NCBI GenBank assembly: GCA_032124675.1
Contig: JAQBDA010000095.1
Coordinates: 594 to 64,593, forward strand
From: Chloroflexota bacterium
GTDB lineage: Bacteria; Chloroflexota; Anaerolineae; Anaerolineales; UBA4823
Length of the DNA: 64,000 bases
Direction of reading: 5' to 3'
Shown one piece after another: positions 1 through 64,000 of the stretch; the first letter of the stretch is position 1, and every line of letters begins with the position of its first letter. A program made the translations under genes and the position numbers. The notes below the pieces were generated by a model. It was not told the DNA's origin. It made no database searches and worked only from the letters and a program-made list of their open reading frames with translations.

Positions 1-1
1 G

Positions 2-1105
2 GCCGCGTCTGTAAGCCGCCTGCTGGAGGCGGAGTTCGATGAGCAGGTGGAGGTCGTGCTGCTGCCGCGCGTCATGGGGCACGGCGGTTTCACCGCCCAG
101 GAGATCTCTGTCTCATACCTGGACCGCAACTATGCTGGGGGCAGCCCGCAGATCGTCCTGCACCACGAGCTGGTGCACGCGCTGGACAGCCGCCTGGGTG
201 GCGAGCTGCGGCCGTCCCTGCTGCTGGAGGGACTGGCGGTATACCTGAGCGGCGGGCATTTCAAGCCCGAGCCGCTGCTGCCGCGCGCCGCAGCCCTGCT
301 GGAGATGGGCTGGTACATCCCGCTGCAGGAGCTGGCGGATGATTTCTATCCTGCCCAGCACGAGACCGGCTACCTGCAGGCCGGCGCGCTGGTGGCATAC
401 ATGGTTGATACCTGGGGTTGGGAGGCTTTCTCAGATTTCTACCGCAAAATTACTCCTGCGACTGACGGCGTGCCACCTGGTAGCCGTCAGTCGCAGGCAA
501 TCGATGCCGCGCTGCATGAGCATTTCGCGATCGGTTTTGCGGAGCTGGAACAGGATTTCCTGGAGGCGCTGCGCCGAGAGCCGGTCACCGTGGCGCACCG
601 CCAGGACGTGCGTCTGAGCGTCAGGCTCTACGACCTGGTGCGCCTCTACCAGCAGGCGTTCGACCCTTCAGCCCATTTTATGACCGCCTGGCTGCCGGAT
701 GGAGCGCAGATGCGCGAGCGCGGCATCACCGCGGATTACCTGCGGCACCCGGATGAAGCAGGTAATATTGCCCTGGAAGCGCTGCTTGTAGCTGCAGATA
801 GCTACCTGAAGGAGGGGGATTACACCCGGACTGAAGTGCATCTGCTCGCTGTGGAGCAGGCGCTGTCGGTCGAGCTGGGAGATGCCAGCCTGCTCAACCC
901 GCTGGCGGCGGACAGTCTGGCGTTGGTGAGGCTGCTGCTGGAGCGGGGCTATCAGGTACAGCGTTTGCAGATCGAGGAGCACAAAGCCCGGGTGTGGGGC
1001 ACGGATATCACCGCTGTCACAGCCGGGCAGGAGCTGGTCTTATTCGATCTGGTTCGCAGCCATCCGGGGGAAGGCTGGTCAGTTGTGGAACAGCGCTCTT
1101 ACTGA
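2..1105 (+). CDS. putative zinc metallopeptidase (HExxH, MA-clan-like), 5' end outside window
   Basis: Frame is open from the window edge. HHELVHALD (HExxH) is followed by LLEGLAVY, a gluzincin-like third-ligand region. Stop at 1103-1105. Confidence 0.6.
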   Translation, partial: AASVSRLLEAEFDEQVEVVLLPRVMGHGGFTAQEISVSYLDRNYAGGSPQIVLHHELVHALDSRLGGELRPSLLLEGLAVYLSGGHFKPEPLLPRAAALLEMGWYIPLQELADDFYPAQHETGYLQAGALVAYMVDTWGWEAFSDFYRKITPATDGVPPGSRQSQAIDAALHEHFAIGFAELEQDFLEALRREPVTVAHRQDVRLSVRLYDLVRLYQQAFDPSAHFMTAWLPDGAQMRERGITADYLRHPDEAGNIALEALLVAADSYLKEGDYTRTEVHLLAVEQALSVELGDASLLNPLAADSLALVRLLLERGYQVQRLQIEEHKARVWGTDITAVTAGQELVLFDLVRSHPGEGWSVVEQRSY

Positions 1106-1776
1106 CAGGCAGGATACCCGAGCAGCAGGTTGGTGAGCAGGTTGGTCGCCGAATCGAACGGCGTGACACAGTATAGGTTGAGCTGGTCGAAGGCGATGCC
1201 GCCGGCAGCGATCACGCACAGGATCACCACCAGACAGCCGCAGCCCGCCAGCAGCAGTGTGCGGTTGCTTCTTTTTTCCTCTGGCAGGGGTTCATAATAA
1301 GGCTCTGCGGGGCCTGGGAGCATCTGGCTCTCGTAGGTCGACTGCGCTGCAGACGGGTGTGAGACTTCCCCGGTGCGGGCAGTTGGCCCAGGGGGAGGCT
1401 GAGAAGTCGCCGGTGGGGGGATAAAGCTGGCCGGCTGGCTGGCGGCAGCCACCACCGTCTCACCGGCCTCGTAGCTGGTCTCGAATACCAGACTCACATT
1501 TTCGCCCAACATGATCAGCTCATTCGGTCGCAGGACGTGCGGACCCATCAGCCGCTGGCCGTTGACGAACGTACCGTTGGTCGACCCCAGGTCTTCCAGC
1601 ACGTACCCACCGGCCTGTATCTCCATACGCGCGTGTTTGCGGGAGACCTCAGCGTCGTTGATCACCACATCGTTGTGGATATCCCGCCCGATATAGATCT
1701 CGCTTTTGGTCAGTTCGTATGCCTTACCCGGTGCCGATCCTGAGCGCATGATCAGATGAAACTTTAACGAAGCCAT
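1099..1776 (-). CDS. FHA domain protein with Pro-rich linker and C-terminal TM anchor
   Basis: FHA signature IGRD..VVINDAEVSRKHARM..YVLEDLGSTNGTFVNG. Hydrophobic C-terminal helix. Start moved to ATG 1776, which is preceded by GGAGAAAG. Confidence 0.85.
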   Translation of the reverse strand: MASLKFHLIMRSGSAPGKAYELTKSEIYIGRDIHNDVVINDAEVSRKHARMEIQAGGYVLEDLGSTNGTFVNGQRLMGPHVLRPNELIMLGENVSLVFETSYEAGETVVAAASQPASFIPPPATSQPPPGPTARTGEVSHPSAAQSTYESQMLPGPAEPYYEPLPEEKRSNRTLLLAGCGCLVVILCVIAAGGIAFDQLNLYCVTPFDSATNLLTNLLLGYPACQ

Positions 1777-1860
1777 TGCTCTTTCTCCTGCGTTAAGTGT
1801 ACTGAGTTTTTCGAAGCATGTCAAACCTATTCTTTACCCTGCCGGACTGGGAGTCCCCTC

Positions 1861-3828
1861 TCAGGGCGAAACGGCGAGCAGCACCGGCAGGTAAGCGGTG
1901 TAATGGATGACCGGCGGGCCAGTGACCGTAACCGGATGGCTTGTGGCGGTGCAGTTCTCCACGCTCATACTGACCGTGTAGGTATCGCTGACCGTGTAGG
2001 TGTGTGAAACGACCTTGCCGCTGGCTGAATGCCCGTCGCCGAAATCCCAGCTGTAGCTGATGGGCAGGGTGCTGGTGATGCCGGCCGTGCCGGTGAAGAC
2101 CACCGGCATGCCGCTCAGCGGTTCGGCTGGGGCGTAGCTGAAATCTGCTCCCTGGATGTAGCAAGGTTCGAGCTGGATGTCCAGGGTGGTGGTCATGCCT
2201 GTGCTGATGCCGATCCCGCCGGCTGTGTAAGGCAGGTAACCGTCCGCCTGGGCGGTGACCGTGTACGCCCCGGTTGCCAATTGCAGCCCGTAGCTGCCAG
2301 CGGTGCCGCTGATGGTAGTTAGCTGTTCCCCAGAAGAGCGGTTAACGCTGATACTGGCTCCTGATACATGCGTACCGATACCCGCGGTACTGATCTCGCC
2401 GTTCAGGTAGCCCTTGTTCAGGCAGCCCATATGCGCCATCGTGCCCAGCGCGGCTTTGATGAAGTCGGTGAAATAGGTTATATTCAGGGTTTCAACCTGG
2501 TCGTTCGTGGTGTGGTAGTAGGGTGTGAAGTCGTCATCGTCTTCGATACCCAGGATCGCCGGATAGCCAAAACTCCAGAAGGAGTAGTGGTCGCTGGCGG
2601 AGATGCCGTCTGGGACGAACTGTGGGGTTAGGTTGATGTTATAGGTGTCCACTACATCGGCGAACAGGTTTGCGATCGCCAGGTCGTCCGGGTTGCTCGG
2701 TCGGGTGTGAAGCTCGATATTAGGGTTTTGGTCGGAGTTGTAGCCGATCATATCCAGGTTGAGCACCGCCTCGATGTTTTCGCCGTTGTTGTAGGCCTGC
2801 TGGGCGTAAGCCTCGCTCCCAATTAGCCCTTGCTCCTCGCCGGTGAACAAGGCATAGCGCAGGGTGCAGTCGAACTCGTACTGGCTGAGGATATCGGCCA
2901 CGACCAGCACGCCGGTCGAACCACTGGCATTGTCGTCCGCGCCCGGGGCATAGGTGGAGGGGGTCTGAGAGGTGCTGTCCAGGTGGGCGGTGATCAGGAA
3001 GATGCGCCCCGGCTGGGACAGACCGCTTTGCTCGGCCACCACATTGCGCCGTAAGTCGCTGCCCGTCAGCGTGTAAGTAAAATATTCGGTCGGCAATCCA
3101 AGGCTGGCGAAGTGTTCGTATACATACTGGGTTGCCTTCTGCATCGGCTCAACGGTGTGGGAATTGCGGGTCAGGATGGTATATGGCTGGCTTCCTATCG
3201 TAACCGGGAACTCGCCGCTCAACCCGGCATCGTAGCTATTGACGGTAGAGGTGGACACCTGGTCGATCATAGCCTGGATTGCGGGATCATGGGTGACAGC
3301 TTCGGGCCAGGCACCCAGACGCTGTCCGGGGAGCACCAGCGGGTGGAGCAACAGGCGCACGACCTCGATACCCGGGGCAGCAAGAGACTCGACCTGTGCC
3401 TGGGTGGCTTTTACCAGCGCCGTTCGCCCCTCTCGCTCCAGGACGCGGCTGTTCTTCCCGGCTTGCTCCAGGTCGGCCGCGCTGCGCGCATGCAGCAGGT
3501 AGTAGCCGCCTGCCTGCACCTCGCTGTCCAGGACTCTGACCTGCAAGCCCAGATCGGAAATCGCCTGCCTCTGGGCGGGGCCGCCCGGCAGCAGCAGGTA
3601 TTCCACCCTGGTTTCACCATGCCCGGTTTCACCGGGCCCGGATTGGCTAAACAGCTGGGCGTACACCGGGACACCGGCGAAGTTTTCCAACTGGCGGGGG
3701 TTGTGCAGGTCGATGCGCAGCAGTGCCTGGTTGGGTACAGCCCCCTGGGCTGGGGTGGATGTCAGGACCAGGATGGTGGTCAATGCCAGCAGCAGGCGCA
3801 GAATTACCCCGCCTGGAGAATGGGTCAA
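1861..3828 (-). CDS. secreted M28 family aminopeptidase with C-terminal Ig-like/PKD domains
   Basis: Signal peptide. M28 motifs AHLDS, ADDNASGS, FTGEEQGLIGS. PKD-like SYSWDFGDGHSASG. TTG start overlaps the lipB stop (TTGA), with GAGGAG 8 nt upstream. Confidence 0.85.
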   Translation of the reverse strand: MTHSPGGVILRLLLALTTILVLTSTPAQGAVPNQALLRIDLHNPRQLENFAGVPVYAQLFSQSGPGETGHGETRVEYLLLPGGPAQRQAISDLGLQVRVLDSEVQAGGYYLLHARSAADLEQAGKNSRVLEREGRTALVKATQAQVESLAAPGIEVVRLLLHPLVLPGQRLGAWPEAVTHDPAIQAMIDQVSTSTVNSYDAGLSGEFPVTIGSQPYTILTRNSHTVEPMQKATQYVYEHFASLGLPTEYFTYTLTGSDLRRNVVAEQSGLSQPGRIFLITAHLDSTSQTPSTYAPGADDNASGSTGVLVVADILSQYEFDCTLRYALFTGEEQGLIGSEAYAQQAYNNGENIEAVLNLDMIGYNSDQNPNIELHTRPSNPDDLAIANLFADVVDTYNINLTPQFVPDGISASDHYSFWSFGYPAILGIEDDDDFTPYYHTTNDQVETLNITYFTDFIKAALGTMAHMGCLNKGYLNGEISTAGIGTHVSGASISVNRSSGEQLTTISGTAGSYGLQLATGAYTVTAQADGYLPYTAGGIGISTGMTTTLDIQLEPCYIQGADFSYAPAEPLSGMPVVFTGTAGITSTLPISYSWDFGDGHSASGKVVSHTYTVSDTYTVSMSVENCTATSHPVTVTGPPVIHYTAYLPVLLAVSP

Positions 3829-4625
3829 GTTTGCAGCTCCTCTACGATGATATTGTACTTATAAGTCCTGGCGAATGCTCTAGCTACCACCTCAGCCACC
3901 TCATCCACTGTCGGCGGTGGGTGCAATATCTCTGCCAGGCTGGCGACCGGGTAGCCGACCAGCCCGCAGCCGACAATCCCACCCCAATAGCTCATATCCG
4001 GGTTCACATTCAGCGCAAACCCGTGCCGGGAGACTCCTCTGGCATCCACCTTGACACCGATGGCCGCGATCTTGGCCGCCGTATCACCTGCATCTGATCC
4101 AGGGCTGGCGCTCACCACTCCTATCTCGCCCCTCCTAATCCCTAATTCATCACTCGCCTCTCCCCGCGCCACCCATACCCCGGTCATCCCCTGCACCTGG
4201 AAAGCGGCAGCACCCAGCCGGGCCAGGGCCATGATCAGTGTCTGTTCCAGGCGGCGTACATAGCCGACATAGTCTGCCTGCGGCATGCGCGGCGAGCCGC
4301 TTGCCGGGTCGGCGCGCAGCCCGCCGGGAGCCAGGGGCAGCAGCGGGTAGCCTACCAGCTGTCCGGGGCCGTGATAGGTGACGTCCCCGCCGCGGTCTAC
4401 CCAGTGCACCGCGATGCCGCGCTGGGCCAGCTCGGCTTCGTCCCACAGCAGGTTTTCGATATGGCCGCGCCGTCCAAAGGTATAGGTATGTGGGTGTTCC
4501 AGCAGCAGCAAGGTCGGCGGGCGCTCCCCGGATGCGATCTCTGCAGCCAGCTCATTCTGGAGGCGCCAGGCAGCTTCGTATTCGATCACCCCTAGGCGAT
4601 GTACCACACAAGTGCTTTCTATCAC
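3825..4625 (-). CDS. lipB: lipoyl(octanoyl) transferase
   Basis: RGGDVTYHGPGQLVGYPLL and KIAAIGVKV..RHGFALNV motifs typical of LipB. Confidence 0.9.
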   Translation of the reverse strand: MIESTCVVHRLGVIEYEAAWRLQNELAAEIASGERPPTLLLLEHPHTYTFGRRGHIENLLWDEAELAQRGIAVHWVDRGGDVTYHGPGQLVGYPLLPLAPGGLRADPASGSPRMPQADYVGYVRRLEQTLIMALARLGAAAFQVQGMTGVWVARGEASDELGIRRGEIGVVSASPGSDAGDTAAKIAAIGVKVDARGVSRHGFALNVNPDMSYWGGIVGCGLVGYPVASLAEILHPPPTVDEVAEVVARAFARTYKYNIIVEELQT

Positions 4626-4663
4626 GGGGGTGAGTATAAATCAGCCCGGAAGAATGAGCAAGG

Positions 4664-4681
4664 GGAAGGCCTAGGCCTTCC
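4664..4681 (-). terminator. palindromic hairpin immediately after the argH stop
   Basis: Perfect palindrome GGAAGGCCTAGGCCTTCC abuts the argH TAA. The downstream tract is only weakly U-rich. Confidence 0.4.
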
Positions 4682-6058
4682 TTAAAGTTCCCGGTCGAGC
4701 GCAGCCTGGGCAGACAGGATTTGCACTTCCACTGCGGACGGGGCGGTACCGCCGTAGGCACGGCGGCGGTTTACGCTTCTACTCGCGCTGAACACCTGCA
4801 CCACATCGGAGTCGAACTGCGGGCTGATCGACCAGTATTCATCCATGTCCATTTCATCCAGGGTTTTGCCCAGCCGCCCGGACAGTTTGACTACCTTCCC
4901 CACCAGGGTGTGCGCTTGCCGGAACGGGATGCCTTTTTCGACCAGGTAATCCGCCAGGTCGGTAGCCATCAGATCTGCTCCCAACCCGGAATGCATTCGT
5001 TCGCCCTGGATCGACAGACCTTTGACAGCGTTCGCCAGCACCGGTAGCAGGACGCTCAGGGTATCCCAGGCGTTGAAGACCGGCACTTTATCCTCCTGCA
5101 GGTCCTTATCATAGGCTGAGGGCAGGCCTTTCAATGTGGTCATCAGCCCCACCAGGTAGCCCAACAAAGCCCCGCTTTTGCCGCGCGCCAGCTCAAACAC
5201 GTCCGGATTTCTCTTCTGCGGCATCAGGCTGGAGCCGGTCGTGTAGGCGTCTGGCAGGGTGAAGTAGCCAAATTCGGCACTGGAGAACAGGATCACGGCT
5301 TCCGCAAGCCTGCTCAAATGGATCCCAACCAGCGCGGCACAGAACAGGAACTCGGCGGCGAAATCCCGGTCGGAGACGGCATCGATGCTGTTCTCGGATA
5401 CGGCGGCGAAGCCCAGCTCGGCCGCGATAGCCTCCCGGTCGATGGGGAAGGGCGTCCCCGCCAGCGCACCCGAGCCGAGCGGCAGCACTGCTGTGCGCTC
5501 CCTCAGCCCTCTCAGCCGCCCCCTGTCACGCTCCAGCGGCCAGAAGTGGGATAACCACCAGTGGCTGAGCAGGACCGGCTGGGCGGGCTGCAGATGAGTG
5601 TAGCCGGGCATGAGCGTGCCCATATCCACACGGGCGCGATCCAGCAAGGCGCCTTGCAGCCCGCGCAGCTCCTCATCCAAAGCCGGCAGGTGGTCCAGCA
5701 GCCATAGGCGCAGGTCGGTCGCGACCTGGTCGTTGCGGCTCCGCCCGCTGTGCAGTTTCCCTGCCAACGCCCCGATCAGCTCCCCAAGCCGCCGCTCGAC
5801 AGCCGTATGGATATCTTCGTCCTGCTCCTGGAAGGGGAATGTCTCGTTCTGGAACTCAGCCTCGATCACACCCAGACCGGCACGGATTTGTGCGCTTTCC
5901 TCGCCGGAAAGGATGCCTGCACTCTCCAGCGCCGCAGCCCATGCCAGGCTGCCGCGCACATCCTGGATCGCCAGCCGCCGGTCGAATTCGATCGACGCGT
6001 TCAGCTTCCAGGCCGCAGCATCGAGCCTATCTGAGAAACGACCGCCCCATAGTTTCAT
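4682..6058 (-). CDS. argH: argininosuccinate lyase
   Basis: MKLWGGRFS start and the fumarate-lyase signature GSSLMPQKRNPD. AAGGAGGG RBS. Confidence 0.95.
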   Translation of the reverse strand: MKLWGGRFSDRLDAAAWKLNASIEFDRRLAIQDVRGSLAWAAALESAGILSGEESAQIRAGLGVIEAEFQNETFPFQEQDEDIHTAVERRLGELIGALAGKLHSGRSRNDQVATDLRLWLLDHLPALDEELRGLQGALLDRARVDMGTLMPGYTHLQPAQPVLLSHWWLSHFWPLERDRGRLRGLRERTAVLPLGSGALAGTPFPIDREAIAAELGFAAVSENSIDAVSDRDFAAEFLFCAALVGIHLSRLAEAVILFSSAEFGYFTLPDAYTTGSSLMPQKRNPDVFELARGKSGALLGYLVGLMTTLKGLPSAYDKDLQEDKVPVFNAWDTLSVLLPVLANAVKGLSIQGERMHSGLGADLMATDLADYLVEKGIPFRQAHTLVGKVVKLSGRLGKTLDEMDMDEYWSISPQFDSDVVQVFSASRSVNRRRAYGGTAPSAVEVQILSAQAALDREL

Positions 6059-6140
6059 TCGAATCCCTCCTTGGTTATATGGATGGCAAGTCTCACACCC
6101 GCCGGAGAAGTCACTTAAGCACAGATAATTTTACCTGCTC

Positions 6141-7400
<1,260 letters not shown>

Positions 7401-7471
7401 AGTTACCTCCTTCACAGAATGAAGACCTTGGTTTTACGCAGTTGATGGATATGCTGAATCTGCGTAACTGC

Positions 7472-7617
7472 AAAAAAACCTCCCTGGGAAGGGAGGCTTG
7501 TCCGGCAGGATAAATGCTAACTGACTATCTGGATAGACGCCGAAGCCCGAACTTCCCGGAGCGGGAGTTACGGGGACGACGGGCGCGGATCAGGACATTG
7601 AACGAGATGGCGTGCAT
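7472..7617 (-). promoter_or_regulatory. argG leader: small Arg-rich ORF plus intrinsic terminator (candidate attenuator)
   Basis: Minus strand. ORF 7617-7525 encodes MHAISFNVLIRARRPRNSRSGKFGLRRLSR. Hairpin CCTCCC-TTCCCA-GGGAGG followed by U7 at 7497-7472, about 70 nt before the argG start. Confidence 0.45.
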
Positions 7618-7627
7618 ATTGGGCTGG

Positions 7628-7656
7628 AGTTTATCATCCCGTTAATAGTTCGTCAA
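7628..7656 (-). promoter_or_regulatory. candidate promoter of the argG leader
   Basis: TTGACG (7656-7651), 17-nt spacer, TAAACT (7633-7628). Confidence 0.4.
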
Positions 7657-7833
7657 GGTGGGTTTCGTCCATAATCGGGCTAGATGTTTTATCTCAACCT
7701 TGCATGAGCCGAACTCCTGTTCTACACTCCTCATATATCCTGCTAATATGATTCCAACACACACATTCTATAATGTTCAGTGTGGGCAATTGACAGCCCA
7801 AATTGTGCTATTCGTTGAGCAGGATGGAGAACT

Positions 7834-10422
7834 ATGGATCTGAATAAATACACACAAAAATCTCAGGAGGCGATCCTGAGCGCCCAACGCCTGACAGAGG
7901 AGATTAACCACCAGACGATCGAGCCCGCCCACCTGCTGCTGGCGCTGCTGCGCCAGGAGGATGGCGTTGTGCCGGCGGTCGTCACCCAGGTGGCCGGCAG
8001 CGTGACCGCGCTGCGCGAGGAGCTGACCCAGGAGCTGGATAAGCGACCAAAAGTATACGGAGGGAGCAGTGAGGTCGGTCTGGCACGTTCGACTGCCGAT
8101 GCACTGGCTGCGGCTGAGCGCTACGCCAAAGGCATGCAGGACGAATATGTCTCCACAGAGCATATCCTGCTGGGACTGACGGACAGCCCAGAAGGCAAAC
8201 GCTTGTCGCAGTTCGGGTTGGACAAGGACGCCATCCTGAAAGCGCTTCGTGCGGTGCGTGGGGCGCAGCGGGTGACCACCCAGAGCCCGGAGAGCACCTA
8301 CCAGGCACTGGAGAAATACGGTCGCGATCTGACCGCCCTGGCGCGCCAGGGGAAGATGGACCCGGTGATCGGTCGTGATGAGGAGATCCGCCGCGTGGTG
8401 CAAATCCTCTCGCGACGTACCAAGAACAACCCGGCCCTGATCGGTGACCCCGGCGTGGGCAAGACGGCAATTGTCGAAGGTCTGGCGCAGCGCATGGTCA
8501 ACGGGGATGTGCCGGAAGGGCTTAAGCACAAACGTCTGGTGCAGCTTGATATGGGTGCTCTGGTCGCAGGAGCAAAATACCGTGGCGAGTTCGAGGAGCG
8601 CCTCAAGGCTGTGCTGCAGGAGATCACTGAGGCAGCCGGCGAGATTATTCTGTTTCTGGATGAGATGCACACCGTAGTCGGTGCAGGGGCAGCCGAAGGT
8701 GCGATGGATGCCGGCAACATGCTCAAGCCCATGCTGGCGCGCGGCGAGCTGCACATGATCGGTGCCACAACTGTAGACGAATACCGCAAGCATGTGGAGA
8801 AAGACCCTGCCCTGGAGCGCCGCTTTCAGCCGGTCTATGTCGATGAGCCCAGTGTGGAGGAGACGATCAGCATCCTGCGCGGCTTGAAAGAGCGCTACGA
8901 AGTGCATCACGGCGTGCGCATCACCGACCCGGCAGTGATCGCCGCGGCGACATTATCCAACCGCTATATCGCCGACCGCCACCTGCCGGACAAAGCCATC
9001 GACCTGATCGATGAAGCCGCAGCCCGCCTACGCACAGAGATCGACTCCAAGCCGCAGGCGCTGGACGAGGTCGACCGCCAGATCATGCAGCTGGAGATAG
9101 AGCGCGAGGCGCTGAAGAAAGAGAAAGACAAAGCCTCCAAGGAGCGGCTGGAAAGGCTGGAGCGCGAGCTGGCAGATATCCGTGAAAATTCCAGCCAACT
9201 GCACGCCCGCTGGCAGACCGAGGTAACTGCCATTGCCGAGCTGCGGAACGTTAAAGAGCAGATCGAACAGACCCGGCTGGAGATCGAGCAGGCCGAACGC
9301 CGTGCCGAACTGGAAAAAGTAGCTCGCCTGCGCTACGGCACACTGCGAGAGCTGGAAGAACGCCTAGTAGAGGGAGAGGCGCGCCTGAAAGCGCTCCAGG
9401 TGCAGGGTGCGCTGCTCAAAGAAGAGGTGGATCCCGAAGAGATCGGGCTGGTGGTCTCGCTCTGGACGGGCATCCCGGTTTCACGCCTGTTGGAGGGCGA
9501 GATGGAGAAGCTGGTCCAGATGGAGTTGCGCCTGCACCAACGGGTGGTGGGGCAGGAAGATGCCCTGCGCGCGGTTGCCAACGCTGTGCGCCGCTCTCGC
9601 GCCGGGCTTCAGGACCCCAACCGCCCGATCGGCTCGTTCATCTTCCTGGGTCCAACCGGGGTCGGCAAGACCGAGCTGGCACGCGCCCTGGCAGAGTTCC
9701 TGTTCGATGACGAGCGCTCCATGGTGCGCATCGATATGAGCGAGTACCAGGAGAAGCATACAGTATCACGGCTGCTGGGTGCCCCTCCCGGCTATATTGG
9801 CTACGATGAGGGCGGGCAGCTGACCGAATCGGTCCGCCGCCGCCCGTACAGCGTGGTGCTGTTCGATGAGATCGAGAAAGCCCATCCGGAGGTCTTCAAC
9901 GTCCTGCTGCAGCTGCTGGATGACGGTCGCCTGACCGATGGTCAAGGGCGCACGGTAGACTTCCGCAACACGGTGGTGATCATGACCTCCAACCTGGGCA
10001 ACACCCTTTGGGAAGGCGGTCGCCAGGTGTCGCGCGACGAGATCACCCGCGTGCTGCAGGCCCATTTCCGCCCTGAGTTCCTCAACCGCATCGATGAGAT
10101 CGTGGTCTTCCACCAGCTCAGCCGCGAGCACCTGGCGGAGATCGTCGATATCCAGCTGCGTCACGTGGTCGACCGGTTGGCAGAGCGCGGCTATGCCCTG
10201 GAGGTCAGCGAGGCGGCGCGTGAATATCTAGCAGATGTAGGCTACGACCCGGACTTCGGCGCTCGACCGCTCAAGCGCGCCATCCAGAGGGAGCTGCAGG
10301 ACCCGCTGGCGCTGCAGTTGCTCTCCGGCGAGTTCCACGAAGGCAACCTGATCCGCGTCGATCGCGGCCCGGATGGGCTGACCTTCACCCCGGTTGTGCA
10401 GGCGGAAGTGATAGAAGAATAA
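7834..10422 (+). CDS. clpB: ATP-dependent chaperone ClpB
   Basis: 862 aa. Clp N domain, two AAA+ modules ([16 protein letters not shown]) and a long coiled-coil M-domain. Confidence 0.97.
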
Positions 10423-10445
10423 GTCTTATTACAAAATCTCCCAAA

Positions 10446-10482
10446 CCTCCCGTAGGTTCGTACCTGTGGGAGGTTTTCTTTT
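10446..10482 (+). terminator. intrinsic terminator after clpB
   Basis: CCTCCC..GGGAGG stem with inner AGGT/ACCT pairing, followed by TTTTCTTTT. Confidence 0.8.
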
Positions 10483-10607
10483 AATCGGGTAGAATCTTAC
10501 TCTGCCAAGTGCTATGCTACCCGTAACCATGCTCTCGCATGGTACTGGAACACCTGACACCGTAACACGTGACACCGATTAAACACAGATTTAGAGGAGA
10601 AAAAACC

Positions 10608-12554
10608 ATGCCCATCACCGCCCCTTACGGCTCTTGGAAATCGCCGATCAGCTCGGACTTGATCGTTTCCAGCGATATCAGCCTGGAGCACCCCACCCAG
10701 GTGGGGGAAGATATCTTCTGGATCGAGGGTCGCCCTGCCGAGGGAGGGCGCGAGGTCATCGTGCACCGCACGCCGGATGGGTCCATAACCGACGTGACCC
10801 CACCCCCGTTCAACGTGCGCACCACGGTGCACGAATATGGTGGGCGTTGTTTTGCCATTGACGGCGGCGATGTAAAACATCGCACGGTCTATTTCTCCAA
10901 CTACGCCGACCAGCGCATCTACCGGCAGGTCATCGGGGGTGAACCTCTGCCGCTAACACCGGAAGCAGCCTGGCGTTATGCAGATCCGGTGCTGGACCGC
11001 GTACGCAACCGCCTCATCTGCGTGCGAGAAGACCACACCCGAGAGGGCGTGGAAGCCACCAACACCCTGGTCGCCATCGACCTGGGTGACGGCAGCCAGC
11101 AAACCGTGCTGGTCGAGGGCCGCGATTTCTATTCCAACCCGCGCCTCAGCCCGGATGGGAGCCGCCTGTGCTGGCTGAGCTGGAACCACCCGAATATGCC
11201 CTGGGATGGCACCGAGCTGTGGATTGCCCGGCTGAACGCGGACGGCACTCTTGGCGCGGCCGAGCTGGTTGCCGGAGGGCTCCAGGAGTCGGTCTTCCAG
11301 CCGGAATGGTCGCCGGATGGCAGCCTGTATTTCGTCTCCGATCGCAGCGGCTGGTGGAACCTGTACCGCCAGGTGGACGGGCAGGTGCAGGCGGTACAGC
11401 CGATGGAGGCCGAGTTTGGGCTTCCACAGTGGATATTTGGCATGCAGACTTACGGCTTCGATTCTGCCCAGCGGCTGGTGTGCACCTATACCCACCAGTC
11501 GCGCTGGTATCTGGGCCGGCTGGATCTGACCACCGGGGAGATGACCAGGCTGGATCTGCCCTATCACGACACGCGTGCTTTCCTGGATGTCAGCCCGGGG
11601 AAGGCGCTGTTCGTGGGCGGGTCGCCGACTGAGCCATCCAGCGTGATCCTGCTCGACCTGCAGCGCGGCGAGACACAGGTGCTGCGCCGCTCGAGTGAGG
11701 TAGAACTTGATCCAGGCTACTATTCCATACCGCAAGTGATCGAGTTCCCCACCGAGAATGGGCTTTCCGCCTACGCCAACTACTACCCACCCGCCAACCG
11801 GGATTACCAGGCTCCGCAAGGCGAGCTGCCCCCGCTGCTTGTGCTGAGCCACGGTGGACCGACCTCTGCTGCATCCACCAGGTTATCCCTCAAGACTCAG
11901 TATTGGACCAGCCGCGGCTTCGCCGTGGTGGATGTCAACTACGGCGGCAGCACCGGCTACGGGCGAGCCTACCGCCAGCGCCTGAACGGCAATTGGGGCG
12001 TGGTGGACATGGATGATTGTGCCAACGCGGCCCGCTATCTGGCGGGGCAGGGGCTGGTCGACGCTGAGCGCCTGGCGATCCGCGGCGGAAGCGCCGGCGG
12101 CTATACTACCCTATGCGCCCTGACCTTCCGGGATACATTCAAGGCCGGCGCCAGCCATTTTGGCATCGGTGATCTGGAGCCCTTCGTCCACGACACGCAT
12201 AAGTTTGAATCGCGTTATCTGGACAGCCTGGTCGGTCCCTACCCGGAGAAGAAGGACCTGTACTATCAGCGCTCCGCGATCAACTTCACCGAGCGCATCT
12301 CCTGCCCGATCATCCTGTTCCAGGGGCTGGAGGATAAGGTCGTTCCCCCCAGCCAGTCGGAGAAGATGTACGAAGCGGTGCGTGCTAAAGGCATCCCGAC
12401 TGCCTACCTGCCCTTCGAGGGCGAGCAGCACGGCTTCCGTCAGGCCGAGAATATCAAGCGCTCGCTGGATGCCGAGCTGTATTTCTACTCGCGTATCTTC
12501 GGCTTCGAGCTGGCAGAGCCGGTCGAGCCAGTGCGCATCGAGAACCTGGATTGA
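10608..12554 (+). CDS. S9 family serine peptidase (beta-propeller plus alpha/beta hydrolase)
   Basis: GGSAGGYT nucleophile motif, with downstream D (GLEDKVV) and H (GEQHGF). Start at ATG 10608 after AGGAG. Confidence 0.85.
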
Positions 12555-12616
12555 GAGGTATATACACGCTCTCTCCGCGCTCCCTGCGTCCTCTGCGGTG
12601 AGTAATAAGATATATC

Positions 12617-13585
12617 ATGCACATCGATAATGAAATCCTCACTTGGCTGCTCGACGGCGACCCCTCCATCCGCTGGCAGGTGCAGCGCGACCTGCTGGAC
12701 GAACCGCCGCAGGTCTACGGAGCCGAGCGGGAGCGGGTGGCTGAGACTGGCTGGGGAGCGCAGCTCCTTGCTCTGCAGGAGCCGGATGGCAGGTGGGGCG
12801 GCGGGTTGTATTCCCCCAAGTGGATCTCCACCACCTACACCATGCTGGCGCTGCGCATGCTCGGCCTGCCCGCCGATAACCCCCAGGCTCGTGCAGGCTG
12901 CAAGCTATTGCTGGAGCGCGGCCTGTTCCCCGACGGCGGGATCAACTACTCCTCACATGCCAAACATAGCGAGACCTGCATCACCGGCATGGTGCTTTCC
13001 ATCCTGACCCACTTCCGCTACCCCGATCCGCGGGTGAATGATTTGGTAGAGCACCTGCTGCGCCAGCAGATGGTCGACGGCGGCTGGAACTGCCGCTCCT
13101 ACCGGGGAGACACGCACAGCTCCTTCCACACCACGCTCTCCGTCCTGGAAGGGCTATTTGTCTACCAGCAAACCTCCCATCAGGACGCAGCCGCTGTGAG
13201 AGAGGCCCAATCCCGCGGGCGCGAGTTCCTGCTGCGGCATAAGCTGTACCGCTCACACCGCAGCGGTGAAGTGGTCAGCCCGGCGATGACCCGCTTCCCC
13301 TTCCCGCCGCGCTGGCAGTACGATGTGCTGCGCGCCCTGGATTACTTCCAGAGCGTAAACGCCCCGCGAGACGAGCGCCTGGAGGACTCGATCGCCCTGC
13401 TGCTGGGCAAGCGCAAGGCGGATGGTCGCTGGCAGGCATACCGCGGCCCCAGCGGACGGGTCTTCTTCGAGATGGAAAAAGCTGGAAAACCGGGACGCGG
13501 GAACACCCTGCGCGCCCTGCGCGTGCTCAGGTGGTGGCAGGGTAAAAATCAGACCCTAAAGGTCTCCGGGACCTTAAGGGTCTGA
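12617..13585 (+). CDS. hypothetical protein, prenyltransferase/terpene-cyclase-like alpha-alpha repeat suspected
   Basis: Repeated DGxWG / DGGW motifs. No catalytic motif recognised. Confidence 0.55.
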   Translation: MHIDNEILTWLLDGDPSIRWQVQRDLLDEPPQVYGAERERVAETGWGAQLLALQEPDGRWGGGLYSPKWISTTYTMLALRMLGLPADNPQARAGCKLLLERGLFPDGGINYSSHAKHSETCITGMVLSILTHFRYPDPRVNDLVEHLLRQQMVDGGWNCRSYRGDTHSSFHTTLSVLEGLFVYQQTSHQDAAAVREAQSRGREFLLRHKLYRSHRSGEVVSPAMTRFPFPPRWQYDVLRALDYFQSVNAPRDERLEDSIALLLGKRKADGRWQAYRGPSGRVFFEMEKAGKPGRGNTLRALRVLRWWQGKNQTLKVSGTLRV

Positions 13586-13724
13586 TCTATCCATCAACCG
13601 CCCACACCGCTATATCAGCGTCGACGTCCTTTTCGCCGAGTGAACGCGCCACCGAGCTGTGCTGGTGCCTAGCGCGGACGAAGTTGCGTCCCCAATCTGG
13701 ACCAGAAAGTCGTATCTGCCCGTC

Positions 13725-14240
13725 CTATCCAAACAGGGAGCCGATGCCTCCGAGCACTATGCCGATCAAAGCGTAGCCGATCGCCACCACGATAAAGCCG
13801 ATCACGATGGTGAAGAAGGCTTTCATATTATCCAGGTCCAGGCCCTGGCGTACTGCCACGAACCCGGCCGCCAACGTCCAGATTAGCCCGACGATCCAGC
13901 CGATGCAGGGGATAATGCTGATGAATTGTGGGGCATAGGCGAAACCGATCACGCGCAGCATCTCGCCAACGGTTGCCTGCCCTTTGAACAGGGCCGTCCC
14001 GACGAAGTAAGTCACCACCGACCACAGTAGCCAGCCGACAAATCCCCAGATCAGGGTTGAGATAAAGTTGCCGATAAAGCCGCCTCCGCCGATGCTGGAG
14101 CCGATTCCGCTGCCCAGTGCGGAGATCAAAGCAACAATGGCAACGATGATCAATGCCTGGGTGGTGGCGTTCTCGTCGTGCTCGATCTCTTCGAATGTGT
14201 TGGAGTCCAGCTTTAATACGCCCAGGATACGGTTGAACAT
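13725..14240 (-). CDS. Yip1 domain membrane protein
   Basis: Short cytosolic N-terminus followed by about 5 hydrophobic helices, the typical Yip1-family architecture. Confidence 0.65.
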   Translation of the reverse strand: MFNRILGVLKLDSNTFEEIEHDENATTQALIIVAIVALISALGSGIGSSIGGGGFIGNFISTLIWGFVGWLLWSVVTYFVGTALFKGQATVGEMLRVIGFAYAPQFISIIPCIGWIVGLIWTLAAGFVAVRQGLDLDNMKAFFTIVIGFIVVAIGYALIGIVLGGIGSLFG

Positions 14241-14380
14241 GGCATTCTCCTTATGTAGAAATATGTTCTGCTTATAGACATATCAACCCTATAATGGTCT
14301 TTGGGTTACGGGAAACCATAATTTCATAATTGCAAGCAGCCGGCCAGCTTATATGGTCACATCTTCCTGATCTGGGGTGA

Positions 14381-14424
14381 GATTGCTTCGCGAAGCATAC
14401 TTCGCAAAGATCGCTCGCAAGGAC
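14381..14424. repeat. fragment of REP-like palindromic element
   Basis: Contains the palindrome GCTTCGCGAAGC and the 15-nt string TCGCAAAGATCGCTC, which is identical to part of the element at 16949-16986. Confidence 0.4.
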
Positions 14425-14607
14425 GGTGCACAATCAACCCGTGCTCATGCACCCTTTCTATCTTCGCACCCCGCACTCCTCTCCCTGCCCAAATTTCCGG
14501 GTCTCCACCCATCCCTTCGGGTGATGCGCCGCGGCTGATAATTGTCTATACTGGAGTTAACAAGGTATTGATGACATCTCGCACTATTCTTACTGGAGGT
14601 ATATCCC

Positions 14608-15516
14608 ATGTCCAATGAAAACAACCCCCTGACCACATTATCCGACGCCATGGTGGCAGCCGTGGAGGCAGCCGGCGCGGCCACCGTGATGGTCAACGCG
14701 CGGCGGCGCCTGCCTGCCAGCGGCATCGCTTTCGCCGCCGACCAGATCCTTACCGCCGACCACGTCGTCGAGCGGGATGAAGATATCCAGGTCGTCCTGC
14801 CGGATGGTAGCCAGCTGGCCGCATCGGTCGCCGGGCGCGATCCGGGCAGCGACCTGGCCCTGCTGCGCCTGAACAGTGCCGCTGCAGCTCCGGCTGAGGC
14901 CGCCTCCCGGCCGGCACAGGTCGGCCAGCTCGTGCTGGCGTTGGGGCGTCCATCCACAGGCGGCATCCAGGCCAGCCTGGGCGTCGTCAGCGCCATCGGC
15001 GGCCCGCTGCGCTCCGGGCGCGGCGGTCTGCTGGAGCAGTACATACGCACCGACGCCATCCCCTACCCGGGCTTCTCCGGCGGACCGCTGGTGGATACCG
15101 CCGGGCAGGTGGTCGGCATCAACACTTCCGGGCTGGGGCATGGTGCGTCCCTGTCCATCCCGGCCTCGTTGGCCTGGAGCCTGGCGCAGACCCTGACGGA
15201 GCACGGGCATGTGCGGCGCGGCTTCCTGGGCGTGCGCAGCCAGCCGGTGGTCATCCCGGCCGCACAGCAGAGCGCACTCGGCCGTGAGCAGGCCTCCGGC
15301 TTGCTGCTGGTGGGCGTCGAATCGGGCAGCCCGGCTGATATGGGTGGTCTGATGGTCGGCGATATCATCGTCGCTATCGCCGGGCAGGTGGTGGCAGACC
15401 CGGATGAGCTGGTCGCCAGCCTGAGCGGATCGGTGGTCGGGGCACCTACACCGCTCGAAGTTCTGCGGGGCGGCGTTCCGGCGACGGTTACGGTTACAAT
15501 TGGAGAACGGAAATAA
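14608..15516 (+). CDS. HtrA/DegP-like S1C serine protease with PDZ domain
   Basis: Catalytic triad contexts TADHVV, SDLALLRL, GFSGGPL. C-terminal PDZ-like segment GSPADMGGLMVGDIIVAIAG. Confidence 0.85.
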   Translation: MSNENNPLTTLSDAMVAAVEAAGAATVMVNARRRLPASGIAFAADQILTADHVVERDEDIQVVLPDGSQLAASVAGRDPGSDLALLRLNSAAAAPAEAASRPAQVGQLVLALGRPSTGGIQASLGVVSAIGGPLRSGRGGLLEQYIRTDAIPYPGFSGGPLVDTAGQVVGINTSGLGHGASLSIPASLAWSLAQTLTEHGHVRRGFLGVRSQPVVIPAAQQSALGREQASGLLLVGVESGSPADMGGLMVGDIIVAIAGQVVADPDELVASLSGSVVGAPTPLEVLRGGVPATVTVTIGERK

Positions 15517-16205
15517 TGAAAGGGTTAAGCTTACCGGCCGACTTGGACGATGCCATGGCGCAGGTGCTCCAGCGCGTGCAGCGCAGCCTGGTGGTGGTAC
15601 ACAATGGGCGCCACGGAGCCGGGGCGGGCGTGATCTGGCGGATGGGCGGCTATATCGTCACCAACTACCACGTTGTGGCGGGGCGCAGCCTTTTCGCCAG
15701 ACCCCAGGTGCGGGTGACCCTGCCGGATGGAAGCGAGCACCCGGCGCGCCTGGTGCACCGCAAGCCCGAGATCGACCTGGCGCTCTTGCAGATCGAGGCC
15801 GGTGACGTGCCTGCGGCGCTGATCGCCGACTCGCGCGGCATGCAGGTCGGGCAGATCGTCTTCGCAGTCGGGCATCCCTGGGGTCAGCGCGGCTCTGTCA
15901 CCGCCGGTGTGATCAGCAGCCTGGGCACAGCCCAGACACACAACGGGCGCGGTCCGGGTAGGTACCGGGAGGTTAAGCACCGTGAGGTTAAGCACCGTGA
16001 GGTGCCAATCATCCGCTCCGACGTGCTGCTCGCCCCGGGCAATTCCGGCGGCCCGCTGGTGAACGCTGCCGGGGGTGTGCTGGGCATCAACACCATGATC
16101 GTCGGCGGTGACCAGGGCGTGGCGATCCCCAGTCATGTGGTGCAAGCCTTTGTGAGCGAAAGTCTCAATGGAGAGAACCATACAGGCAGTACAGGCTATA
16201 TCTAA
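15516..16205 (+). CDS. trypsin-like S1C serine protease (no PDZ)
   Basis: TNYHVV, IDLALLQI, GNSGGPL. Its ATG overlaps the upstream TAA by 1 nt (TAATG). Confidence 0.85.
   Translation: MKGLSLPADLDDAMAQVLQRVQRSLVVVHNGRHGAGAGVIWRMGGYIVTNYHVVAGRSLFARPQVRVTLPDGSEHPARLVHRKPEIDLALLQIEAGDVPAALIADSRGMQVGQIVFAVGHPWGQRGSVTAGVISSLGTAQTHNGRGPGRYREVKHREVKHREVPIIRSDVLLAPGNSGGPLVNAAGGVLGINTMIVGGDQGVAIPSHVVQAFVSESLNGENHTGSTGYI
15969..16003 (+). repeat. 15-bp in-frame tandem repeat (2.3 copies) inside the protease gene
   Basis: GAGGTTAAGCACCGT x2 plus GAGGT, encoding REVKHREVKHREV. Confidence 0.9.
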
Positions 16206-16238
16206 AGATATGGTGGATAGCCGGGACAGGGTGCTGGT

Positions 16239-16886
16239 GTGATCCGGGTGCTGGTGGTCGCTCCCGCCCTGGCAGTGCGTGCCGGTCTGCGGGCGCTGCT
16301 GGGTGAAGAAAGCGATGTCGAGGTGATCGGCGAATCTGCCTGGCTGGGTGATCTGGGCGAGCTGCCGGACGAGCTGGACGTGCTGCTGCTGGTCGACGCG
16401 GCCCTCACCGCCGCGGGCAGCGCCCTTGAGGAACTGGAAGAATTGCTGGGCAGCGGAGCCCCGCCCGCCGTGCTGCTGCTGACCGCCGAGGACCCTGCTC
16501 CCGCCCGCTTGCTGGTGGGTCTGGAGGCCCGCGCCTGGGGAGTCCTGCCGCTGGACTGCTCGGCGGAGGAGCTGCACGCTGCGCTGCTCGCCCTGCACCA
16601 CGGCCTGCTGGTCGGACCGCCTGAGTTGGTGGAGCTATTGCTTACGCCCGGCGTCCGGGATGCTGAGCTGCTCGGTGAAGCCCCTATCGAGGCGCTTACC
16701 GAGCGCGAGCTGCAAGTACTGCAGCTGCTAGCACAGGGTCTGGCGAACAAGCAGATCGCGATCACACTGGGCATCAGCGATCACACGGTCAAATTCCATG
16801 TCTCGGGCATCTATGCCAAGCTGGGCGCTGCCAGCCGCACCGAGGCGGTGCGCCTGGGCGTGCGCCAGGGCTTGATCGTGTTGTGA
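16239..16886 (+). CDS. LuxR/NarL-family regulator with degenerate receiver domain
   Basis: C-terminal HTH LTERELQVLQLLAQGLANKQIAITLGIS.HTVKFH. The N-terminal receiver-like fold lacks the acidic DD pair (VVAPAL). GTG start. Confidence 0.8.
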   Translation: MIRVLVVAPALAVRAGLRALLGEESDVEVIGESAWLGDLGELPDELDVLLLVDAALTAAGSALEELEELLGSGAPPAVLLLTAEDPAPARLLVGLEARAWGVLPLDCSAEELHAALLALHHGLLVGPPELVELLLTPGVRDAELLGEAPIEALTERELQVLQLLAQGLANKQIAITLGISDHTVKFHVSGIYAKLGAASRTEAVRLGVRQGLIVL

Positions 16887-16893
16887 AAGCAAT

Positions 16894-16986
16894 GTCATTC
16901 CGAGCGAAGCGATGAATCCCTATTATCCTATTTGAAAGATGATATGACAGGGATTCCTCGTCGCAAAGATCGCTCCTCGGAATGAC
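16894..16986. repeat. REP/MITE-like imperfect inverted repeat
   Basis: Arms are GTCATTCCGAGCGAAGCGATGAATCCCT and AGGGATTCC..CTCGGAATGAC. A related copy lies at 37062-37198. Confidence 0.75.
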
Positions 16987-17018
16987 TTTCTAAAAGCAGT
17001 ATCGAAATATGATCGTAT

Positions 17019-17055
17019 ATAAAAAACAGCCGTTCTGAATATAGCTCCGGCTGTT
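17019..17055 (-). terminator. intrinsic terminator after hsp20
   Basis: AACAGCCG..CGGCTGTT stem followed on the minus strand by U6AUAUA. There is also a T-rich tract on the plus side. Confidence 0.75.
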
Positions 17056-17079
17056 TTCTCTATATGTTGATTTGTATTC

Positions 17080-17574
17080 TTAGTTCTTGGTGGCGATGTC
17101 CGCCGCCTGGCCTTCGATCATCTGCGGCGAGGTTACGCTGTGGATCTCGATGCGCCGGGGTTTGACTTCCTCGCGCTTGGGCAGGCTGAGGGTCAGCACG
17201 CCGTCTGTGTAGCTGGCTGCGATGTTCTCGCCATCGATGCCGCGCGGCAGGGTGATGCTTCGGGAGAACAGTCCATAGCGGCGCTCGCGCAGGTGGTAGC
17301 GGGCATCTTCTTTTTCCACTTCGCTGCGCAGCTCGCCCTTGATGGTCAGGACGTTGTTGTTGTAGGTCACATCGATGTCTTCCGGATTGACGCCCGGCAG
17401 CGATGCCTCGACCACAAACGCTTCTTCGCTCTCTCTCACATCCAGGGCGACGCCCCAGGTGACGGTCTCGGGCAGATCTTCACCCTCGCCAACGAAGCTG
17501 TCCACCAGGCGGTCCATGCTGCGACGCATGATTGCCATATCACGATACGGGTTCCAACGGGTAATGTATGCCAT
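17080..17574 (-). CDS. Hsp20/alpha-crystallin small heat-shock protein
   Basis: Alpha-crystallin domain (EAFVVEASLPGV..LTIKGE..GVLTLSLPK). Start at ATG 17574 after GGAGG. Confidence 0.9.
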   Translation of the reverse strand: MAYITRWNPYRDMAIMRRSMDRLVDSFVGEGEDLPETVTWGVALDVRESEEAFVVEASLPGVNPEDIDVTYNNNVLTIKGELRSEVEKEDARYHLRERRYGLFSRSITLPRGIDGENIAASYTDGVLTLSLPKREEVKPRRIEIHSVTSPQMIEGQAADIATKN

Positions 17575-17623
17575 TATTTCCTCCAATTAGTTGTTAGTGT
17601 TTTTTAGCAGTCTGTTTATACGT

Positions 17624-17642
17624 TGCAATGTTTACCATTGCA
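17624..17642. promoter_or_regulatory. inverted repeat overlapping the putative hsp20 -35 (candidate operator)
   Basis: TGCAATG-N5-CATTGCA. On the minus strand, TTGCAA-N16-TAAAAA follows. Confidence 0.3.
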
Positions 17643-17723
17643 TCTCTGATGATAATAAATGACTGTTTGAAACACGTTGGAGGAATGTAGGAGGAATATA
17701 AGAGATGGACCTTATAGATAAAA

Positions 17724-18203
17724 CTAATGCACGTGCCTGTGGTCCAGCTCTTCGGCGGTTGCCCAGCGCAGGGCGATCACCTCCACTGAGAAGTCCATCG
17801 TCTTGCCCGCCAGCGGGTGGTTGAAATCCACGATCACGTTCTCCTCGCCCACCTCGACGATATGCGCCTCCATCTCATCGCCGTCTTCGTCTTTCAAGAC
17901 CAGCTCGACGCCGGGATCCAGCGGGATATCGGCCGGGAACTCGGCGCGCGGAATCTCTGCCATGGCGTCCGGGTCTTGATCGCCGTAGCCTTGCTGCGGG
18001 TCGACGGTGAACTGTTTGCTCTCCCCTGGGGCCATTCCGTACAGGTTGCTTTCCAGACCGTCGATGATATGGCCTAAACCCTGGATGAACTCGATGGGTT
18101 CATGCCCTTCGGAGGTGTCGACCACCTTACCATCCACCTTCACTGTATAATTCAAAGTGACGATCACCTCGTCTTCGATCGTCTGCGGTTTACCTGTCTT
18201 CAT
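17724..18203 (-). CDS. slyD: FKBP-type peptidyl-prolyl isomerase, SlyD-like
   Basis: FKBP core with an IF-domain insertion (NHPLAGKTMDFSVEV). AAGGAG RBS. Confidence 0.85.
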   Translation of the reverse strand: MKTGKPQTIEDEVIVTLNYTVKVDGKVVDTSEGHEPIEFIQGLGHIIDGLESNLYGMAPGESKQFTVDPQQGYGDQDPDAMAEIPRAEFPADIPLDPGVELVLKDEDGDEMEAHIVEVGEENVIVDFNHPLAGKTMDFSVEVIALRWATAEELDHRHVH

Positions 18204-18360
18204 AAGCTATACTCCTTCTTGCGTCACTGTGCTAACTGTGCTCCATTAGAAGGGAATTTAGAGCTGCACACTGGATCACGATACTCTGTACTCGAACGAT
18301 GAAGCGCCGGAAATTGTAACATAACGTCACTGACCTTGCACCCCATCTTATTATACGCTC

Positions 18361-19623
18361 ATGTGCCCTGATCCCATCCAAAATGCTGCCAACTGGGGGC
18401 AGGCTGCCCTAGCCTACGCCCGCGCGCTGACTGAAGTGAGCGCCCTTTCCCCTGAGGTACCCGGCCGCGGCTCAGCCACTGAGGCCGAGGCGCGCGCCGC
18501 CCGCTATGTGAGCGAGCGCCTGGCTGAGCTTGGTCTGGCGGATGTACGCCGCATGTCGTTCGAAGGCCTGCGCTCGATCTGGCTCTTCTTGGCGCTGGCG
18601 TTCGGCTTCGCCATCACCGGGCACGTCGCTTATTGGCTGTTGAGGCGACCGCTGGGTGAGCTGCCGGCCTGGCTGTTCTCCAGCGCGGCTTTCGCCTTCG
18701 CTGCCTACCTGATGTGGCGCAAGTTCACCTTCCGCGACTACCCACTGCGCGCCAACCTGCCGCACGGGCCCAGCCAGAATGTGGTCGCCACCGTAGCCCC
18801 TAATGAGGACGTCCGTCAGCGGGTGGTCTTCATCGCCCATCTGGACAGCCACCGCGCCGTATGGTGGTTCGCCACCGATTTCCTGGTGACGCTGTATGCA
18901 GTTGTGTCCCCGCTGGCGGTCTACGGTTTTGTCCTGGCACCCCTGGCATACGGTCTGCGGGCAGCCGGATTATTGTATTCGATCGCCGGACTGGCGGTGC
19001 TTGGCTGGGTCGGGCTGGTCTTCGGTCTACTGCACTTCGTGGCCTGGTTCACCGGCATGACTGCCGACACCGGGCCTTACTCGCCGGGCGCGAACGACAA
19101 TGCCTCGGCCGTGGGTGTAGCCCTGTCATTAGCCGGGCGCCTGATCGCCCAGTCGCTGGCGCAGACCGAGGTCTGGTTTGCCTTCACAGGCTGTGAAGAA
19201 ACCGGCTGTGACGGCATGCGGGCTTTCCTGGACGAATTTGGGGGCGAGCTTTCCGGGGCATTGTTCGTGGATTTCGAGCTGGTCGGGATCGGTGAGCGTC
19301 TGGTCTACCTGCAGAGTGAGGGCGTAACCCGCAGGCGGCGCATCCCGCCTGATGTGGAGGCTCTGCTGCAGCGTGTGGGGAGCCAGTATGATCTGCAGGC
19401 TGTGCCAGCGGGCGGCTTCGGCGCATTCACCGAGACCGGCGTGGTCTGGGAGCGCGGCTACCAGGGTGCGACCTTGCTGGCCCTGCGGGAGGGGTTTGCA
19501 CTGCTGCCGGAATGGCACCGCATGAGCGATACCCCGGACCGCCTGCAGCTTGAGACGCTGGGTCGGGTCCACGAGCTGGCCTGGGCGCTCCTGCAGGACG
19601 TCGATGCCGGTTCGGCTGCCTAA
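18361..19623 (+). CDS. M28 family metallopeptidase with membrane-spanning insertions
   Basis: M28 ligand motifs AHLDSH, GANDNASAVG, FTGCEETGCDG, separated by several hydrophobic helices. Confidence 0.7.
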   Translation: MCPDPIQNAANWGQAALAYARALTEVSALSPEVPGRGSATEAEARAARYVSERLAELGLADVRRMSFEGLRSIWLFLALAFGFAITGHVAYWLLRRPLGELPAWLFSSAAFAFAAYLMWRKFTFRDYPLRANLPHGPSQNVVATVAPNEDVRQRVVFIAHLDSHRAVWWFATDFLVTLYAVVSPLAVYGFVLAPLAYGLRAAGLLYSIAGLAVLGWVGLVFGLLHFVAWFTGMTADTGPYSPGANDNASAVGVALSLAGRLIAQSLAQTEVWFAFTGCEETGCDGMRAFLDEFGGELSGALFVDFELVGIGERLVYLQSEGVTRRRRIPPDVEALLQRVGSQYDLQAVPAGGFGAFTETGVVWERGYQGATLLALREGFALLPEWHRMSDTPDRLQLETLGRVHELAWALLQDVDAGSAA

Positions 19624-19635
19624 TTCATGCCAATT

Positions 19636-20490
19636 TCAGTTATCCTGGAATAAATCTTGCTCGCGCACCCGGCCCTCAACCGGAGGGTAAGCGCGCATGA
19701 AGAACTCGTTGTCACCCAGCAGGCGCTGCACCCAGCGCAGCGGGCTGCGCCGCCGTCCAGTTCCATCGAGCTGGCTGGCATGGCAGCTAGTGGCGTCCTC
19801 TTTGACCTGCACTACCGAGTGGACGTTGATCTTGGCATGGATGGGGAAATCGCCATCCTGCACCAGGTCGGCCAGGTTGATATCCTGGTTGCGCCCGTAG
19901 CGGCGCGGGTCTTTGCCCATCAGCGACAACAGCCATAATGCAATGCGCATATAGCGCTTGGGGATGACGTAATAGTACAGCCTCCCAGGTTGGTAAGGCG
20001 GCAGGTCACCGTTCAGCGCCGGGTCACCCGCCATATGAAAAGCCTGAACGGTGGCTTTATGCATGGCGATGTGGTCGGGGTGTTTGTAGCCGCCGATCGG
20101 GTCGAAGGTCAGCACGACCTGCGGGCGCAGCGCGCGGATGTGGTGGACAACTTTCTCCGTCACCTCGTCCAGCGGCGCGGCTGCCAGTGCCTGCGGGTGT
20201 TCGTTATCTGCGCTGCCGGGCATGCCCGAATCGCGGTAGTTCAGGAAATGCACGCCTGCCAGCCCCAGCTTCTCGGCCGCGCAGCGCAGCTCATCCTCGC
20301 GGCGCTCGGCGATCGAGTCGAAGCCGCGCAGGTATTGAGGGTCTACGGTGCCCGCTTCGCCGCGCGTGGCGCATACGAGGTGCACCGCCACACCCTGCCG
20401 GGCGTACAATGCCAGCGTACCGCCCATCCCGAATGATTCGTCATCCGGGTGGGCGAGCACGGCTAAGATCGTTCTATCATTATCTTCCAT
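19636..20490 (-). CDS. PIG-L/LmbE family deacetylase
   Basis: AHPDDESFGMGG and HPDH motifs. Confidence 0.85.
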   Translation of the reverse strand: MEDNDRTILAVLAHPDDESFGMGGTLALYARQGVAVHLVCATRGEAGTVDPQYLRGFDSIAERREDELRCAAEKLGLAGVHFLNYRDSGMPGSADNEHPQALAAAPLDEVTEKVVHHIRALRPQVVLTFDPIGGYKHPDHIAMHKATVQAFHMAGDPALNGDLPPYQPGRLYYYVIPKRYMRIALWLLSLMGKDPRRYGRNQDINLADLVQDGDFPIHAKINVHSVVQVKEDATSCHASQLDGTGRRRSPLRWVQRLLGDNEFFMRAYPPVEGRVREQDLFQDN

Positions 20491-20575
20491 ACTATCCTGT
20501 AATTTTAGCAGGTCTGCTTACTGGCAGGCCCGCGGTATATATCTAACGAACATATCAGATTTACAGTTATATTGG

Positions 20576-21730
20576 TCAATAGATCGGCATGCTGGGGTCG
20601 ACTTCCCGCGCCCAGGCGTTGATGCCGCCTTTCAGGTTCTTCATCTTGCGGAAGCCGGCGCTAGCCAGGAGCTCCAGGGCGCGCGCCGAGCGCGTGCCCG
20701 CCTTGCAGAACAGCACGATGTCTTCGGCGCTATCCAGCTCGGACATACGCGCTGCCAGCTGTCCCAGGGGGATCAGCGTGGCGCCGTCCAGGTGGGAGAT
20801 ATCCAGCTCGTGTGGTTCGCGCACATCGATCAGGTGCAGGTGGTTGCCCTCTTTCATCCGGTCGGCCAGCTCGCTGGCGGTGATATCCCAATCGCCGCCC
20901 ACCGCGCCCTCTTCGTGGTCGTGCGAGGGCACCCCGCAGAAGGCTTCATAATCGATCAGCTCGGTGACCTCCGGGTTCTCCCCGCACACCTTACAGTTGG
21001 GGTTCTTGCGCAGCCGGACGAAGTCGAAGGACATGTCCAGGGCGTTGTACAGCATTAGCCTGCCGATCAGCGGCTCGCCGATGCCCAGGATCAGCTTGAG
21101 CGCTTCGGTAGCCTGCAAGGTGCCGATCGTTCCGGGCAGCACGCCCAACACGCCGCCCTCCGCGCAGGAAGGCACCAGACCGGGCGGCGGCGGCTCCGGG
21201 AACAGGCAGCGGTAGCACGGCCCTACCTGGGCGTGGAACACGCTCACCTGACCTTCGAAGCGGAAGATCGAGCCGTAGACGTTGGGCTTGCCGGTCAGCA
21301 CGCACAGGTCATTGGTCAGGTAGCGGGTGGGGAAGTTATCCGTGCCGTCGATGATGAGGTCGTAAGGCTCGGCGATGCGCATGGCGTTTTCCGAGGTGAA
21401 CGCCTCGTTATACACGTCCACCTGGATATCCGGGTTGATATCCAGCATGCGCTGGCGGGCCGACTCGACCTTCAGCACGTCCAGGGAGGCCATGCCGTGG
21501 ATCACCTGACGCTGCAGGTTGGAGTAATCCACCACGTCGTAGTCCACCAGGCCGATGCGCCCGACGCCCGCAGCCGCCAGATACAGCGCGACCGGTGAGC
21601 CCAGCCCGCCGGTGCCGATCACCAGCACCGAGGCGGCCAGCAGCTTGCGCTGCCCCTCGAGGCCTACCTCGGGGATCAGCAGGTGGCGCGAATAGCGCAG
21701 GATCTCTTCATGAGTAAGTGTTGGTAACAT
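20576..21730 (-). CDS. moeZ: adenylyltransferase/sulfurtransferase MoeZ (ThiF/MoeB domain plus rhodanese)
   Basis: GTGGLGSP nucleotide loop, CYRC zinc motif, and a C-terminal rhodanese domain with CKAGTRS. Confidence 0.9.
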   Translation of the reverse strand: MLPTLTHEEILRYSRHLLIPEVGLEGQRKLLAASVLVIGTGGLGSPVALYLAAAGVGRIGLVDYDVVDYSNLQRQVIHGMASLDVLKVESARQRMLDINPDIQVDVYNEAFTSENAMRIAEPYDLIIDGTDNFPTRYLTNDLCVLTGKPNVYGSIFRFEGQVSVFHAQVGPCYRCLFPEPPPPGLVPSCAEGGVLGVLPGTIGTLQATEALKLILGIGEPLIGRLMLYNALDMSFDFVRLRKNPNCKVCGENPEVTELIDYEAFCGVPSHDHEEGAVGGDWDITASELADRMKEGNHLHLIDVREPHELDISHLDGATLIPLGQLAARMSELDSAEDIVLFCKAGTRSARALELLASAGFRKMKNLKGGINAWAREVDPSMPIY

Positions 21731-21845
21731 GTTTCATCCACTATAGTGATGTGAGATTAGAGAGTGGAGAGTAGAGAATAGAGGTCAGTGATCAGGTGGT
21801 CGCACGCTTCTCCATTCCCTGTTCTCTATTCTCTCGTCCCTATTC

Positions 21846-22118
21846 TCATCCTCCCGCAATACTGGGGATCAGCATCAGCCGGTCGCCTTCGTTGAGCGGG
21901 GTGTCCATACCCTGCAGGTCCCGGACGTTATCTTCGTTCAGGAACAGGTTGACGAATGGGCGCAGCTGCCCCTCGCCGTTGAACAGATGCGGGCGCAGGG
22001 CCGGGTGCTGGGCGACCAGCTCGTCCATCACTTCGTGCACCGTGCTGCCCTGCAGGTCGATCTCGGACTGTCCGTCGGTGTAGGTGCGCAGGGGGGTGGG
22101 GATTCTTAAACTTGGCAT
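21846..22118 (-). CDS. cysO: MoaD/ThiS-family sulfur carrier, CysO-like
   Basis: 90 aa ending in ..IAGG. Located beside mec, cysM and moeZ. Confidence 0.85.
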   Translation of the reverse strand: MPSLRIPTPLRTYTDGQSEIDLQGSTVHEVMDELVAQHPALRPHLFNGEGQLRPFVNLFLNEDNVRDLQGMDTPLNEGDRLMLIPSIAGG

Positions 22119-22141
22119 AAATTCCTCTCGAATATGGGATT

Positions 22142-22432
22142 TCAGCAGCCTTCTCTCTCGACGACCGTCTCACAGGTCGAGGCGGACGTGATCTCAACGG
22201 GCCCGGCCTGGGCGAAAGGCTGCATGAAGTTATCGATCTTCGCTTTTTCATCCGCTTCCAGGATGAGCACGAAGGTGTGCTGTCCATCTAATACTGCATC
22301 GCCGACGATCTGCACGCCAAACTTACGGGCGTTCAGCGGGCTGATATGAGTGAGCAGCATATTGCCTGCCGCCGGGTCTTTTGCCGGGCAGGTCTCAGCA
22401 TCGTGATAGTGGCGTACAAAGTAGAGCGACAT
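22142..22432 (-). CDS. hypothetical small protein embedded in the cysteine cluster
   Basis: 96 aa. GGAGG RBS 7 nt upstream. Cys at positions 15, 87 and 96 (C-terminal). No family recognised. Confidence 0.6.
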   Translation of the reverse strand: MSLYFVRHYHDAETCPAKDPAAGNMLLTHISPLNARKFGVQIVGDAVLDGQHTFVLILEADEKAKIDNFMQPFAQAGPVEITSASTCETVVEREGC

Positions 22433-22445
22433 GATATACCTCCAA

Positions 22446-22497
22446 GGTAACAGTAAAAGGGGATTGGTAATCAGTGAGTAGAGAGTAGTGAGTAGTG
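22446..22497 (-). repeat. G-depleted leader element, copy A (upstream of orf96)
   Basis: The mRNA-sense sequence CACTACTCACTACTCTCTACTCACTGATTACCAATCCCCTTTTACTGTTACC runs directly into the RBS. Copy B is at 33849-33893. Confidence 0.6.
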
Positions 22498-22571
22498 AAG
22501 CGGGAGCAGGTTCTCAACTCAGTGAAAAAAACTCTGTGTGCTCAGTGTTCTCCGTGGTGAAAAAACTCTCT

Positions 22572-23015
22572 TCAGCGACTGACAGTGACTGGTTCTTCGA
22601 TGAAGGCCTGCCGGTCTTCGCTCAGCAGCCAGGAGCGGCTGCCGGTTGCCTGACCGGACTGTACGCTGGTGATCAGGTAGGAGAACCAGGGCATCGCCCA
22701 CTCCCGGTCGAACTCTGAGGGGCGGTTGGGGTGGTCGGGATGGGAGTGGAACACACCCAGCACATCCAGCCCCCGGCGGGCAGCCTCCTGCTCGCCGAGC
22801 ATATAATCCTGCGGGGTGAGCAGGTAACGGTTGTGGCGGGCGCTGTCCTCGCGGGCGTTCGACAGGGGCAAGATGGCCTCCACCTGCTTGTGCTGCCCGT
22901 CCAGCCTGCCGAGCAGCAGGCCGGCGCCTTCCTCCGGGTAGGCTGCCTCGCCGTGACGGTCGATCTGCTGCATGATGTCGGATGCGATCTGCAAACTCAT
23001 TCTTACCTCCACCAT
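22572..23015 (-). CDS. mec: JAMM/MPN+ metalloprotease, Mec-like (CysO-cysteine peptidase)
   Basis: JAMM motif HSHPDHPNRPSEFD and an upstream E (YPEEGAG). Confidence 0.9.
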   Translation of the reverse strand: MVEVRMSLQIASDIMQQIDRHGEAAYPEEGAGLLLGRLDGQHKQVEAILPLSNAREDSARHNRYLLTPQDYMLGEQEAARRGLDVLGVFHSHPDHPNRPSEFDREWAMPWFSYLITSVQSGQATGSRSWLLSEDRQAFIEEPVTVSR

Positions 23016-23021
23016 CCTCGC

Positions 23022-24002
23022 TCAGTCCTCTTCCGCGGGCTCCCACAAGCCCTTATCGCTCAGGTATTTATAGCCCGCATCGGGGAACACGGTAACAACC
23101 ACGCCCTGGTCAAGCTCCTCGGCGACTTTCAATGCTGCTGCGGCCGCTGCCCCGGACGAGATGCCGGTGAACAGTCCTTCCTCGCGTGCCAATCGACGCA
23201 CCATGTCGTGGGCCTCTTCGGTGGAGATCTCCAGGGTGCGGTCGGGCAGGCTGGGGTCGAAAATGCCCGGCTGGATGGCAGTGGGCATGTGCTTCAATCC
23301 CTCCAGCCCGTGCAGGGGGCTATCCGGCTGCACAGCGATAAGCTGTATATCGGGGTTGAACTGCTGCAGGTAGCGGCTGACGCCGGTCAGCGTGCCGCTG
23401 GTGCCCAGCCCGGCGACGATATGCGTGACCTGCCCGGCGGTCTGCTGGAAGATCTCCGGACCGGTGGTCAGATAGTGCGCCTGCCAATTAGCCGGGTTGT
23501 CGTACTGGTTGGCGTAGAAATACAGGTCGGGTTCCTCGGCTGCCATCTGGCGGGCGACGCGGATGGCGCCATCCGACCCTTCCAGCGGGTCGGTCAGCAC
23601 CAGCTCCGCGCCCAGGGCGCGCAGGATGGCGATGCGCTCCGGGCTGGCGTTGGCGGGCAGCACCAGCGTTACAGGCACGTCCATCGCCGCCCCGAAGGTG
23701 GTGTAGGCGATGCCCATATTGCCCGAAGTCGAGTCGAGCAGGCGCTTGCCAGGCACCAGGTCGCAGTTCGCCAGGGCGGTGCGCAGGATGTTGAACGCCG
23801 GGCGGTCCTTGATCGATCCGCCGGGGTTGAACCATTCCGCTTTGGCATATACCTGCACCGAGGATGGCAGGTCAGCCGTGATGCGCCGCAGGACCAGCAG
23901 CGGGGTGTTGCCCACAGTGAACTCGACGCCGCACGGCGGCGGGGGGGCAACCACCAGCGATTGGGCCAGCCTTTCCTGGGTTTTTACGATTAGATCGCTC
24001 AT
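23022..24002 (-). CDS. cysM: PLP-dependent cysteine synthase, CysM-like
   Basis: GGSIKDRPA, SSGNMGIA and GTSGT motifs. Start set at ATG 24002 (GGAG 8 nt upstream). Alternative ATG at 24020. Confidence 0.9.
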   Translation of the reverse strand: MSDLIVKTQERLAQSLVVAPPPPCGVEFTVGNTPLLVLRRITADLPSSVQVYAKAEWFNPGGSIKDRPAFNILRTALANCDLVPGKRLLDSTSGNMGIAYTTFGAAMDVPVTLVLPANASPERIAILRALGAELVLTDPLEGSDGAIRVARQMAAEEPDLYFYANQYDNPANWQAHYLTTGPEIFQQTAGQVTHIVAGLGTSGTLTGVSRYLQQFNPDIQLIAVQPDSPLHGLEGLKHMPTAIQPGIFDPSLPDRTLEISTEEAHDMVRRLAREEGLFTGISSGAAAAAALKVAEELDQGVVVTVFPDAGYKYLSDKGLWEPAEED

Positions 24003-24043
24003 CGGATCAGCTCCAACCATTCAGCTTGCACTTGCATATTTCG

Positions 24044-24301
24044 ATAAATAAAAGACCGGCAGACACCAAAAAAGGTGGTGGGCTATCAGCCACGCATTAT
24101 CAATTCCGCATGCGGGGTCCCAACCACCTCTCGCCAGTCTGCCGGTCTCATGAAACAGGGGGGATCTGTTTCGGCGTGTGTGCTATGACGAGGCGGTGGT
24201 TACAGGCCCCGCCTCAGACACATGCAAGTGTACATGAATGTTTGCTCCGTGCAGTTCGCCGCTCGGAAATTTATCCTTCCGAAGTATTCGGCGATTTGCA
24301 T
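24044..24301 (-). promoter_or_regulatory. cysM leader: Cys-codon leader ORF, alternative helices and two nested intrinsic terminators (candidate attenuator)
   Basis: Minus strand. ORF 24301-24200 encodes ..MYTCMCLRRGL. Helix GAGGCGG/CCGCCTC. AACCACC is complementary to GGTGGTT. Terminator GGTGGTTGGG/CCCACCACC plus U6. Outer 11-bp helix plus UUUUAUUUAU. Confidence 0.6.
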
Positions 24302-24330
24302 TAAAGATATTTATGAGTAAATTCGTAATA

Positions 24331-24358
24331 ATTATAAGCGCGATGCGAAGCTTGTCAA
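24331..24358 (-). promoter_or_regulatory. near-consensus promoter of the cysM leader
   Basis: TTGACA (24358-24353), 16-nt spacer, TATAAT (24336-24331). Confidence 0.55.
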
Positions 24359-24487
24359 GAGGCAAAAAAAACTATCCATTTGGCTAGAGGATAACTCTCC
24401 TTTCGAATGAAGCGATTAATGGCGGAATGGATTATGATGGTAGCGTACAACCCACTTATCCGAATCGTTTCACCAAAGGAAACTCCC

Positions 24488-25237
24488 ATGAAAACCAAAA
24501 CCATAATGATTTCCCTTTTTGTCCTGTCGATGTTGTCCATGAGCTGCAACTTCTTGACAAATATCGGTGTCAATGCGATTACTCCATCCGATGTGACTAT
24601 CAGCGAGAACCGGGATGTCAGCGGCTTTGATGCGATCGATTTCACCACTTTCGGAAAGATGAATATCATGCAGGGCGATGTCGAGTCGCTGAACATATCC
24701 GGACCCGACAATCTGGTACCGGAAATCAGAACCACAGTGCGCAATGGGACGCTCATCATCGAGACCGATAAAAATCTCACCATTAGATCTCTAAACAAAG
24801 AGCTCGAATTGGTATTCACACTCGTCGTCAAAGATCTCACCTCGCTGGCAATCAGCGGGCTGGGTGATGTCCAGGTAGAGACCCTTTCAACCCCCAGCAT
24901 GGATATAAATATGAGTGGTGCGGGGAGGATTGTGCAGGACCAGATCACCACGGATAATCTGAATGTCAATCTCAGTGGATTGGGTGGGATTGAAATTTCT
25001 GGTCAGACTGCTCGGGCTGCGATAGACATTTCCGGCGCTGGCAGTGTAAATGCTCCGGACTTGCAGATCCAGACTGCCAAGGTTAACGTCTCGGGTTTGG
25101 GCGGCGCTACCCTGTGGGTGACGGATCAGTTAACCGGTGAGATCAGCGGCGCCGGCAGCGTTTCCTATTATGGCAATCCCCAGACCAGCACGACTTCTTC
25201 TGGATTAGGGGATTTCAAATCCCTGGGAAATAAATAG
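24488..25237 (+). CDS. DUF2807 (GIN/head-domain, adhesin-like beta-helix) lipoprotein
   Basis: Lipobox LSMSC. Repeated SG(L/A)G..V motifs. Start at ATG 24488 after AAGGAAA. Visibly lower G+C than its neighbours. Confidence 0.7.
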   Translation: MKTKTIMISLFVLSMLSMSCNFLTNIGVNAITPSDVTISENRDVSGFDAIDFTTFGKMNIMQGDVESLNISGPDNLVPEIRTTVRNGTLIIETDKNLTIRSLNKELELVFTLVVKDLTSLAISGLGDVQVETLSTPSMDINMSGAGRIVQDQITTDNLNVNLSGLGGIEISGQTARAAIDISGAGSVNAPDLQIQTAKVNVSGLGGATLWVTDQLTGEISGAGSVSYYGNPQTSTTSSGLGDFKSLGNK

Positions 25238-25434
25238 CAGGTATTCCCCCCTTCACAGAGGAGGGATACTCTAACTCTCAAACAACCTACCCCTTTCCAG
25301 CCTGCAGGAGAGGGGTAGGTTGCATTCTTTAAAACCACCCGGGATAAATATTAACCGAATTCAAAGCTCAGGCTCAGTCCAGGGTCGGTTATAATTTTTC
25401 CTTGATCCTTGGCAATTCAACCGATCTTGTCATC

Positions 25435-27690
25435 ATGAGAAGAATTTTTGTCATCCTCCTCGCCGCAGTGCTGCTTTCAGCCTGCAAAACAGCCGCGGGA
25501 CCCGAAATCAGCCCAACCCCGACCGCGGAGCTGGTCCCTACATCCACGCCCACCACCACGCTGACTCCCACCGTCACGCCCACACCCAGACCGGACGCCC
25601 GAGCCCGGGCAGAAGCCTTCCTGTTCGCCTGGCGAGCCGACGATTATCCTGCTATGTACGATCTGCTCTCGGCCGAGAGCCAGGCAGCGCTCAGTCTGGA
25701 AGACCTCACCAACCACATGCGCGGCGTGGCGATCGAGGCTGCCCTCGAATCCATCGATTATGAAATCCTCTCGGTAGAGGAGGCAGGAGAACAAGCCGAT
25801 GCTCGCTACCGGGTGACCTTCGACAGCAACCTGGTTCCTGAATTTTCCGACGAAACCGGCATGACCCTGCTGCTGGAGGATGGCGATTGGCGCGTGAAAT
25901 GGGAAGATACGCTCGTCATGTCGCCCTTGAGCGGGCAAAACTACCTGAGCATGAACCGTGTCGATTACACCCCGGAACGCGGCTTCATCTACGACCGGGA
26001 TGGGAACATGATGGCGGGAGGATCAGATGTCTATGCCATTGGACTGGACATGTTTACCTTCGACCCGGAGTTCTCGGAGTCGGTCATTAACACCCTGGCG
26101 CGGTTGAGCGGCGAGCCGGCGAAGAGAGTGGAGGAGCGCATCGAGGCTGCGCTGGCAAACGCCACCCAGTACCTGTCGTTTGGCGAGTACCCTGCCAGCC
26201 GGGGAGCGGCATTCGAGGGCGCCTTGAATGGCCTGTCCGGCGCAACCTGGAACGTCTATAACTCGCGCTACTACTCAGGCTCTCCCTATTTCGGCGCCGC
26301 GCCGCACATCCTCGGTTATGTGGGGCAGATGGACCCCGACCAGGTGGATGACTTCCGCCGCCTGGGCTTCCGCAAAGATGAGCTGATCGGGCAGAGTGGT
26401 CTGGAGAAGTGGGCTGAAGAGTCCTTGTTAGGTAAGCGCGGAGGCGCGCTGTACGTGCGGGATGGTAACCACCAGGTCATGCAGACACTGGCCGAGAATC
26501 CGGCGGTGCCATCCCAGAATATCACCACTACCCTGGACATGGATTTTCAGATCGGGGTGCAGAACGCCCTCAGCGGGCTGCCGGGCGCCGCGGTGGTGTT
26601 GGAGCGGGATACCGGTCGGGTGCTGGCGATGGCCTCCTCGCCAACCTTCAACCCAAACGGCTTCAACCCGGCCAGCATCAACTCCTTTACCGAACTTGGC
26701 GATCTGAACAACCCGCTCAACCCGCTGTATAACCGCGCCACCCAGGGGCAGTACCCGCTGGGATCGGTGTTCAAGATTATCAGCATGGCAGCCGGACTGG
26801 AAAGCGGTATCTTCAACGCTGAATCGACATATGACTGCGGTTATTTATTCACCGATATCCCCGGCATCCGCAAACAAGATTGGACCTACGAACACTTCCT
26901 GGAAGACGGAGAGACCCAGCCCAGCGGGCTGCTCACCCTGCCGCAAGGGCTGATCCGCTCCTGCAATCCGTGGTTCTACCACATCGGGCAGGTGCTGTAC
27001 GAGTCGAACAGACCCAACGACATCTCCAATATGGCGCGTGCCTTCGGCCTGGGCAGCCCGACCGGCATCCAGGGGGTTGACGAGCTGCCCGGCAATGTGC
27101 CTGATCCGGTCTCTATCGAAGATGCCATCGATCTGGCGACCGGGCAATCACAGCTTCAAGTCACGCCGCTGCAGGTCGCCAACTTTGTGGCCGCGGTGGG
27201 CAACGGCGGCACGCTGTACACCCCGCAGGTGATCGAACGCATCGCCCCGCCCAACGGCGAGCCTTCCATGCTTTTCGAGCCGCAGGTGCTCGGTACGCTT
27301 CCGGTCACGTCCGAGAACCTGAAGCTCATTCAAGATGCCATGTTGGGTGTGACGACCAGTCGCGATCCAGAGGGTACCGCTGAGTATGTATTCCGCGGCT
27401 TGCGCTATCCGGTGCATGGCAAAACCGGGACTGCCCAGACGGGACTGGAGCCGCACGCCTGGTTTGCCGCCTACACCGATGCGGGCGACGCCCAACTAGC
27501 GGATATCGCTGTGGCGGTGATCGTGGAAAACGGCGGGGAAGGCTCCGAGTGGGCTGCCCCCATCACCCGGCGCATCATAGAGCTGTACTACCAGGGTCGC
27601 CCCGGCAAGCTGTATCCCTGGGAAGAGAGCTACGGTGTGTGGGCCACCCCCGAGCCGCCACCCGAGGAAGGTGACATCCCAGAGCCGTAA
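25435..27690 (+). CDS. class B penicillin-binding protein (transpeptidase) with NTF2-like N-terminal domain
   Basis: Lipobox LLSAC. SVFK (SxxK), SCN (SxN) and KTGTA motifs. Confidence 0.88.
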   Translation: MRRIFVILLAAVLLSACKTAAGPEISPTPTAELVPTSTPTTTLTPTVTPTPRPDARARAEAFLFAWRADDYPAMYDLLSAESQAALSLEDLTNHMRGVAIEAALESIDYEILSVEEAGEQADARYRVTFDSNLVPEFSDETGMTLLLEDGDWRVKWEDTLVMSPLSGQNYLSMNRVDYTPERGFIYDRDGNMMAGGSDVYAIGLDMFTFDPEFSESVINTLARLSGEPAKRVEERIEAALANATQYLSFGEYPASRGAAFEGALNGLSGATWNVYNSRYYSGSPYFGAAPHILGYVGQMDPDQVDDFRRLGFRKDELIGQSGLEKWAEESLLGKRGGALYVRDGNHQVMQTLAENPAVPSQNITTTLDMDFQIGVQNALSGLPGAAVVLERDTGRVLAMASSPTFNPNGFNPASINSFTELGDLNNPLNPLYNRATQGQYPLGSVFKIISMAAGLESGIFNAESTYDCGYLFTDIPGIRKQDWTYEHFLEDGETQPSGLLTLPQGLIRSCNPWFYHIGQVLYESNRPNDISNMARAFGLGSPTGIQGVDELPGNVPDPVSIEDAIDLATGQSQLQVTPLQVANFVAAVGNGGTLYTPQVIERIAPPNGEPSMLFEPQVLGTLPVTSENLKLIQDAMLGVTTSRDPEGTAEYVFRGLRYPVHGKTGTAQTGLEPHAWFAAYTDAGDAQLADIAVAVIVENGGEGSEWAAPITRRIIELYYQGRPGKLYPWEESYGVWATPEPPPEEGDIPEP

Positions 27691-27958
27691 ATAAAGACTC
27701 AATAGCTCCCTTGGGATTTGTTTCCGCTCTAAGGCCTCGCGGTTGTCTCAAGTTGCACTTGAACAGAAAATAATGCTGCTCTGCCTATCTCAGCCGATTC
27801 AATATACCTCACCCCCTCGCCCTAATCCATCTCATAATACCCCATCCTGACATAACGGTGATAGTTTGTAGATTTGTCACCCGGTAGCTTGAAAAAAGGC
27901 TGTATATGTACAGTCTGTTCCTTGGCGCAATTATTATTGCATGGATTAAAGAATGCAC

Positions 27959-27986
27959 TTGACATTTTGTAAAAATCTGCTACATT
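27959..27986 (+). promoter_or_regulatory. candidate promoter for the 1387-aa secreted protein gene
   Basis: TTGACA-N16-TACATT in an AT-rich spacer about 170 nt upstream of ATG 28155. Confidence 0.35.
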
Positions 27987-28154
27987 GAAGGTGGTGGGTT
28001 TGAATTATCGTTTTCCTGTGGTCTCATATTAGTTATCTCTGAAAGGAGGTGGTTTTATCGATAGACACTAGCATACTGTCGTACTGCCTTTGGGCTCGAA
28101 CGTGTGAGTAGCACCTTCAATGGATTAATGAGAAAAACCGAAAGGAGCGAAACA

Positions 28155-31100
28155 ATGTTGGCTCTAATGAGAATAGCCAGGATGCCAGTCATTTTACTGG
28201 TTGTTTTTTTGCTGCTGGGTTCTGCCGGTATGGCATTTGGCTACGCTGCCACCCCAGCACAGGGATCCGGTCTTGAAGCTTCACCGGCGCTGGTTGCGTA
28301 CGGCTTACGTATGGATAACGAGCTGGCCACCCCCGAGACTCCCGACGCGCCGTGCAGTGGAGGCCCAACTATCGATGGCGTCTTGCTGGATGAATGCTTT
28401 GACGAGACATTTACCGTCGGTGGGACCACAAAAACTATTCGCGTGTGGTACACCAATAATGTCAGCACCGTCCAGCGTACTGTTGATGGTACGACCTACA
28501 ACCTCACCCATTGGGTGAATAATGACACTGAGCCACAGGATGTCGCCCAATGGGGCCGGGAGGCCTGGGAGCGCTACTGGGAGATCTTTGGCCACCATCC
28601 CTACGATAACGGTTGTGGGAACCGCATCAATGTACAGCTGGAGGACGGTGTCGGTTGGGCTGGCATCGCCTACTGGGCCAGCTCCGGTTCCTGCCGTATC
28701 GGCATCGACTCGCCCACTGTGCGGGCTGGCAATGCCCAGAACGTTGTGTACCATGAGTTCCAGCACTACCTTCAGTATTCCTATAATGATGGTTGCTACG
28801 GTTTCCTGAAGCCTAACTACCTGAATGGCACCGCTGCAGGTGATGCCGAGTTCGTCGAGGGCTATGCCGATCTGGCGATGGACGCCATCACTACAGCGGT
28901 GGATAACTCGCTGTACAACAATTTCGTCAACTCCTACAATCCATTGGGCAGCTTCTATGATAAGAACTACTGGGATGTATTCAACAAGTACTTCAGCGAG
29001 CAGCTTGGTTCCCAATGGACCACCGCCGATCCGCATTATCACATGGACGCCGTGCGCGAACACTATGAGGAATGCGATCTGCGTGATACTCTCTACGTCT
29101 TGGATACCCTAATACCGTCTTTAAAGCCCGGCATGACCGAAGAGAAGCTGTTCCTGAACTTCTTCGCCGCCAACTGGGCTAAAGACTGGGCCGACCCTGC
29201 CACACAGCCCGAGCTGGTCTACCTTGACGATGACGCCGGTCCGAGCTACGGCTCGATTGCTCTGTACAAAGACGAGACAATCTCCAGCGGCAGCAAAAGC
29301 TGGCCCGGCGAGACCACGCCGGATGATTGGGCTGCTCGCTACTACCAGGTCCGTCCGCAGAGCGGCTGCAGCTATGTGACCGCCAGCGTGGATGGCGCAT
29401 CCGGAGCCAACCTGGGCATCAATCTGATGGCAGCCGATACGTCAGCGCCAACCAGCGTACAGCGAATCGGCTGGATCGGCGAGGACCTGTCGAGGACATT
29501 CCCCGGCTCCGGCGTAAATGACCGCCTGGTGGCAGTGGTCAACTCTTTTGCCAACAACTACAGCTACGATGTATCCTTCACCTGCGTCACACCGGTGCTG
29601 GATATCCTCGAGCCGCGCCAGACCAACTTCGCACTAGTGGGTGAGCCTGCCAGCCCGATAGCGTTCCTGGCGCGCTTCAAGGTGACCAGTGGCGGCCTGC
29701 CGGTGCTGGGTCTGGCCGAATCGGCCATCTCTGCCGACGCTGAAGGCGACGCCATCACCATCGTCCCTGGCTCATTCTCACAGGTAGGCGAGGAGTACTG
29801 GGCGATCATGCTGCCCCCCATCAAGCCGGCAGGCACGGCCTTCGTCGACCTGCGCATCTGTCTGGGTGGCAGCATCTGCGACACCGAGACCAACGCACTG
29901 CTGTATGTTGACCCGGGCAACACCGACTTCGCCATGGTCTTCGATGGCTCGGGCTCGATGGCAACCGAGGATATCCCTGGAGAGGGCACCCGCCTGGCGA
30001 ATGCCAAGAAATCCGGCACGGTGATGGCTGACCTGCTGCGCTCCGGCGACCGTGTGCTGGTGACCGATTTCTCTGCCAAGGATAACCCGGTCGGCTGTGG
30101 CCTGCCCTTTGGTACCGGCAACTGCGAGCTGGATATCATCACCCGCCTGTCTCGTACGGATGTGCCCGCCCTACCTGCCGCAGCGATCGCTTCCACCAAG
30201 ACGGCGATCAACAACCTCACAGCTCGAGAATGGACGCCGATCGGCGCCGCGCTGCGGGATGCCAAGGATAAGCTGCTGGTGGCGCCGACCAACACCAATC
30301 CCAAGCACATCATCCTGCTCAGTGACGGGGAGGAGAACGTCAACCCGCTGTACAGCAGCGTGCGCGCCGAGCTGATCGCCTCAGGCGTGGTCATCGACAC
30401 CATCCGTTTCTCGGAAGACGCCCCGGGGGCGCTGCTGGCACAGATCGCGGCCGATACCGGCGGCAGCTACACCTACGTTCCTACCAGCGGCGGCAGCCTG
30501 GAATCGACGCTGGATATGAAGCAAGACATCGCCAGCCAGTTCGCAGCGATGGGCGTGCCGCAGGACCAGATCGAGCGCATCACTGCCGACCTGCTGCCCG
30601 GACCGTTAGGTCTGGACAATGTCTATGACTACTACGAGACCAAGGGGCAGGGTGCGGCCCGGCTGTACCACAACAACTTCCTCACTATCCCCGATAACAC
30701 CTACCAGTACGCAACCCAGCATGTGGACAGCAGCGTGAACACCTTGCGCATCGTGGTGGCGGGCAAGCAGGATGATGATAATTACTGCGGCGGCTACGTG
30801 CGTGAGGTCGGCATCCAGCCGCCCAGCGTTATCCGCACCTATATCCCGGTCAGCCCACCCACAACCGCCACACCTCCTTCGTGGGATATCCGCCATTCGG
30901 CTTACGACGATGTGGTGCTCATCCCCAACCCGGAGCCGGGTGATTGGGACATCCGCGTGCGCTATGTAATGTATGGTCCGTGTTTGGAAGGTGCCAGCGG
31001 CATGCCGCTGCAACCCGAAGACCCCACCCTGTGGGAGTCGGACTTCATGATCAACATGTCGGCAGAATCGAACATCCAGCTCACCGCCCGTTTCCTGCCA

Positions 31101-32318
31101 CCCGCGGTCGGCAACCAGGCTATGGCAGGGGATGCAGTCCCGGTCGTCGCCACCCTGCTGGACCGCAACGGGGCGCTCCCGGGAGCCGGTTTCTTCGGCG
31201 TCTCGGGCGTGATCCCGGCTGTCATCCAGAAACCTGGCGGGGCGGATGCGCTCTTCCTGTGGGATGACGGGGAGCACAACGACGGCGCTGCCGATGACGG
31301 CGTCTATGGCAACACGTATTCAAAGACCAACTTCGGCGGCACGTACAACGTGCGCATGCTGGCCTTCTTGGAAGATCCCCTGGAACCCGGGCAGGTCCTC
31401 ACCCGCGAGTGGAACGGCAGCCTGTGGATCAACGGGCCGTCCATCGACGATGGGGACAAGGACGGCATGCCCGACCCGTGGGAGCGGCGCTGCAAGCTGA
31501 ACACGCAGCTCAACGATGCCCAGCTGGATAACGACCACGATGGACTTTCCAATATCGAAGAGTTCAACCTGGGCACTCTGCCCTGCCGGGCAGACACCGA
31601 CATGGGCGGCGAGCGGGATGGCTCGGAGGTCAGCGGCGGGCGCAACCCGCTCTATGCGCCAGACGACCTGGTGCGCAAACTGGGCTATTTCAGCGTCACC
31701 CCGCTGAACCAGATGATCCGCATCCAGTGGACGCACCCAATCTCCTACACCAATATGGTCGGCTGGGTATCTCTTCTCCCTGACGACCTGGGTCAACCGG
31801 TTGACATGGGTAACACCGGACACTTCACGGTCACCAACGTGGTCAACGGCGATATGGTCTACGTGACCCTTGCGGGCCAAAACGGCACCGCGGAGGGTGA
31901 TTACAGCGAGACCCAAGGGGTCACTCCCAAGGCCGACCCCGACGCGCCCAGCGGCACGATGATGATCAACAACGGCGCCCAACGCACCTACACCAAGAAC
32001 GTGATGCTGAACATCAGCTCTTCGGACACCCCGCTGGAGGGAGCCGCGCAGTCGGCGAATGCCCATCTGGGCGGGCCATTGGCTCTGAAGTACAACGTGG
32101 TGAGCGGGAACATCGAGATGCGCATCTCGAATGACCCGTCCTTCGCTGGCGCGGTCTGGGAGCCGCTGATGCCCGAGAAACCGTGGACCCTGGCGTCTGG
32201 GGCTTTAGGCGTGCACACGGTCTTCATCCAGTTTCGTGACGGGGCGCTCAACGAGTCGTTCGTGGTGAACGACAGCATTGAGGTCAGCGGCGTATACCTG
32301 CCTATGGTTCCCAAATAA
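28155..32318 (+). CDS. large secreted multidomain protein: HExxH metalloprotease-like region, vWA domain, TSP3-like calcium-binding repeats, Ig/FN3-like C-terminus
   Basis: Signal peptide. HEFQH at 28752-28766 with downstream EGYAD. vWA MIDAS motif DGSGSM. D-x-D-x-D-G repeats ([27 protein letters not shown]). AAGGAG RBS before ATG 28155. Confidence 0.8.
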
Positions 32319-32440
32319 CAGTCACCTCAGGAGGTATGGGGTTATGTTCACCCAGTACCTCCTGAACGGCTCAATGCAGACAAGGGTACGAAATCAAGCT
32401 TGTTACCCCGGCTGCACACGTTGAACGACTTAACCTAAGA

Positions 32441-32472
32441 GGCGCAGCATCCCGTATAGGAGACGCTGCGCC
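32441..32472. terminator. hairpin between convergent genes
   Basis: GGCGCAGC..GCTGCGCC stem with a 16-nt loop. No clear U-tract. Confidence 0.4.
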
Positions 32473-32494
32473 TCACTCCCAGTGACTGGAAGAT

Positions 32495-33835
32495 TCACTC
32501 CTCTTCCTTCTTCTCTTCTCCAGACCCAATCCCCAGCGGAATCCATTTCTTGGCGTCCTTCAGGCGGTGTTGGATGCCGTGCCGGTCGTGCACCTCGTCG
32601 AAACCCTCCGGTTTGATGAACAGCTCCTCGCCGTCCAGCAGGCCGAGCACGCCGCTCTGCCCCGGCTCTGGGCGCTTCTCACCCAGGTACTTGGCTGCCA
32701 TGCTGGGCAGGTAGTCGACCGGCTCCTCGTATGTGGTGATATAGCCTTCATAATTGCGCAGTATGACCTTGTGGTCCGACATGCTGAGCAGGTAGTTGGG
32801 AGAAACCGGGATCTTGCCGCCGCCGCCCGGAGCGTCGATGATGTACTGGTGCACCGAGTAGCCGGAGGTGTGGCCGCGCAAGCCTTCCATGATCTCGATG
32901 CCCTTGGCGACCGGGGTGCGGAAGTGCCCGGCACCCTCCACCAGGTCGCACTGGTACAGGTAATACGGGCGCACGCGGATGCGCACCAGCTCCTGTACCA
33001 ATTGACGCTGGATGTGCACATTGTCGTTCACCCCAGCCAGCAGGACCGCCTGGTTGCCCAGCGGGACGCCGGCACGCGTCAGCCGGTCGGTTGCCTGCTC
33101 CAGCTCCAGGCTGATCTCGTTGGGGTGGTTGACGTGGATGTTGAGCCACAGCGGGTGGTACTTCTGCAGCATGTCGGTCAGCTCGTCGGTGACGCGCATG
33201 GGCAGGAAGACTGGCACCCGCGAGCCGATGCGCACGATCTCGATGTGCGGGATCTCGCGCAGCCGCCTGAGGATCTCATCCAGGATCTTGGGCGCCAGCA
33301 CCAGCGGGTCGCCGCCCGATAGCAGCACATCCCGCACTTGCGGCGTGCGCTTGAGGTACTCGATCTGCAGCTCGAACTCGGCGCGTGAGAAGGTCGCCGA
33401 GGGGTCGCCCACGATGCGCGAACGGGTGCAGTAGCGGCAGTAGGAGGCGCACTGCGTGGTGACCAGCATTAGCACCCGGTCCGGGTAGCGGTGCACCAGA
33501 CCCGGGACGGGCGAATGGCGGTCCTCTGCCAGCGAGTCCTCCATCATGGCGGTGAAGGGCACCATCTCGGCGTCAGTGGGCACAACCTGTTTGCGGATCG
33601 GGTCGTTTGGGTCGTCCGGGTCGATCAGCGAGATGAAGTAAGGGGTGATATCCACCCGGAACAGGTCAGACGCCGAGAGCGCCTTGCGCTCGCTGTCCGT
33701 CAGCGGGATTACCTTCTCGAATTCTTCGACCGAGTTGATGCGGTTGGAAAGCTGCCAGCGCCAGCTGTTCCATTTCTCGTCCGGGACATCGGCGTAGGCG
33801 GGTGCACGTTTGGATGTGAAAGGTCTGAATGTCAT
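32495..33835 (-). CDS. kamA: lysine 2,3-aminomutase (radical SAM)
   Basis: CASYCRYCTR radical-SAM cluster motif, with KamA-type N- and C-terminal regions. Start at ATG 33835 after AGGAG. Confidence 0.9.
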   Translation of the reverse strand: MTFRPFTSKRAPAYADVPDEKWNSWRWQLSNRINSVEEFEKVIPLTDSERKALSASDLFRVDITPYFISLIDPDDPNDPIRKQVVPTDAEMVPFTAMMEDSLAEDRHSPVPGLVHRYPDRVLMLVTTQCASYCRYCTRSRIVGDPSATFSRAEFELQIEYLKRTPQVRDVLLSGGDPLVLAPKILDEILRRLREIPHIEIVRIGSRVPVFLPMRVTDELTDMLQKYHPLWLNIHVNHPNEISLELEQATDRLTRAGVPLGNQAVLLAGVNDNVHIQRQLVQELVRIRVRPYYLYQCDLVEGAGHFRTPVAKGIEIMEGLRGHTSGYSVHQYIIDAPGGGGKIPVSPNYLLSMSDHKVILRNYEGYITTYEEPVDYLPSMAAKYLGEKRPEPGQSGVLGLLDGEELFIKPEGFDEVHDRHGIQHRLKDAKKWIPLGIGSGEEKKEEE

Positions 33836-33848
33836 CGGGCATCTCCTG

Positions 33849-33893
33849 GGTAACAGTAAATTAGGGATTAGTGATCTGAGAGTAGTGAGTAGT
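33849..33893 (-). repeat. G-depleted leader element, copy B (upstream of kamA)
   Basis: Shares GGTAACAGTAAA, GGGATT and the 15-nt AGAGTAGTGAGTAGT (plus-strand reading) with copy A. Confidence 0.6.
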
Positions 33894-33957
33894 CGACCCG
33901 CAGGGTCGCCGACGCCTACGACGCAGCGGTCGGCGGTCAACTGTCAGCTGTCAGCCC

Positions 33958-35001
33958 TCAGGGGCTGAGCATGACCTCGATGCTGGAAAGATGGATAACA
34001 TCGCTCAGCGAATCGGCGCCCTCGGTCACGGTGAGCAGCACCTTGGTGGGATCACCGATATTATACGGCACCTCAACCACAAATTCTCCATAGCTGCCCG
34101 GTCCGGGCCCATTCACCCCTGCCAGACGCATGCCGACTTCCCTTCCCTCCGCGGTAACCAGCCGCACCAGCAGCGGGTTCTCGCTGCCCGGGCGCGCCAG
34201 CCCGCTTACGATCAGCGTGCCGCCCTGGATCAGGGTGCGCTTGGTCGGCTCACGGATGATGATCGGCGACAGCACGTCCATCGGCGGCACGATATCCGCC
34301 TCGCCTACCGAGAGCAGGATCAGCGGCACCGAGTTCATCGCCACCGTGCGCCCGAACTCGTCATCCACGCTGATCTTCAGCCAGGCAGCTTCCGCAGTGG
34401 CGGCGATCTCGAAGTCCAGGTCCAGGGACATCACTGCCCAGGCGCCCAAGGGCACGAAGTCCATCACCTTGATATTGCGCACCAGCAGGCGCTCGTCTTC
34501 GCCGATCAGCTCGACGCGCACCCTACCGCCTGCCCCTGGTTTCAGGTAAGCATAAATATGCAGCGGCGAGGTGACCTTGGAGAAGGCTCCCAGGTTGCGG
34601 ATCTCGATGCCGGCATTGGGGGTCTCCGGCGTGGGAGTGGGCGTCGGCGGCGGGGGCAGAGTATATGGCGTGGCGGATGGCCCCGCGGGGGTGCGGGTGG
34701 GCGTCACAGACGGCTGAGTGGTGGGGCTGGCGGTGACCTGCGGGGTGACTGTGCTCTGCTCCAGTGAGATGCCGTCTATTTCCGCACCGGCGAGCGCTGT
34801 GCCGGACTCCCCGTTGGCCTGCACGGTGAGGGCAATCACGGTCGGCAGATGCTGGGTGGGGATGGGAGTTGGCAGCGTGGGTCCTACCAGCACGCTGCAG
34901 CCGCTCAGAACCATGCCGGTCAGCAGGCTCAGCGCCAGCCTGGGCGAGAGGAGACCCTCAAGGCGCAGGCGTTTGTTTAACCGCATCCATATAGCGAGCA
35001 T
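33958..35001 (-). CDS. hypothetical lipoprotein with Pro/Thr-rich linker and Ig-like (Gmad2/GerMN-like) C-terminal region
   Basis: Lipobox LSGC and a PT-rich linker. The start is ambiguous (35001 or 34986). Confidence 0.6.
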   Translation of the reverse strand: MLAIWMRLNKRLRLEGLLSPRLALSLLTGMVLSGCSVLVGPTLPTPIPTQHLPTVIALTVQANGESGTALAGAEIDGISLEQSTVTPQVTASPTTQPSVTPTRTPAGPSATPYTLPPPPTPTPTPETPNAGIEIRNLGAFSKVTSPLHIYAYLKPGAGGRVRVELIGEDERLLVRNIKVMDFVPLGAWAVMSLDLDFEIAATAEAAWLKISVDDEFGRTVAMNSVPLILLSVGEADIVPPMDVLSPIIIREPTKRTLIQGGTLIVSGLARPGSENPLLVRLVTAEGREVGMRLAGVNGPGPGSYGEFVVEVPYNIGDPTKVLLTVTEGADSLSDVIHLSSIEVMLSP

Positions 35002-35029
35002 CCGTATGGGGTCCCTCGCACCGCCGTTC

Positions 35030-35395
35030 TCAGGCGGAGGTGTACTGCTGGATCGCATCCAGCAGGGTTTGCAGGCGGATCGGCTTGTTCAAGTAAGCCT
35101 GTGCCCCGGCCTGGTGGGCCAGCTCGGCAGCATCCAGCTCAGGGCTGGCAGAAAGCACCAGCAGCGGCGTGGTAGACAGGCCAGGGACCTGGCGCAGCTT
35201 CTCGATCAGCGCCAGACCGCCGATATCCGGCAGGTTGATATCCAGGAAGATGATATCCGGGGTGTCTTTTCTGGCGCTGCTCAGTGCCTCCTGCCCGCTG
35301 GTGGCCCAGATCGACTGGTGTCCGAACACTTCGACAGCTTTGCCGAGCGTCTGCAGGGTCATTGGATCATCGTCGATGAATAATACTCGCGCCAT
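35030..35395 (-). CDS. single-domain CheY-like response regulator
   Basis: DDD acidic pocket, phospho-acceptor context IIFLDINLP, and a conserved K in NKP. Confidence 0.88.
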   Translation of the reverse strand: MARVLFIDDDPMTLQTLGKAVEVFGHQSIWATSGQEALSSARKDTPDIIFLDINLPDIGGLALIEKLRQVPGLSTTPLLVLSASPELDAAELAHQAGAQAYLNKPIRLQTLLDAIQQYTSA

Positions 35396-35492
35396 ACGCT
35401 TCTTTGCCTTCGACCGGGGTCGCCTGGCTGGATTTTACCATGCAGGCAGGTAAACTGACCTGTCTCCCTTGAAAGGGGATCATCAAGGTGAA

Positions 35493-36995
35493 TTATAGAC
35501 CGTAGATATCGCTGTATTTACCCTTCAGATAGCGCACATATGGTGCCGCGTCGATCCGCGATCCGGTGACGCGCTCGATCAGCTCCTGCGCTTCGAACTT
35601 GGACCCGTGCCGGTGGATCTTCTCAACCAGCCAGCCCAGCAGCTCGGCGAATTCGCCTTGCTCGATCTGCTCTGAGAGATTGGGGATATCGGCATTGATG
35701 CGCTCCCACAGCTGCAAGGAGACCAGGTTGCCCAGGGCGTAGGTGGAGAAGTAGCCGAAGTAGCCGTCTGACCAGTGCACGTCCTGAAGCACGCCGTCGC
35801 TGTCGTCCGGCGGGGTCAGCCCCAGGTAATCCTGCATGCGGCTGTTCCATGCCTCCGGCAGGTCTTTTACCTGCAGCGAGCCTTCCATCAGGGCGATCTC
35901 GAGCTCCAGGCGCAGCATGATATGCAGGTTGTAGGTGGCCTCGTCCGCTTCCACCCGGATCAGGGAGGGCTCGACTTTGTTGATCCCCCGGTAAAAGGTC
36001 ATCAGATCGATGTTCCCAAGCTGTGCCGGGAAGTATTCCTGCAGGCGCGGGTAGAAATGCCGCCAGAAGGGCAGCGAGCGCCCGACCAGGTTCTCCCACA
36101 TGCGCGACTGCGATTCGTGCAGCGCCAGGGATTCCAGGTCGCACAGCGGACCGCGGCTCAGGGACGGGTCGACCCCCATATCGTATAGGGCGTGCCCGGT
36201 TTCGTGCATGGTGCTGAACAGCGCCGAGCCGACATAATCCGGCAAAAACCGGGTGGTGATGCGCACGTCGTCGACGCCGAAGCTGGTGGTGAACGGGTGG
36301 GCTGCTTTATCCTGGCGGCCGCGCTGCCAGTTATAGCCGAACTTGCTGATCACCTCCACCCCGAAATCCCACTGCTTCTGTTCGTCGAACGGCTGGTGCA
36401 GGAACGAGTCGTCCACCTGCGGCTTTTCGGTGATGGCCTGGATCAGATCCACCTGCTGCGGGCGCAGGGCGCTGAAAATCGCCTGCACTTCGGCGGTCTT
36501 CATACCCGGCTCGTACTCGTCCAGCAGCGGGTCGTAGATATGGTCGTAGGGGGCGAACAGCGCCGCGAAGCGGCGGCGCTGTTCGACGATTTTTTCCAGG
36601 TAGGGCCGGAACCTGGCGAAGTCGTTCGCCGGGCGCGCTTCCTGCCAGACGGAGAAGGCCACCGCGGTCAGCTCGGTCAGCTCTGCCACCATCTCCGGAG
36701 GCACGCGGGTGTTCTTGTCGTACAGCCGCCGGGTGACTTTGACCAGCCGGGCATCATCGGAGTCGGGCGGCCAATCTTTGGCGGCGGGTTCCAGCTCCTC
36801 CAGCAGCCGCCCGACTTCATCCGACGTCAGGCGTATATGAGACAGCTTGCGCAGCGTGCCCATCTGCTGGCCGCGCGCTTCTGCGCCACCCGGGGGCATA
36901 TAGGTCTGCTGGTCCCATTCCAGCACCAGTGCGGCTCTATCCAGGTCGTCCCACTCCGCCAGGATAGCCTTCAATTGGTCGAGTTTTTCTTGCAT
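35493..36995 (-). CDS. M32 carboxypeptidase (Taq-type)
   Basis: HETGHALYD, HESQSRMWEN and IRVEADE motifs. Start at ATG 36995 (alternative 37016). The long N-terminal extension in the ORF track reads through a repeat element. Confidence 0.88.
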   Translation of the reverse strand: MQEKLDQLKAILAEWDDLDRAALVLEWDQQTYMPPGGAEARGQQMGTLRKLSHIRLTSDEVGRLLEELEPAAKDWPPDSDDARLVKVTRRLYDKNTRVPPEMVAELTELTAVAFSVWQEARPANDFARFRPYLEKIVEQRRRFAALFAPYDHIYDPLLDEYEPGMKTAEVQAIFSALRPQQVDLIQAITEKPQVDDSFLHQPFDEQKQWDFGVEVISKFGYNWQRGRQDKAAHPFTTSFGVDDVRITTRFLPDYVGSALFSTMHETGHALYDMGVDPSLSRGPLCDLESLALHESQSRMWENLVGRSLPFWRHFYPRLQEYFPAQLGNIDLMTFYRGINKVEPSLIRVEADEATYNLHIMLRLELEIALMEGSLQVKDLPEAWNSRMQDYLGLTPPDDSDGVLQDVHWSDGYFGYFSTYALGNLVSLQLWERINADIPNLSEQIEQGEFAELLGWLVEKIHRHGSKFEAQELIERVTGSRIDAAPYVRYLKGKYSDIYGL

Positions 36996-37061
36996 ATTAG
37001 AATTTATCTCCTTCATTTTGGTTGATGATAGATGATGCAGCAGCATCAAAACTACGTATAT

Positions 37062-37198
37062 GTCATACCGAGTCACGCTCTTTGTGGCGAGGAATCTCTG
37101 GGACCGTATTACCTTATTACCTTGCCTCCTTATTGCCTTATTACTTGAGGATGACAATAGGGATTCCTCTCCTTCGCTGCGCTCTGGATCGGAATGAC
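37062..37198. repeat. REP/MITE-like inverted repeat with internal TTATT(A/G)CCT-type short repeats
   Basis: Arms are GTCATACCGAGTCACGC..GAGGAATCTCT and AGGGATTCCTC..GATCGGAATGAC. Same family as 16894-16986. Confidence 0.7.
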
Positions 37199-37207
37199 AG
37201 TCTCGAA

Positions 37208-38149
37208 TTACGCCACCTGCCAGCGCAGCGGCTCCCCGCCCAGCGCTCTCAGCACTTCCTCTGCGATATCCACCGCCGCACGTACCTGGGCTTCCTCGGT
37301 CTGGGCGCTGATATGCGGGGTGGCGATCAGGTGCGGGTGCGCGACCAAGGCGGTCAGCCCCGGCGGTTCCTGGGCGTATACGTCCAGGGCCGCGCCGGCC
37401 ACCTGCCCCGATTCCAGCCCCCCCAGCAGGGCGCGCTCGTCGATCAAGCCGCCGCGTGCGGTGCACACCAGCCGCACGCCGGGTTTCATCTGGGCTAGGG
37501 CCTGGTCGCCGATCATGCCGCGCGTCTCGGCGATCAGGGGCACATGCAGGCTGATATAGTCCGCGCGGGCGTACAGCTCCTCCAGGGGCAGCGGCTCGGC
37601 GCCGCGCGTCCGGATCACGTCCGGGGTAAGCAGAGGGTCGTAGCCCACCACGCTCATTCCCAGCGCGGCTGCTCGCTGGGCGACTGCTGCGCCGATATTG
37701 CCCATGCCGATCACGCCCAGCGTCTTGCCGTTGAGCTCGCTGCCAACAAATTTTTTCTTCTCCCAGGAGCCTGCTTTCATGGAGGCATCCGCCCGCGGGA
37801 TATGGCGCGCCAGCGCCAGCATCAACGCCAGGGTCTGCTCGGCGACCGCCAGCGTGGTGGCGGTTGGAGCGTTGACCACAATCACCCCTCGCCGCCGGGC
37901 GGCTTCCAGGTCGATATTGTCCACGCCCACCCCGGCGCGCCCGACCACCTTCAGCCGTCCGGCAGCATCCAGCAGTTCTGCGGTCACTTTGGTGCGGCTG
38001 CGCACGACCAGGGCTTCGTAAATCCCGATCACGTACAGCAGATTCGCGGCCGCGATGCCGGTTGAGTCCTCAACCTCTGTCTGGGCGCGCAAGATGGCCT
38101 GCCCCTCTTCATCCAGTCCATCGGCAATTAATAGTTTCCATTCGCTCAT
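37208..38149 (-). CDS. D-isomer-specific 2-hydroxyacid dehydrogenase (SerA-like, no ACT domain)
   Basis: NAD-binding loop GVIGMGNIGAAVA and the catalytic R/E/H context of the family. Confidence 0.8.
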   Translation of the reverse strand: MSEWKLLIADGLDEEGQAILRAQTEVEDSTGIAAANLLYVIGIYEALVVRSRTKVTAELLDAAGRLKVVGRAGVGVDNIDLEAARRRGVIVVNAPTATTLAVAEQTLALMLALARHIPRADASMKAGSWEKKKFVGSELNGKTLGVIGMGNIGAAVAQRAAALGMSVVGYDPLLTPDVIRTRGAEPLPLEELYARADYISLHVPLIAETRGMIGDQALAQMKPGVRLVCTARGGLIDERALLGGLESGQVAGAALDVYAQEPPGLTALVAHPHLIATPHISAQTEEAQVRAAVDIAEEVLRALGGEPLRWQVA

Positions 38150-38322
38150 CTGTTCTGCCTCGCGCGCCGGGCAATTGATTTTACCTCAGAATGAATATGT
38201 AACCACGAAGAAGCGAAGACACGAAGGTACACGAACTGCCATATTCAAATATCTTTGATTTCTCGAAACCGGACAGTTCCGTTACAATTATATTTTCCAA
38301 CACTTTAAATATGGAGCTGATC

Positions 38323-38655
38323 ATGAAGCTTGAACATATCGTCGTCCTGATAACCACCCCCTCAGCTGAAGTGGGCGAACGGATCGCCGCCGCGTTGCTG
38401 GCTCAAAAGCTGGCCGCCTGCGTCAACATCCTGCCTTCTATCACTTCGATCTTCGCCTGGCAGGGCGAAGTGCAGAACGACCAGGAATCCCTGCTGCTGG
38501 TGAAGACGCGTGCCGACCTGTTCCACGACCAACTTGTCCCCGCTGTCAAAGACCTGCACCCCTACGATGTGCCGGAGATTATCGCCCTGCCGGTGGTCAT
38601 GGGCTCGCAAAGCTACCTGGACTGGATCGCTGCTGAGACTGTATCAGCACAATAA
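38323..38655 (+). CDS. cutA: divalent-cation tolerance protein CutA
   Basis: About 110 aa with CutA1-like sequence (AACVNI..S.F.W.G.V..E..L..KT). GGAG precedes ATG 38323. Confidence 0.8.
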   Translation: MKLEHIVVLITTPSAEVGERIAAALLAQKLAACVNILPSITSIFAWQGEVQNDQESLLLVKTRADLFHDQLVPAVKDLHPYDVPEIIALPVVMGSQSYLDWIAAETVSAQ

Positions 38656-38681
38656 CTGCTTGCACCAAGTGAGGGTACAAG

Positions 38682-39872
38682 ATGCACTATGACTTCGACC
38701 GCCGCATCGACCTGCGCAGCACGGATTGCGCCCGCTGGCGCACCTATGATGAAGACGTGATCCCCCTATGGGTGGCGGATATGGATTTCGCCTCACCGCA
38801 GCCGGTGATCCGGGCTCTGCAGGAGCGGGTGGCGTGCGGCGTGTTTGGTTATCCGGAGGGGGTGAGCGGTAAGCCGACCGATAATTTAGAGCTGCGCCAG
38901 GTCATCGTCGAACGGCTGGAGAGTCTGTATCGCTGGCAGGTGAGTCCTGAGGAGATCGTATTCATGCCAGGCGTGGTCACCGGGTTCAACCTGGCCTGCC
39001 AGGCGGTGGCGGAGCCAGGCGGAGCAGTGCTGGTCCAGCCGCCGGTCTACCACCCTTTCCTGGAAGCCCCGCACAACGCCGGGCTGGAGCGCCAGGATGC
39101 GCAGTTGACCCGCCTGCCGGATGGCTCCTACGAGATTGATTTCGATGTCTTCTCATCCAAGCTCACCGGTCAGACTCGCATGTTCCTCCTGTGCAGCCCG
39201 CACAACCCGGTGGGCAGGGTTTTTCGCGGTGATGAACTCCTGCGGCTGGCTGAGATCTGCCTGCAGCGCGGCGTGCTGATCTGCTCCGACGAGATCCACT
39301 GCGATCTGGCTTACAGCGGTTATCAGCACATCCCGATTGCATCGCTTGACCCGGAGATTGCCCGCAATACCATCACCCTAATGGCGCCCAGCAAGACGTT
39401 CAACATTCCCGGCTTGCAGTTTTCCTTTGCCGTCATCCAGAACCCCGAGCTGCGCGAGGTATATCAAAAATCCAGCCGCGGTCTGGCGGGCTGGATCAAT
39501 ACCCTGGGCTGGGTAGCAGCCCAGGCTGCCTATCAGGAAGGGCAGGAGTGGCTGGAGCAGGTCATGGCTTACCTGCAGGCCAACCGGGATTATTTAATTG
39601 CGTACGTGCGGGATGAGCTGCCCGGAATCAGCATGGCAAGTCCGCAGGGCACCTACCTGGCCTGGCTCGACTGCCGCAGTTCGCGCGCCGGTGAAATGAT
39701 GGGAGGTAAACAGGACCCTTCTGCATTCTTCCTGCAAAACGCCCGCGTGGCGTTGAGCGATGGGGCGATGTTTGGCGCCGGGGGCGAGGGCTTTGTGCGC
39801 CTCAACTTCGGCTGCCCGAGATCTAGATTGGCGGAAGCCCTGGAGCGTATGAAAGCAGCCCTGGAGCCCTAA
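38682..39872 (+). CDS. PLP-dependent C-S lyase/aminotransferase, PatB/MalY-like
   Basis: Class I/II aminotransferase fold. SKTFN PLP-lysine motif. N-terminal DRR..S.KW motif. Confidence 0.8.
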   Translation: MHYDFDRRIDLRSTDCARWRTYDEDVIPLWVADMDFASPQPVIRALQERVACGVFGYPEGVSGKPTDNLELRQVIVERLESLYRWQVSPEEIVFMPGVVTGFNLACQAVAEPGGAVLVQPPVYHPFLEAPHNAGLERQDAQLTRLPDGSYEIDFDVFSSKLTGQTRMFLLCSPHNPVGRVFRGDELLRLAEICLQRGVLICSDEIHCDLAYSGYQHIPIASLDPEIARNTITLMAPSKTFNIPGLQFSFAVIQNPELREVYQKSSRGLAGWINTLGWVAAQAAYQEGQEWLEQVMAYLQANRDYLIAYVRDELPGISMASPQGTYLAWLDCRSSRAGEMMGGKQDPSAFFLQNARVALSDGAMFGAGGEGFVRLNFGCPRSRLAEALERMKAALEP

Positions 39873-39924
39873 TCCCTGATCCCCTTGTTCCTAATTCCTA
39901 ATCCCTTTGTTCCCTTATCCCCTA

Positions 39925-41151
39925 TTACTCATACCTCAACGCCTCTACCGGCTCCAGGCTGGCGGCGCGGTTGGCCGGATACAACCCGAAGAACAGACCC
40001 ACCGCGGTGGAGAACAGCGTCGCCATCAGGACCGTGTCGAGGCCGATGGCAGGATTGATCTCGGCGTTGTTGGCAGCCGCGATCTGCCCCACCGCAAACG
40101 AGATTGCCCAGCCTAGGGCGATGCCGATCAGTCCCCCGATCATGCTGAGCACCGACGATTCGGTCAGGAACTGGATCAGGATGTCCATGCGCCGCGCCCC
40201 GAGTGCCTTTCGCAGCCCGATCTCGCGCGTTCGCTCGGTCACCGAAACCAGCATGATGTTCATGATGCCGATCCCGCCCACCAGCAGCGATATAGCTGCG
40301 ATGCCGCCCAGGAAGATGGTCAGCACCCCGGTGATCGTGCGTGCCGTATCCAGGAAATCCTGCTGGGTGAGGATGGTGAAGTCATCCGCGCCGACCGCCG
40401 TGCGATGTCGCGTGCGCAGGATCTGAGCGATCTCTTCGGCAGCCTGTGGGACGGTCTGTGCCCCGGCAGCCTGCACCAGCAGCATATCGACCCGGTCGCG
40501 CGAGGCACGCCGCAGCAGGCGTGATTGGGCAGTGGACAGAGGGACAATAATCTGATCGTCCTCGTTGGAAAAGCCCGAGCCGCCCTTCGATTCGAGCACT
40601 CCGATGACGCGGAAAGGCTGGCCTTCGATGCGCACTGTCTCGCCCACCAGTCCCTGCGTGCGCCCGAACAGACTCTCGGCGACATCCGGACCGAGCAGCA
40701 CCACAGATGCCTGTCCCAGGATATGCTCCTCCCGGATGAAATCCCCTTCGGCGACATTGACATTGCGCACCGGGCCGTAATCGGGGGTCACGCCCGATAT
40801 CTGGGTGACCTTGGTCTCGCCGCCGTAGGTCAGCGTGCCGCTGCCCTGCAGCACCGGAGCCACCGCGGCCACAGACGGAGCCGAGAACGGGTCGGAGATC
40901 GCATCTGCATCTCCCAGGGTAATCGGTTTGGGGTTGCGCACGTCCTCCGACCCACCGCGGAAAACGAACAGCAGGTTGGTGCCGATGCCTTGGATAGAGC
41001 CGGTGATGGTGTTCTCTGCACCGCGGCCGATCGAGATCATGGCAATCACGGCTGCCACGCCGATCACGATCCCCAATATGGTCAGCCCGGAGCGCATTTT
41101 ATTGGTGGACAGGCTCTCGAGTGCTTCGATGAATGACTGCCAGAACTTCAT
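39925..41151 (-). CDS. ABC transporter permease, MacB/FtsX type
   Basis: N-terminal TM helix, large periplasmic domain, and C-terminal FtsX 3-TM module. Confidence 0.88.
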   Translation of the reverse strand: MKFWQSFIEALESLSTNKMRSGLTILGIVIGVAAVIAMISIGRGAENTITGSIQGIGTNLLFVFRGGSEDVRNPKPITLGDADAISDPFSAPSVAAVAPVLQGSGTLTYGGETKVTQISGVTPDYGPVRNVNVAEGDFIREEHILGQASVVLLGPDVAESLFGRTQGLVGETVRIEGQPFRVIGVLESKGGSGFSNEDDQIIVPLSTAQSRLLRRASRDRVDMLLVQAAGAQTVPQAAEEIAQILRTRHRTAVGADDFTILTQQDFLDTARTITGVLTIFLGGIAAISLLVGGIGIMNIMLVSVTERTREIGLRKALGARRMDILIQFLTESSVLSMIGGLIGIALGWAISFAVGQIAAANNAEINPAIGLDTVLMATLFSTAVGLFFGLYPANRAASLEPVEALRYE

Positions 41152-41838
41152 TTAAGCCTCCATTACCACACCATCGCGGATGTGAATGGTGCGCTGCAGT
41201 TGGGCCGCTATCTCCGGATCGTGTGTGACGACGATCAGGGTGGTGCCGTGCTCCCGGTTCAAGGAGAGCAGCAGATTCATGATCTCTTCACCGGATTTCG
41301 AGTCCAGGTTGCCGGTTGGCTCGTCAGCCAGGATGATGGATGGTTCGTTGACCAGGGCGCGGGCGATGGCGACACGCTGCTGCTGACCTCCGGACAGCTC
41401 ATTAGGCCGGTGTTTGATGCGGTCGCCCAGACCGACCTGTTCGAGCGCGGTTTGAGCCTTTTCCTTGCGCTTGCCTGTATTGCCGGAGTACCTGAGCGGC
41501 AGCTCCACATTCGACAGGGCGCTGGCACGCGGCAGCAGGTTGAAAGTTTGGAAGACGAACCCGACCTTGCGGTTGCGAATCTCCGCCAGCTGGTCATCCT
41601 TTAAATCTGCTACCGGCTCCCCGTCGAGGTAATATTCACCAGAGGTGGGCCGGTCCAGGCAGCCGATCATGTTCATCAGGGTGGATTTCCCGGACCCCGA
41701 GGGTCCCATGATGGCGACCGCCTCGCCGCGCGTGACCCGCATCGAAAGGCCGCGCAAGGCATGCACCTCGACTTTGCCCATCTTGTAGACCTTGGTCAGG
41801 TCCCTGGTCTCAATAACGCAGTCATCACATTCTTGCAT
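41152..41838 (-). CDS. ABC transporter ATP-binding protein (MacB/LolD-like)
   Basis: [17 protein letters not shown] and ILADEPT. ATG 41838 follows GGAG. The track start at 41850 is a TTG. Confidence 0.92.
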
Positions 41839-41859
41839 TGTTATCTCCAACTGCCGCGC

Positions 41860-43416
41860 CTACTGACCCTGGACGAACGGCGGTGGGCCATTCTGGTCGA
41901 AGATCAGCGGTGGATTTAATACGATCTGATCGCCTTCATCCAGCTCACCTTCCAGGACCTGGCTCATGTCCTCAGAAGAAGCGCCCAGGCGGATTTCAAC
42001 CGGCTCCAGCTTCCCATCGCGCAGCACGTACACAACCCGTTCGCCCTCCCTGGTGCGTACGGCGCGGTTGGGCACCAGCAGCACGTTCTCGAGCTGGTCG
42101 ATCACCATGTTCACTGCAGCGGTCATGCCGGGGCGGACATCTTCATCTGCATCGCTGATCTCGACCGTTACCGTGAAATCGACCGTGCCCTGCGCGGTTG
42201 TGCCGACCGGAGAGACCTCGCTGACCACGCCGCTGTATTCCTTATTCAATATAGCGTCGAAAATCAGGCTGACCGGCTGGCCGACCTGGATGCGGTTGAT
42301 ATCCACCTCCGATACCTGCACGTCTACCAGCAGCCTGGAAAGGTCATCCAGCCGGAAGGCGACCGTGCCCGGGCCGACCTGGTCGCCCGGCTTGCTGTTC
42401 ACGTTGGTGACCGTCCCGTCGAAGGGGGCTACGATGCGTGCCAGGTTCAGGGTGGCCTGGGCCGCGGCTAACCGGGCTTCAGCCACCGCGACATCCGCCG
42501 GGTCGGGCCCGTCTTTGACTCGCTCGAACTCGCGCTGCGCGTCAGCGAGCTGGGCTTCCAACAGGGCGACGTCGGCCGGGTTAGTGCCGTCCTTGACGCG
42601 TTCCCACTCGCGCTGGGCCTCCAGCAGCTGTGCCTGAGCCGTAGCCAGGTTTGCTTCCTGAAGGGCGATGTCGCTGTCGGCAGCAATGCCTTCCATGCTG
42701 TTCAACTGCCGCACCGCGAAGTCATATTGCTGCTGGACTTCTGCCAGCTGGCTGAGCAGCCTGGCTCGAACCAGGTTATCCTCCGGTTTGTTCTCGTATG
42801 GTTTGTATTTCTCTTCGGCTGTATCGAGGCGGTCTTTCGCCAGCGTGACCTGGGCTTTTGCTTCGTCGATATAGCTCTGGCTGGCCGGCGATTGCGCCCA
42901 GCGCAGCGCTCGATCGGCGTTTTCAACTGCTTTTTCGGCGGCTGCAATCGCTTCCTGCGCCCTGGCTTGCAGCAATTCCGGGTTCCCGGAATCTTCAAGA
43001 GCCTGTTCGGCCTGCTCAACCGCCTGCAGCGCCTGTGCCTGCTGGATTTGTGAGTTGAGCAGGTCGTTGAACGCTTTCTGGGCGTTGACCAGGTCCGCCT
43101 GGGCCAGGATGATCGTCTGCGGCAGGGATGTCTGCTCGAGTGAGGCCAGCACCTGGTTGGCTGTCACCGGGTCGCCGGATTGGACATTGACCTCTCCCAC
43201 GGTGCCGGATGTCTGCCATGCCAGCAATGCGGTCTGGTTGGCGCGCACCACACCGGTCGCTCCAACCGTGGCTGTCAGCTCGCCGCGCCCGGCAGGCTCG
43301 GTTTGATAGTTCGCCGCCGCGCTCGCTTGCCGCTGCTGGCGGATGTAGCTGAATCCGAAGAATGCGCCAACCCCCAGGATGACGACGATCGCGATAATAA
43401 GCCATCTTCTTCTCAT
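41860..43416 (-). CDS. HlyD-family periplasmic adaptor with long coiled coil
   Basis: N-terminal TM helix, barrel-sandwich/lipoyl motifs and an extended heptad-rich region. Confidence 0.85.
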   Translation of the reverse strand: MRRRWLIIAIVVILGVGAFFGFSYIRQQRQASAAANYQTEPAGRGELTATVGATGVVRANQTALLAWQTSGTVGEVNVQSGDPVTANQVLASLEQTSLPQTIILAQADLVNAQKAFNDLLNSQIQQAQALQAVEQAEQALEDSGNPELLQARAQEAIAAAEKAVENADRALRWAQSPASQSYIDEAKAQVTLAKDRLDTAEEKYKPYENKPEDNLVRARLLSQLAEVQQQYDFAVRQLNSMEGIAADSDIALQEANLATAQAQLLEAQREWERVKDGTNPADVALLEAQLADAQREFERVKDGPDPADVAVAEARLAAAQATLNLARIVAPFDGTVTNVNSKPGDQVGPGTVAFRLDDLSRLLVDVQVSEVDINRIQVGQPVSLIFDAILNKEYSGVVSEVSPVGTTAQGTVDFTVTVEISDADEDVRPGMTAAVNMVIDQLENVLLVPNRAVRTREGERVVYVLRDGKLEPVEIRLGASSEDMSQVLEGELDEGDQIVLNPPLIFDQNGPPPFVQGQ

Positions 43417-43548
43417 TAAATTTGCCTCCGATTTCCGTTCACATCACCTGCAGGAGATGTAATTTGTAAATATCTGCTCCCACCAGAACTCTGGATTGCA
43501 CTTTTCCAGAAGATCGAGCGGGATTATAGAAACTGGTGTGCTTCAGCT

Positions 43549-45102
43549 TTAATCGCTGCTTTGTGGGTTGAGCAGGATCTGGTCGCCCTCTTCCAGGTCA
43601 CCGCTCACAACTTCTGAATATGTGCCTGACTTCGACCCCAGGGTCAGGACAGTAGGTAGAATGTTCCCATCCCGCAGGATATATACCACTCTCTCACCAT
43701 CCAGCAGCCGTAAGGCGCTGTTGGGGACCAGCAGGACATTTTCGAGCAGTTCAATCACCACCTTGGCTGAAGCGGTCATTTCCGGGCGGATGTTCTCATC
43801 CGGGTTGCTGACCTCGATGACAATATTGAAATTGGCCATATCCTGAATCACTTCGCCCACTCGTGGTACTTCCACAATCTTGCCGGAGTATTCCTGCCCC
43901 GGAATGGCGTCGAAAGTCAGGATTGCTGCCTGCCCGACCTTGAGATTGCTGATATCAATTTCCGACACGCTGGCATCGACAAGCAGTCGAGATAGATCGT
44001 CAAGGCGAAAAGCCTGATCACCTTCGCCCACCTGATCCCCAGGTCTGGCATATGCGCTGGTAATGGTACCGCTGAATGTGGCTTCGATTTGCACCATGTC
44101 GAGGGCGGCCTGGGCGGCAGTGATGTGCGCCTGGGCGACTGCAATCTCCCCACTGTCCGGCCCGTCCATCCAGCGCTTCCATTCGCGTTGAGTATCTGCC
44201 AGCCTGGCTTCCAGCACTGCCAGATCTGCGGGGCTGGTACCAGCCTGATCTCGCTCCCAGTCGAGCTGCGCCTGTGCCAGCTGGGCCGTCGCGCGGATCA
44301 GCTCAGCTTCCGCGACTGCCACGTCGCTCGGCTTGGGCGGCTCGACCAGCCGGTTGTAGCGGGAGAGTGAATCCTCGTAGGCTCGGCGGTCCTGCAGCTC
44401 TTTCAGTTCCATGCTTTCCAGGATCCGCTTATAGAGCTCCCGGCTTTCGAAGAACATCAATTTGTCTTCGGGTTTGGTCGCCCGGCGGCGCACGCGATCG
44501 AGCTGCTTGAGGGTGTCGTTTAGCCTTTTCTCCGCCAGGAGCAGGTTGGCATTGGCCTGGTCGATGGCGGCCTGGGAGGGCGGTCTGGTGAGGATTTTGT
44601 AATTGCGCTCGGCGGTGTCATGAGCTTTCTGCGCCTCTGCCAGCGCAGTCTGGGCGCGGGATATAGTCAGTGCCGGGTCGCGGGCATCTTCCAGCGCTTG
44701 CCTGGCCTGCTCTACCGCCTGCCGGGTCTGGGCGCTTCTCACCGGGGAGCTTTGCAGGTTCTCTAGATCGCGCTGGGCGTTGACCAGGTCAGCCTGTGCC
44801 AGGATGATTGACGGCGGCAGGCTGGACTGTTCCAGGTTCGCCAGTAATTCACCGGATTCGACTGTATCACCCAGGCCAACATACACGTCTTCTACTGTGC
44901 CGTTCGTCCTCCAGCGCAGCAGGGCATGCTGGTTGGAGCGCACCAAGCCGGAGGCCTCCACCACGATCATCAAATCGCCGCGCTGTATGGGTTCGGTCTC
45001 GACACTGGCACTGGCGCTGCGCCGCTCCAGGATAGCGTCCACCGCGAACCAGCCCAGCAGCAGGGCAGCTGCGGCGATGGCCGCAATCACGATCTTTTTC
45101 AT
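43549..45102 (-). CDS. HlyD-family periplasmic adaptor (paralog of 41860-43416)
   Basis: Colinear similarity to the downstream adaptor, for example ILAQADLVNAQ and VLLVPN.A.R..DGERVVY.LRDG. Confidence 0.85.
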   Translation of the reverse strand: MKKIVIAAIAAAALLLGWFAVDAILERRSASASVETEPIQRGDLMIVVEASGLVRSNQHALLRWRTNGTVEDVYVGLGDTVESGELLANLEQSSLPPSIILAQADLVNAQRDLENLQSSPVRSAQTRQAVEQARQALEDARDPALTISRAQTALAEAQKAHDTAERNYKILTRPPSQAAIDQANANLLLAEKRLNDTLKQLDRVRRRATKPEDKLMFFESRELYKRILESMELKELQDRRAYEDSLSRYNRLVEPPKPSDVAVAEAELIRATAQLAQAQLDWERDQAGTSPADLAVLEARLADTQREWKRWMDGPDSGEIAVAQAHITAAQAALDMVQIEATFSGTITSAYARPGDQVGEGDQAFRLDDLSRLLVDASVSEIDISNLKVGQAAILTFDAIPGQEYSGKIVEVPRVGEVIQDMANFNIVIEVSNPDENIRPEMTASAKVVIELLENVLLVPNSALRLLDGERVVYILRDGNILPTVLTLGSKSGTYSEVVSGDLEEGDQILLNPQSSD

Positions 45103-45219
45103 TAAGTGCCTTCAATCCTTTATTTGTCCCATACCAATCCTCAATTCTAACCCAGTTGTATAAGAAGGATATTAACGTTACATTTGTCACAAACCAGTTT
45201 TCCCGCACCGGGCGCACTA

Positions 45220-45235
45220 TGTGACAACTATCACA
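45220..45235. promoter_or_regulatory. perfect CRP/FNR-type palindrome
   Basis: TGTGA-CAACTA-TCACA. Flanking half-site-like TTGTCACAA (45184-45192) and TTGTGACAT (45241-45249). Confidence 0.5.
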
Positions 45236-45374
45236 AAAAGTTGTGACATCTGGGACTGAATATAAACTGGGCTTGTTATTAACATGTTAAGCAGCGAAAG
45301 AATCGCAAACTGTCATCCGAACAAAAGTAGGGTTAACAAAATATCGACGGTTTGCCATAGAAAGAGAGGAATAT

Positions 45375-46820
45375 ATGCAAGCGATCCCCAGTGAATTTTT
45401 AGCCATCGACCGTAAAGCGAGAGCCAAAATCCCCCTGACGGAAGTTGACCACAGAAATCCGCTCGACCGGATTTGTGATTTCGAGGATGTCGTCATTCCT
45501 TTGAGTGAAGAAGAAGCCATGCAGGCGGCTGCACGCTGCATCCACTGCCCCGATCCGGCACCCTGCGTGGAGGCATGCCCGGTCCATAATGACATCCCCT
45601 CGGCGATGTGGTTGATCGAACAGGGGCAGTTCCTGGAGGCAGCCAAACTGTACCGCCAGACCAGCTCCATGCCGGAGGTCTGTGGGCGAGTCTGCCCACA
45701 CGAGCAGCTCTGCCAGGGCTCGTGCGTGCGCAACCACAGTCATGAACCGGTGCTGACGGGCGCCTTAGAGGCCTTCGTTACCGATTACGCCCGCTGCCAA
45801 GAAGGTGTCTGCATCCCTGTCGGCGAGCCGACGGGCAAGCGGGTGGCAATTGTTGGCGCTGGCCCTTCTGGGCTTGCCTGCGCCGAACAGCTGCTGCAGG
45901 GCGGTCACCAGGTGACCATTTACGATGCCAAGCCGGCTCCTGGTGGTCTGCTGGTTTACGGCATCCCCAATTTCAAGCTCCCCAAAGAAGTGGTCTTCGC
46001 CCGCTGGAACGACCTGGCACAGGCGGGTGTGGAATTCGTCCCCAACACCTATGTCGGCAAAGATGTCACCATCGAAGCTTTATTCGACCAGGGGTATGAG
46101 GCGGTTTATATCGGGGTGGGTACTTTGATTGATGCTCCGATGGAAGTCCCCGGGGAGGACCTGCCGGGCGTGTATAAAGCCACCGAATTCTTGACCCGGG
46201 CAAATGTTGACACCAGTATCCTGCCGGAGGATATGCGCCTGCGCCCCGAGATCGGCGGCAAGGTGGCGGTTATCGGCGGCGGCGACACCGCCTCGGACTG
46301 CCTGCGCACCGCGCTGCGCATGGGAGCCGAAGAGGTGGTCTGCCTGTATCGCCGGACGGAGAAAGAGATGCCTGGCGGCAAAAAAGACCGCGCGCTGGCG
46401 CGTGAGGAAGGGGCTAAATACCAGTTCCTCACCCAGCCCGTGAAATTTATCGCCGGAGAGGATGGTCGTCTGGCAGAGATTGAGTGTATTCAGATGGAAC
46501 TGGGCGAGCCGGATGCCAAAGGGCGCCGCCGACCGGTGCCTATTGAGGATACGAATTTTATCGTCAAGGCTGATACGGCTATTCTGGCGCTGGGCTATTG
46601 GCCTGACCCGATTATCGGTGATACCACGCCCGGGCTCGAGACCCATAAATGGGGCCTGATCGTGACCGATCGTAAGACTGGGGCGACCTCCCGACCGGGT
46701 GTATACGCGGGCGGCGATGTAGTTACCGGACCCGACCTGGTGGTGACAGCCGTGGCATCCGGGCGTAGAGCTGCCGCCTCGATAGATGCTTATTTGCAAG
46801 AGGCTTTGCTGACCGGCTAG
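45375..46820 (+). CDS. glutamate synthase small-subunit-like FAD/NAD(P)H oxidoreductase with N-terminal Fe-S cysteine clusters
   Basis: Cys clusters CIHC..C..AC and CGRVC..C.GSC. VAIVGAGPSG and GGGDTA dinucleotide motifs. No large subunit is adjacent. Confidence 0.85.
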   Translation: MQAIPSEFLAIDRKARAKIPLTEVDHRNPLDRICDFEDVVIPLSEEEAMQAAARCIHCPDPAPCVEACPVHNDIPSAMWLIEQGQFLEAAKLYRQTSSMPEVCGRVCPHEQLCQGSCVRNHSHEPVLTGALEAFVTDYARCQEGVCIPVGEPTGKRVAIVGAGPSGLACAEQLLQGGHQVTIYDAKPAPGGLLVYGIPNFKLPKEVVFARWNDLAQAGVEFVPNTYVGKDVTIEALFDQGYEAVYIGVGTLIDAPMEVPGEDLPGVYKATEFLTRANVDTSILPEDMRLRPEIGGKVAVIGGGDTASDCLRTALRMGAEEVVCLYRRTEKEMPGGKKDRALAREEGAKYQFLTQPVKFIAGEDGRLAEIECIQMELGEPDAKGRRRPVPIEDTNFIVKADTAILALGYWPDPIIGDTTPGLETHKWGLIVTDRKTGATSRPGVYAGGDVVTGPDLVVTAVASGRRAAASIDAYLQEALLTG

Positions 46821-46898
46821 CTGGTCGCTGACTCTTGTAACTCCTTCCTCCTTTCGCTGCCGTGAGCGATCCTGTTATACAGGGTCGCTCACTGGCTG

Positions 46899-47327
46899 TT
46901 AACTGGTCTGCAGGCTCACTACCTGGATGGAATCGAGCACCACCGGGGTTTCTACTCGCAGGCTGTTCTGGATCTCGGCCATATGGTCTGTCACCCTCAT
47001 CAGCGTGCGAATCTCATCATCGCTGGCTGCGGCCACCACCCTGGCACGGTAGACAACGTTGCGTGCCGGTACGCCTTCGTCCCCGAACTCGCCTTCGACA
47101 TCGACTTCGACACTCTCGATTGTGATACCGCGTTTTGCGGCCTCCCGGTAGATATCATTGCAGTAGCAGGTCGCTATCGCCAGGAACAGCAGCTCCCCCC
47201 CGCTCACACTGGAGCCAAATCCACTTTCCCTGGTTGGGATGTCGACTCCTTGGACACGGTCGTCTGTTCTCAAAATCACATGCTGGTTGCCCTGACTGTT
47301 CTGTAACCTCGCTCCAATTTTGATCAT
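46899..47327 (-). CDS. OsmC/Ohr family peroxiredoxin-like protein
   Basis: About 140 aa with OsmC-like paired Cys context (ATCYCND). Confidence 0.75.
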   Translation of the reverse strand: MIKIGARLQNSQGNQHVILRTDDRVQGVDIPTRESGFGSSVSGGELLFLAIATCYCNDIYREAAKRGITIESVEVDVEGEFGDEGVPARNVVYRARVVAAASDDEIRTLMRVTDHMAEIQNSLRVETPVVLDSIQVVSLQTS

Positions 47328-47369
47328 CTCTCACCTCGAAGATAGAACTCATCTCAAAAATGGAGGTGT

Positions 47370-47407
47370 GAGGTGTTTAGCGGCGCTGCAGCGCCGCTAA
47401 ACACCTC
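47370..47407. repeat. 38-bp perfect palindrome in a divergent intergenic region
   Basis: GAGGTGTTTAGCGGCGC-TGCA-GCGCCGCTAAACACCTC. Confidence 0.9.
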
Positions 47408-47693
47408 CTTTCCTTATTCTTGAGATGGCTTCTAGTCAAACCCCGGAAAAAACCAAACTGATTTTCCCTGAACCGTATACCATCTATAGAAATTATATAT
47501 TGAAAATGTCCTGCTGAAGTTATCAATAGCTTAAGCCGCCGGAGACCGCCCAGGACACGGCTTTGAGAAAGTCATGAGAACATCTGAACCGGGAAGTCCG
47601 AGATGGCGGATAAGCGTTATAATTAATGGGTTGTGTGCCAACCGGCATAGGGTTTTATATGCTGAAGATTAATTAGAAGGATACCCGAACCCG

Positions 47694-50177
47694 ATGGAAA
47701 TGGGAACTGTTCAACAGGTTGATATAGACGATCAGATGCGTTCAGCATACCTGGACTACGCGATGAGCGTGATCGTTGCCCGGGCGCTTCCGGATGTGCG
47801 CGATGGGCTGAAGCCGGTTCACCGGCGCATCCTGTATGCGATGTATGATATGGGGCTGCGCGCCAATACACCCTCGCGGAAATCCGCGCGTATCGTGGGA
47901 GAAGTTTTGGGTAAATATCACCCCCATGGTGATGCCGCAGTCTATGACACTATGGCGCGCCTGGCACAGGATTTCTCCATGCGCTATCTCCTGGTGAACG
48001 GGCAGGGCAACTTCGGCTCGATAGACGGTGATGCTCCCGCCGCGATGCGTTATACCGAAGCCCGGCTGACGCGACCGGCAGAGGAGCTCCTGGCGGATAT
48101 CGACAAGAACACGGTTGAATTTACGCCCAATTTCGACGACTCACTTAAAGAACCCACTGTCCTGCCGGCCAGACTGCCCAACCTGCTGTTGAACGGTGCC
48201 TCCGGGATCGCGGTCGGTATGGCGACCAATATCCCTCCCCACAACCTGAGCGAGCTGATTGCAGCGCTCACATTCCTGATCGACAATTACGACCGGGCGG
48301 ATGAGGTGACAGTCGAGGAGCTGATCAAGTTCGTGCCCGGTCCGGATTTTCCCACCGGAGGTGTGATCGTCGGTTCAGAGGGGATCCGCATGGCGTACAG
48401 CACGGGGCGTGGCCGGATTGTGCTGCGCGGGCTGGCGCATATAGAGGAGATGGCCGGAAATCGCTTCCGGATCGTTGTAACAGAGATCCCTTACCAGCTC
48501 AATAAATCCTCTCTCATCGAACGGATTGCGGAGCTGGCGCGTGAAGGCCGGCTGGACGATATCTCCGATCTCCGTGATGAGTCGGACCGGCGGGGGATGA
48601 GCATTATCATCGAGCTTAAACGTGGGGCGCAGCCCAAGCAAGTCCTCAACAAGCTGTTCAAATATACGGCCCTGCAGTCCACATTTGGCGTCCAAATGCT
48701 GGCGCTGGTGGATGGGGTGCCGCGCTTGTTATCCCTGCGGCGGGCGCTGCAGTATTATATCGAACACCGCCGGGAAGTGATCACTCGCCGTTCGCAGTAC
48801 GAATTGGAGAAAGCGCGCGCGCGCGCCCACATCCTGGAAGGGCTGATGATCGCCCTGGCCAACCTGGATGAAGTCATCCGCACCATCCGGGGGTCGGCAG
48901 ATGCGGAAAATGCCAAAGTGCAGCTGATGGCACGCTTCAAGCTCAGCGATCTGCAGGCACAGGCTATCCTGGATATGCAGCTGCGTCGCCTGGCTGCCCT
49001 GGAGCGGCAGAAGATCGAAGACGAACAGCGCCAGATCCTGGAAAAAATTGCCGGTCTCGAGGATCTGCTCGCCAGCTCTAGGAAAATCTTGGACGTGATC
49101 CGCTCGGACCTGGAAGAGATGGTCGGGAGCTACGGCGATGAGCGGCGCACATATATTGCCCATGATGCAAGCGAAGAGTTCGCCGAAGAGGACCTGGTTG
49201 CGGATGAAGCCGTCCTGGTCAGCATCACGCAGCGCGGCTATATTAAACGGGTGATGGCGAAGACCTACCGGTCTCAAGCGCGCGGCGGTCGTGGTGTACA
49301 AGGTCACGCCACGAAGAATGAGGATGAGGTAGTGATGCTGATCCCGGCCCGCACGCTGGACACTTTGCTGTTCTTCTCTGACCGGGGTAAGGTGTATTCT
49401 GAACGGACATACTTGATCCCTGACGCCGACCGCACCGGGCGCGGGATTCCCATTGTAAACGTGCTGGCGCTGAACTCGGGCGAGTCGATCACGGCAGTCG
49501 TGTCGGTGCCGGATTTTGCCGCTGCAGAATACTGCATGATGGTGACGCGCAAAGGGCGTGCCAAGCGGGTGGAATTATCCGAGTTTTCATCCGTGCGCCC
49601 GTCCGGGTTGATAGCCATCTCCTTGGCCGATCAGGATGAGTTGGGATGGGTGCGGCTGACACAGGGGGACAGCGAGGTGATCCTGGTCACTGAACAGGGC
49701 CAGGCAGTCCGCTTCGCTGAGGAAGAGGTGCGTTCTATGGGTCGTGTGGCCGCTGGAGTGATCGGCATCCGCTTGAAGAAGGGCGATTTCGTCACCGGTA
49801 TGGAAGTTGTCGAACCGGACGCCGATCTGCTGGTGGTGACCACACGCGGCTTTGGGAAGCGCACTCCGCTGGACGAGTATCCAACCAGATCGCGTGCCAC
49901 GAGCGGCGTGCAGACGATCGACAAAAAGGCCATGTCTATTGTAGGCGGCATAGCTGCCGCGCGGGTAGTTCAGGATGCCGATGAGCTTACCCTGATATCC
50001 GCGGTTGGTGTGGTGCTGCGAACAAAAGTAATGACGATCTCAAGATCGAGCCGCGCCACGCGCGGGGTTGTTTTGATGAATTTGCAGGAGAGAGATTCGG
50101 TAGCTTCCGTGGCGCGCATCTCGGCTGCAGATTTGCAGCGGGTTGGTGCGGCCGGGGATGAACAGGTAGAAGATTGA
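47694..50177 (+). CDS. gyrA: DNA gyrase subunit A
   Basis: [23 protein letters not shown] and the active-site region AAMRYTE. C-terminal beta-pinwheel repeats. Confidence 0.97.
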
Positions 50178-50220
50178 GCGCGGTGCTGAAAGCGGGCAGT
50201 TAAATGCCATTAAATGCCAG

Positions 50221-50249
50221 CCGCCAGGTGACAGAATAACACCTGGCGG
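50221..50249. terminator. hairpin between convergent gyrA and the small ORF
   Basis: CCGCCAGGTG..CACCTGGCGG (10-bp stem). Only modestly U-rich flanks. Confidence 0.45.
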
Positions 50250-50256
50250 TCTGTAT

Positions 50257-50469
50257 TTATATGAACGGAAGGACGATTTTCTCGGTGACGATCAGGCAGA
50301 AAGCACTCAATACACAGGCAATCACCAGCAGCATCAGGGCGATAACAAAGCGCTGCACGGAAGTCATGCCTATGAAGGGACGCTTCTTTTGAAATGTCTC
50401 TGGCGTGTCGCTGTCTTCGAACTCGAAAATCATTGAGCTGTCGGAGTCATCGCGAAAATCATCCAGCAT
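50257..50469 (-). CDS. small acidic-N-terminus, single-TM protein (hypothetical)
   Basis: 70 aa. GGGAG lies 7 nt before the ATG. One clear TM helix. Sits downstream of birA on the same strand. Confidence 0.5.
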   Translation of the reverse strand: MLDDFRDDSDSSMIFEFEDSDTPETFQKKRPFIGMTSVQRFVIALMLLVIACVLSAFCLIVTEKIVLPFI

Positions 50470-50558
50470 ATCTGTTCTCCCGGGTTCTGGTCTAAAGGCT
50501 GCCGTCTATCCACTGGCGATCATTACTGGGAGGAATGATCTACCTCAACGGCTCTCAT

Positions 50559-51425
50559 TTACGTGCGTGTGCCATCCACCTGCCGCATTCGGATCTCTCC
50601 AAACCGGACAGGTACGATCTCTCCTGAACCCAGGCGCAGGCGCAGGGAGCCATCCGGATTGATGCCTGCCACCTGCCCCTCCTGGACCGGCACTGTATCC
50701 TCAGTTGCCCCGGTCTCAGCCAGCACCACCACCCATTCACCACGGAATGCAAGCCGACCAAGCCAGGCGTGCAAGAACTCTTCCGCTGCTATTTGCCCTT
50801 TCCAGTGCAAGAAATTTGCCAGCAGGCTGTTGAGCAGTGCCCATCGATCGACCGGGTTCCCGATGATCTCATCCAGGCAGGTGGCGGGGAAGCTGAGTTC
50901 ATCCGGCGGTGGCACCGATTGGGGCGTAACGTTAATGCCGATACCCAGGATGGCAGCACTCAATTGGCTGCCTGACCACTGCAGCTCGACCAGCACGCCT
51001 GCCACTTTGCGGCGGGTGGCGATCACATCGTTGGGCCACTTAATCTGTGCAGGCAGCATCGGCGGCAGGGCCTGGTTCAGGGTCTCACATACTGCCAGAG
51101 CGCCCAGAGCTGTAAGCCGGGTAAGTGCAGTATGACTGTTGCCCTGCGATAGTCCATCCAGCGAATCAGATGCGATCTCTAAAGGCAGGCCTTCTGGGCG
51201 CAGCACCAGGCTGAATGCCAGTCCTGTGCCCGGCGGAGTAAACCACTGCCGGTCCAGGCGACCGCGCCCCGCGGTCTGTTCATCAGCAACCACTACGGAG
51301 AGATCGGGAGCCCCGGCAGCAGCCCAGCGGATCGCCAGGTCGTTGGTTGAGCTGACTATGCCGTAGTAGCGTACCGGACCGAGAGGCAGGTCAGCGAGCA
51401 GGTTTTCAAGGCTGTGCTGGTCCAT
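50559..51425 (-). CDS. birA: biotin--[acetyl-CoA-carboxylase] ligase (no HTH domain)
   Basis: GRGRLDRQW biotin/ATP loop motif. Confidence 0.88.
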   Translation of the reverse strand: MDQHSLENLLADLPLGPVRYYGIVSSTNDLAIRWAAAGAPDLSVVVADEQTAGRGRLDRQWFTPPGTGLAFSLVLRPEGLPLEIASDSLDGLSQGNSHTALTRLTALGALAVCETLNQALPPMLPAQIKWPNDVIATRRKVAGVLVELQWSGSQLSAAILGIGINVTPQSVPPPDELSFPATCLDEIIGNPVDRWALLNSLLANFLHWKGQIAAEEFLHAWLGRLAFRGEWVVVLAETGATEDTVPVQEGQVAGINPDGSLRLRLGSGEIVPVRFGEIRMRQVDGTRT

Positions 51426-51455
51426 GGTATGGATTCTACCGCAGAAATCTAATCC

Positions 51456-51484
51456 TGGACGAATCCTGCCCTACGTGATATACT
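51456..51484 (+). promoter_or_regulatory. candidate rpsB promoter
   Basis: TGGACG-N17-TATACT, with hairpins CTCCCGCC/GGCGGGAG and CCCCC/GGGGG in the leader. Confidence 0.3.
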
Positions 51485-51634
51485 ACTCCCGCTCCCGCCC
51501 CAGGCGGGAGAGTTTGTGCCCCCGCTTTGGGGGTTATCCTATCTCACACGCTTCCCGACCTGAATGGGCGTGCCTTGGCCGAGGTACCGGACGGGAGAGA
51601 CGGAAGCGGAGGCTTAACGCAAGGAGTGTGTACA

Positions 51635-52729
51635 ATGGCTGTTATATCTATGAAAGCGCTTCTGGAGAGCGGCGTGCACTTTGGACATCGCACGTACAAG
51701 TGGCACCCCGCGATGAAGCCCTATATCTTCACCGAACGCAATAGCATCCATATTATCGACCTGCAGAAAACGGTCAAGTCGCTGGAACAGGCTTACAATG
51801 TCGTCCGCGATACCGTCGCAGATGGCGGCACGGTGCTTATTGTTGGCACCAAACGCCAGGCTCAGGAAACGGTCATGACCGAAGCCATGCGCTGCGGCAT
51901 GCCGTACGTGACTCACCGTTGGCTGGGTGGTATGCTGACCAACTGGCGCACCATTCGCCAGCGCATCAATGAGCTCGAACGTCTCGAGCGGATGCGCGAC
52001 CAGGGGGATTTCGAGCGCATCACCAAAAAAGAAGCCCTGCTGTATTCACGCCAGATCGAGCGCCTGGAGATGCTTTTGGGTGGCATCCGCAGTATGATCA
52101 CCGTTCCCGAACTGCTGTTTGTCGTCGATGTGCGCCGTGAAGACACAGCCATCCACGAAGCCAACCTGCTGAATATCCCGGTGATTGCCATGGTGGATAC
52201 CAACTGCGACCCTTCCAAGGTGGATTATGTCATCCCTTCCAACGATGACGCCATCCGCGCTATCAAGCTGCTGGTGGGTAAGATCGCCGATGCAGTTATG
52301 GAAGGGGTAGCCATGCGTAAAGAGGAAGTCATCGAGTCCATGCCAGAGCAAATGCACGCCTTTGCCGACGAGCCAGAGCTATCTGATGAGGACCTGCTGG
52401 GCGCGGCTACACTGGCCAAGCTGGCACCGAAACCGTCCCTCTCGTCCGAAGATGAGGATGAAGAACCCTCCGAAGGCGAGGTTGAGGAAGAAGATGTAGA
52501 TGAAGAGCCGGATGTGGAAGAAGAGGAAGAAGCCGTAGACGAAGAAGCTGAGGAAGACGACGAAGAAGACGAAGCTGAAGAAGAAGAAGCAGCTGAGGAA
52601 GAAGACGAAGACGACGAAGCTGAAGAAGACGAAGACGACGACGAGTACGATGATTATGAAGACGTCGAGAACGATGAGGACGATAAAGATTACGACGACG
52701 ATGACGACGATGATGAGGACGAGGATTAG
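51635..52729 (+). CDS. rpsB: 30S ribosomal protein S2 with long poly-acidic C-terminal extension
   Basis: [12 protein letters not shown] start region. AAGGAG lies 8 nt before ATG 51635. The last 93 residues are mostly D/E. Confidence 0.93.
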
Positions 52730-52731
52730 GC

Positions 52732-53346
52732 ATGGCAGCGACAATTGAACAGATCAAACAGCTCCGCGAGGCAACCGGTGCCGGGATTATGGACAGCCGC
52801 AAAGCTTTGGATCAGGCAGGTGGGGACTTCGATAAAGCGATGGAATACCTGCGTGAAAAAGGGATGGCGATGGCTGCCGAGCGTTCCGACCGAGAAGCAT
52901 CCGAGGGTATGCTAGAACTGTACTCGCACGGCAACGGGCGTGTGGGCGTGATGGTGGAAGTGAACTGCGAGACAGATTTCGTCGCCCGCTCGGAAGCTTT
53001 CCGCACCTTTGCACATGAAATTGCGCTCCATATAGCGGCATCAGAACCTGCTTTCGTCAGCGAGAGCGATATTCCGGCGGACGTTCTGGAAAATGAGCGC
53101 AGCGCTGCTCTTGCGCTCGCCAGAGAAGAGGGCAAACCCGCTGAAATCGCAGAGCGCATCGTCGAAGGCAAACTGAAAAAGTTCATAAATGATAGTTGTC
53201 TGCTGCGGCAGATGTATATCCGGGACGATACGATCACCGTGGAGGAACTGCTGATGCAGAACATCGCCGCAATTGGCGAAAATATCGTCATCCGCCGCTT
53301 CGTCCGGTGGGAACTTGGTGAGAGTTCAGCTTCACCGGAACAATAA
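52732..53346 (+). CDS. tsf: elongation factor Ts (short form)
   Basis: IKQLREATGAGIMD..KAL UBA-like N-terminus. Starts 2 nt after the rpsB stop. Confidence 0.93.
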   Translation: MAATIEQIKQLREATGAGIMDSRKALDQAGGDFDKAMEYLREKGMAMAAERSDREASEGMLELYSHGNGRVGVMVEVNCETDFVARSEAFRTFAHEIALHIAASEPAFVSESDIPADVLENERSAALALAREEGKPAEIAERIVEGKLKKFINDSCLLRQMYIRDDTITVEELLMQNIAAIGENIVIRRFVRWELGESSASPEQ

Positions 53347-54144
<798 letters not shown>

Positions 54145-54212
54145 AAAACCCCCTTTTCTAGACCTGAATTTTAGAGTATCCTATATAGGATGAATAATCT
54201 ACGGAGGCCGCG

Positions 54213-54770
54213 ATGCTGAAAGATGTCTACAAAGAAGCGGAAGCCCGAATGAAAGGGGCTATCCAGGCGCTGGAAGAGGACTTATCCGGCATCCGTACTG
54301 GTCGTGCCAGCCCGGCATTGATCGACCGGATGCAGGTAGAATACTACGGAGCATCCTCACCCCTGATCCAGTTAGCCACGATCAGCGTGCCTGAAGCGCG
54401 CACTCTCCTGATCCGGCCCTTTGATGCCACATCGCTGAAAGCGATCGAGCGGGCGATCCTGGCCTCGGACCTGGGTCTCACACCCAACAATGATGGCAAG
54501 GCCATCCGTCTGAACCTGCCCCCGCTAACCGAGGAACGCCGCCGGGAGCTGGTCAAAGTGGTGCACAACCGGGTGGAAGAGGCACGCGTGGCGGTGCGCA
54601 ATGTGCGCCGGGACAGCATTCGGGATTTACGCGAGTTCATGCAGGAAAAGATGATCTCCGAAGATGATCTAAAACGCGGCGAAGAAGAGCTGCAGAAGAT
54701 AACTGACCAGCATGTCGAAGAGATCAATGCCGTTGGCGATAGAAAAGAGAAAGAGATACTCGAAGTCTGA
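54213..54770 (+). CDS. frr: ribosome recycling factor
   Basis: 185 aa with typical Frr sequence (IRTGRASPALID, NLPPLTEERR). Confidence 0.95.
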   Translation: MLKDVYKEAEARMKGAIQALEEDLSGIRTGRASPALIDRMQVEYYGASSPLIQLATISVPEARTLLIRPFDATSLKAIERAILASDLGLTPNNDGKAIRLNLPPLTEERRRELVKVVHNRVEEARVAVRNVRRDSIRDLREFMQEKMISEDDLKRGEEELQKITDQHVEEINAVGDRKEKEILEV

Positions 54771-54790
54771 GTTTATACTCCTGGTAGATT

Positions 54791-55540
54791 ATGGATTCTG
54801 AACGCACGCAGGATTTGCCTGAAAAGGTCCCTACTCATGTAGCGATAATAATGGATGGCAACGGTCGCTGGGCGCTGTCCAGGGGGCTGCCGCGCCTGGC
54901 TGGTCACCGCGCCGGTACAGATAACCTGCGCCGTGTGATCGAAGCCTGCGTTGAGTTCGGTATCTCCTACCTGACCATTTATGCATTTTCAACAGAGAAC
55001 TGGGGTCGACCGGTGGAAGAAGTCCAGGGATTGATGCGTATCCTGGAGGATGTGATCGACCGAGAGCTCGAAGAACTCCATGAGCAGGGGGTGCAGCTGC
55101 ACCATATCGGCCGGTTGGATCGCCTCAACCCCGTCCTGCGCAGTAAAGTCATCCAGGCTGTTGAGCTAACGAAAAATAATACCCAGCTGGTGCTGAATGT
55201 GGCATTCAATTACGGCGGTCGGGACGAGATCGTGTGTGCCATCCAGCATATTATTGAAGATGGCGTCCAGCCTGAGAATGTGACCGACGAGATCGTGAGC
55301 CGCTATCTCTACACTGCCGGAGTGCCCGACCCGGACCTGATCATCCGCACCTCCGGCGAGCTGCGCGGGAGCAATTTCCTGATCTGGCAGGGCGCTTATT
55401 CCGAGTGGTATTTCACACCGACTTATTGGCCAGATTTCGACCACGATGAACTGCTGAAGGCTGTACAGGAGTTTGCCCACCGCCAGCGACGCTATGGAGG
55501 CGTGCCGGTCACCGAAGGTACATCCGGGCATGCTGGCTAA
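54791..55540 (+). CDS. uppS: isoprenyl transferase / undecaprenyl diphosphate synthase
   Basis: [13 protein letters not shown], and RTSGE.R.SNFL.WQ. Confidence 0.95.
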
Positions 55541-56348
55541 ACGTGTCCTGGTAGTAGTCATCCTGCTCCCCATCGGGCTGGTAGTGATCTGGCTCGGGGG
55601 TCTGGCATTCGCGGTAATGGTAGCGTTGATCCTGGGCCTGGCAGCCTGGGAATATGTAAACTTGTTTCGCGCCGGTGGGCTGCAGCCCGCCGGTGTTCTG
55701 GTTGTGCTGGGGACGCTGGGGTTAGCGGCCGGCAGGGCGTACTCGGGGTTCAGCAGCGCTTCGTGGATCATCAGCCTGGTGGTCCTGCTCAGCATGGCAT
55801 ACCATCTGGTGGCTTACGAGCGCGGCCGCGATCAGGCTGGCACGGATTTCGGTATCACCTTAGGCGGTGTGCTATACCTGGGTTGGATCGGGAGCTACTT
55901 GATCTCGCTGCGCGAGCTTCCGGAAGGAGTCTGGTGGGTGCTGTTAGCGCTGCCCTCCGTCTGGCTGGCCGATTCAGGCGCTTATTTCATCGGGCGCGCA
56001 TTTGGTCGCCGCAAGCTCAGCCCGCGCCTCAGCCCTAAAAAAACCTGGGAAGGCTATCTGGGCGGGGTGCTGGTGGGTACCCTGGGCAGCGCTTTGCTGG
56101 CCTATATCTGGTCATTTTGGACGGGACCGGGCTCGCATATCACCCCGCTCAGCGGTGCTTTGATGGGGCTGGTGCTGAGTGTCATCACTCCGCTAGGTGA
56201 CCTGGGGGAGAGCATGATCAAGCGTCAGGTTGGGGTGAAAGATTCCGGGACCTTACTCCCGGGGCATGGGGGAGTTTTCGACCGCATCGACTCCTGGCTG
56301 TGGGCTGGTGTCATCGGTTATTACCTGGTGGTGTGGTTCTTCATCTAA
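55530..56348 (+). CDS. cdsA: phosphatidate cytidylyltransferase
   Basis: Multi-TM protein. SPKKTWEG and GHGG.FDR.DS signature. ATG 55530 overlaps the uppS 3' end by 11 nt. Confidence 0.9.
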
Positions 56349-56418
56349 GCCTGCGCTGATTGACATCGTTTTCATCTCGTGGTATCATCCCCGCACAATT
56401 TCAAAGCCCTAAACGGCG

Positions 56419-56588
<170 letters not shown>

Positions 56589-56611
56589 GGTTCTTGCAGC
56601 CAGTCTTTATG

Positions 56612-56642
56612 CCCTTTCTGCCAGCCGGAGAGGGTATTTTTT
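56612..56642 (+). terminator. riboswitch expression-platform terminator
   Basis: CCCTTTC..GAGAGGG stem (one G-U pair) followed by TATTTTTT, just before the metK RBS GGAGG. Confidence 0.75.
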
Positions 56643-56657
56643 ATCAGTGGAGGAAAT

Positions 56658-57899
56658 ATGAGCAATACGTTTATGACTTCGCCTAGCCTGCTGTTCACGT
56701 CCGAATCGGTAACGGAAGGGCATCCCGATAAGATCTGCGATCAGATCAGTGATGCTGTGCTGGACGCCTGCCTGGAGCAGGACCCCGGTTCCCGTGTGGC
56801 TTGTGAAACAGCCACCAAGACCGGGTTTGTCATGCTGATGGGTGAGATCACCACGCGTGCCAGCATCAATTATGATGAGCTGGCACGACGTGTGATTAAC
56901 GAGATCGGCTATGACAGCAGCGAGAAAGGTATGGATGGCAGCAGCTGCGGTATCCTGATGGCGATTGCCCGCCAGTCTAGCGATATTGCCCTGGGAGTCG
57001 ATAAGGCGCTGGAAGCCAAGACCGGCGAGATGAGCGACGCTGAGGTCGAGTCGATCGGAGCAGGCGACCAGGGGATGATGTTCGGTTATGCCTGCAATGA
57101 AACACCCAGCCTGATGCCTATGCCGATCTACCTGGCGCATAAACTGGCTTTGCGGCTGACCGAGGTTCGCAAGGATGGTACGCTGCCCTGGCTGCGCCCG
57201 GATGGCAAGACGCAGGTCACGGTGGAGTACAGCTACGGGCGTCCGGTGCGGGTTGCTACGGTGCTGGTCAGCACCCAGCACGCGCCGGAGATCAGCCAGG
57301 AAGAGATCCGCGCCGCGCTGATCGAGCATGTCATCGACCCGATCGTGCCGGCTGAATTGCTCAACGGCAGCCCGAAGATCTATGTCAACCCGACCGGGCG
57401 TTTCGTGATCGGCGGACCGCAGGGAGATTCGGGGCTGACCGGGCGCAAAATTATCGTTGACACGTATGGGGGCATGGGCCGCCATGGTGGCGGCTGTTTC
57501 AGTGGCAAAGACCCAACGAAAGTGGACCGCTCGGCAGCTTATGCAGCCCGCTGGGCAGCCAAGAACGTGGTCGCTGCTGGGCTGGCGGAGCGCTGCGAGA
57601 TCCAGGTAGCGTACGCTATCGGTGTCGCGCACCCGTTGAGCGTCAACGTGGAGACTTTTGGTACCGGCAGCATCCCGGATGAGCAGATCGCCGCGCTGGT
57701 GCTTGAGCATTTCGACCTGCGCCCGGGGGCCATCATCCGTGACCTGGACCTGCGCCGCCCGATCTACCGTCAGGTGGCAGCCTACGGGCATTTCGGTCGC
57801 GACGACCTGGACCTGCCCTGGGAGCGCACCGACAAAGCCGCGCTGCTGCGAGAGGCTGCCAGTGTGAACGAGACAGCAGCCGTCTCCCTGGAAGGTTAA
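56658..57899 (+). CDS. metK: S-adenosylmethionine synthase
   Basis: [26 protein letters not shown], and [16 protein letters not shown]. Confidence 0.97.
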
Positions 57900-57965
57900 G
57901 TCGTCAACAAGCCTTTTCTGGAATACAGATTTAATAACTGATGCTACGCAGTTCCTGGGGAAATT

Positions 57966-58004
57966 GGGGGTGTTTGGGCGTGCATCGCCCGCCCAAACAC
58001 CCCC
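57966..58004. repeat. 15-bp-stem perfect hairpin
   Basis: GGGGGTGTTTGGGCG-N9-CGCCCAAACACCCCC. Shares a GGTGTTT..AAACACC core with the palindrome at 47370-47407. Confidence 0.85.
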
Positions 58005-58041
58005 ACCACCCCGCCTAGTGCGTAACGTTTATTGATAATAA

Positions 58042-58068
58042 AACAGGCGGCTGCAGCCGCTTGTTTTT
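58042..58068. terminator. bidirectional terminator between metK and cbiO
   Basis: AAACAGGCGGC-TGCA-GCCGCTTGTTT with T-rich runs on both strands. Confidence 0.7.
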
Positions 58069-58084
58069 GTCTGGGGAGATGATT

Positions 58085-58795
58085 TTAGGGTCGCTCGAGA
58101 CCATGCCTCTCCAGCAGGGCTGCATCGTTCATCAGCTCGCGGGTCGGCCCATCTGCCACGATGCGCCCCTCGTCCATGATCACCATGCGCGGGAAGAGCT
58201 CGCGCACCATCAGCATGTCGTGGGAGGAGACCAGCATGGTCAGCGGCAGCTCATCCAGCAGATTGATCAGCGAACGCCTGGCGCGTGGGTCCATGCCGGC
58301 GGTCGGCTCATCCAGCACCAGCACCTCCGGCTTCATCGACAGCACCGTAGCGATAGAGATGCGCTTCTTCTCACCTACGCTCAGGTGGTGCGATACTCGG
58401 TCGGTATAGTTCCCCATGCGCACCGCTTTCAGCGCCTCGCTTACCCGCAGCTGGACTTCATCAGGGGGCAGACCCTGGTACAGCGGTCCAAATGCCACAT
58501 CTTCATATACCGTAGGAGAAAACAGCTGGTCGTCCGGGTTTTGGAATACCAGCCCGACCATCGCCCGTATTCGCCCCAGATGTTTCTGGTTTACATCCAA
58601 TCCGCATACCTGCACGCATCCATTTCCGAGCAAGATACCGTTCAAATGCAGGATAAGAGTGGATTTTCCAGCCCCATTCGGTCCGACCAGAGCTACCTTT
58701 TCACAGGGCTCAATTTTTAATGAGACGTCCTCTAGCGCTTTGTGACCATCCGGGTAAGCGAAAGACAGGTCTTGGATTTCAATCGAGTGATGCAT
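58085..58795 (-). CDS. cbiO: ECF/cobalt-type ABC transporter ATPase
   Basis: GPNGAGKST, LSVGEKKR and LVLDEPTAG. Confidence 0.88.
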   Translation of the reverse strand: MHHSIEIQDLSFAYPDGHKALEDVSLKIEPCEKVALVGPNGAGKSTLILHLNGILLGNGCVQVCGLDVNQKHLGRIRAMVGLVFQNPDDQLFSPTVYEDVAFGPLYQGLPPDEVQLRVSEALKAVRMGNYTDRVSHHLSVGEKKRISIATVLSMKPEVLVLDEPTAGMDPRARRSLINLLDELPLTMLVSSHDMLMVRELFPRMVIMDEGRIVADGPTRELMNDAALLERHGLERP

Positions 58796-58812
58796 TTATT
58801 CCTTAAAACCTT

Positions 58813-59613
58813 TTAAAGCAGGAGTGATAACAGCAGTAATAGCAGTAAAAATAACAAGCTGGCAGCAAGGATAACGATCTGAGAGCCCGTAAGCTCGGGC
58901 AAAGGCAGGGAGCGTATCTCCCCGTCGTAGCCGCGTGACAGCATTGCCATATAGATACGATCGCTGCGTTCGAAAGCGCGCAGGAATAGGTTGCCCGCCA
59001 TGCCGCCGGTCACCCGCGCCCGCCAGGCGAGGCTGCCACCGGACCTTGCACCAGGCGTGTCCGTCTCGCCGCTGCGGGCGGTGCGGGCGCGGTTCAGACG
59101 CAGGGTTTCATCAGCCAGGATGAACAGGTAGCGCCACATCAGGCTGAAGATTGAGACCAGCAGGCGCGGGATGTGGATGGCGCGCATGGCTGTCAACAGG
59201 TCGGGAAACGGCGTGCTGGCTGCCAGGACGATTGCGGCCTGCACAGAAATCCACGATTTTAGAGCGATGCTGGTAAACCGCTCCACGCCTGCTGCGGAGA
59301 TGGTTAAGGTCCACTGCCCGATAGGAATATCCACAAGGCTGGCTCCTGGAGCGGTAAAGACGATCGGAAATGCTGCCAGCACGAAAGGAAATGCCAGCAG
59401 TGCCCGCTTCCATACGTAGCCAACGCCCAGGTCCGAGAGCAGTATGACAGAGATGATGATTGCCAGTAGAAGAATGTACACCGGCCATGCCCCGGCTGGC
59501 ACCAGGGCGGTGGTAAAGATGAACGCCAATGCCATCACTAGCTTGACCCGCGGATCGAGCTGGTGGATCAGGCTGCGGCGCGGCCGGTAGGGGTCCAGGA
59601 AATGGACGTGCAT
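58813..59613 (-). CDS. cbiQ: ECF transporter transmembrane (T) component
   Basis: Multi-TM protein with CbiQ-like ARxxRG motifs (RARTARSG). Confidence 0.8.
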   Translation of the reverse strand: MHVHFLDPYRPRRSLIHQLDPRVKLVMALAFIFTTALVPAGAWPVYILLLAIIISVILLSDLGVGYVWKRALLAFPFVLAAFPIVFTAPGASLVDIPIGQWTLTISAAGVERFTSIALKSWISVQAAIVLAASTPFPDLLTAMRAIHIPRLLVSIFSLMWRYLFILADETLRLNRARTARSGETDTPGARSGGSLAWRARVTGGMAGNLFLRAFERSDRIYMAMLSRGYDGEIRSLPLPELTGSQIVILAASLLFLLLLLLLSLLL

Positions 59614-59620
59614 GGTTTGC

Positions 59621-60574
59621 TTACGATGTTATCGAACGATTTGATCGAGATCGAGCGATTAAGATGGCAATCCCAAATACAATCAGTGTGCCCAGGATGG
59701 CGGCGATAATGGTTGCCAGGGCTTCGTTGGAGACGCCCGGTAGCATATAATCCGGGATGATCTCGTAGAGCGAGCCCTGTGCCGTATCCAGGAAGCCCTG
59801 CTGCTCGGCGACCCGCTCAAGACCATCTGGATTGGCGGATGCCAGCGGTGCGCTGATTGCCAGCGCCAGGGCGATCAGCAGCCCAGTGATCCATACCAGA
59901 CTGCTTTTAACTGCTTTGGCTTTTCCCGCCTCCAGGAAATCCGGGCGGATGGCGTAAACAAAGGATAGCGTTCCGACCGTAATCAACCCTTCCCCAATGC
60001 CGATCAGCGCATGCACGCCCGCCATGGCCGGTATGGCCAGGTTGGCTGGTGAGGTAAGCGATATCGCCAGCTGCAGAGCGACAGCCAGGGCGGTGATCTC
60101 AATGGAGAGCCATGCCGCTGTAAAGCCGCCTGCAAAGAATCCCCAGCGCTGACTGCGTGCCAGCCGCCGCAGCGTCTCGTAAGCCATATATGAGACTGCT
60201 ACCCCAATGACTCCCATGTTGAAGATGTTGGCACCCAGGACGAGCAGACCGCCATCCTGGAAGATCAAAGCCTGGACGCCAATCACGGTTGTCATCACCA
60301 GCACAGCGGCCCAGGGTCCCAGCAGGATCGTCGCCAGGGCTGCCCCCATCAGGTGTCCGGATGTGCCGCCGATCACGGTGAAGTTGAGCATCTGCCCGGC
60401 GAAGATGGCTGCCGCCAGCACGCCCATCAGCGGCACCTTGCGCTCATCCAGGTCTGCGCTGACCCGCCGCAAGGCATAGGCGATAACCACGATGCTGGCC
60501 CCCCACATCAGGATGGAGACCGTAACGGACAGGAAGCCATCCGGGATATGCATGGGTTCAGGGGAATAGAGCAT
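59621..60574 (-). CDS. cbiM: CbiM/NikM-type metal-uptake permease fused to a C-terminal PDGLE domain
   Basis: MHIPDGFL motif near the N-terminus and the literal PDGLE sequence in the C-terminal region. GGAGG supports ATG 60574. An internal ATG at 60553 would expose MHIPDG. Confidence 0.82.
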   Translation of the reverse strand: MLYSPEPMHIPDGFLSVTVSILMWGASIVVIAYALRRVSADLDERKVPLMGVLAAAIFAGQMLNFTVIGGTSGHLMGAALATILLGPWAAVLVMTTVIGVQALIFQDGGLLVLGANIFNMGVIGVAVSYMAYETLRRLARSQRWGFFAGGFTAAWLSIEITALAVALQLAISLTSPANLAIPAMAGVHALIGIGEGLITVGTLSFVYAIRPDFLEAGKAKAVKSSLVWITGLLIALALAISAPLASANPDGLERVAEQQGFLDTAQGSLYEIIPDYMLPGVSNEALATIIAAILGTLIVFGIAILIARSRSNRSITS

Positions 60575-60590
60575 TGCTGCAGCCTCCTCT

Positions 60591-61028
60591 TTATTTGGTG
60601 CTGTTTTCAGACTGGCAGCTGGCGCACAGACCGGTGATGGACAGGTGTTCCAGGTCAGCCAGGAACTGATAGTTCGATCTTAACTTGTTGTCCAGTGGTT
60701 CTATGAGATGGTATTCGGCGTTGAGAACCTCCCCGCAGTGCTTGCAGACCAGGTGGATATGCTCGCCATGTTCGAATGTGGTGTAGACCACACACCCATC
60801 CCACAGGTCAGCGCGGCTTGCCAGCCCATTGGCGACCAGCAAGTCCAGCGTGCGGTAGACCGTGGCGATATTAATTGCCCGGGCGCGAGAATGAACCTGG
60901 TCATAGATTTCTTCGACGGATACGTGCCCGCCGGCATGCGCCAGGGTTTCGATGATCATCTCGCGCTGAGGGGTCATCCGGTAGCCGCGCTGGCGGAGCG
61001 TATCGAGCAGGGTATGGCAGTGTGACAT
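60591..61028 (-). CDS. Fur-family metalloregulator
   Basis: Winged-helix region (MTPQR..I..L) with TVYRTL. His-rich site HGEHIH. Two CxxC pairs (CKHCG, CASC). Ends 16 nt upstream of cbiM. Confidence 0.88.
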   Translation of the reverse strand: MSHCHTLLDTLRQRGYRMTPQREMIIETLAHAGGHVSVEEIYDQVHSRARAINIATVYRTLDLLVANGLASRADLWDGCVVYTTFEHGEHIHLVCKHCGEVLNAEYHLIEPLDNKLRSNYQFLADLEHLSITGLCASCQSENSTK

Positions 61029-61042
61029 TGCGAATTATCTCT

Positions 61043-61060
61043 ATTGCAATTATTTGCAAT
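61043..61060. promoter_or_regulatory. candidate Fur-family operator
   Basis: ATTGCAA-TTAT-TTGCAAT inverted repeat, 4 nt downstream of the -10. Confidence 0.45.
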
Positions 61061-61064
61061 AAGA

Positions 61065-61073
61065 ATTATACCA
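61065..61073 (-). promoter_or_regulatory. extended -10 promoter of the fur-cbiMQO operon
   Basis: Minus strand reads TGGTATAAT (TGn plus TATAAT). Confidence 0.45.
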
Positions 61074-61107
61074 ACACTATCTGATTATTTAGGTTAACAA
61101 TTGGTTA

Positions 61108-61141
61108 TTAAAACAGATCAGGGTGGAGAGATGCCACCCTG
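61108..61141 (-). terminator. terminator after trxA
   Basis: CAGGGTGG..CCACCCTG stem followed on the minus strand by UCUGUUUUAAUAA. Confidence 0.5.
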
Positions 61142-61164
61142 GGTGTCAGGTAAGGGTCAGTGGG

Positions 61165-61491
61165 CTACTGCAGGTGCGGGCTGAATTTGGCAGCGATCTT
61201 ATCCTTCGGCTGGTACCCGGAAAGACGCTGGCTTGGCTCGCCGTTTACAAACAGCATCAGCGTGGGTACGCCCATTACCTGGTACTGCATGGCGATATCG
61301 GGGCTGGTGTCTACGTCCAACTTGACGATCTTTACCTTTCCGGTCCAGTCCTGAGCAAGCTGCTTTACGACCGGGTCAAGCATCCTGCAAGGCCCGCACC
61401 ACACAGCGGTGAAATCTACGATCACCGGCTGGCTGGATTCGAGGACTTCGCTTTGAAAGGTATCTGCTTTGATATGGATAACTTCGGACAT
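61165..61491 (-). CDS. trxA: thioredoxin
   Basis: WCGPC active site. 108 aa from ATG 61491, which follows GGAGG. Confidence 0.93.
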   Translation of the reverse strand: MSEVIHIKADTFQSEVLESSQPVIVDFTAVWCGPCRMLDPVVKQLAQDWTGKVKIVKLDVDTSPDIAMQYQVMGVPTLMLFVNGEPSQRLSGYQPKDKIAAKFSPHLQ

Positions 61492-61736
61492 TAATCCTCC
61501 AGAATAATATTGCCAATGATTACCGGTCATTCCCCGAGCAGGTCGGCCTGGCGGCTCGTTCCTGGTACGAATAAATTATTGAACGGCATGACCGGAAAGA
61601 TAGTAACGAGTTCGCACTCAAATGTCAAGGTAGGGGAGTAAATCTTCTCATGGAATATTAAAGAACAGCGCGGCGTTGACGGTAAAAGCCAGGCGTGATA
61701 GAATGCACAGCGCCTGAATAACTCCTCAGAGCACGC

Positions 61737-61808
61737 GGGCGCGTAGCTCAATGGTAGAGCAGTGGCCTTTTAAGCCATTGGTTGCAGGTTCGAGCCCTGC
61801 CGCGCTCA
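61737..61808 (+). tRNA. tRNA-Lys (anticodon UUU)
   Basis: Manual cloverleaf: acceptor GGGCGCG/CGCGCTC, D arm GCTC/GAGC, anticodon arm GTGGC-CTTTTAA-GCCAT, T arm GCAGG-TTCGAGC-CCTGC, discriminator A. CCA is not encoded. Confidence 0.9.
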
Positions 61809-61857
61809 CTAAGTTACCACATTGACCCTTAAATGGGTCGTAAAACAAGTGAATCCT

Positions 61858-61888
61858 CCCACCTAGACCTGCCAGATGGTGGGTTTTT
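61858..61888 (+). terminator. terminator after tRNA-Lys
   Basis: CCCACC..GGTGGG stem followed by TTTTT. Confidence 0.7.
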
Positions 61889-61984
61889 GTGTTTAATCTC
61901 CCACTTAACTCTTGTTTTTAGATTTGCCGAAAAAACGGCTCAGAATTTATTTCCAATGTACTTGTTTTTATTTTTGCACCCGCC

Positions 61985-62011
61985 AGTCAACAAGAGTCAA
62001 CAGCAGTCAAC
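61985..62011 (+). repeat. three AGTCAAC direct repeats phased at 10 bp
   Basis: AGTCAAC at 61985, 61995 and 62005, about 25 nt upstream of the integrase start. Confidence 0.85.
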
Positions 62012-62036
62012 CACTAACATGAAAGGAAGGTGTAGT

Positions 62037-63053
62037 ATGGCAAGAAACAGGAAGAAGGAGTTGATGATGATAACGTTTGACAAGGCAAGTGAGTTATATC
62101 TGTCTACGCTGGCTACCGAGGGAAAAAGTCCCAGATATATCGATTGGCTGAAAACTCGGTTGCGATATTTCGGGGATTTTCTCACGCGGACTTACGGCAA
62201 AGATTTTATCCTCCAAGAATTGGATGTCGAAGATGGTCGATCCTATCTTAGAGAGCTTATGGAGAGGGGCACGCGTTACGAGGATCACCCCATGCACAAG
62301 GCGCAACGGGGTAAGCTCAAAATCCAGTATATCCATGGGCTGGGCAGGGCAGTGCGTTCTTTCTCAACCTGGGCGCACGAGGAAGGGTATTTGGATGAGA
62401 ATATCATGCGCCGACTCAAACTCCCGCAACTTCCAAAGACCTTACCCGAGCCGCTGACTGAAGAAGAAATCCAGCGCGTGCTCGCGGTCAGCCTGGATCA
62501 AACCTATGAGCGGCTGCGTAATTTCTCCATGATGATGTTGTTTTTCGATACAGGCATTCGTCTAGATGAATTGGTTAATCTCAGGCTCTCCAGAGTTGAT
62601 TTCACAATTGGAGAAATGACGATCATCGGGAAGGGTAACAAAGAGCGCAAGGTTCCCATCGGGCTGCAGGCTAAGAAAGCGCTGATGGATTACATCACAT
62701 TGGAGAGACCAGAGCCGGCAAGGCTTGGAGATGAAGATCGCGTGTTCCTCAGCTCGGAAGGCTTCCCCATCACGCACACGACCGTCGAAAAGTTATTTCA
62801 AAGAGTGAAGCAGCGAGCCGAAATCAACAAGTTTCATCCACATGCCTGCCGGCATACCTTTGCGGTGCGCTATTTGATCCATGGCGGAGATGCCTTCAGC
62901 TTGCAGAAAATCCTGGGGCATACTTCATTAGAGATGACGCGCAAGTACGTCAACCTGGCTTCGGAGGATGTAAAAGAAAAGCACCGGCGCTTCAGCCCGA
63001 TGGATAATCTGGGGTTCAGGGTGAAGGGGAGAGGGAGACCAAAATTGAAGTGA
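62037..63053 (+). CDS. tyrosine-type site-specific recombinase/integrase
   Basis: SAM-like N-domain. Catalytic R (TGIRLDEL), HACRHTF (HxxR) and LGHTSLEMTRKY (Y). AGGAAGG RBS before ATG 62037. Confidence 0.9.
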   Translation: MARNRKKELMMITFDKASELYLSTLATEGKSPRYIDWLKTRLRYFGDFLTRTYGKDFILQELDVEDGRSYLRELMERGTRYEDHPMHKAQRGKLKIQYIHGLGRAVRSFSTWAHEEGYLDENIMRRLKLPQLPKTLPEPLTEEEIQRVLAVSLDQTYERLRNFSMMMLFFDTGIRLDELVNLRLSRVDFTIGEMTIIGKGNKERKVPIGLQAKKALMDYITLERPEPARLGDEDRVFLSSEGFPITHTTVEKLFQRVKQRAEINKFHPHACRHTFAVRYLIHGGDAFSLQKILGHTSLEMTRKYVNLASEDVKEKHRRFSPMDNLGFRVKGRGRPKLK

Positions 63054-63066
63054 TCGAAGATCAAAG

Positions 63067-64000
63067 CTAATAAAACTTCCCGGTATCAGCCAGGCGGGTT
63101 ATCGGCATGACCTCAATCCGTTCAGCGAGAGGGTAGGCTCTTTGTCCAGGATAAAAAACGATTAGCCTGTCTAATCCAAGATCTTCCATTGCAATCTTCA
63201 TCGATGGCGTCAGACGTGGCGCATCTTTGCGCTTGCATTCAACGCCAAGTCGTTTGCCATCTTTCAATAACAGGAGGTCCAGCTCCGCCCCGTTGTGTGT
63301 ACCCCAGAAATAGGCTTCGTCTGGGCGCACAGCTTTGATAGTTTCCTCAATGGCATACCCCTCCCAGGAAGCTCCAATTTTGGGGTGGGTGTAAAGGTCC
63401 AGTTCGGAATGGATACCCAGCAAAGTGTGTAGCAAACCAGAGTCGCGGAAGTAAATTTTCGGCGACTTGACTTGACGCTTGTGGATATTTGCATACCAAG
63501 GCTGCAGCACGCGGATCATGAACACACCCTCCAGGATGTCCAGGTAGCGGCGCACAGTCATATCACTGACACCAAACGATCGAGACGCTTCTGCAGCATT
63601 CCAGGTTTGGCCATGATAGTGGGCCAGCATGGTCCAAAATCGCATCAGCGTCGCGGCTGGAATTTGGATACCCCACTGTGGTAAGTCACGCTCCAAGAAG
63701 GTTTGGATAAAATTTTTACGCCAAATCTGGCTATTTGCATCGCTGGCAGCAAGATAAGAGAGAGGAAAACCACCTCGCAGCCAATGCTGGTTCAATCTTT
63801 CCTCACCCACTTCTGCCAGGCTAAATCCACTGACAGAAATGGTTTCCAGGCGACCAGCCAGCGACTCGGAAGCTTCTCTAACCAGATCTGGCGAGGCGCT
63901 ACCCAATATTAAAAATCTTGCCTGAAGCGGGCGGCGATCCGCCAAAACTCTCAAAATAGGAAATAATTCTGGGTGGCGCTGTATCTCATCAATGACAATC
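63067..64000 (-). CDS. AAA+ ATPase with DUF4143 domain, 5' end outside window
   Basis: The frame continues open to the window edge and reads VIDEIQRHPELF (Walker B region) upstream of the track start. DUF4143-like C-terminal half. Confidence 0.75.
   Translation of the reverse strand, partial: IVIDEIQRHPELFPILRVLADRRPLQARFLILGSASPDLVREASESLAGRLETISVSGFSLAEVGEERLNQHWLRGGFPLSYLAASDANSQIWRKNFIQTFLERDLPQWGIQIPAATLMRFWTMLAHYHGQTWNAAEASRSFGVSDMTVRRYLDILEGVFMIRVLQPWYANIHKRQVKSPKIYFRDSGLLHTLLGIHSELDLYTHPKIGASWEGYAIEETIKAVRPDEAYFWGTHNGAELDLLLLKDGKRLGVECKRKDAPRLTPSMKIAMEDLGLDRLIVFYPGQRAYPLAERIEVMPITRLADTGKFY

Follow-up and report, generated by a model that had tools for sequence, protein, structure and literature searches.

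The leader in front of the cysM-mec-cysO-moeZ cluster, located on the minus strand at 24044-24358 of the window (the whole stretch of 64,000 nucleotides that was analysed), is likely to control transcription as a ribosome-mediated attenuator, with charged tRNA-Cys as the signal that is sensed, a reading to which we assign a probability of roughly 0.8. The leader combines a conserved ORF, Cys codons, a predicted intrinsic terminator and an antiterminator with one strand in common with it, and the regulatory codons match the products of the downstream genes, with Cys codons standing ahead of cysM, cysK-cysE and sulfur-transfer genes. The leader and the operon that follows it are composed of the following parts:

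24331-24358, minus strand: predicted sigma-70-type promoter, TTGACA-N16-TATAAT, a 12/12 consensus match; the block aligns with L001, L013 and L060
24250-24297, minus strand: 5' UTR hairpin downstream of the start site and upstream of the small-ORF (sORF) Shine-Dalgarno sequence, -23.3 kcal/mol, z = -3.4
24245-24248, minus strand: GGAG, Shine-Dalgarno sequence of the leader ORF, with the ATG 9 nt downstream and equal spacing in most class A (window-like) loci
24200-24235, minus strand: leader ORF of 11 codons, MYTCMCLRRGL-stop, from ATG 24235 to stop codon TAA 24202-24200
24226-24224 and 24220-24218, minus strand: Cys codons TGC and TGT of the leader ORF, as read from the sequence
24215-24209, minus strand: region 1, GAGGCGG
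24196-24190 and 24201-24195, minus strand: region 2, CCGCCTC and AACCACC
24128-24122, minus strand: region 3, GGTGGTT
24190-24215, minus strand: hairpin 1:2, GAGGCGG / CCGCCTC, whose loop contains the stop codon and which belongs to the minimum-free-energy fold of the full leader
24186-24212, minus strand: antiterminator 5' strand, composed of GCGGGG (24212-24207), CCU, AACCACC (24201-24195) and CUCGUCA (24192-24186), from the minimum-free-energy fold of the nascent RNA and covariation
24112-24136, minus strand: antiterminator 3' strand, composed of UGGCGAG, GGUGGUU (region 3), GGG and CCCCGC
24068-24128, minus strand: predicted inner terminator, stem GGTGGTTGGG (also written GGUGGUUGGG; 24128-24119) / CCCACCACC (24082-24074), then U6 (24073-24068)
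24117-24090, minus strand: internal hairpin of the inner terminator, CCCCGCAU / AUGCGUGG
24147-24137 and 24064-24054, minus strand: 11-bp core of the outer helix P0, GACCGGCAGAC / GTCTGCCGGTC
24137-24149, minus strand: P0 5' arm over the full 13 bp, GAGACCGGCAGAC
24044-24064, minus strand: P0 3' arm, GUCUGCCGGUCUU (24064-24052), then a second U-rich tract to 24044
23022-24002, minus strand: cysM, first gene after the leader, with a PALP domain and Shine-Dalgarno sequence GGAG (24014-24011); its best NCBIfam model is cysM at 346 bits, under that model's strict cut-off
23015-22572, minus strand: mec (Prok-JAB)
22432-22142, minus strand: DUF3303 ORF between mec and cysO
22118-21846, minus strand: cysO (ThiS family)
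21730-20576, minus strand: moeZ (ThiF and rhodanese)

Re-reading of the minus strand recovered every feature that the sequence-only reading had listed (promoter, ORFs, GGAG, Cys codons, regions 1-3, terminator and outer helix) where it had been placed, and several of them could be redrawn. The 33-residue peptide that it quoted is indeed encoded between ATG 24301 and TAA 24202-24200, but the conserved reading frame, judged by comparison among loci, is the 11-codon ORF from ATG 24235, which it had mentioned as an internal start. The upstream part of the longer frame crosses the hairpin at 24297-24250, and the long form is kept in no other locus. This hairpin is specific to the window: it is missing from the closest relative (L001), occurs in one copy in the window and lies outside the conserved element. 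The distance from the end of the -10 box of the predicted promoter to the ATG of the leader ORF is 95 nt in the window and ~40 nt in L001. The outer helix, first described as 11 perfect base pairs, extends to 13 (24149-24137 / 24064-24052), encloses the inner terminator and is followed by its own U tract. Similarly, the antiterminator proposed between regions 2 and 3 covaries, as detailed below, but is longer than suggested, being a long helix of the 3' end of the ORF (GCGGGG..TAACCACC) with GGTGGTT..CCCCGC, which adds the pairing of GCGGGG (codons 9-10) with CCCCGC inside the terminator. Its 5' strand covers codons 8-11, the stop codon and region 2, whereas region 3 (24128-24119) is shared between the 3' strand of the antiterminator and the 5' arm of the terminator. 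A simple terminator scanner with a loop limit of 3-8 nt reported no site at the leader, because the loops of both terminators exceed that limit. Neither a pattern search nor the covariance model found a second copy of the leader in the window.

This arrangement suggests the following course of regulation. Transcription would start from the promoter at 24358-24331, and a ribosome would translate the leader ORF (24235-24200), the last four codons of which, together with the stop codon and the next ~14 nt, would act as the 5' strand of the antiterminator, with region 3 and CCCCGC (24136-24112) as its partner. When Cys-tRNA is plentiful, the ribosome would reach the stop codon and cover this strand while the polymerase makes regions 3 and 4; pairing of 3:4 would then give a composite hairpin, consisting of the 3:4 stem, the internal hairpin and P0, and transcription would end at one of the two U tracts before cysM. 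When Cys-tRNA is scarce, the ribosome would stall with Cys1 or Cys2 in the A site and with its leading edge just before or inside GCGGGG; the antiterminator could then form and block both terminators, and cysM-mec-cysO-moeZ would be transcribed. Hairpin 1:2 might serve in locking or pausing, and P0 as a second terminator. Translation of the ORF, the ribosome footprint, termination at the U tracts and the direction of the response to cysteine are all parts that we infer from the sequence. The presence of only two Cys codons, which are not adjacent, counts against an attenuator; classical attenuators usually have more regulatory codons.

The leader is kept in 78 of the 79 evaluable cysM loci of Chloroflexota genomes, whose CysM is only 62-87% identical; 74 of 80 loci were recognized by the pattern M-x(2-9)-C-x-C-x-x-R-G-x-stop and four more (L022, L045, L050 and L073) by eye. 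The core pattern of the ORF, which occurs once in the window versus 0.15 times expected by chance, was matched in 71 of 80 related cysM loci, without exception upstream of cysM or cysK and on the same strand as the gene. More than 90 metagenome loci also carry the leader: among 100 such loci, chosen solely by the sORF and CCCCGC pattern, 93 matched the covariance model, either in its entirety or, in two cases, without the first 12 positions. Another metagenome pattern match, L127, falls in a stretch with an alpha/beta-hydrolase ORF and appears to be due to chance. By these comparisons, the leader family is widespread upstream of cysteine and sulfur genes in the Anaerolineae (Chloroflexota); L003, a locus labelled Anaerolinea thermophila, is among those with the element. 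Besides cysM, it precedes cysK-cysE, tandem-rhodanese and SufE, and DUF4395-thioredoxin-cysK operons and, being common to several operon types, therefore marks a cysteine/sulfur regulon.

The trp-type logic put forward from the window alone, with Cys codons in a leader ORF, a region 2 able to pair with region 1 or, alternatively, with region 3, and the latter as the 5' arm of the terminator, is supported by this conservation and by covariation in the 2:3, 3:4 and outer helices. Alignment of the related cysM upstream regions showed that the ORF and its Cys codons are kept and that compensatory changes occur in all four helices (1:2, antiterminator, 3:4 and P0). For instance, antiterminator pair 41-150 alternates between CG (26), UA (10) and UG (3), and pair 45-149 between AU (32), GC (8) and GU (9). 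The GCGGGG:CCCCGC segment is 98.6% paired and nearly all of its rare changes are compensated (GCAGGG/CCCTGC in L015; GCGGGA/TCCCGC in L029b, L061 and L079; GCGAGA/TCTCGC in L022; GCGGAG/CTCCGC in L045, L050 and L073). Stem 3:4 was scored on class-specific alignments, because the terminator 5' arm is shifted by three columns in the window-like class versus the others, and is 88.6% paired with compensatory changes in 6/8 pairs in one alignment and 91.1% paired with 4/8 in another. P0 is the best-supported helix, all 12 of 12 pairs having changed on both sides in two sequence sets, in which 88.9% and 90.1% of the cells are paired. Hairpin 1:2, another element of the original proposal, is present in the full-length fold but is the least well supported helix, its inner 5 bp being 82-100% paired with modest covariation. 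RNAalifold on MAFFT alignments recovered P0 and part of 1:2 and nothing more. Within the inner terminator, the internal hairpin CCCCGC / GCGUGG has loop lengths that vary among loci.

Folding of the alternative states agrees with the proposed switch. The full leader folds as 1:2, terminator and P0, with a minimum free energy at z = -7.15 versus shuffles (terminator with P0: -59.7 kcal/mol, z = -5.0), whereas the nascent RNA of the window without region 4 folds as the antiterminator (-50.2 kcal/mol), which still forms under masking that mimics a ribosome stall at Cys2 (-37.2 kcal/mol). The antiterminator fold is also the minimum for L012 (z = -4.1) and L004 (z = -6.4), and the nascent RNA is predicted to adopt it by default; in L012, it outcompetes the terminator in folding even with region 4 present. 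Since the antiterminator is so stable, efficient termination would require tight coupling of ribosome and polymerase.

The ORF might sense Cys-tRNA and yet produce an output other than intrinsic termination, acting on the initiation of cysM translation, on Rho-dependent polarity or on mRNA stability, with the U tracts merely providing an AU-rich initiation context. In class B loci, only ~15-20 nt indeed separate the second U-rich tract from the start codon of cysM, and control is translational in the single Cys system that has been tested by experiment (bioRxiv 10.1101/834739). In addition, the inner U tract is missing from L013, L041 and L076 and the outer one from L014b and L029b. However, two conserved G+C-rich stems each stand directly before a U tract, with at least one such unit in every locus, and no pairing of the leader with the cysM Shine-Dalgarno sequence (24014-24011) is seen in the window fold. 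Moreover, one position of region 3 covaries with region 2 as well as with region 4, the two strands between which it would alternate, and such three-way covariation is the signature of a choice between terminator and antiterminator. We consider such a different output unlikely.

An RNA switch independent of translation, in which a cysteine- or sulfur-related ligand or a protein flips the same helices and the short ORF is incidental, appears still less probable. Its appeal lies in the strong constraint at the RNA level: apart from the rare changes given above, GCGGGG and CCCCGC, like the TGT of Cys2, are invariant as nucleotides, which could in principle result from an RNA-only mechanism; in addition, the conserved internal hairpin and junction of the terminator would be superfluous for a plain terminator, and many loci, those of class B, have no obvious Shine-Dalgarno sequence before the leader ORF. 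The ORF itself, however, is conserved as a reading frame. An in-frame ATG, GTG or TTG stands at a distance of 2-9 codons from Cys1 (in exceptional cases up to 11) on its upstream side in all 77 readable loci (the 78 minus L045, in which the upstream frame is not readable), the distance from Cys1 to the stop codon is 27 nt in all loci except one, and TAA, TAG and TGA are all used at that one fixed position, where TGG was never seen. Between the fixed TG[C/T] and TGT, the intervening codon varies freely, and Cys1 itself switches synonymously between TGC and TGT (L015, L046, L051 and L073). Two Cys codons are present everywhere but in L017, which has one; some loci have three. Antiterminator pairing fully explains the conserved nucleotides in the 3' half of the ORF, and there is no Rfam match. 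A combination of both principles, in which the CGA-CCCCGC junction with the internal hairpin and P0 serves as a second module for sensing or as a checkpoint, binding for instance a sulfur metabolite or a protein, so that one composite double terminator receives two inputs (Cys-tRNA via the ribosome and a ligand via the RNA), is equally doubtful. Finally, a functionless coincidence of a small ORF and hairpins, for which only the general frequency of such elements in G+C-rich intergenic DNA speaks, is already refuted by the sequence conservation across 78 of 79 genome loci and the metagenome loci, with divergent CysM, extensive compensatory changes and a fold far below shuffles.

The leader, which we therefore continue to read as a ribosome-mediated attenuator, is a previously undescribed family of an ordinary kind of amino-acid sensor. 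As in the enterobacterial trpL, hisL, leuL, thrL, pheL and ilvL leaders, the stop codon lies beside or inside region 2, a 2:3 antiterminator excludes a 3:4 terminator with its U tract, a local 1:2 hairpin is present, and the regulated genes make the amino acid that is sensed. By contrast, it is cysteine that would be sensed here, through two regulatory codons arranged as C-x-C; the terminator is composite, its inner stem, which contains an internal hairpin, being enclosed by an outer helix that covaries strongly and has a U tract of its own; and there is no sequence relationship, the lineage being Chloroflexota. A further difference is that the 5' strand of the antiterminator consists of the last four codons of the ORF itself, and the C-terminus of the peptide (R-R-G-x) is therefore dictated by RNA pairing.

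Cysteine T-box leaders of Firmicutes, for instance those of cysE-cysS, sense uncharged or charged tRNA-Cys and switch between terminator and antiterminator upstream of cysteine genes, and T-boxes occur in Chloroflexota too. In a T-box, the tRNA is bound by the RNA itself and no ORF is required, whereas the Chloroflexota leader has an ORF and the T-box model (RF00230) gave no match at E <= 10 in 23500-25000. In line with the exclusion of known classes proposed from the sequence, no T-box, SAM or other Rfam 15 model accounted for the leader when the window and 13 loci were scanned at gathering thresholds; potC and miRNA matches in a permissive Rfam scan (E > 2) were noise.

The earlier suggestion of novelty was nevertheless too strong, given that cysteine leader ORFs have been published for Actinobacteria and Rhodobacterales (PMC1262725; bioRxiv 10.1101/834739; PMC8632094). 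The first prediction of mycobacterial polycysteine attenuators came from Seliverstov et al. (2005; PMC1262725), who found no terminators there. In the mycobacterial 'Cys ribulon' (Canestrari et al., 2020; bioRxiv 10.1101/834739), cysteine and sulfur genes are controlled by upstream leaderless polycysteine sORFs, at whose Cys codons ribosomes stall. These sORFs act by unmasking a downstream Shine-Dalgarno sequence, and transcription was shown not to be terminated (bioRxiv 10.1101/834739). The Chloroflexota leaders likewise place a Cys-codon sORF upstream of cysteine and sulfur genes in several independent copies per genome, and the regulon is strikingly parallel, including cysK-cysE and a rhodanese sulfurtransferase operon. 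They differ in having a 5' UTR, as judged from the predicted promoter position, and, in the window, a Shine-Dalgarno sequence, in ending on C-x-C and four more codons rather than on a terminal run of consecutive Cys codons, and in that the sORF pairs with region 3/CCCCGC and not with the cysM Shine-Dalgarno sequence, the terminator and antiterminator helices being conserved. In Rhodobacterales, ribosome-mediated attenuation has been predicted for the uORFC-8-2 motif upstream of cysS, which contains a U-tract terminator and a conserved pair of Cys codons, mostly UGC and in some cases UGU (Brewer et al., 2021; PMC8632094). Both predicted systems thus have two Cys codons and a U-tract terminator and can be set apart by description: in uORFC-8-2, the first stem contains the Cys codons, which stand in tandem near positions 14-15, whereas here they are separated by one codon and lie 5' of the stems. 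Furthermore, that motif precedes a tRNA synthetase gene rather than biosynthetic and sulfur genes (cysM, cysK and rhodanese), and its alpha-proteobacterial two-stem architecture has no sequence similarity to the Chloroflexota leader.

With cysteine leader ORFs known from mycobacteria, where they are translational and tested, and predicted for Rhodobacterales cysS, no new principle is involved. If true, however, the present reading would provide a leader-peptide attenuator of the classical terminator/antiterminator type that is dedicated to the genes of cysteine biosynthesis. Otherwise, cysteine control is known from protein regulators, from T-boxes and, in the mycobacterial case, from sORF attenuation at the level of translation. 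It would also extend ribosome-mediated attenuation to the Anaerolineae, which are abundant in sludge, sediment and groundwater and genetically little studied. The element appears to define a compact regulon (cysM-mec-cysO-moeZ, cysK-cysE, rhodanese-sufE and DUF4395-thioredoxin-cysK), may guide the annotation of unknown genes downstream of it, and suggests convergence with the mycobacterial gene set by a different mechanism. Its design, in which the antiterminator strand dictates the peptide C-terminus and one antiterminator appears to govern two nested terminators, is notable, and the family might be added to Rfam. Elsewhere in the window, away from the leader, a SAM-I element at 56419-56588 is the sole riboswitch match.

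The promoter-to-cysM stretch of the minus strand (356 nt) contains all the elements described in the sequence-only reading, including a promoter that it had called near-consensus. The elements, and the genes around them, are as follows:

24358-24331, minus strand: promoter TTGACA-16-TATAAT, a 12/12 match to the consensus
ATG 24235 to TAA 24202-24200, minus strand: leader ORF, product MYTCMCLRRGL, from an internal start of a longer small ORF
9 nt 5' of ATG 24235, minus strand: GGAG, read from the sequence
spanning the leader stop codon, minus strand: hairpin GAGGCGG/CCGCCTC (regions 1 and 2; 1:2)
24201-24195 and 24128-24122, minus strand: complementary AACCACC and GGTGGTT (regions 2 and 3; 2:3)
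24128-24068, minus strand: terminator GGTGGTTGGG/CCCACCACC (3:4 stem), then U6
24149-24137 with 24064-24052, minus strand: enclosing helix P0, with a second U-rich tract 3' of the helix
24002-23022, minus strand: cysM, first gene 3' of the leader
23015-22572, minus strand: mec (JAB-domain), 3' of cysM
22142-22432, minus strand: DUF3303 ORF, between mec and cysO
3' of the DUF3303 ORF, minus strand: cysO (ThiS-family)
3' of cysO, minus strand: moeZ (ThiF and rhodanese)
19636-20490, minus strand: PIG-L/MshB-like deacetylase gene, after moeZ
24407-25237, plus strand: DUF2807 (putative adhesin head GIN domain) gene, divergent, upstream of the leader

The whole leader folds at -128.6 kcal/mol (z = -7.15 versus shuffled sequence). 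The deacetylase, whose family takes part in low-molecular-weight thiol biosynthesis, may be a further member of the operon. The DUF2807 gene and its divergent neighbour have a common intergenic region of ~130 nt, inside which the leader promoter lies.

Relatives were collected by a CysM protein scan with one genome per species, yielding 80 loci (L-numbers below), 79 of them from Chloroflexota, mostly metagenome-assembled genomes of Anaerolineales, with CysM proteins 62%-87% identical to that of the window. Despite this divergence, BLAST or nhmmer recognized the leader core (24227-24191) 5' of cysM in most loci. A pattern search found a short ORF ending in C-x-C-x-x-R-G-x-stop in 74/80 loci, and variant versions occur in L022, L045, L050 and L073; since L032 could not be judged, its upstream sequence being too short, and L080, the sole Armatimonadota locus, lacks the element, it is present in 78 of the 79 evaluable loci. 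The leader ORF behaves as a reading frame, judging from its pattern of variation. The first Cys codon (Cys1, 24226-24224) is preceded in frame, at a distance of 2-9 codons (up to 11 in occasional loci), by ATG, GTG or TTG in every locus except L045, which was left out of this count as its upstream frame is unreadable, and in most loci of the window-like class GGAG is found 6-10 nt 5' of the start. A constant 27 nt separates Cys1 from the stop, except in L079 (24 nt), and the stop position is always occupied by TAA, TAG or TGA (the last in L041, L051, L073 and L079) and in no case by a sense codon. All three positions of the codon that separates the two Cys codons are variable. For Cys1, TGC is used except in L015, L046, L051 and L073, which have TGT; the second Cys codon (Cys2, alignment A1 columns 19-21, window 24220-24218) is TGT in every sequence examined. 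TGT is decoded through G:U wobble, and its use at Cys2 may reflect a greater sensitivity to starvation or a constraint on the RNA. Conservation is confined to the 11-codon form from ATG 24235; the 33-codon form from ATG 24301, also proposed earlier, is not conserved and traverses a hairpin (24297-24250) missing from the closest relative, L001. This hairpin of ~50 nt, an insertion on the minus strand that separates the region of transcription start from the leader-ORF Shine-Dalgarno, occurs only once in the window.

Unless another set is named, helices were tested on the 61-sequence alignment A1. Compensatory changes were found in both helices proposed to compete, 2:3 and 3:4. The former is 68% paired, versus 23%-49% in slid controls, with pair 41-150 appearing as CG 26, UA 10 and UG 3 and pair 45-149 as AU 32, GC 8 and GU 9. 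It is extended by a pairing absent from the sequence-only reading, between GCGGGG (24212-24207, codons 9-10) and CCCCGC (24117-24112) within the terminator, which is 98.6% paired and whose rare substitutions are nearly all compensated (GCAGGG/CCCTGC in L015; GCGGGA/TCCCGC in L029b, L061 and L079; GCGAGA/TCTCGC in L022; GCGGAG/CTCCGC in L045, L050 and L073); together, the two pairings constitute a single long antiterminator. The 3:4 stem was tested class by class because the MAFFT register shifted by three columns between sequence classes, and is 88.6% paired with 6/8 compensatory pairs in one class (alignment A3) and 91.1% paired with 4/8 in the other (alignment A4). Column 150 (region 3) covaries with its region-2 partner and also with its region-4 partner, the signature expected of mutually exclusive helices. 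In P0, 12/12 pairs changed on both sides, with 88.9% of cells paired. The 1:2 hairpin holds up in its inner pairs (82%-100% paired), with only modest covariation.

Folding of intermediates yielded both alternative states. A transcript segment that starts at Cys1 and stops shortly after CCCCGC, before region 4, adopts the long antiterminator at -50.2 kcal/mol (GCGGGG:CCCCGC, CCU:GGG, AACCACC:GGUGGUU and CUCGUCA:UGGCGAG); masking of its 5' end as far as 24209, to mimic a ribosome whose A site holds Cys2, leaves the remaining antiterminator able to form (-37.2 kcal/mol). For L012 and L004, too, the long antiterminator is the fold of minimum free energy (z = -4.1 and -6.4, respectively). The downstream part without region 2 forms the terminator and P0 (-59.7 kcal/mol, z = -5.0), and the complete leader has 1:2, terminator and P0 as its minimum-free-energy fold. 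From standard footprint geometry, we infer that the leading edge of a ribosome with Cys1 in the A site would lie 1-2 nt 5' of GCGGGG, and that one with the stop codon in the A site would cover ~24212-24190, nearly the whole antiterminator 5' strand.

These results support, with refinements, the earlier interpretation as a trp-type cysteine attenuator. The nascent RNA would fold by default into the antiterminator; with cysteine replete, a ribosome at the stop codon would take away its 5' strand and the terminator would form (OFF), whereas under cysteine limitation a ribosome stalled on the Cys codons would leave that strand free to pair (ON). The 1:2 hairpin might recapture the freed strand upon ribosome release, or provide a pause site, and P0 would probably zip up from the 3:4 stem into a second terminator, likewise governed by the antiterminator. 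A U tract follows the inner stem, the outer stem or both in every locus, the inner being missing in L013, L041 and L076 and the outer in L014b (L014 551-710) and L029b (L029 557-722); as at least one is always present, they appear to be alternative or tandem termination points. For the mechanism as a whole, with the predicted ORF translation, termination and cysteine response, we estimate a probability of about 0.8.

The element is not confined to cysM. A second copy lies 5' of cysK-cysE in L014, L029 and L037, where both genes score over NCBIfam cut-offs. A metagenome scan with a pattern comprising only the small-ORF core and CCCCGC matched at least 120 loci. The covariance model built from A1, which has one match in the window, the leader, matched 93 of 100 metagenome loci over its whole length, two of these minus the first 12 positions. 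P0 is compensatory in 12/12 pairs in this independent set also, and the antiterminator core is 70%-90% paired versus 42%-49% in slid controls. At least 52 of the first 80 metagenome loci have, 100-260 nt downstream, a next gene with the G-x-T-P-L motif found in cysK and cysM. In nine loci (L088, L097, L115, L125, L128, L130, L133, L154 and L158), the leader instead precedes a tandem-rhodanese sulfurtransferase of 279-281 aa (the ORF call is longer in L133) and SufE; in L157 (540-2603) and L119 (7567-9600), it precedes DUF4395, a thioredoxin-like protein and cysK, an order which ties DUF4395 to cysteine and sulfur metabolism. All gene sets identified behind the leader are cysteine- or sulfur-related.

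The principle is already known from published leaders, contrary to the novelty first suggested: Cys-rich leader peptides were predicted 5' of actinobacterial cys operons, where terminators were not found (Seliverstov et al., PMC1262725); mycobacterial leaderless polycysteine sORFs unmask a Shine-Dalgarno without termination, in a regulon including cysK1-cysE and the rhodanese gene cysA2 (Canestrari et al., bioRxiv 10.1101/834739); and a Cys-codon uORF with a terminator was predicted 5' of cysS in Rhodobacterales (Brewer et al., PMC8632094). The rhodanese-SufE genes behind the present leader parallel cysA2. In full-text literature searches, no account of a leader of this kind turned up for Chloroflexota. 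Nor does a known RNA class such as T-box or SAM account for it: Rfam 15 returned nothing credible for 23500-25000, even with the cut-off relaxed to E ≤ 10, and at gathering thresholds the leader was unmatched in the window and in 13 related loci. Judged against Rfam and the literature searched, the family, its lineage, the C-x-C layout, the self-encoded antiterminator strand and the nested double terminator are new. Elsewhere in the window, a SAM-I (S-box) riboswitch (56419-56588, plus strand, 79.6 bits) lies directly 5' of metK (56658-57899), in which all three S-AdoMet synthetase domains are present.
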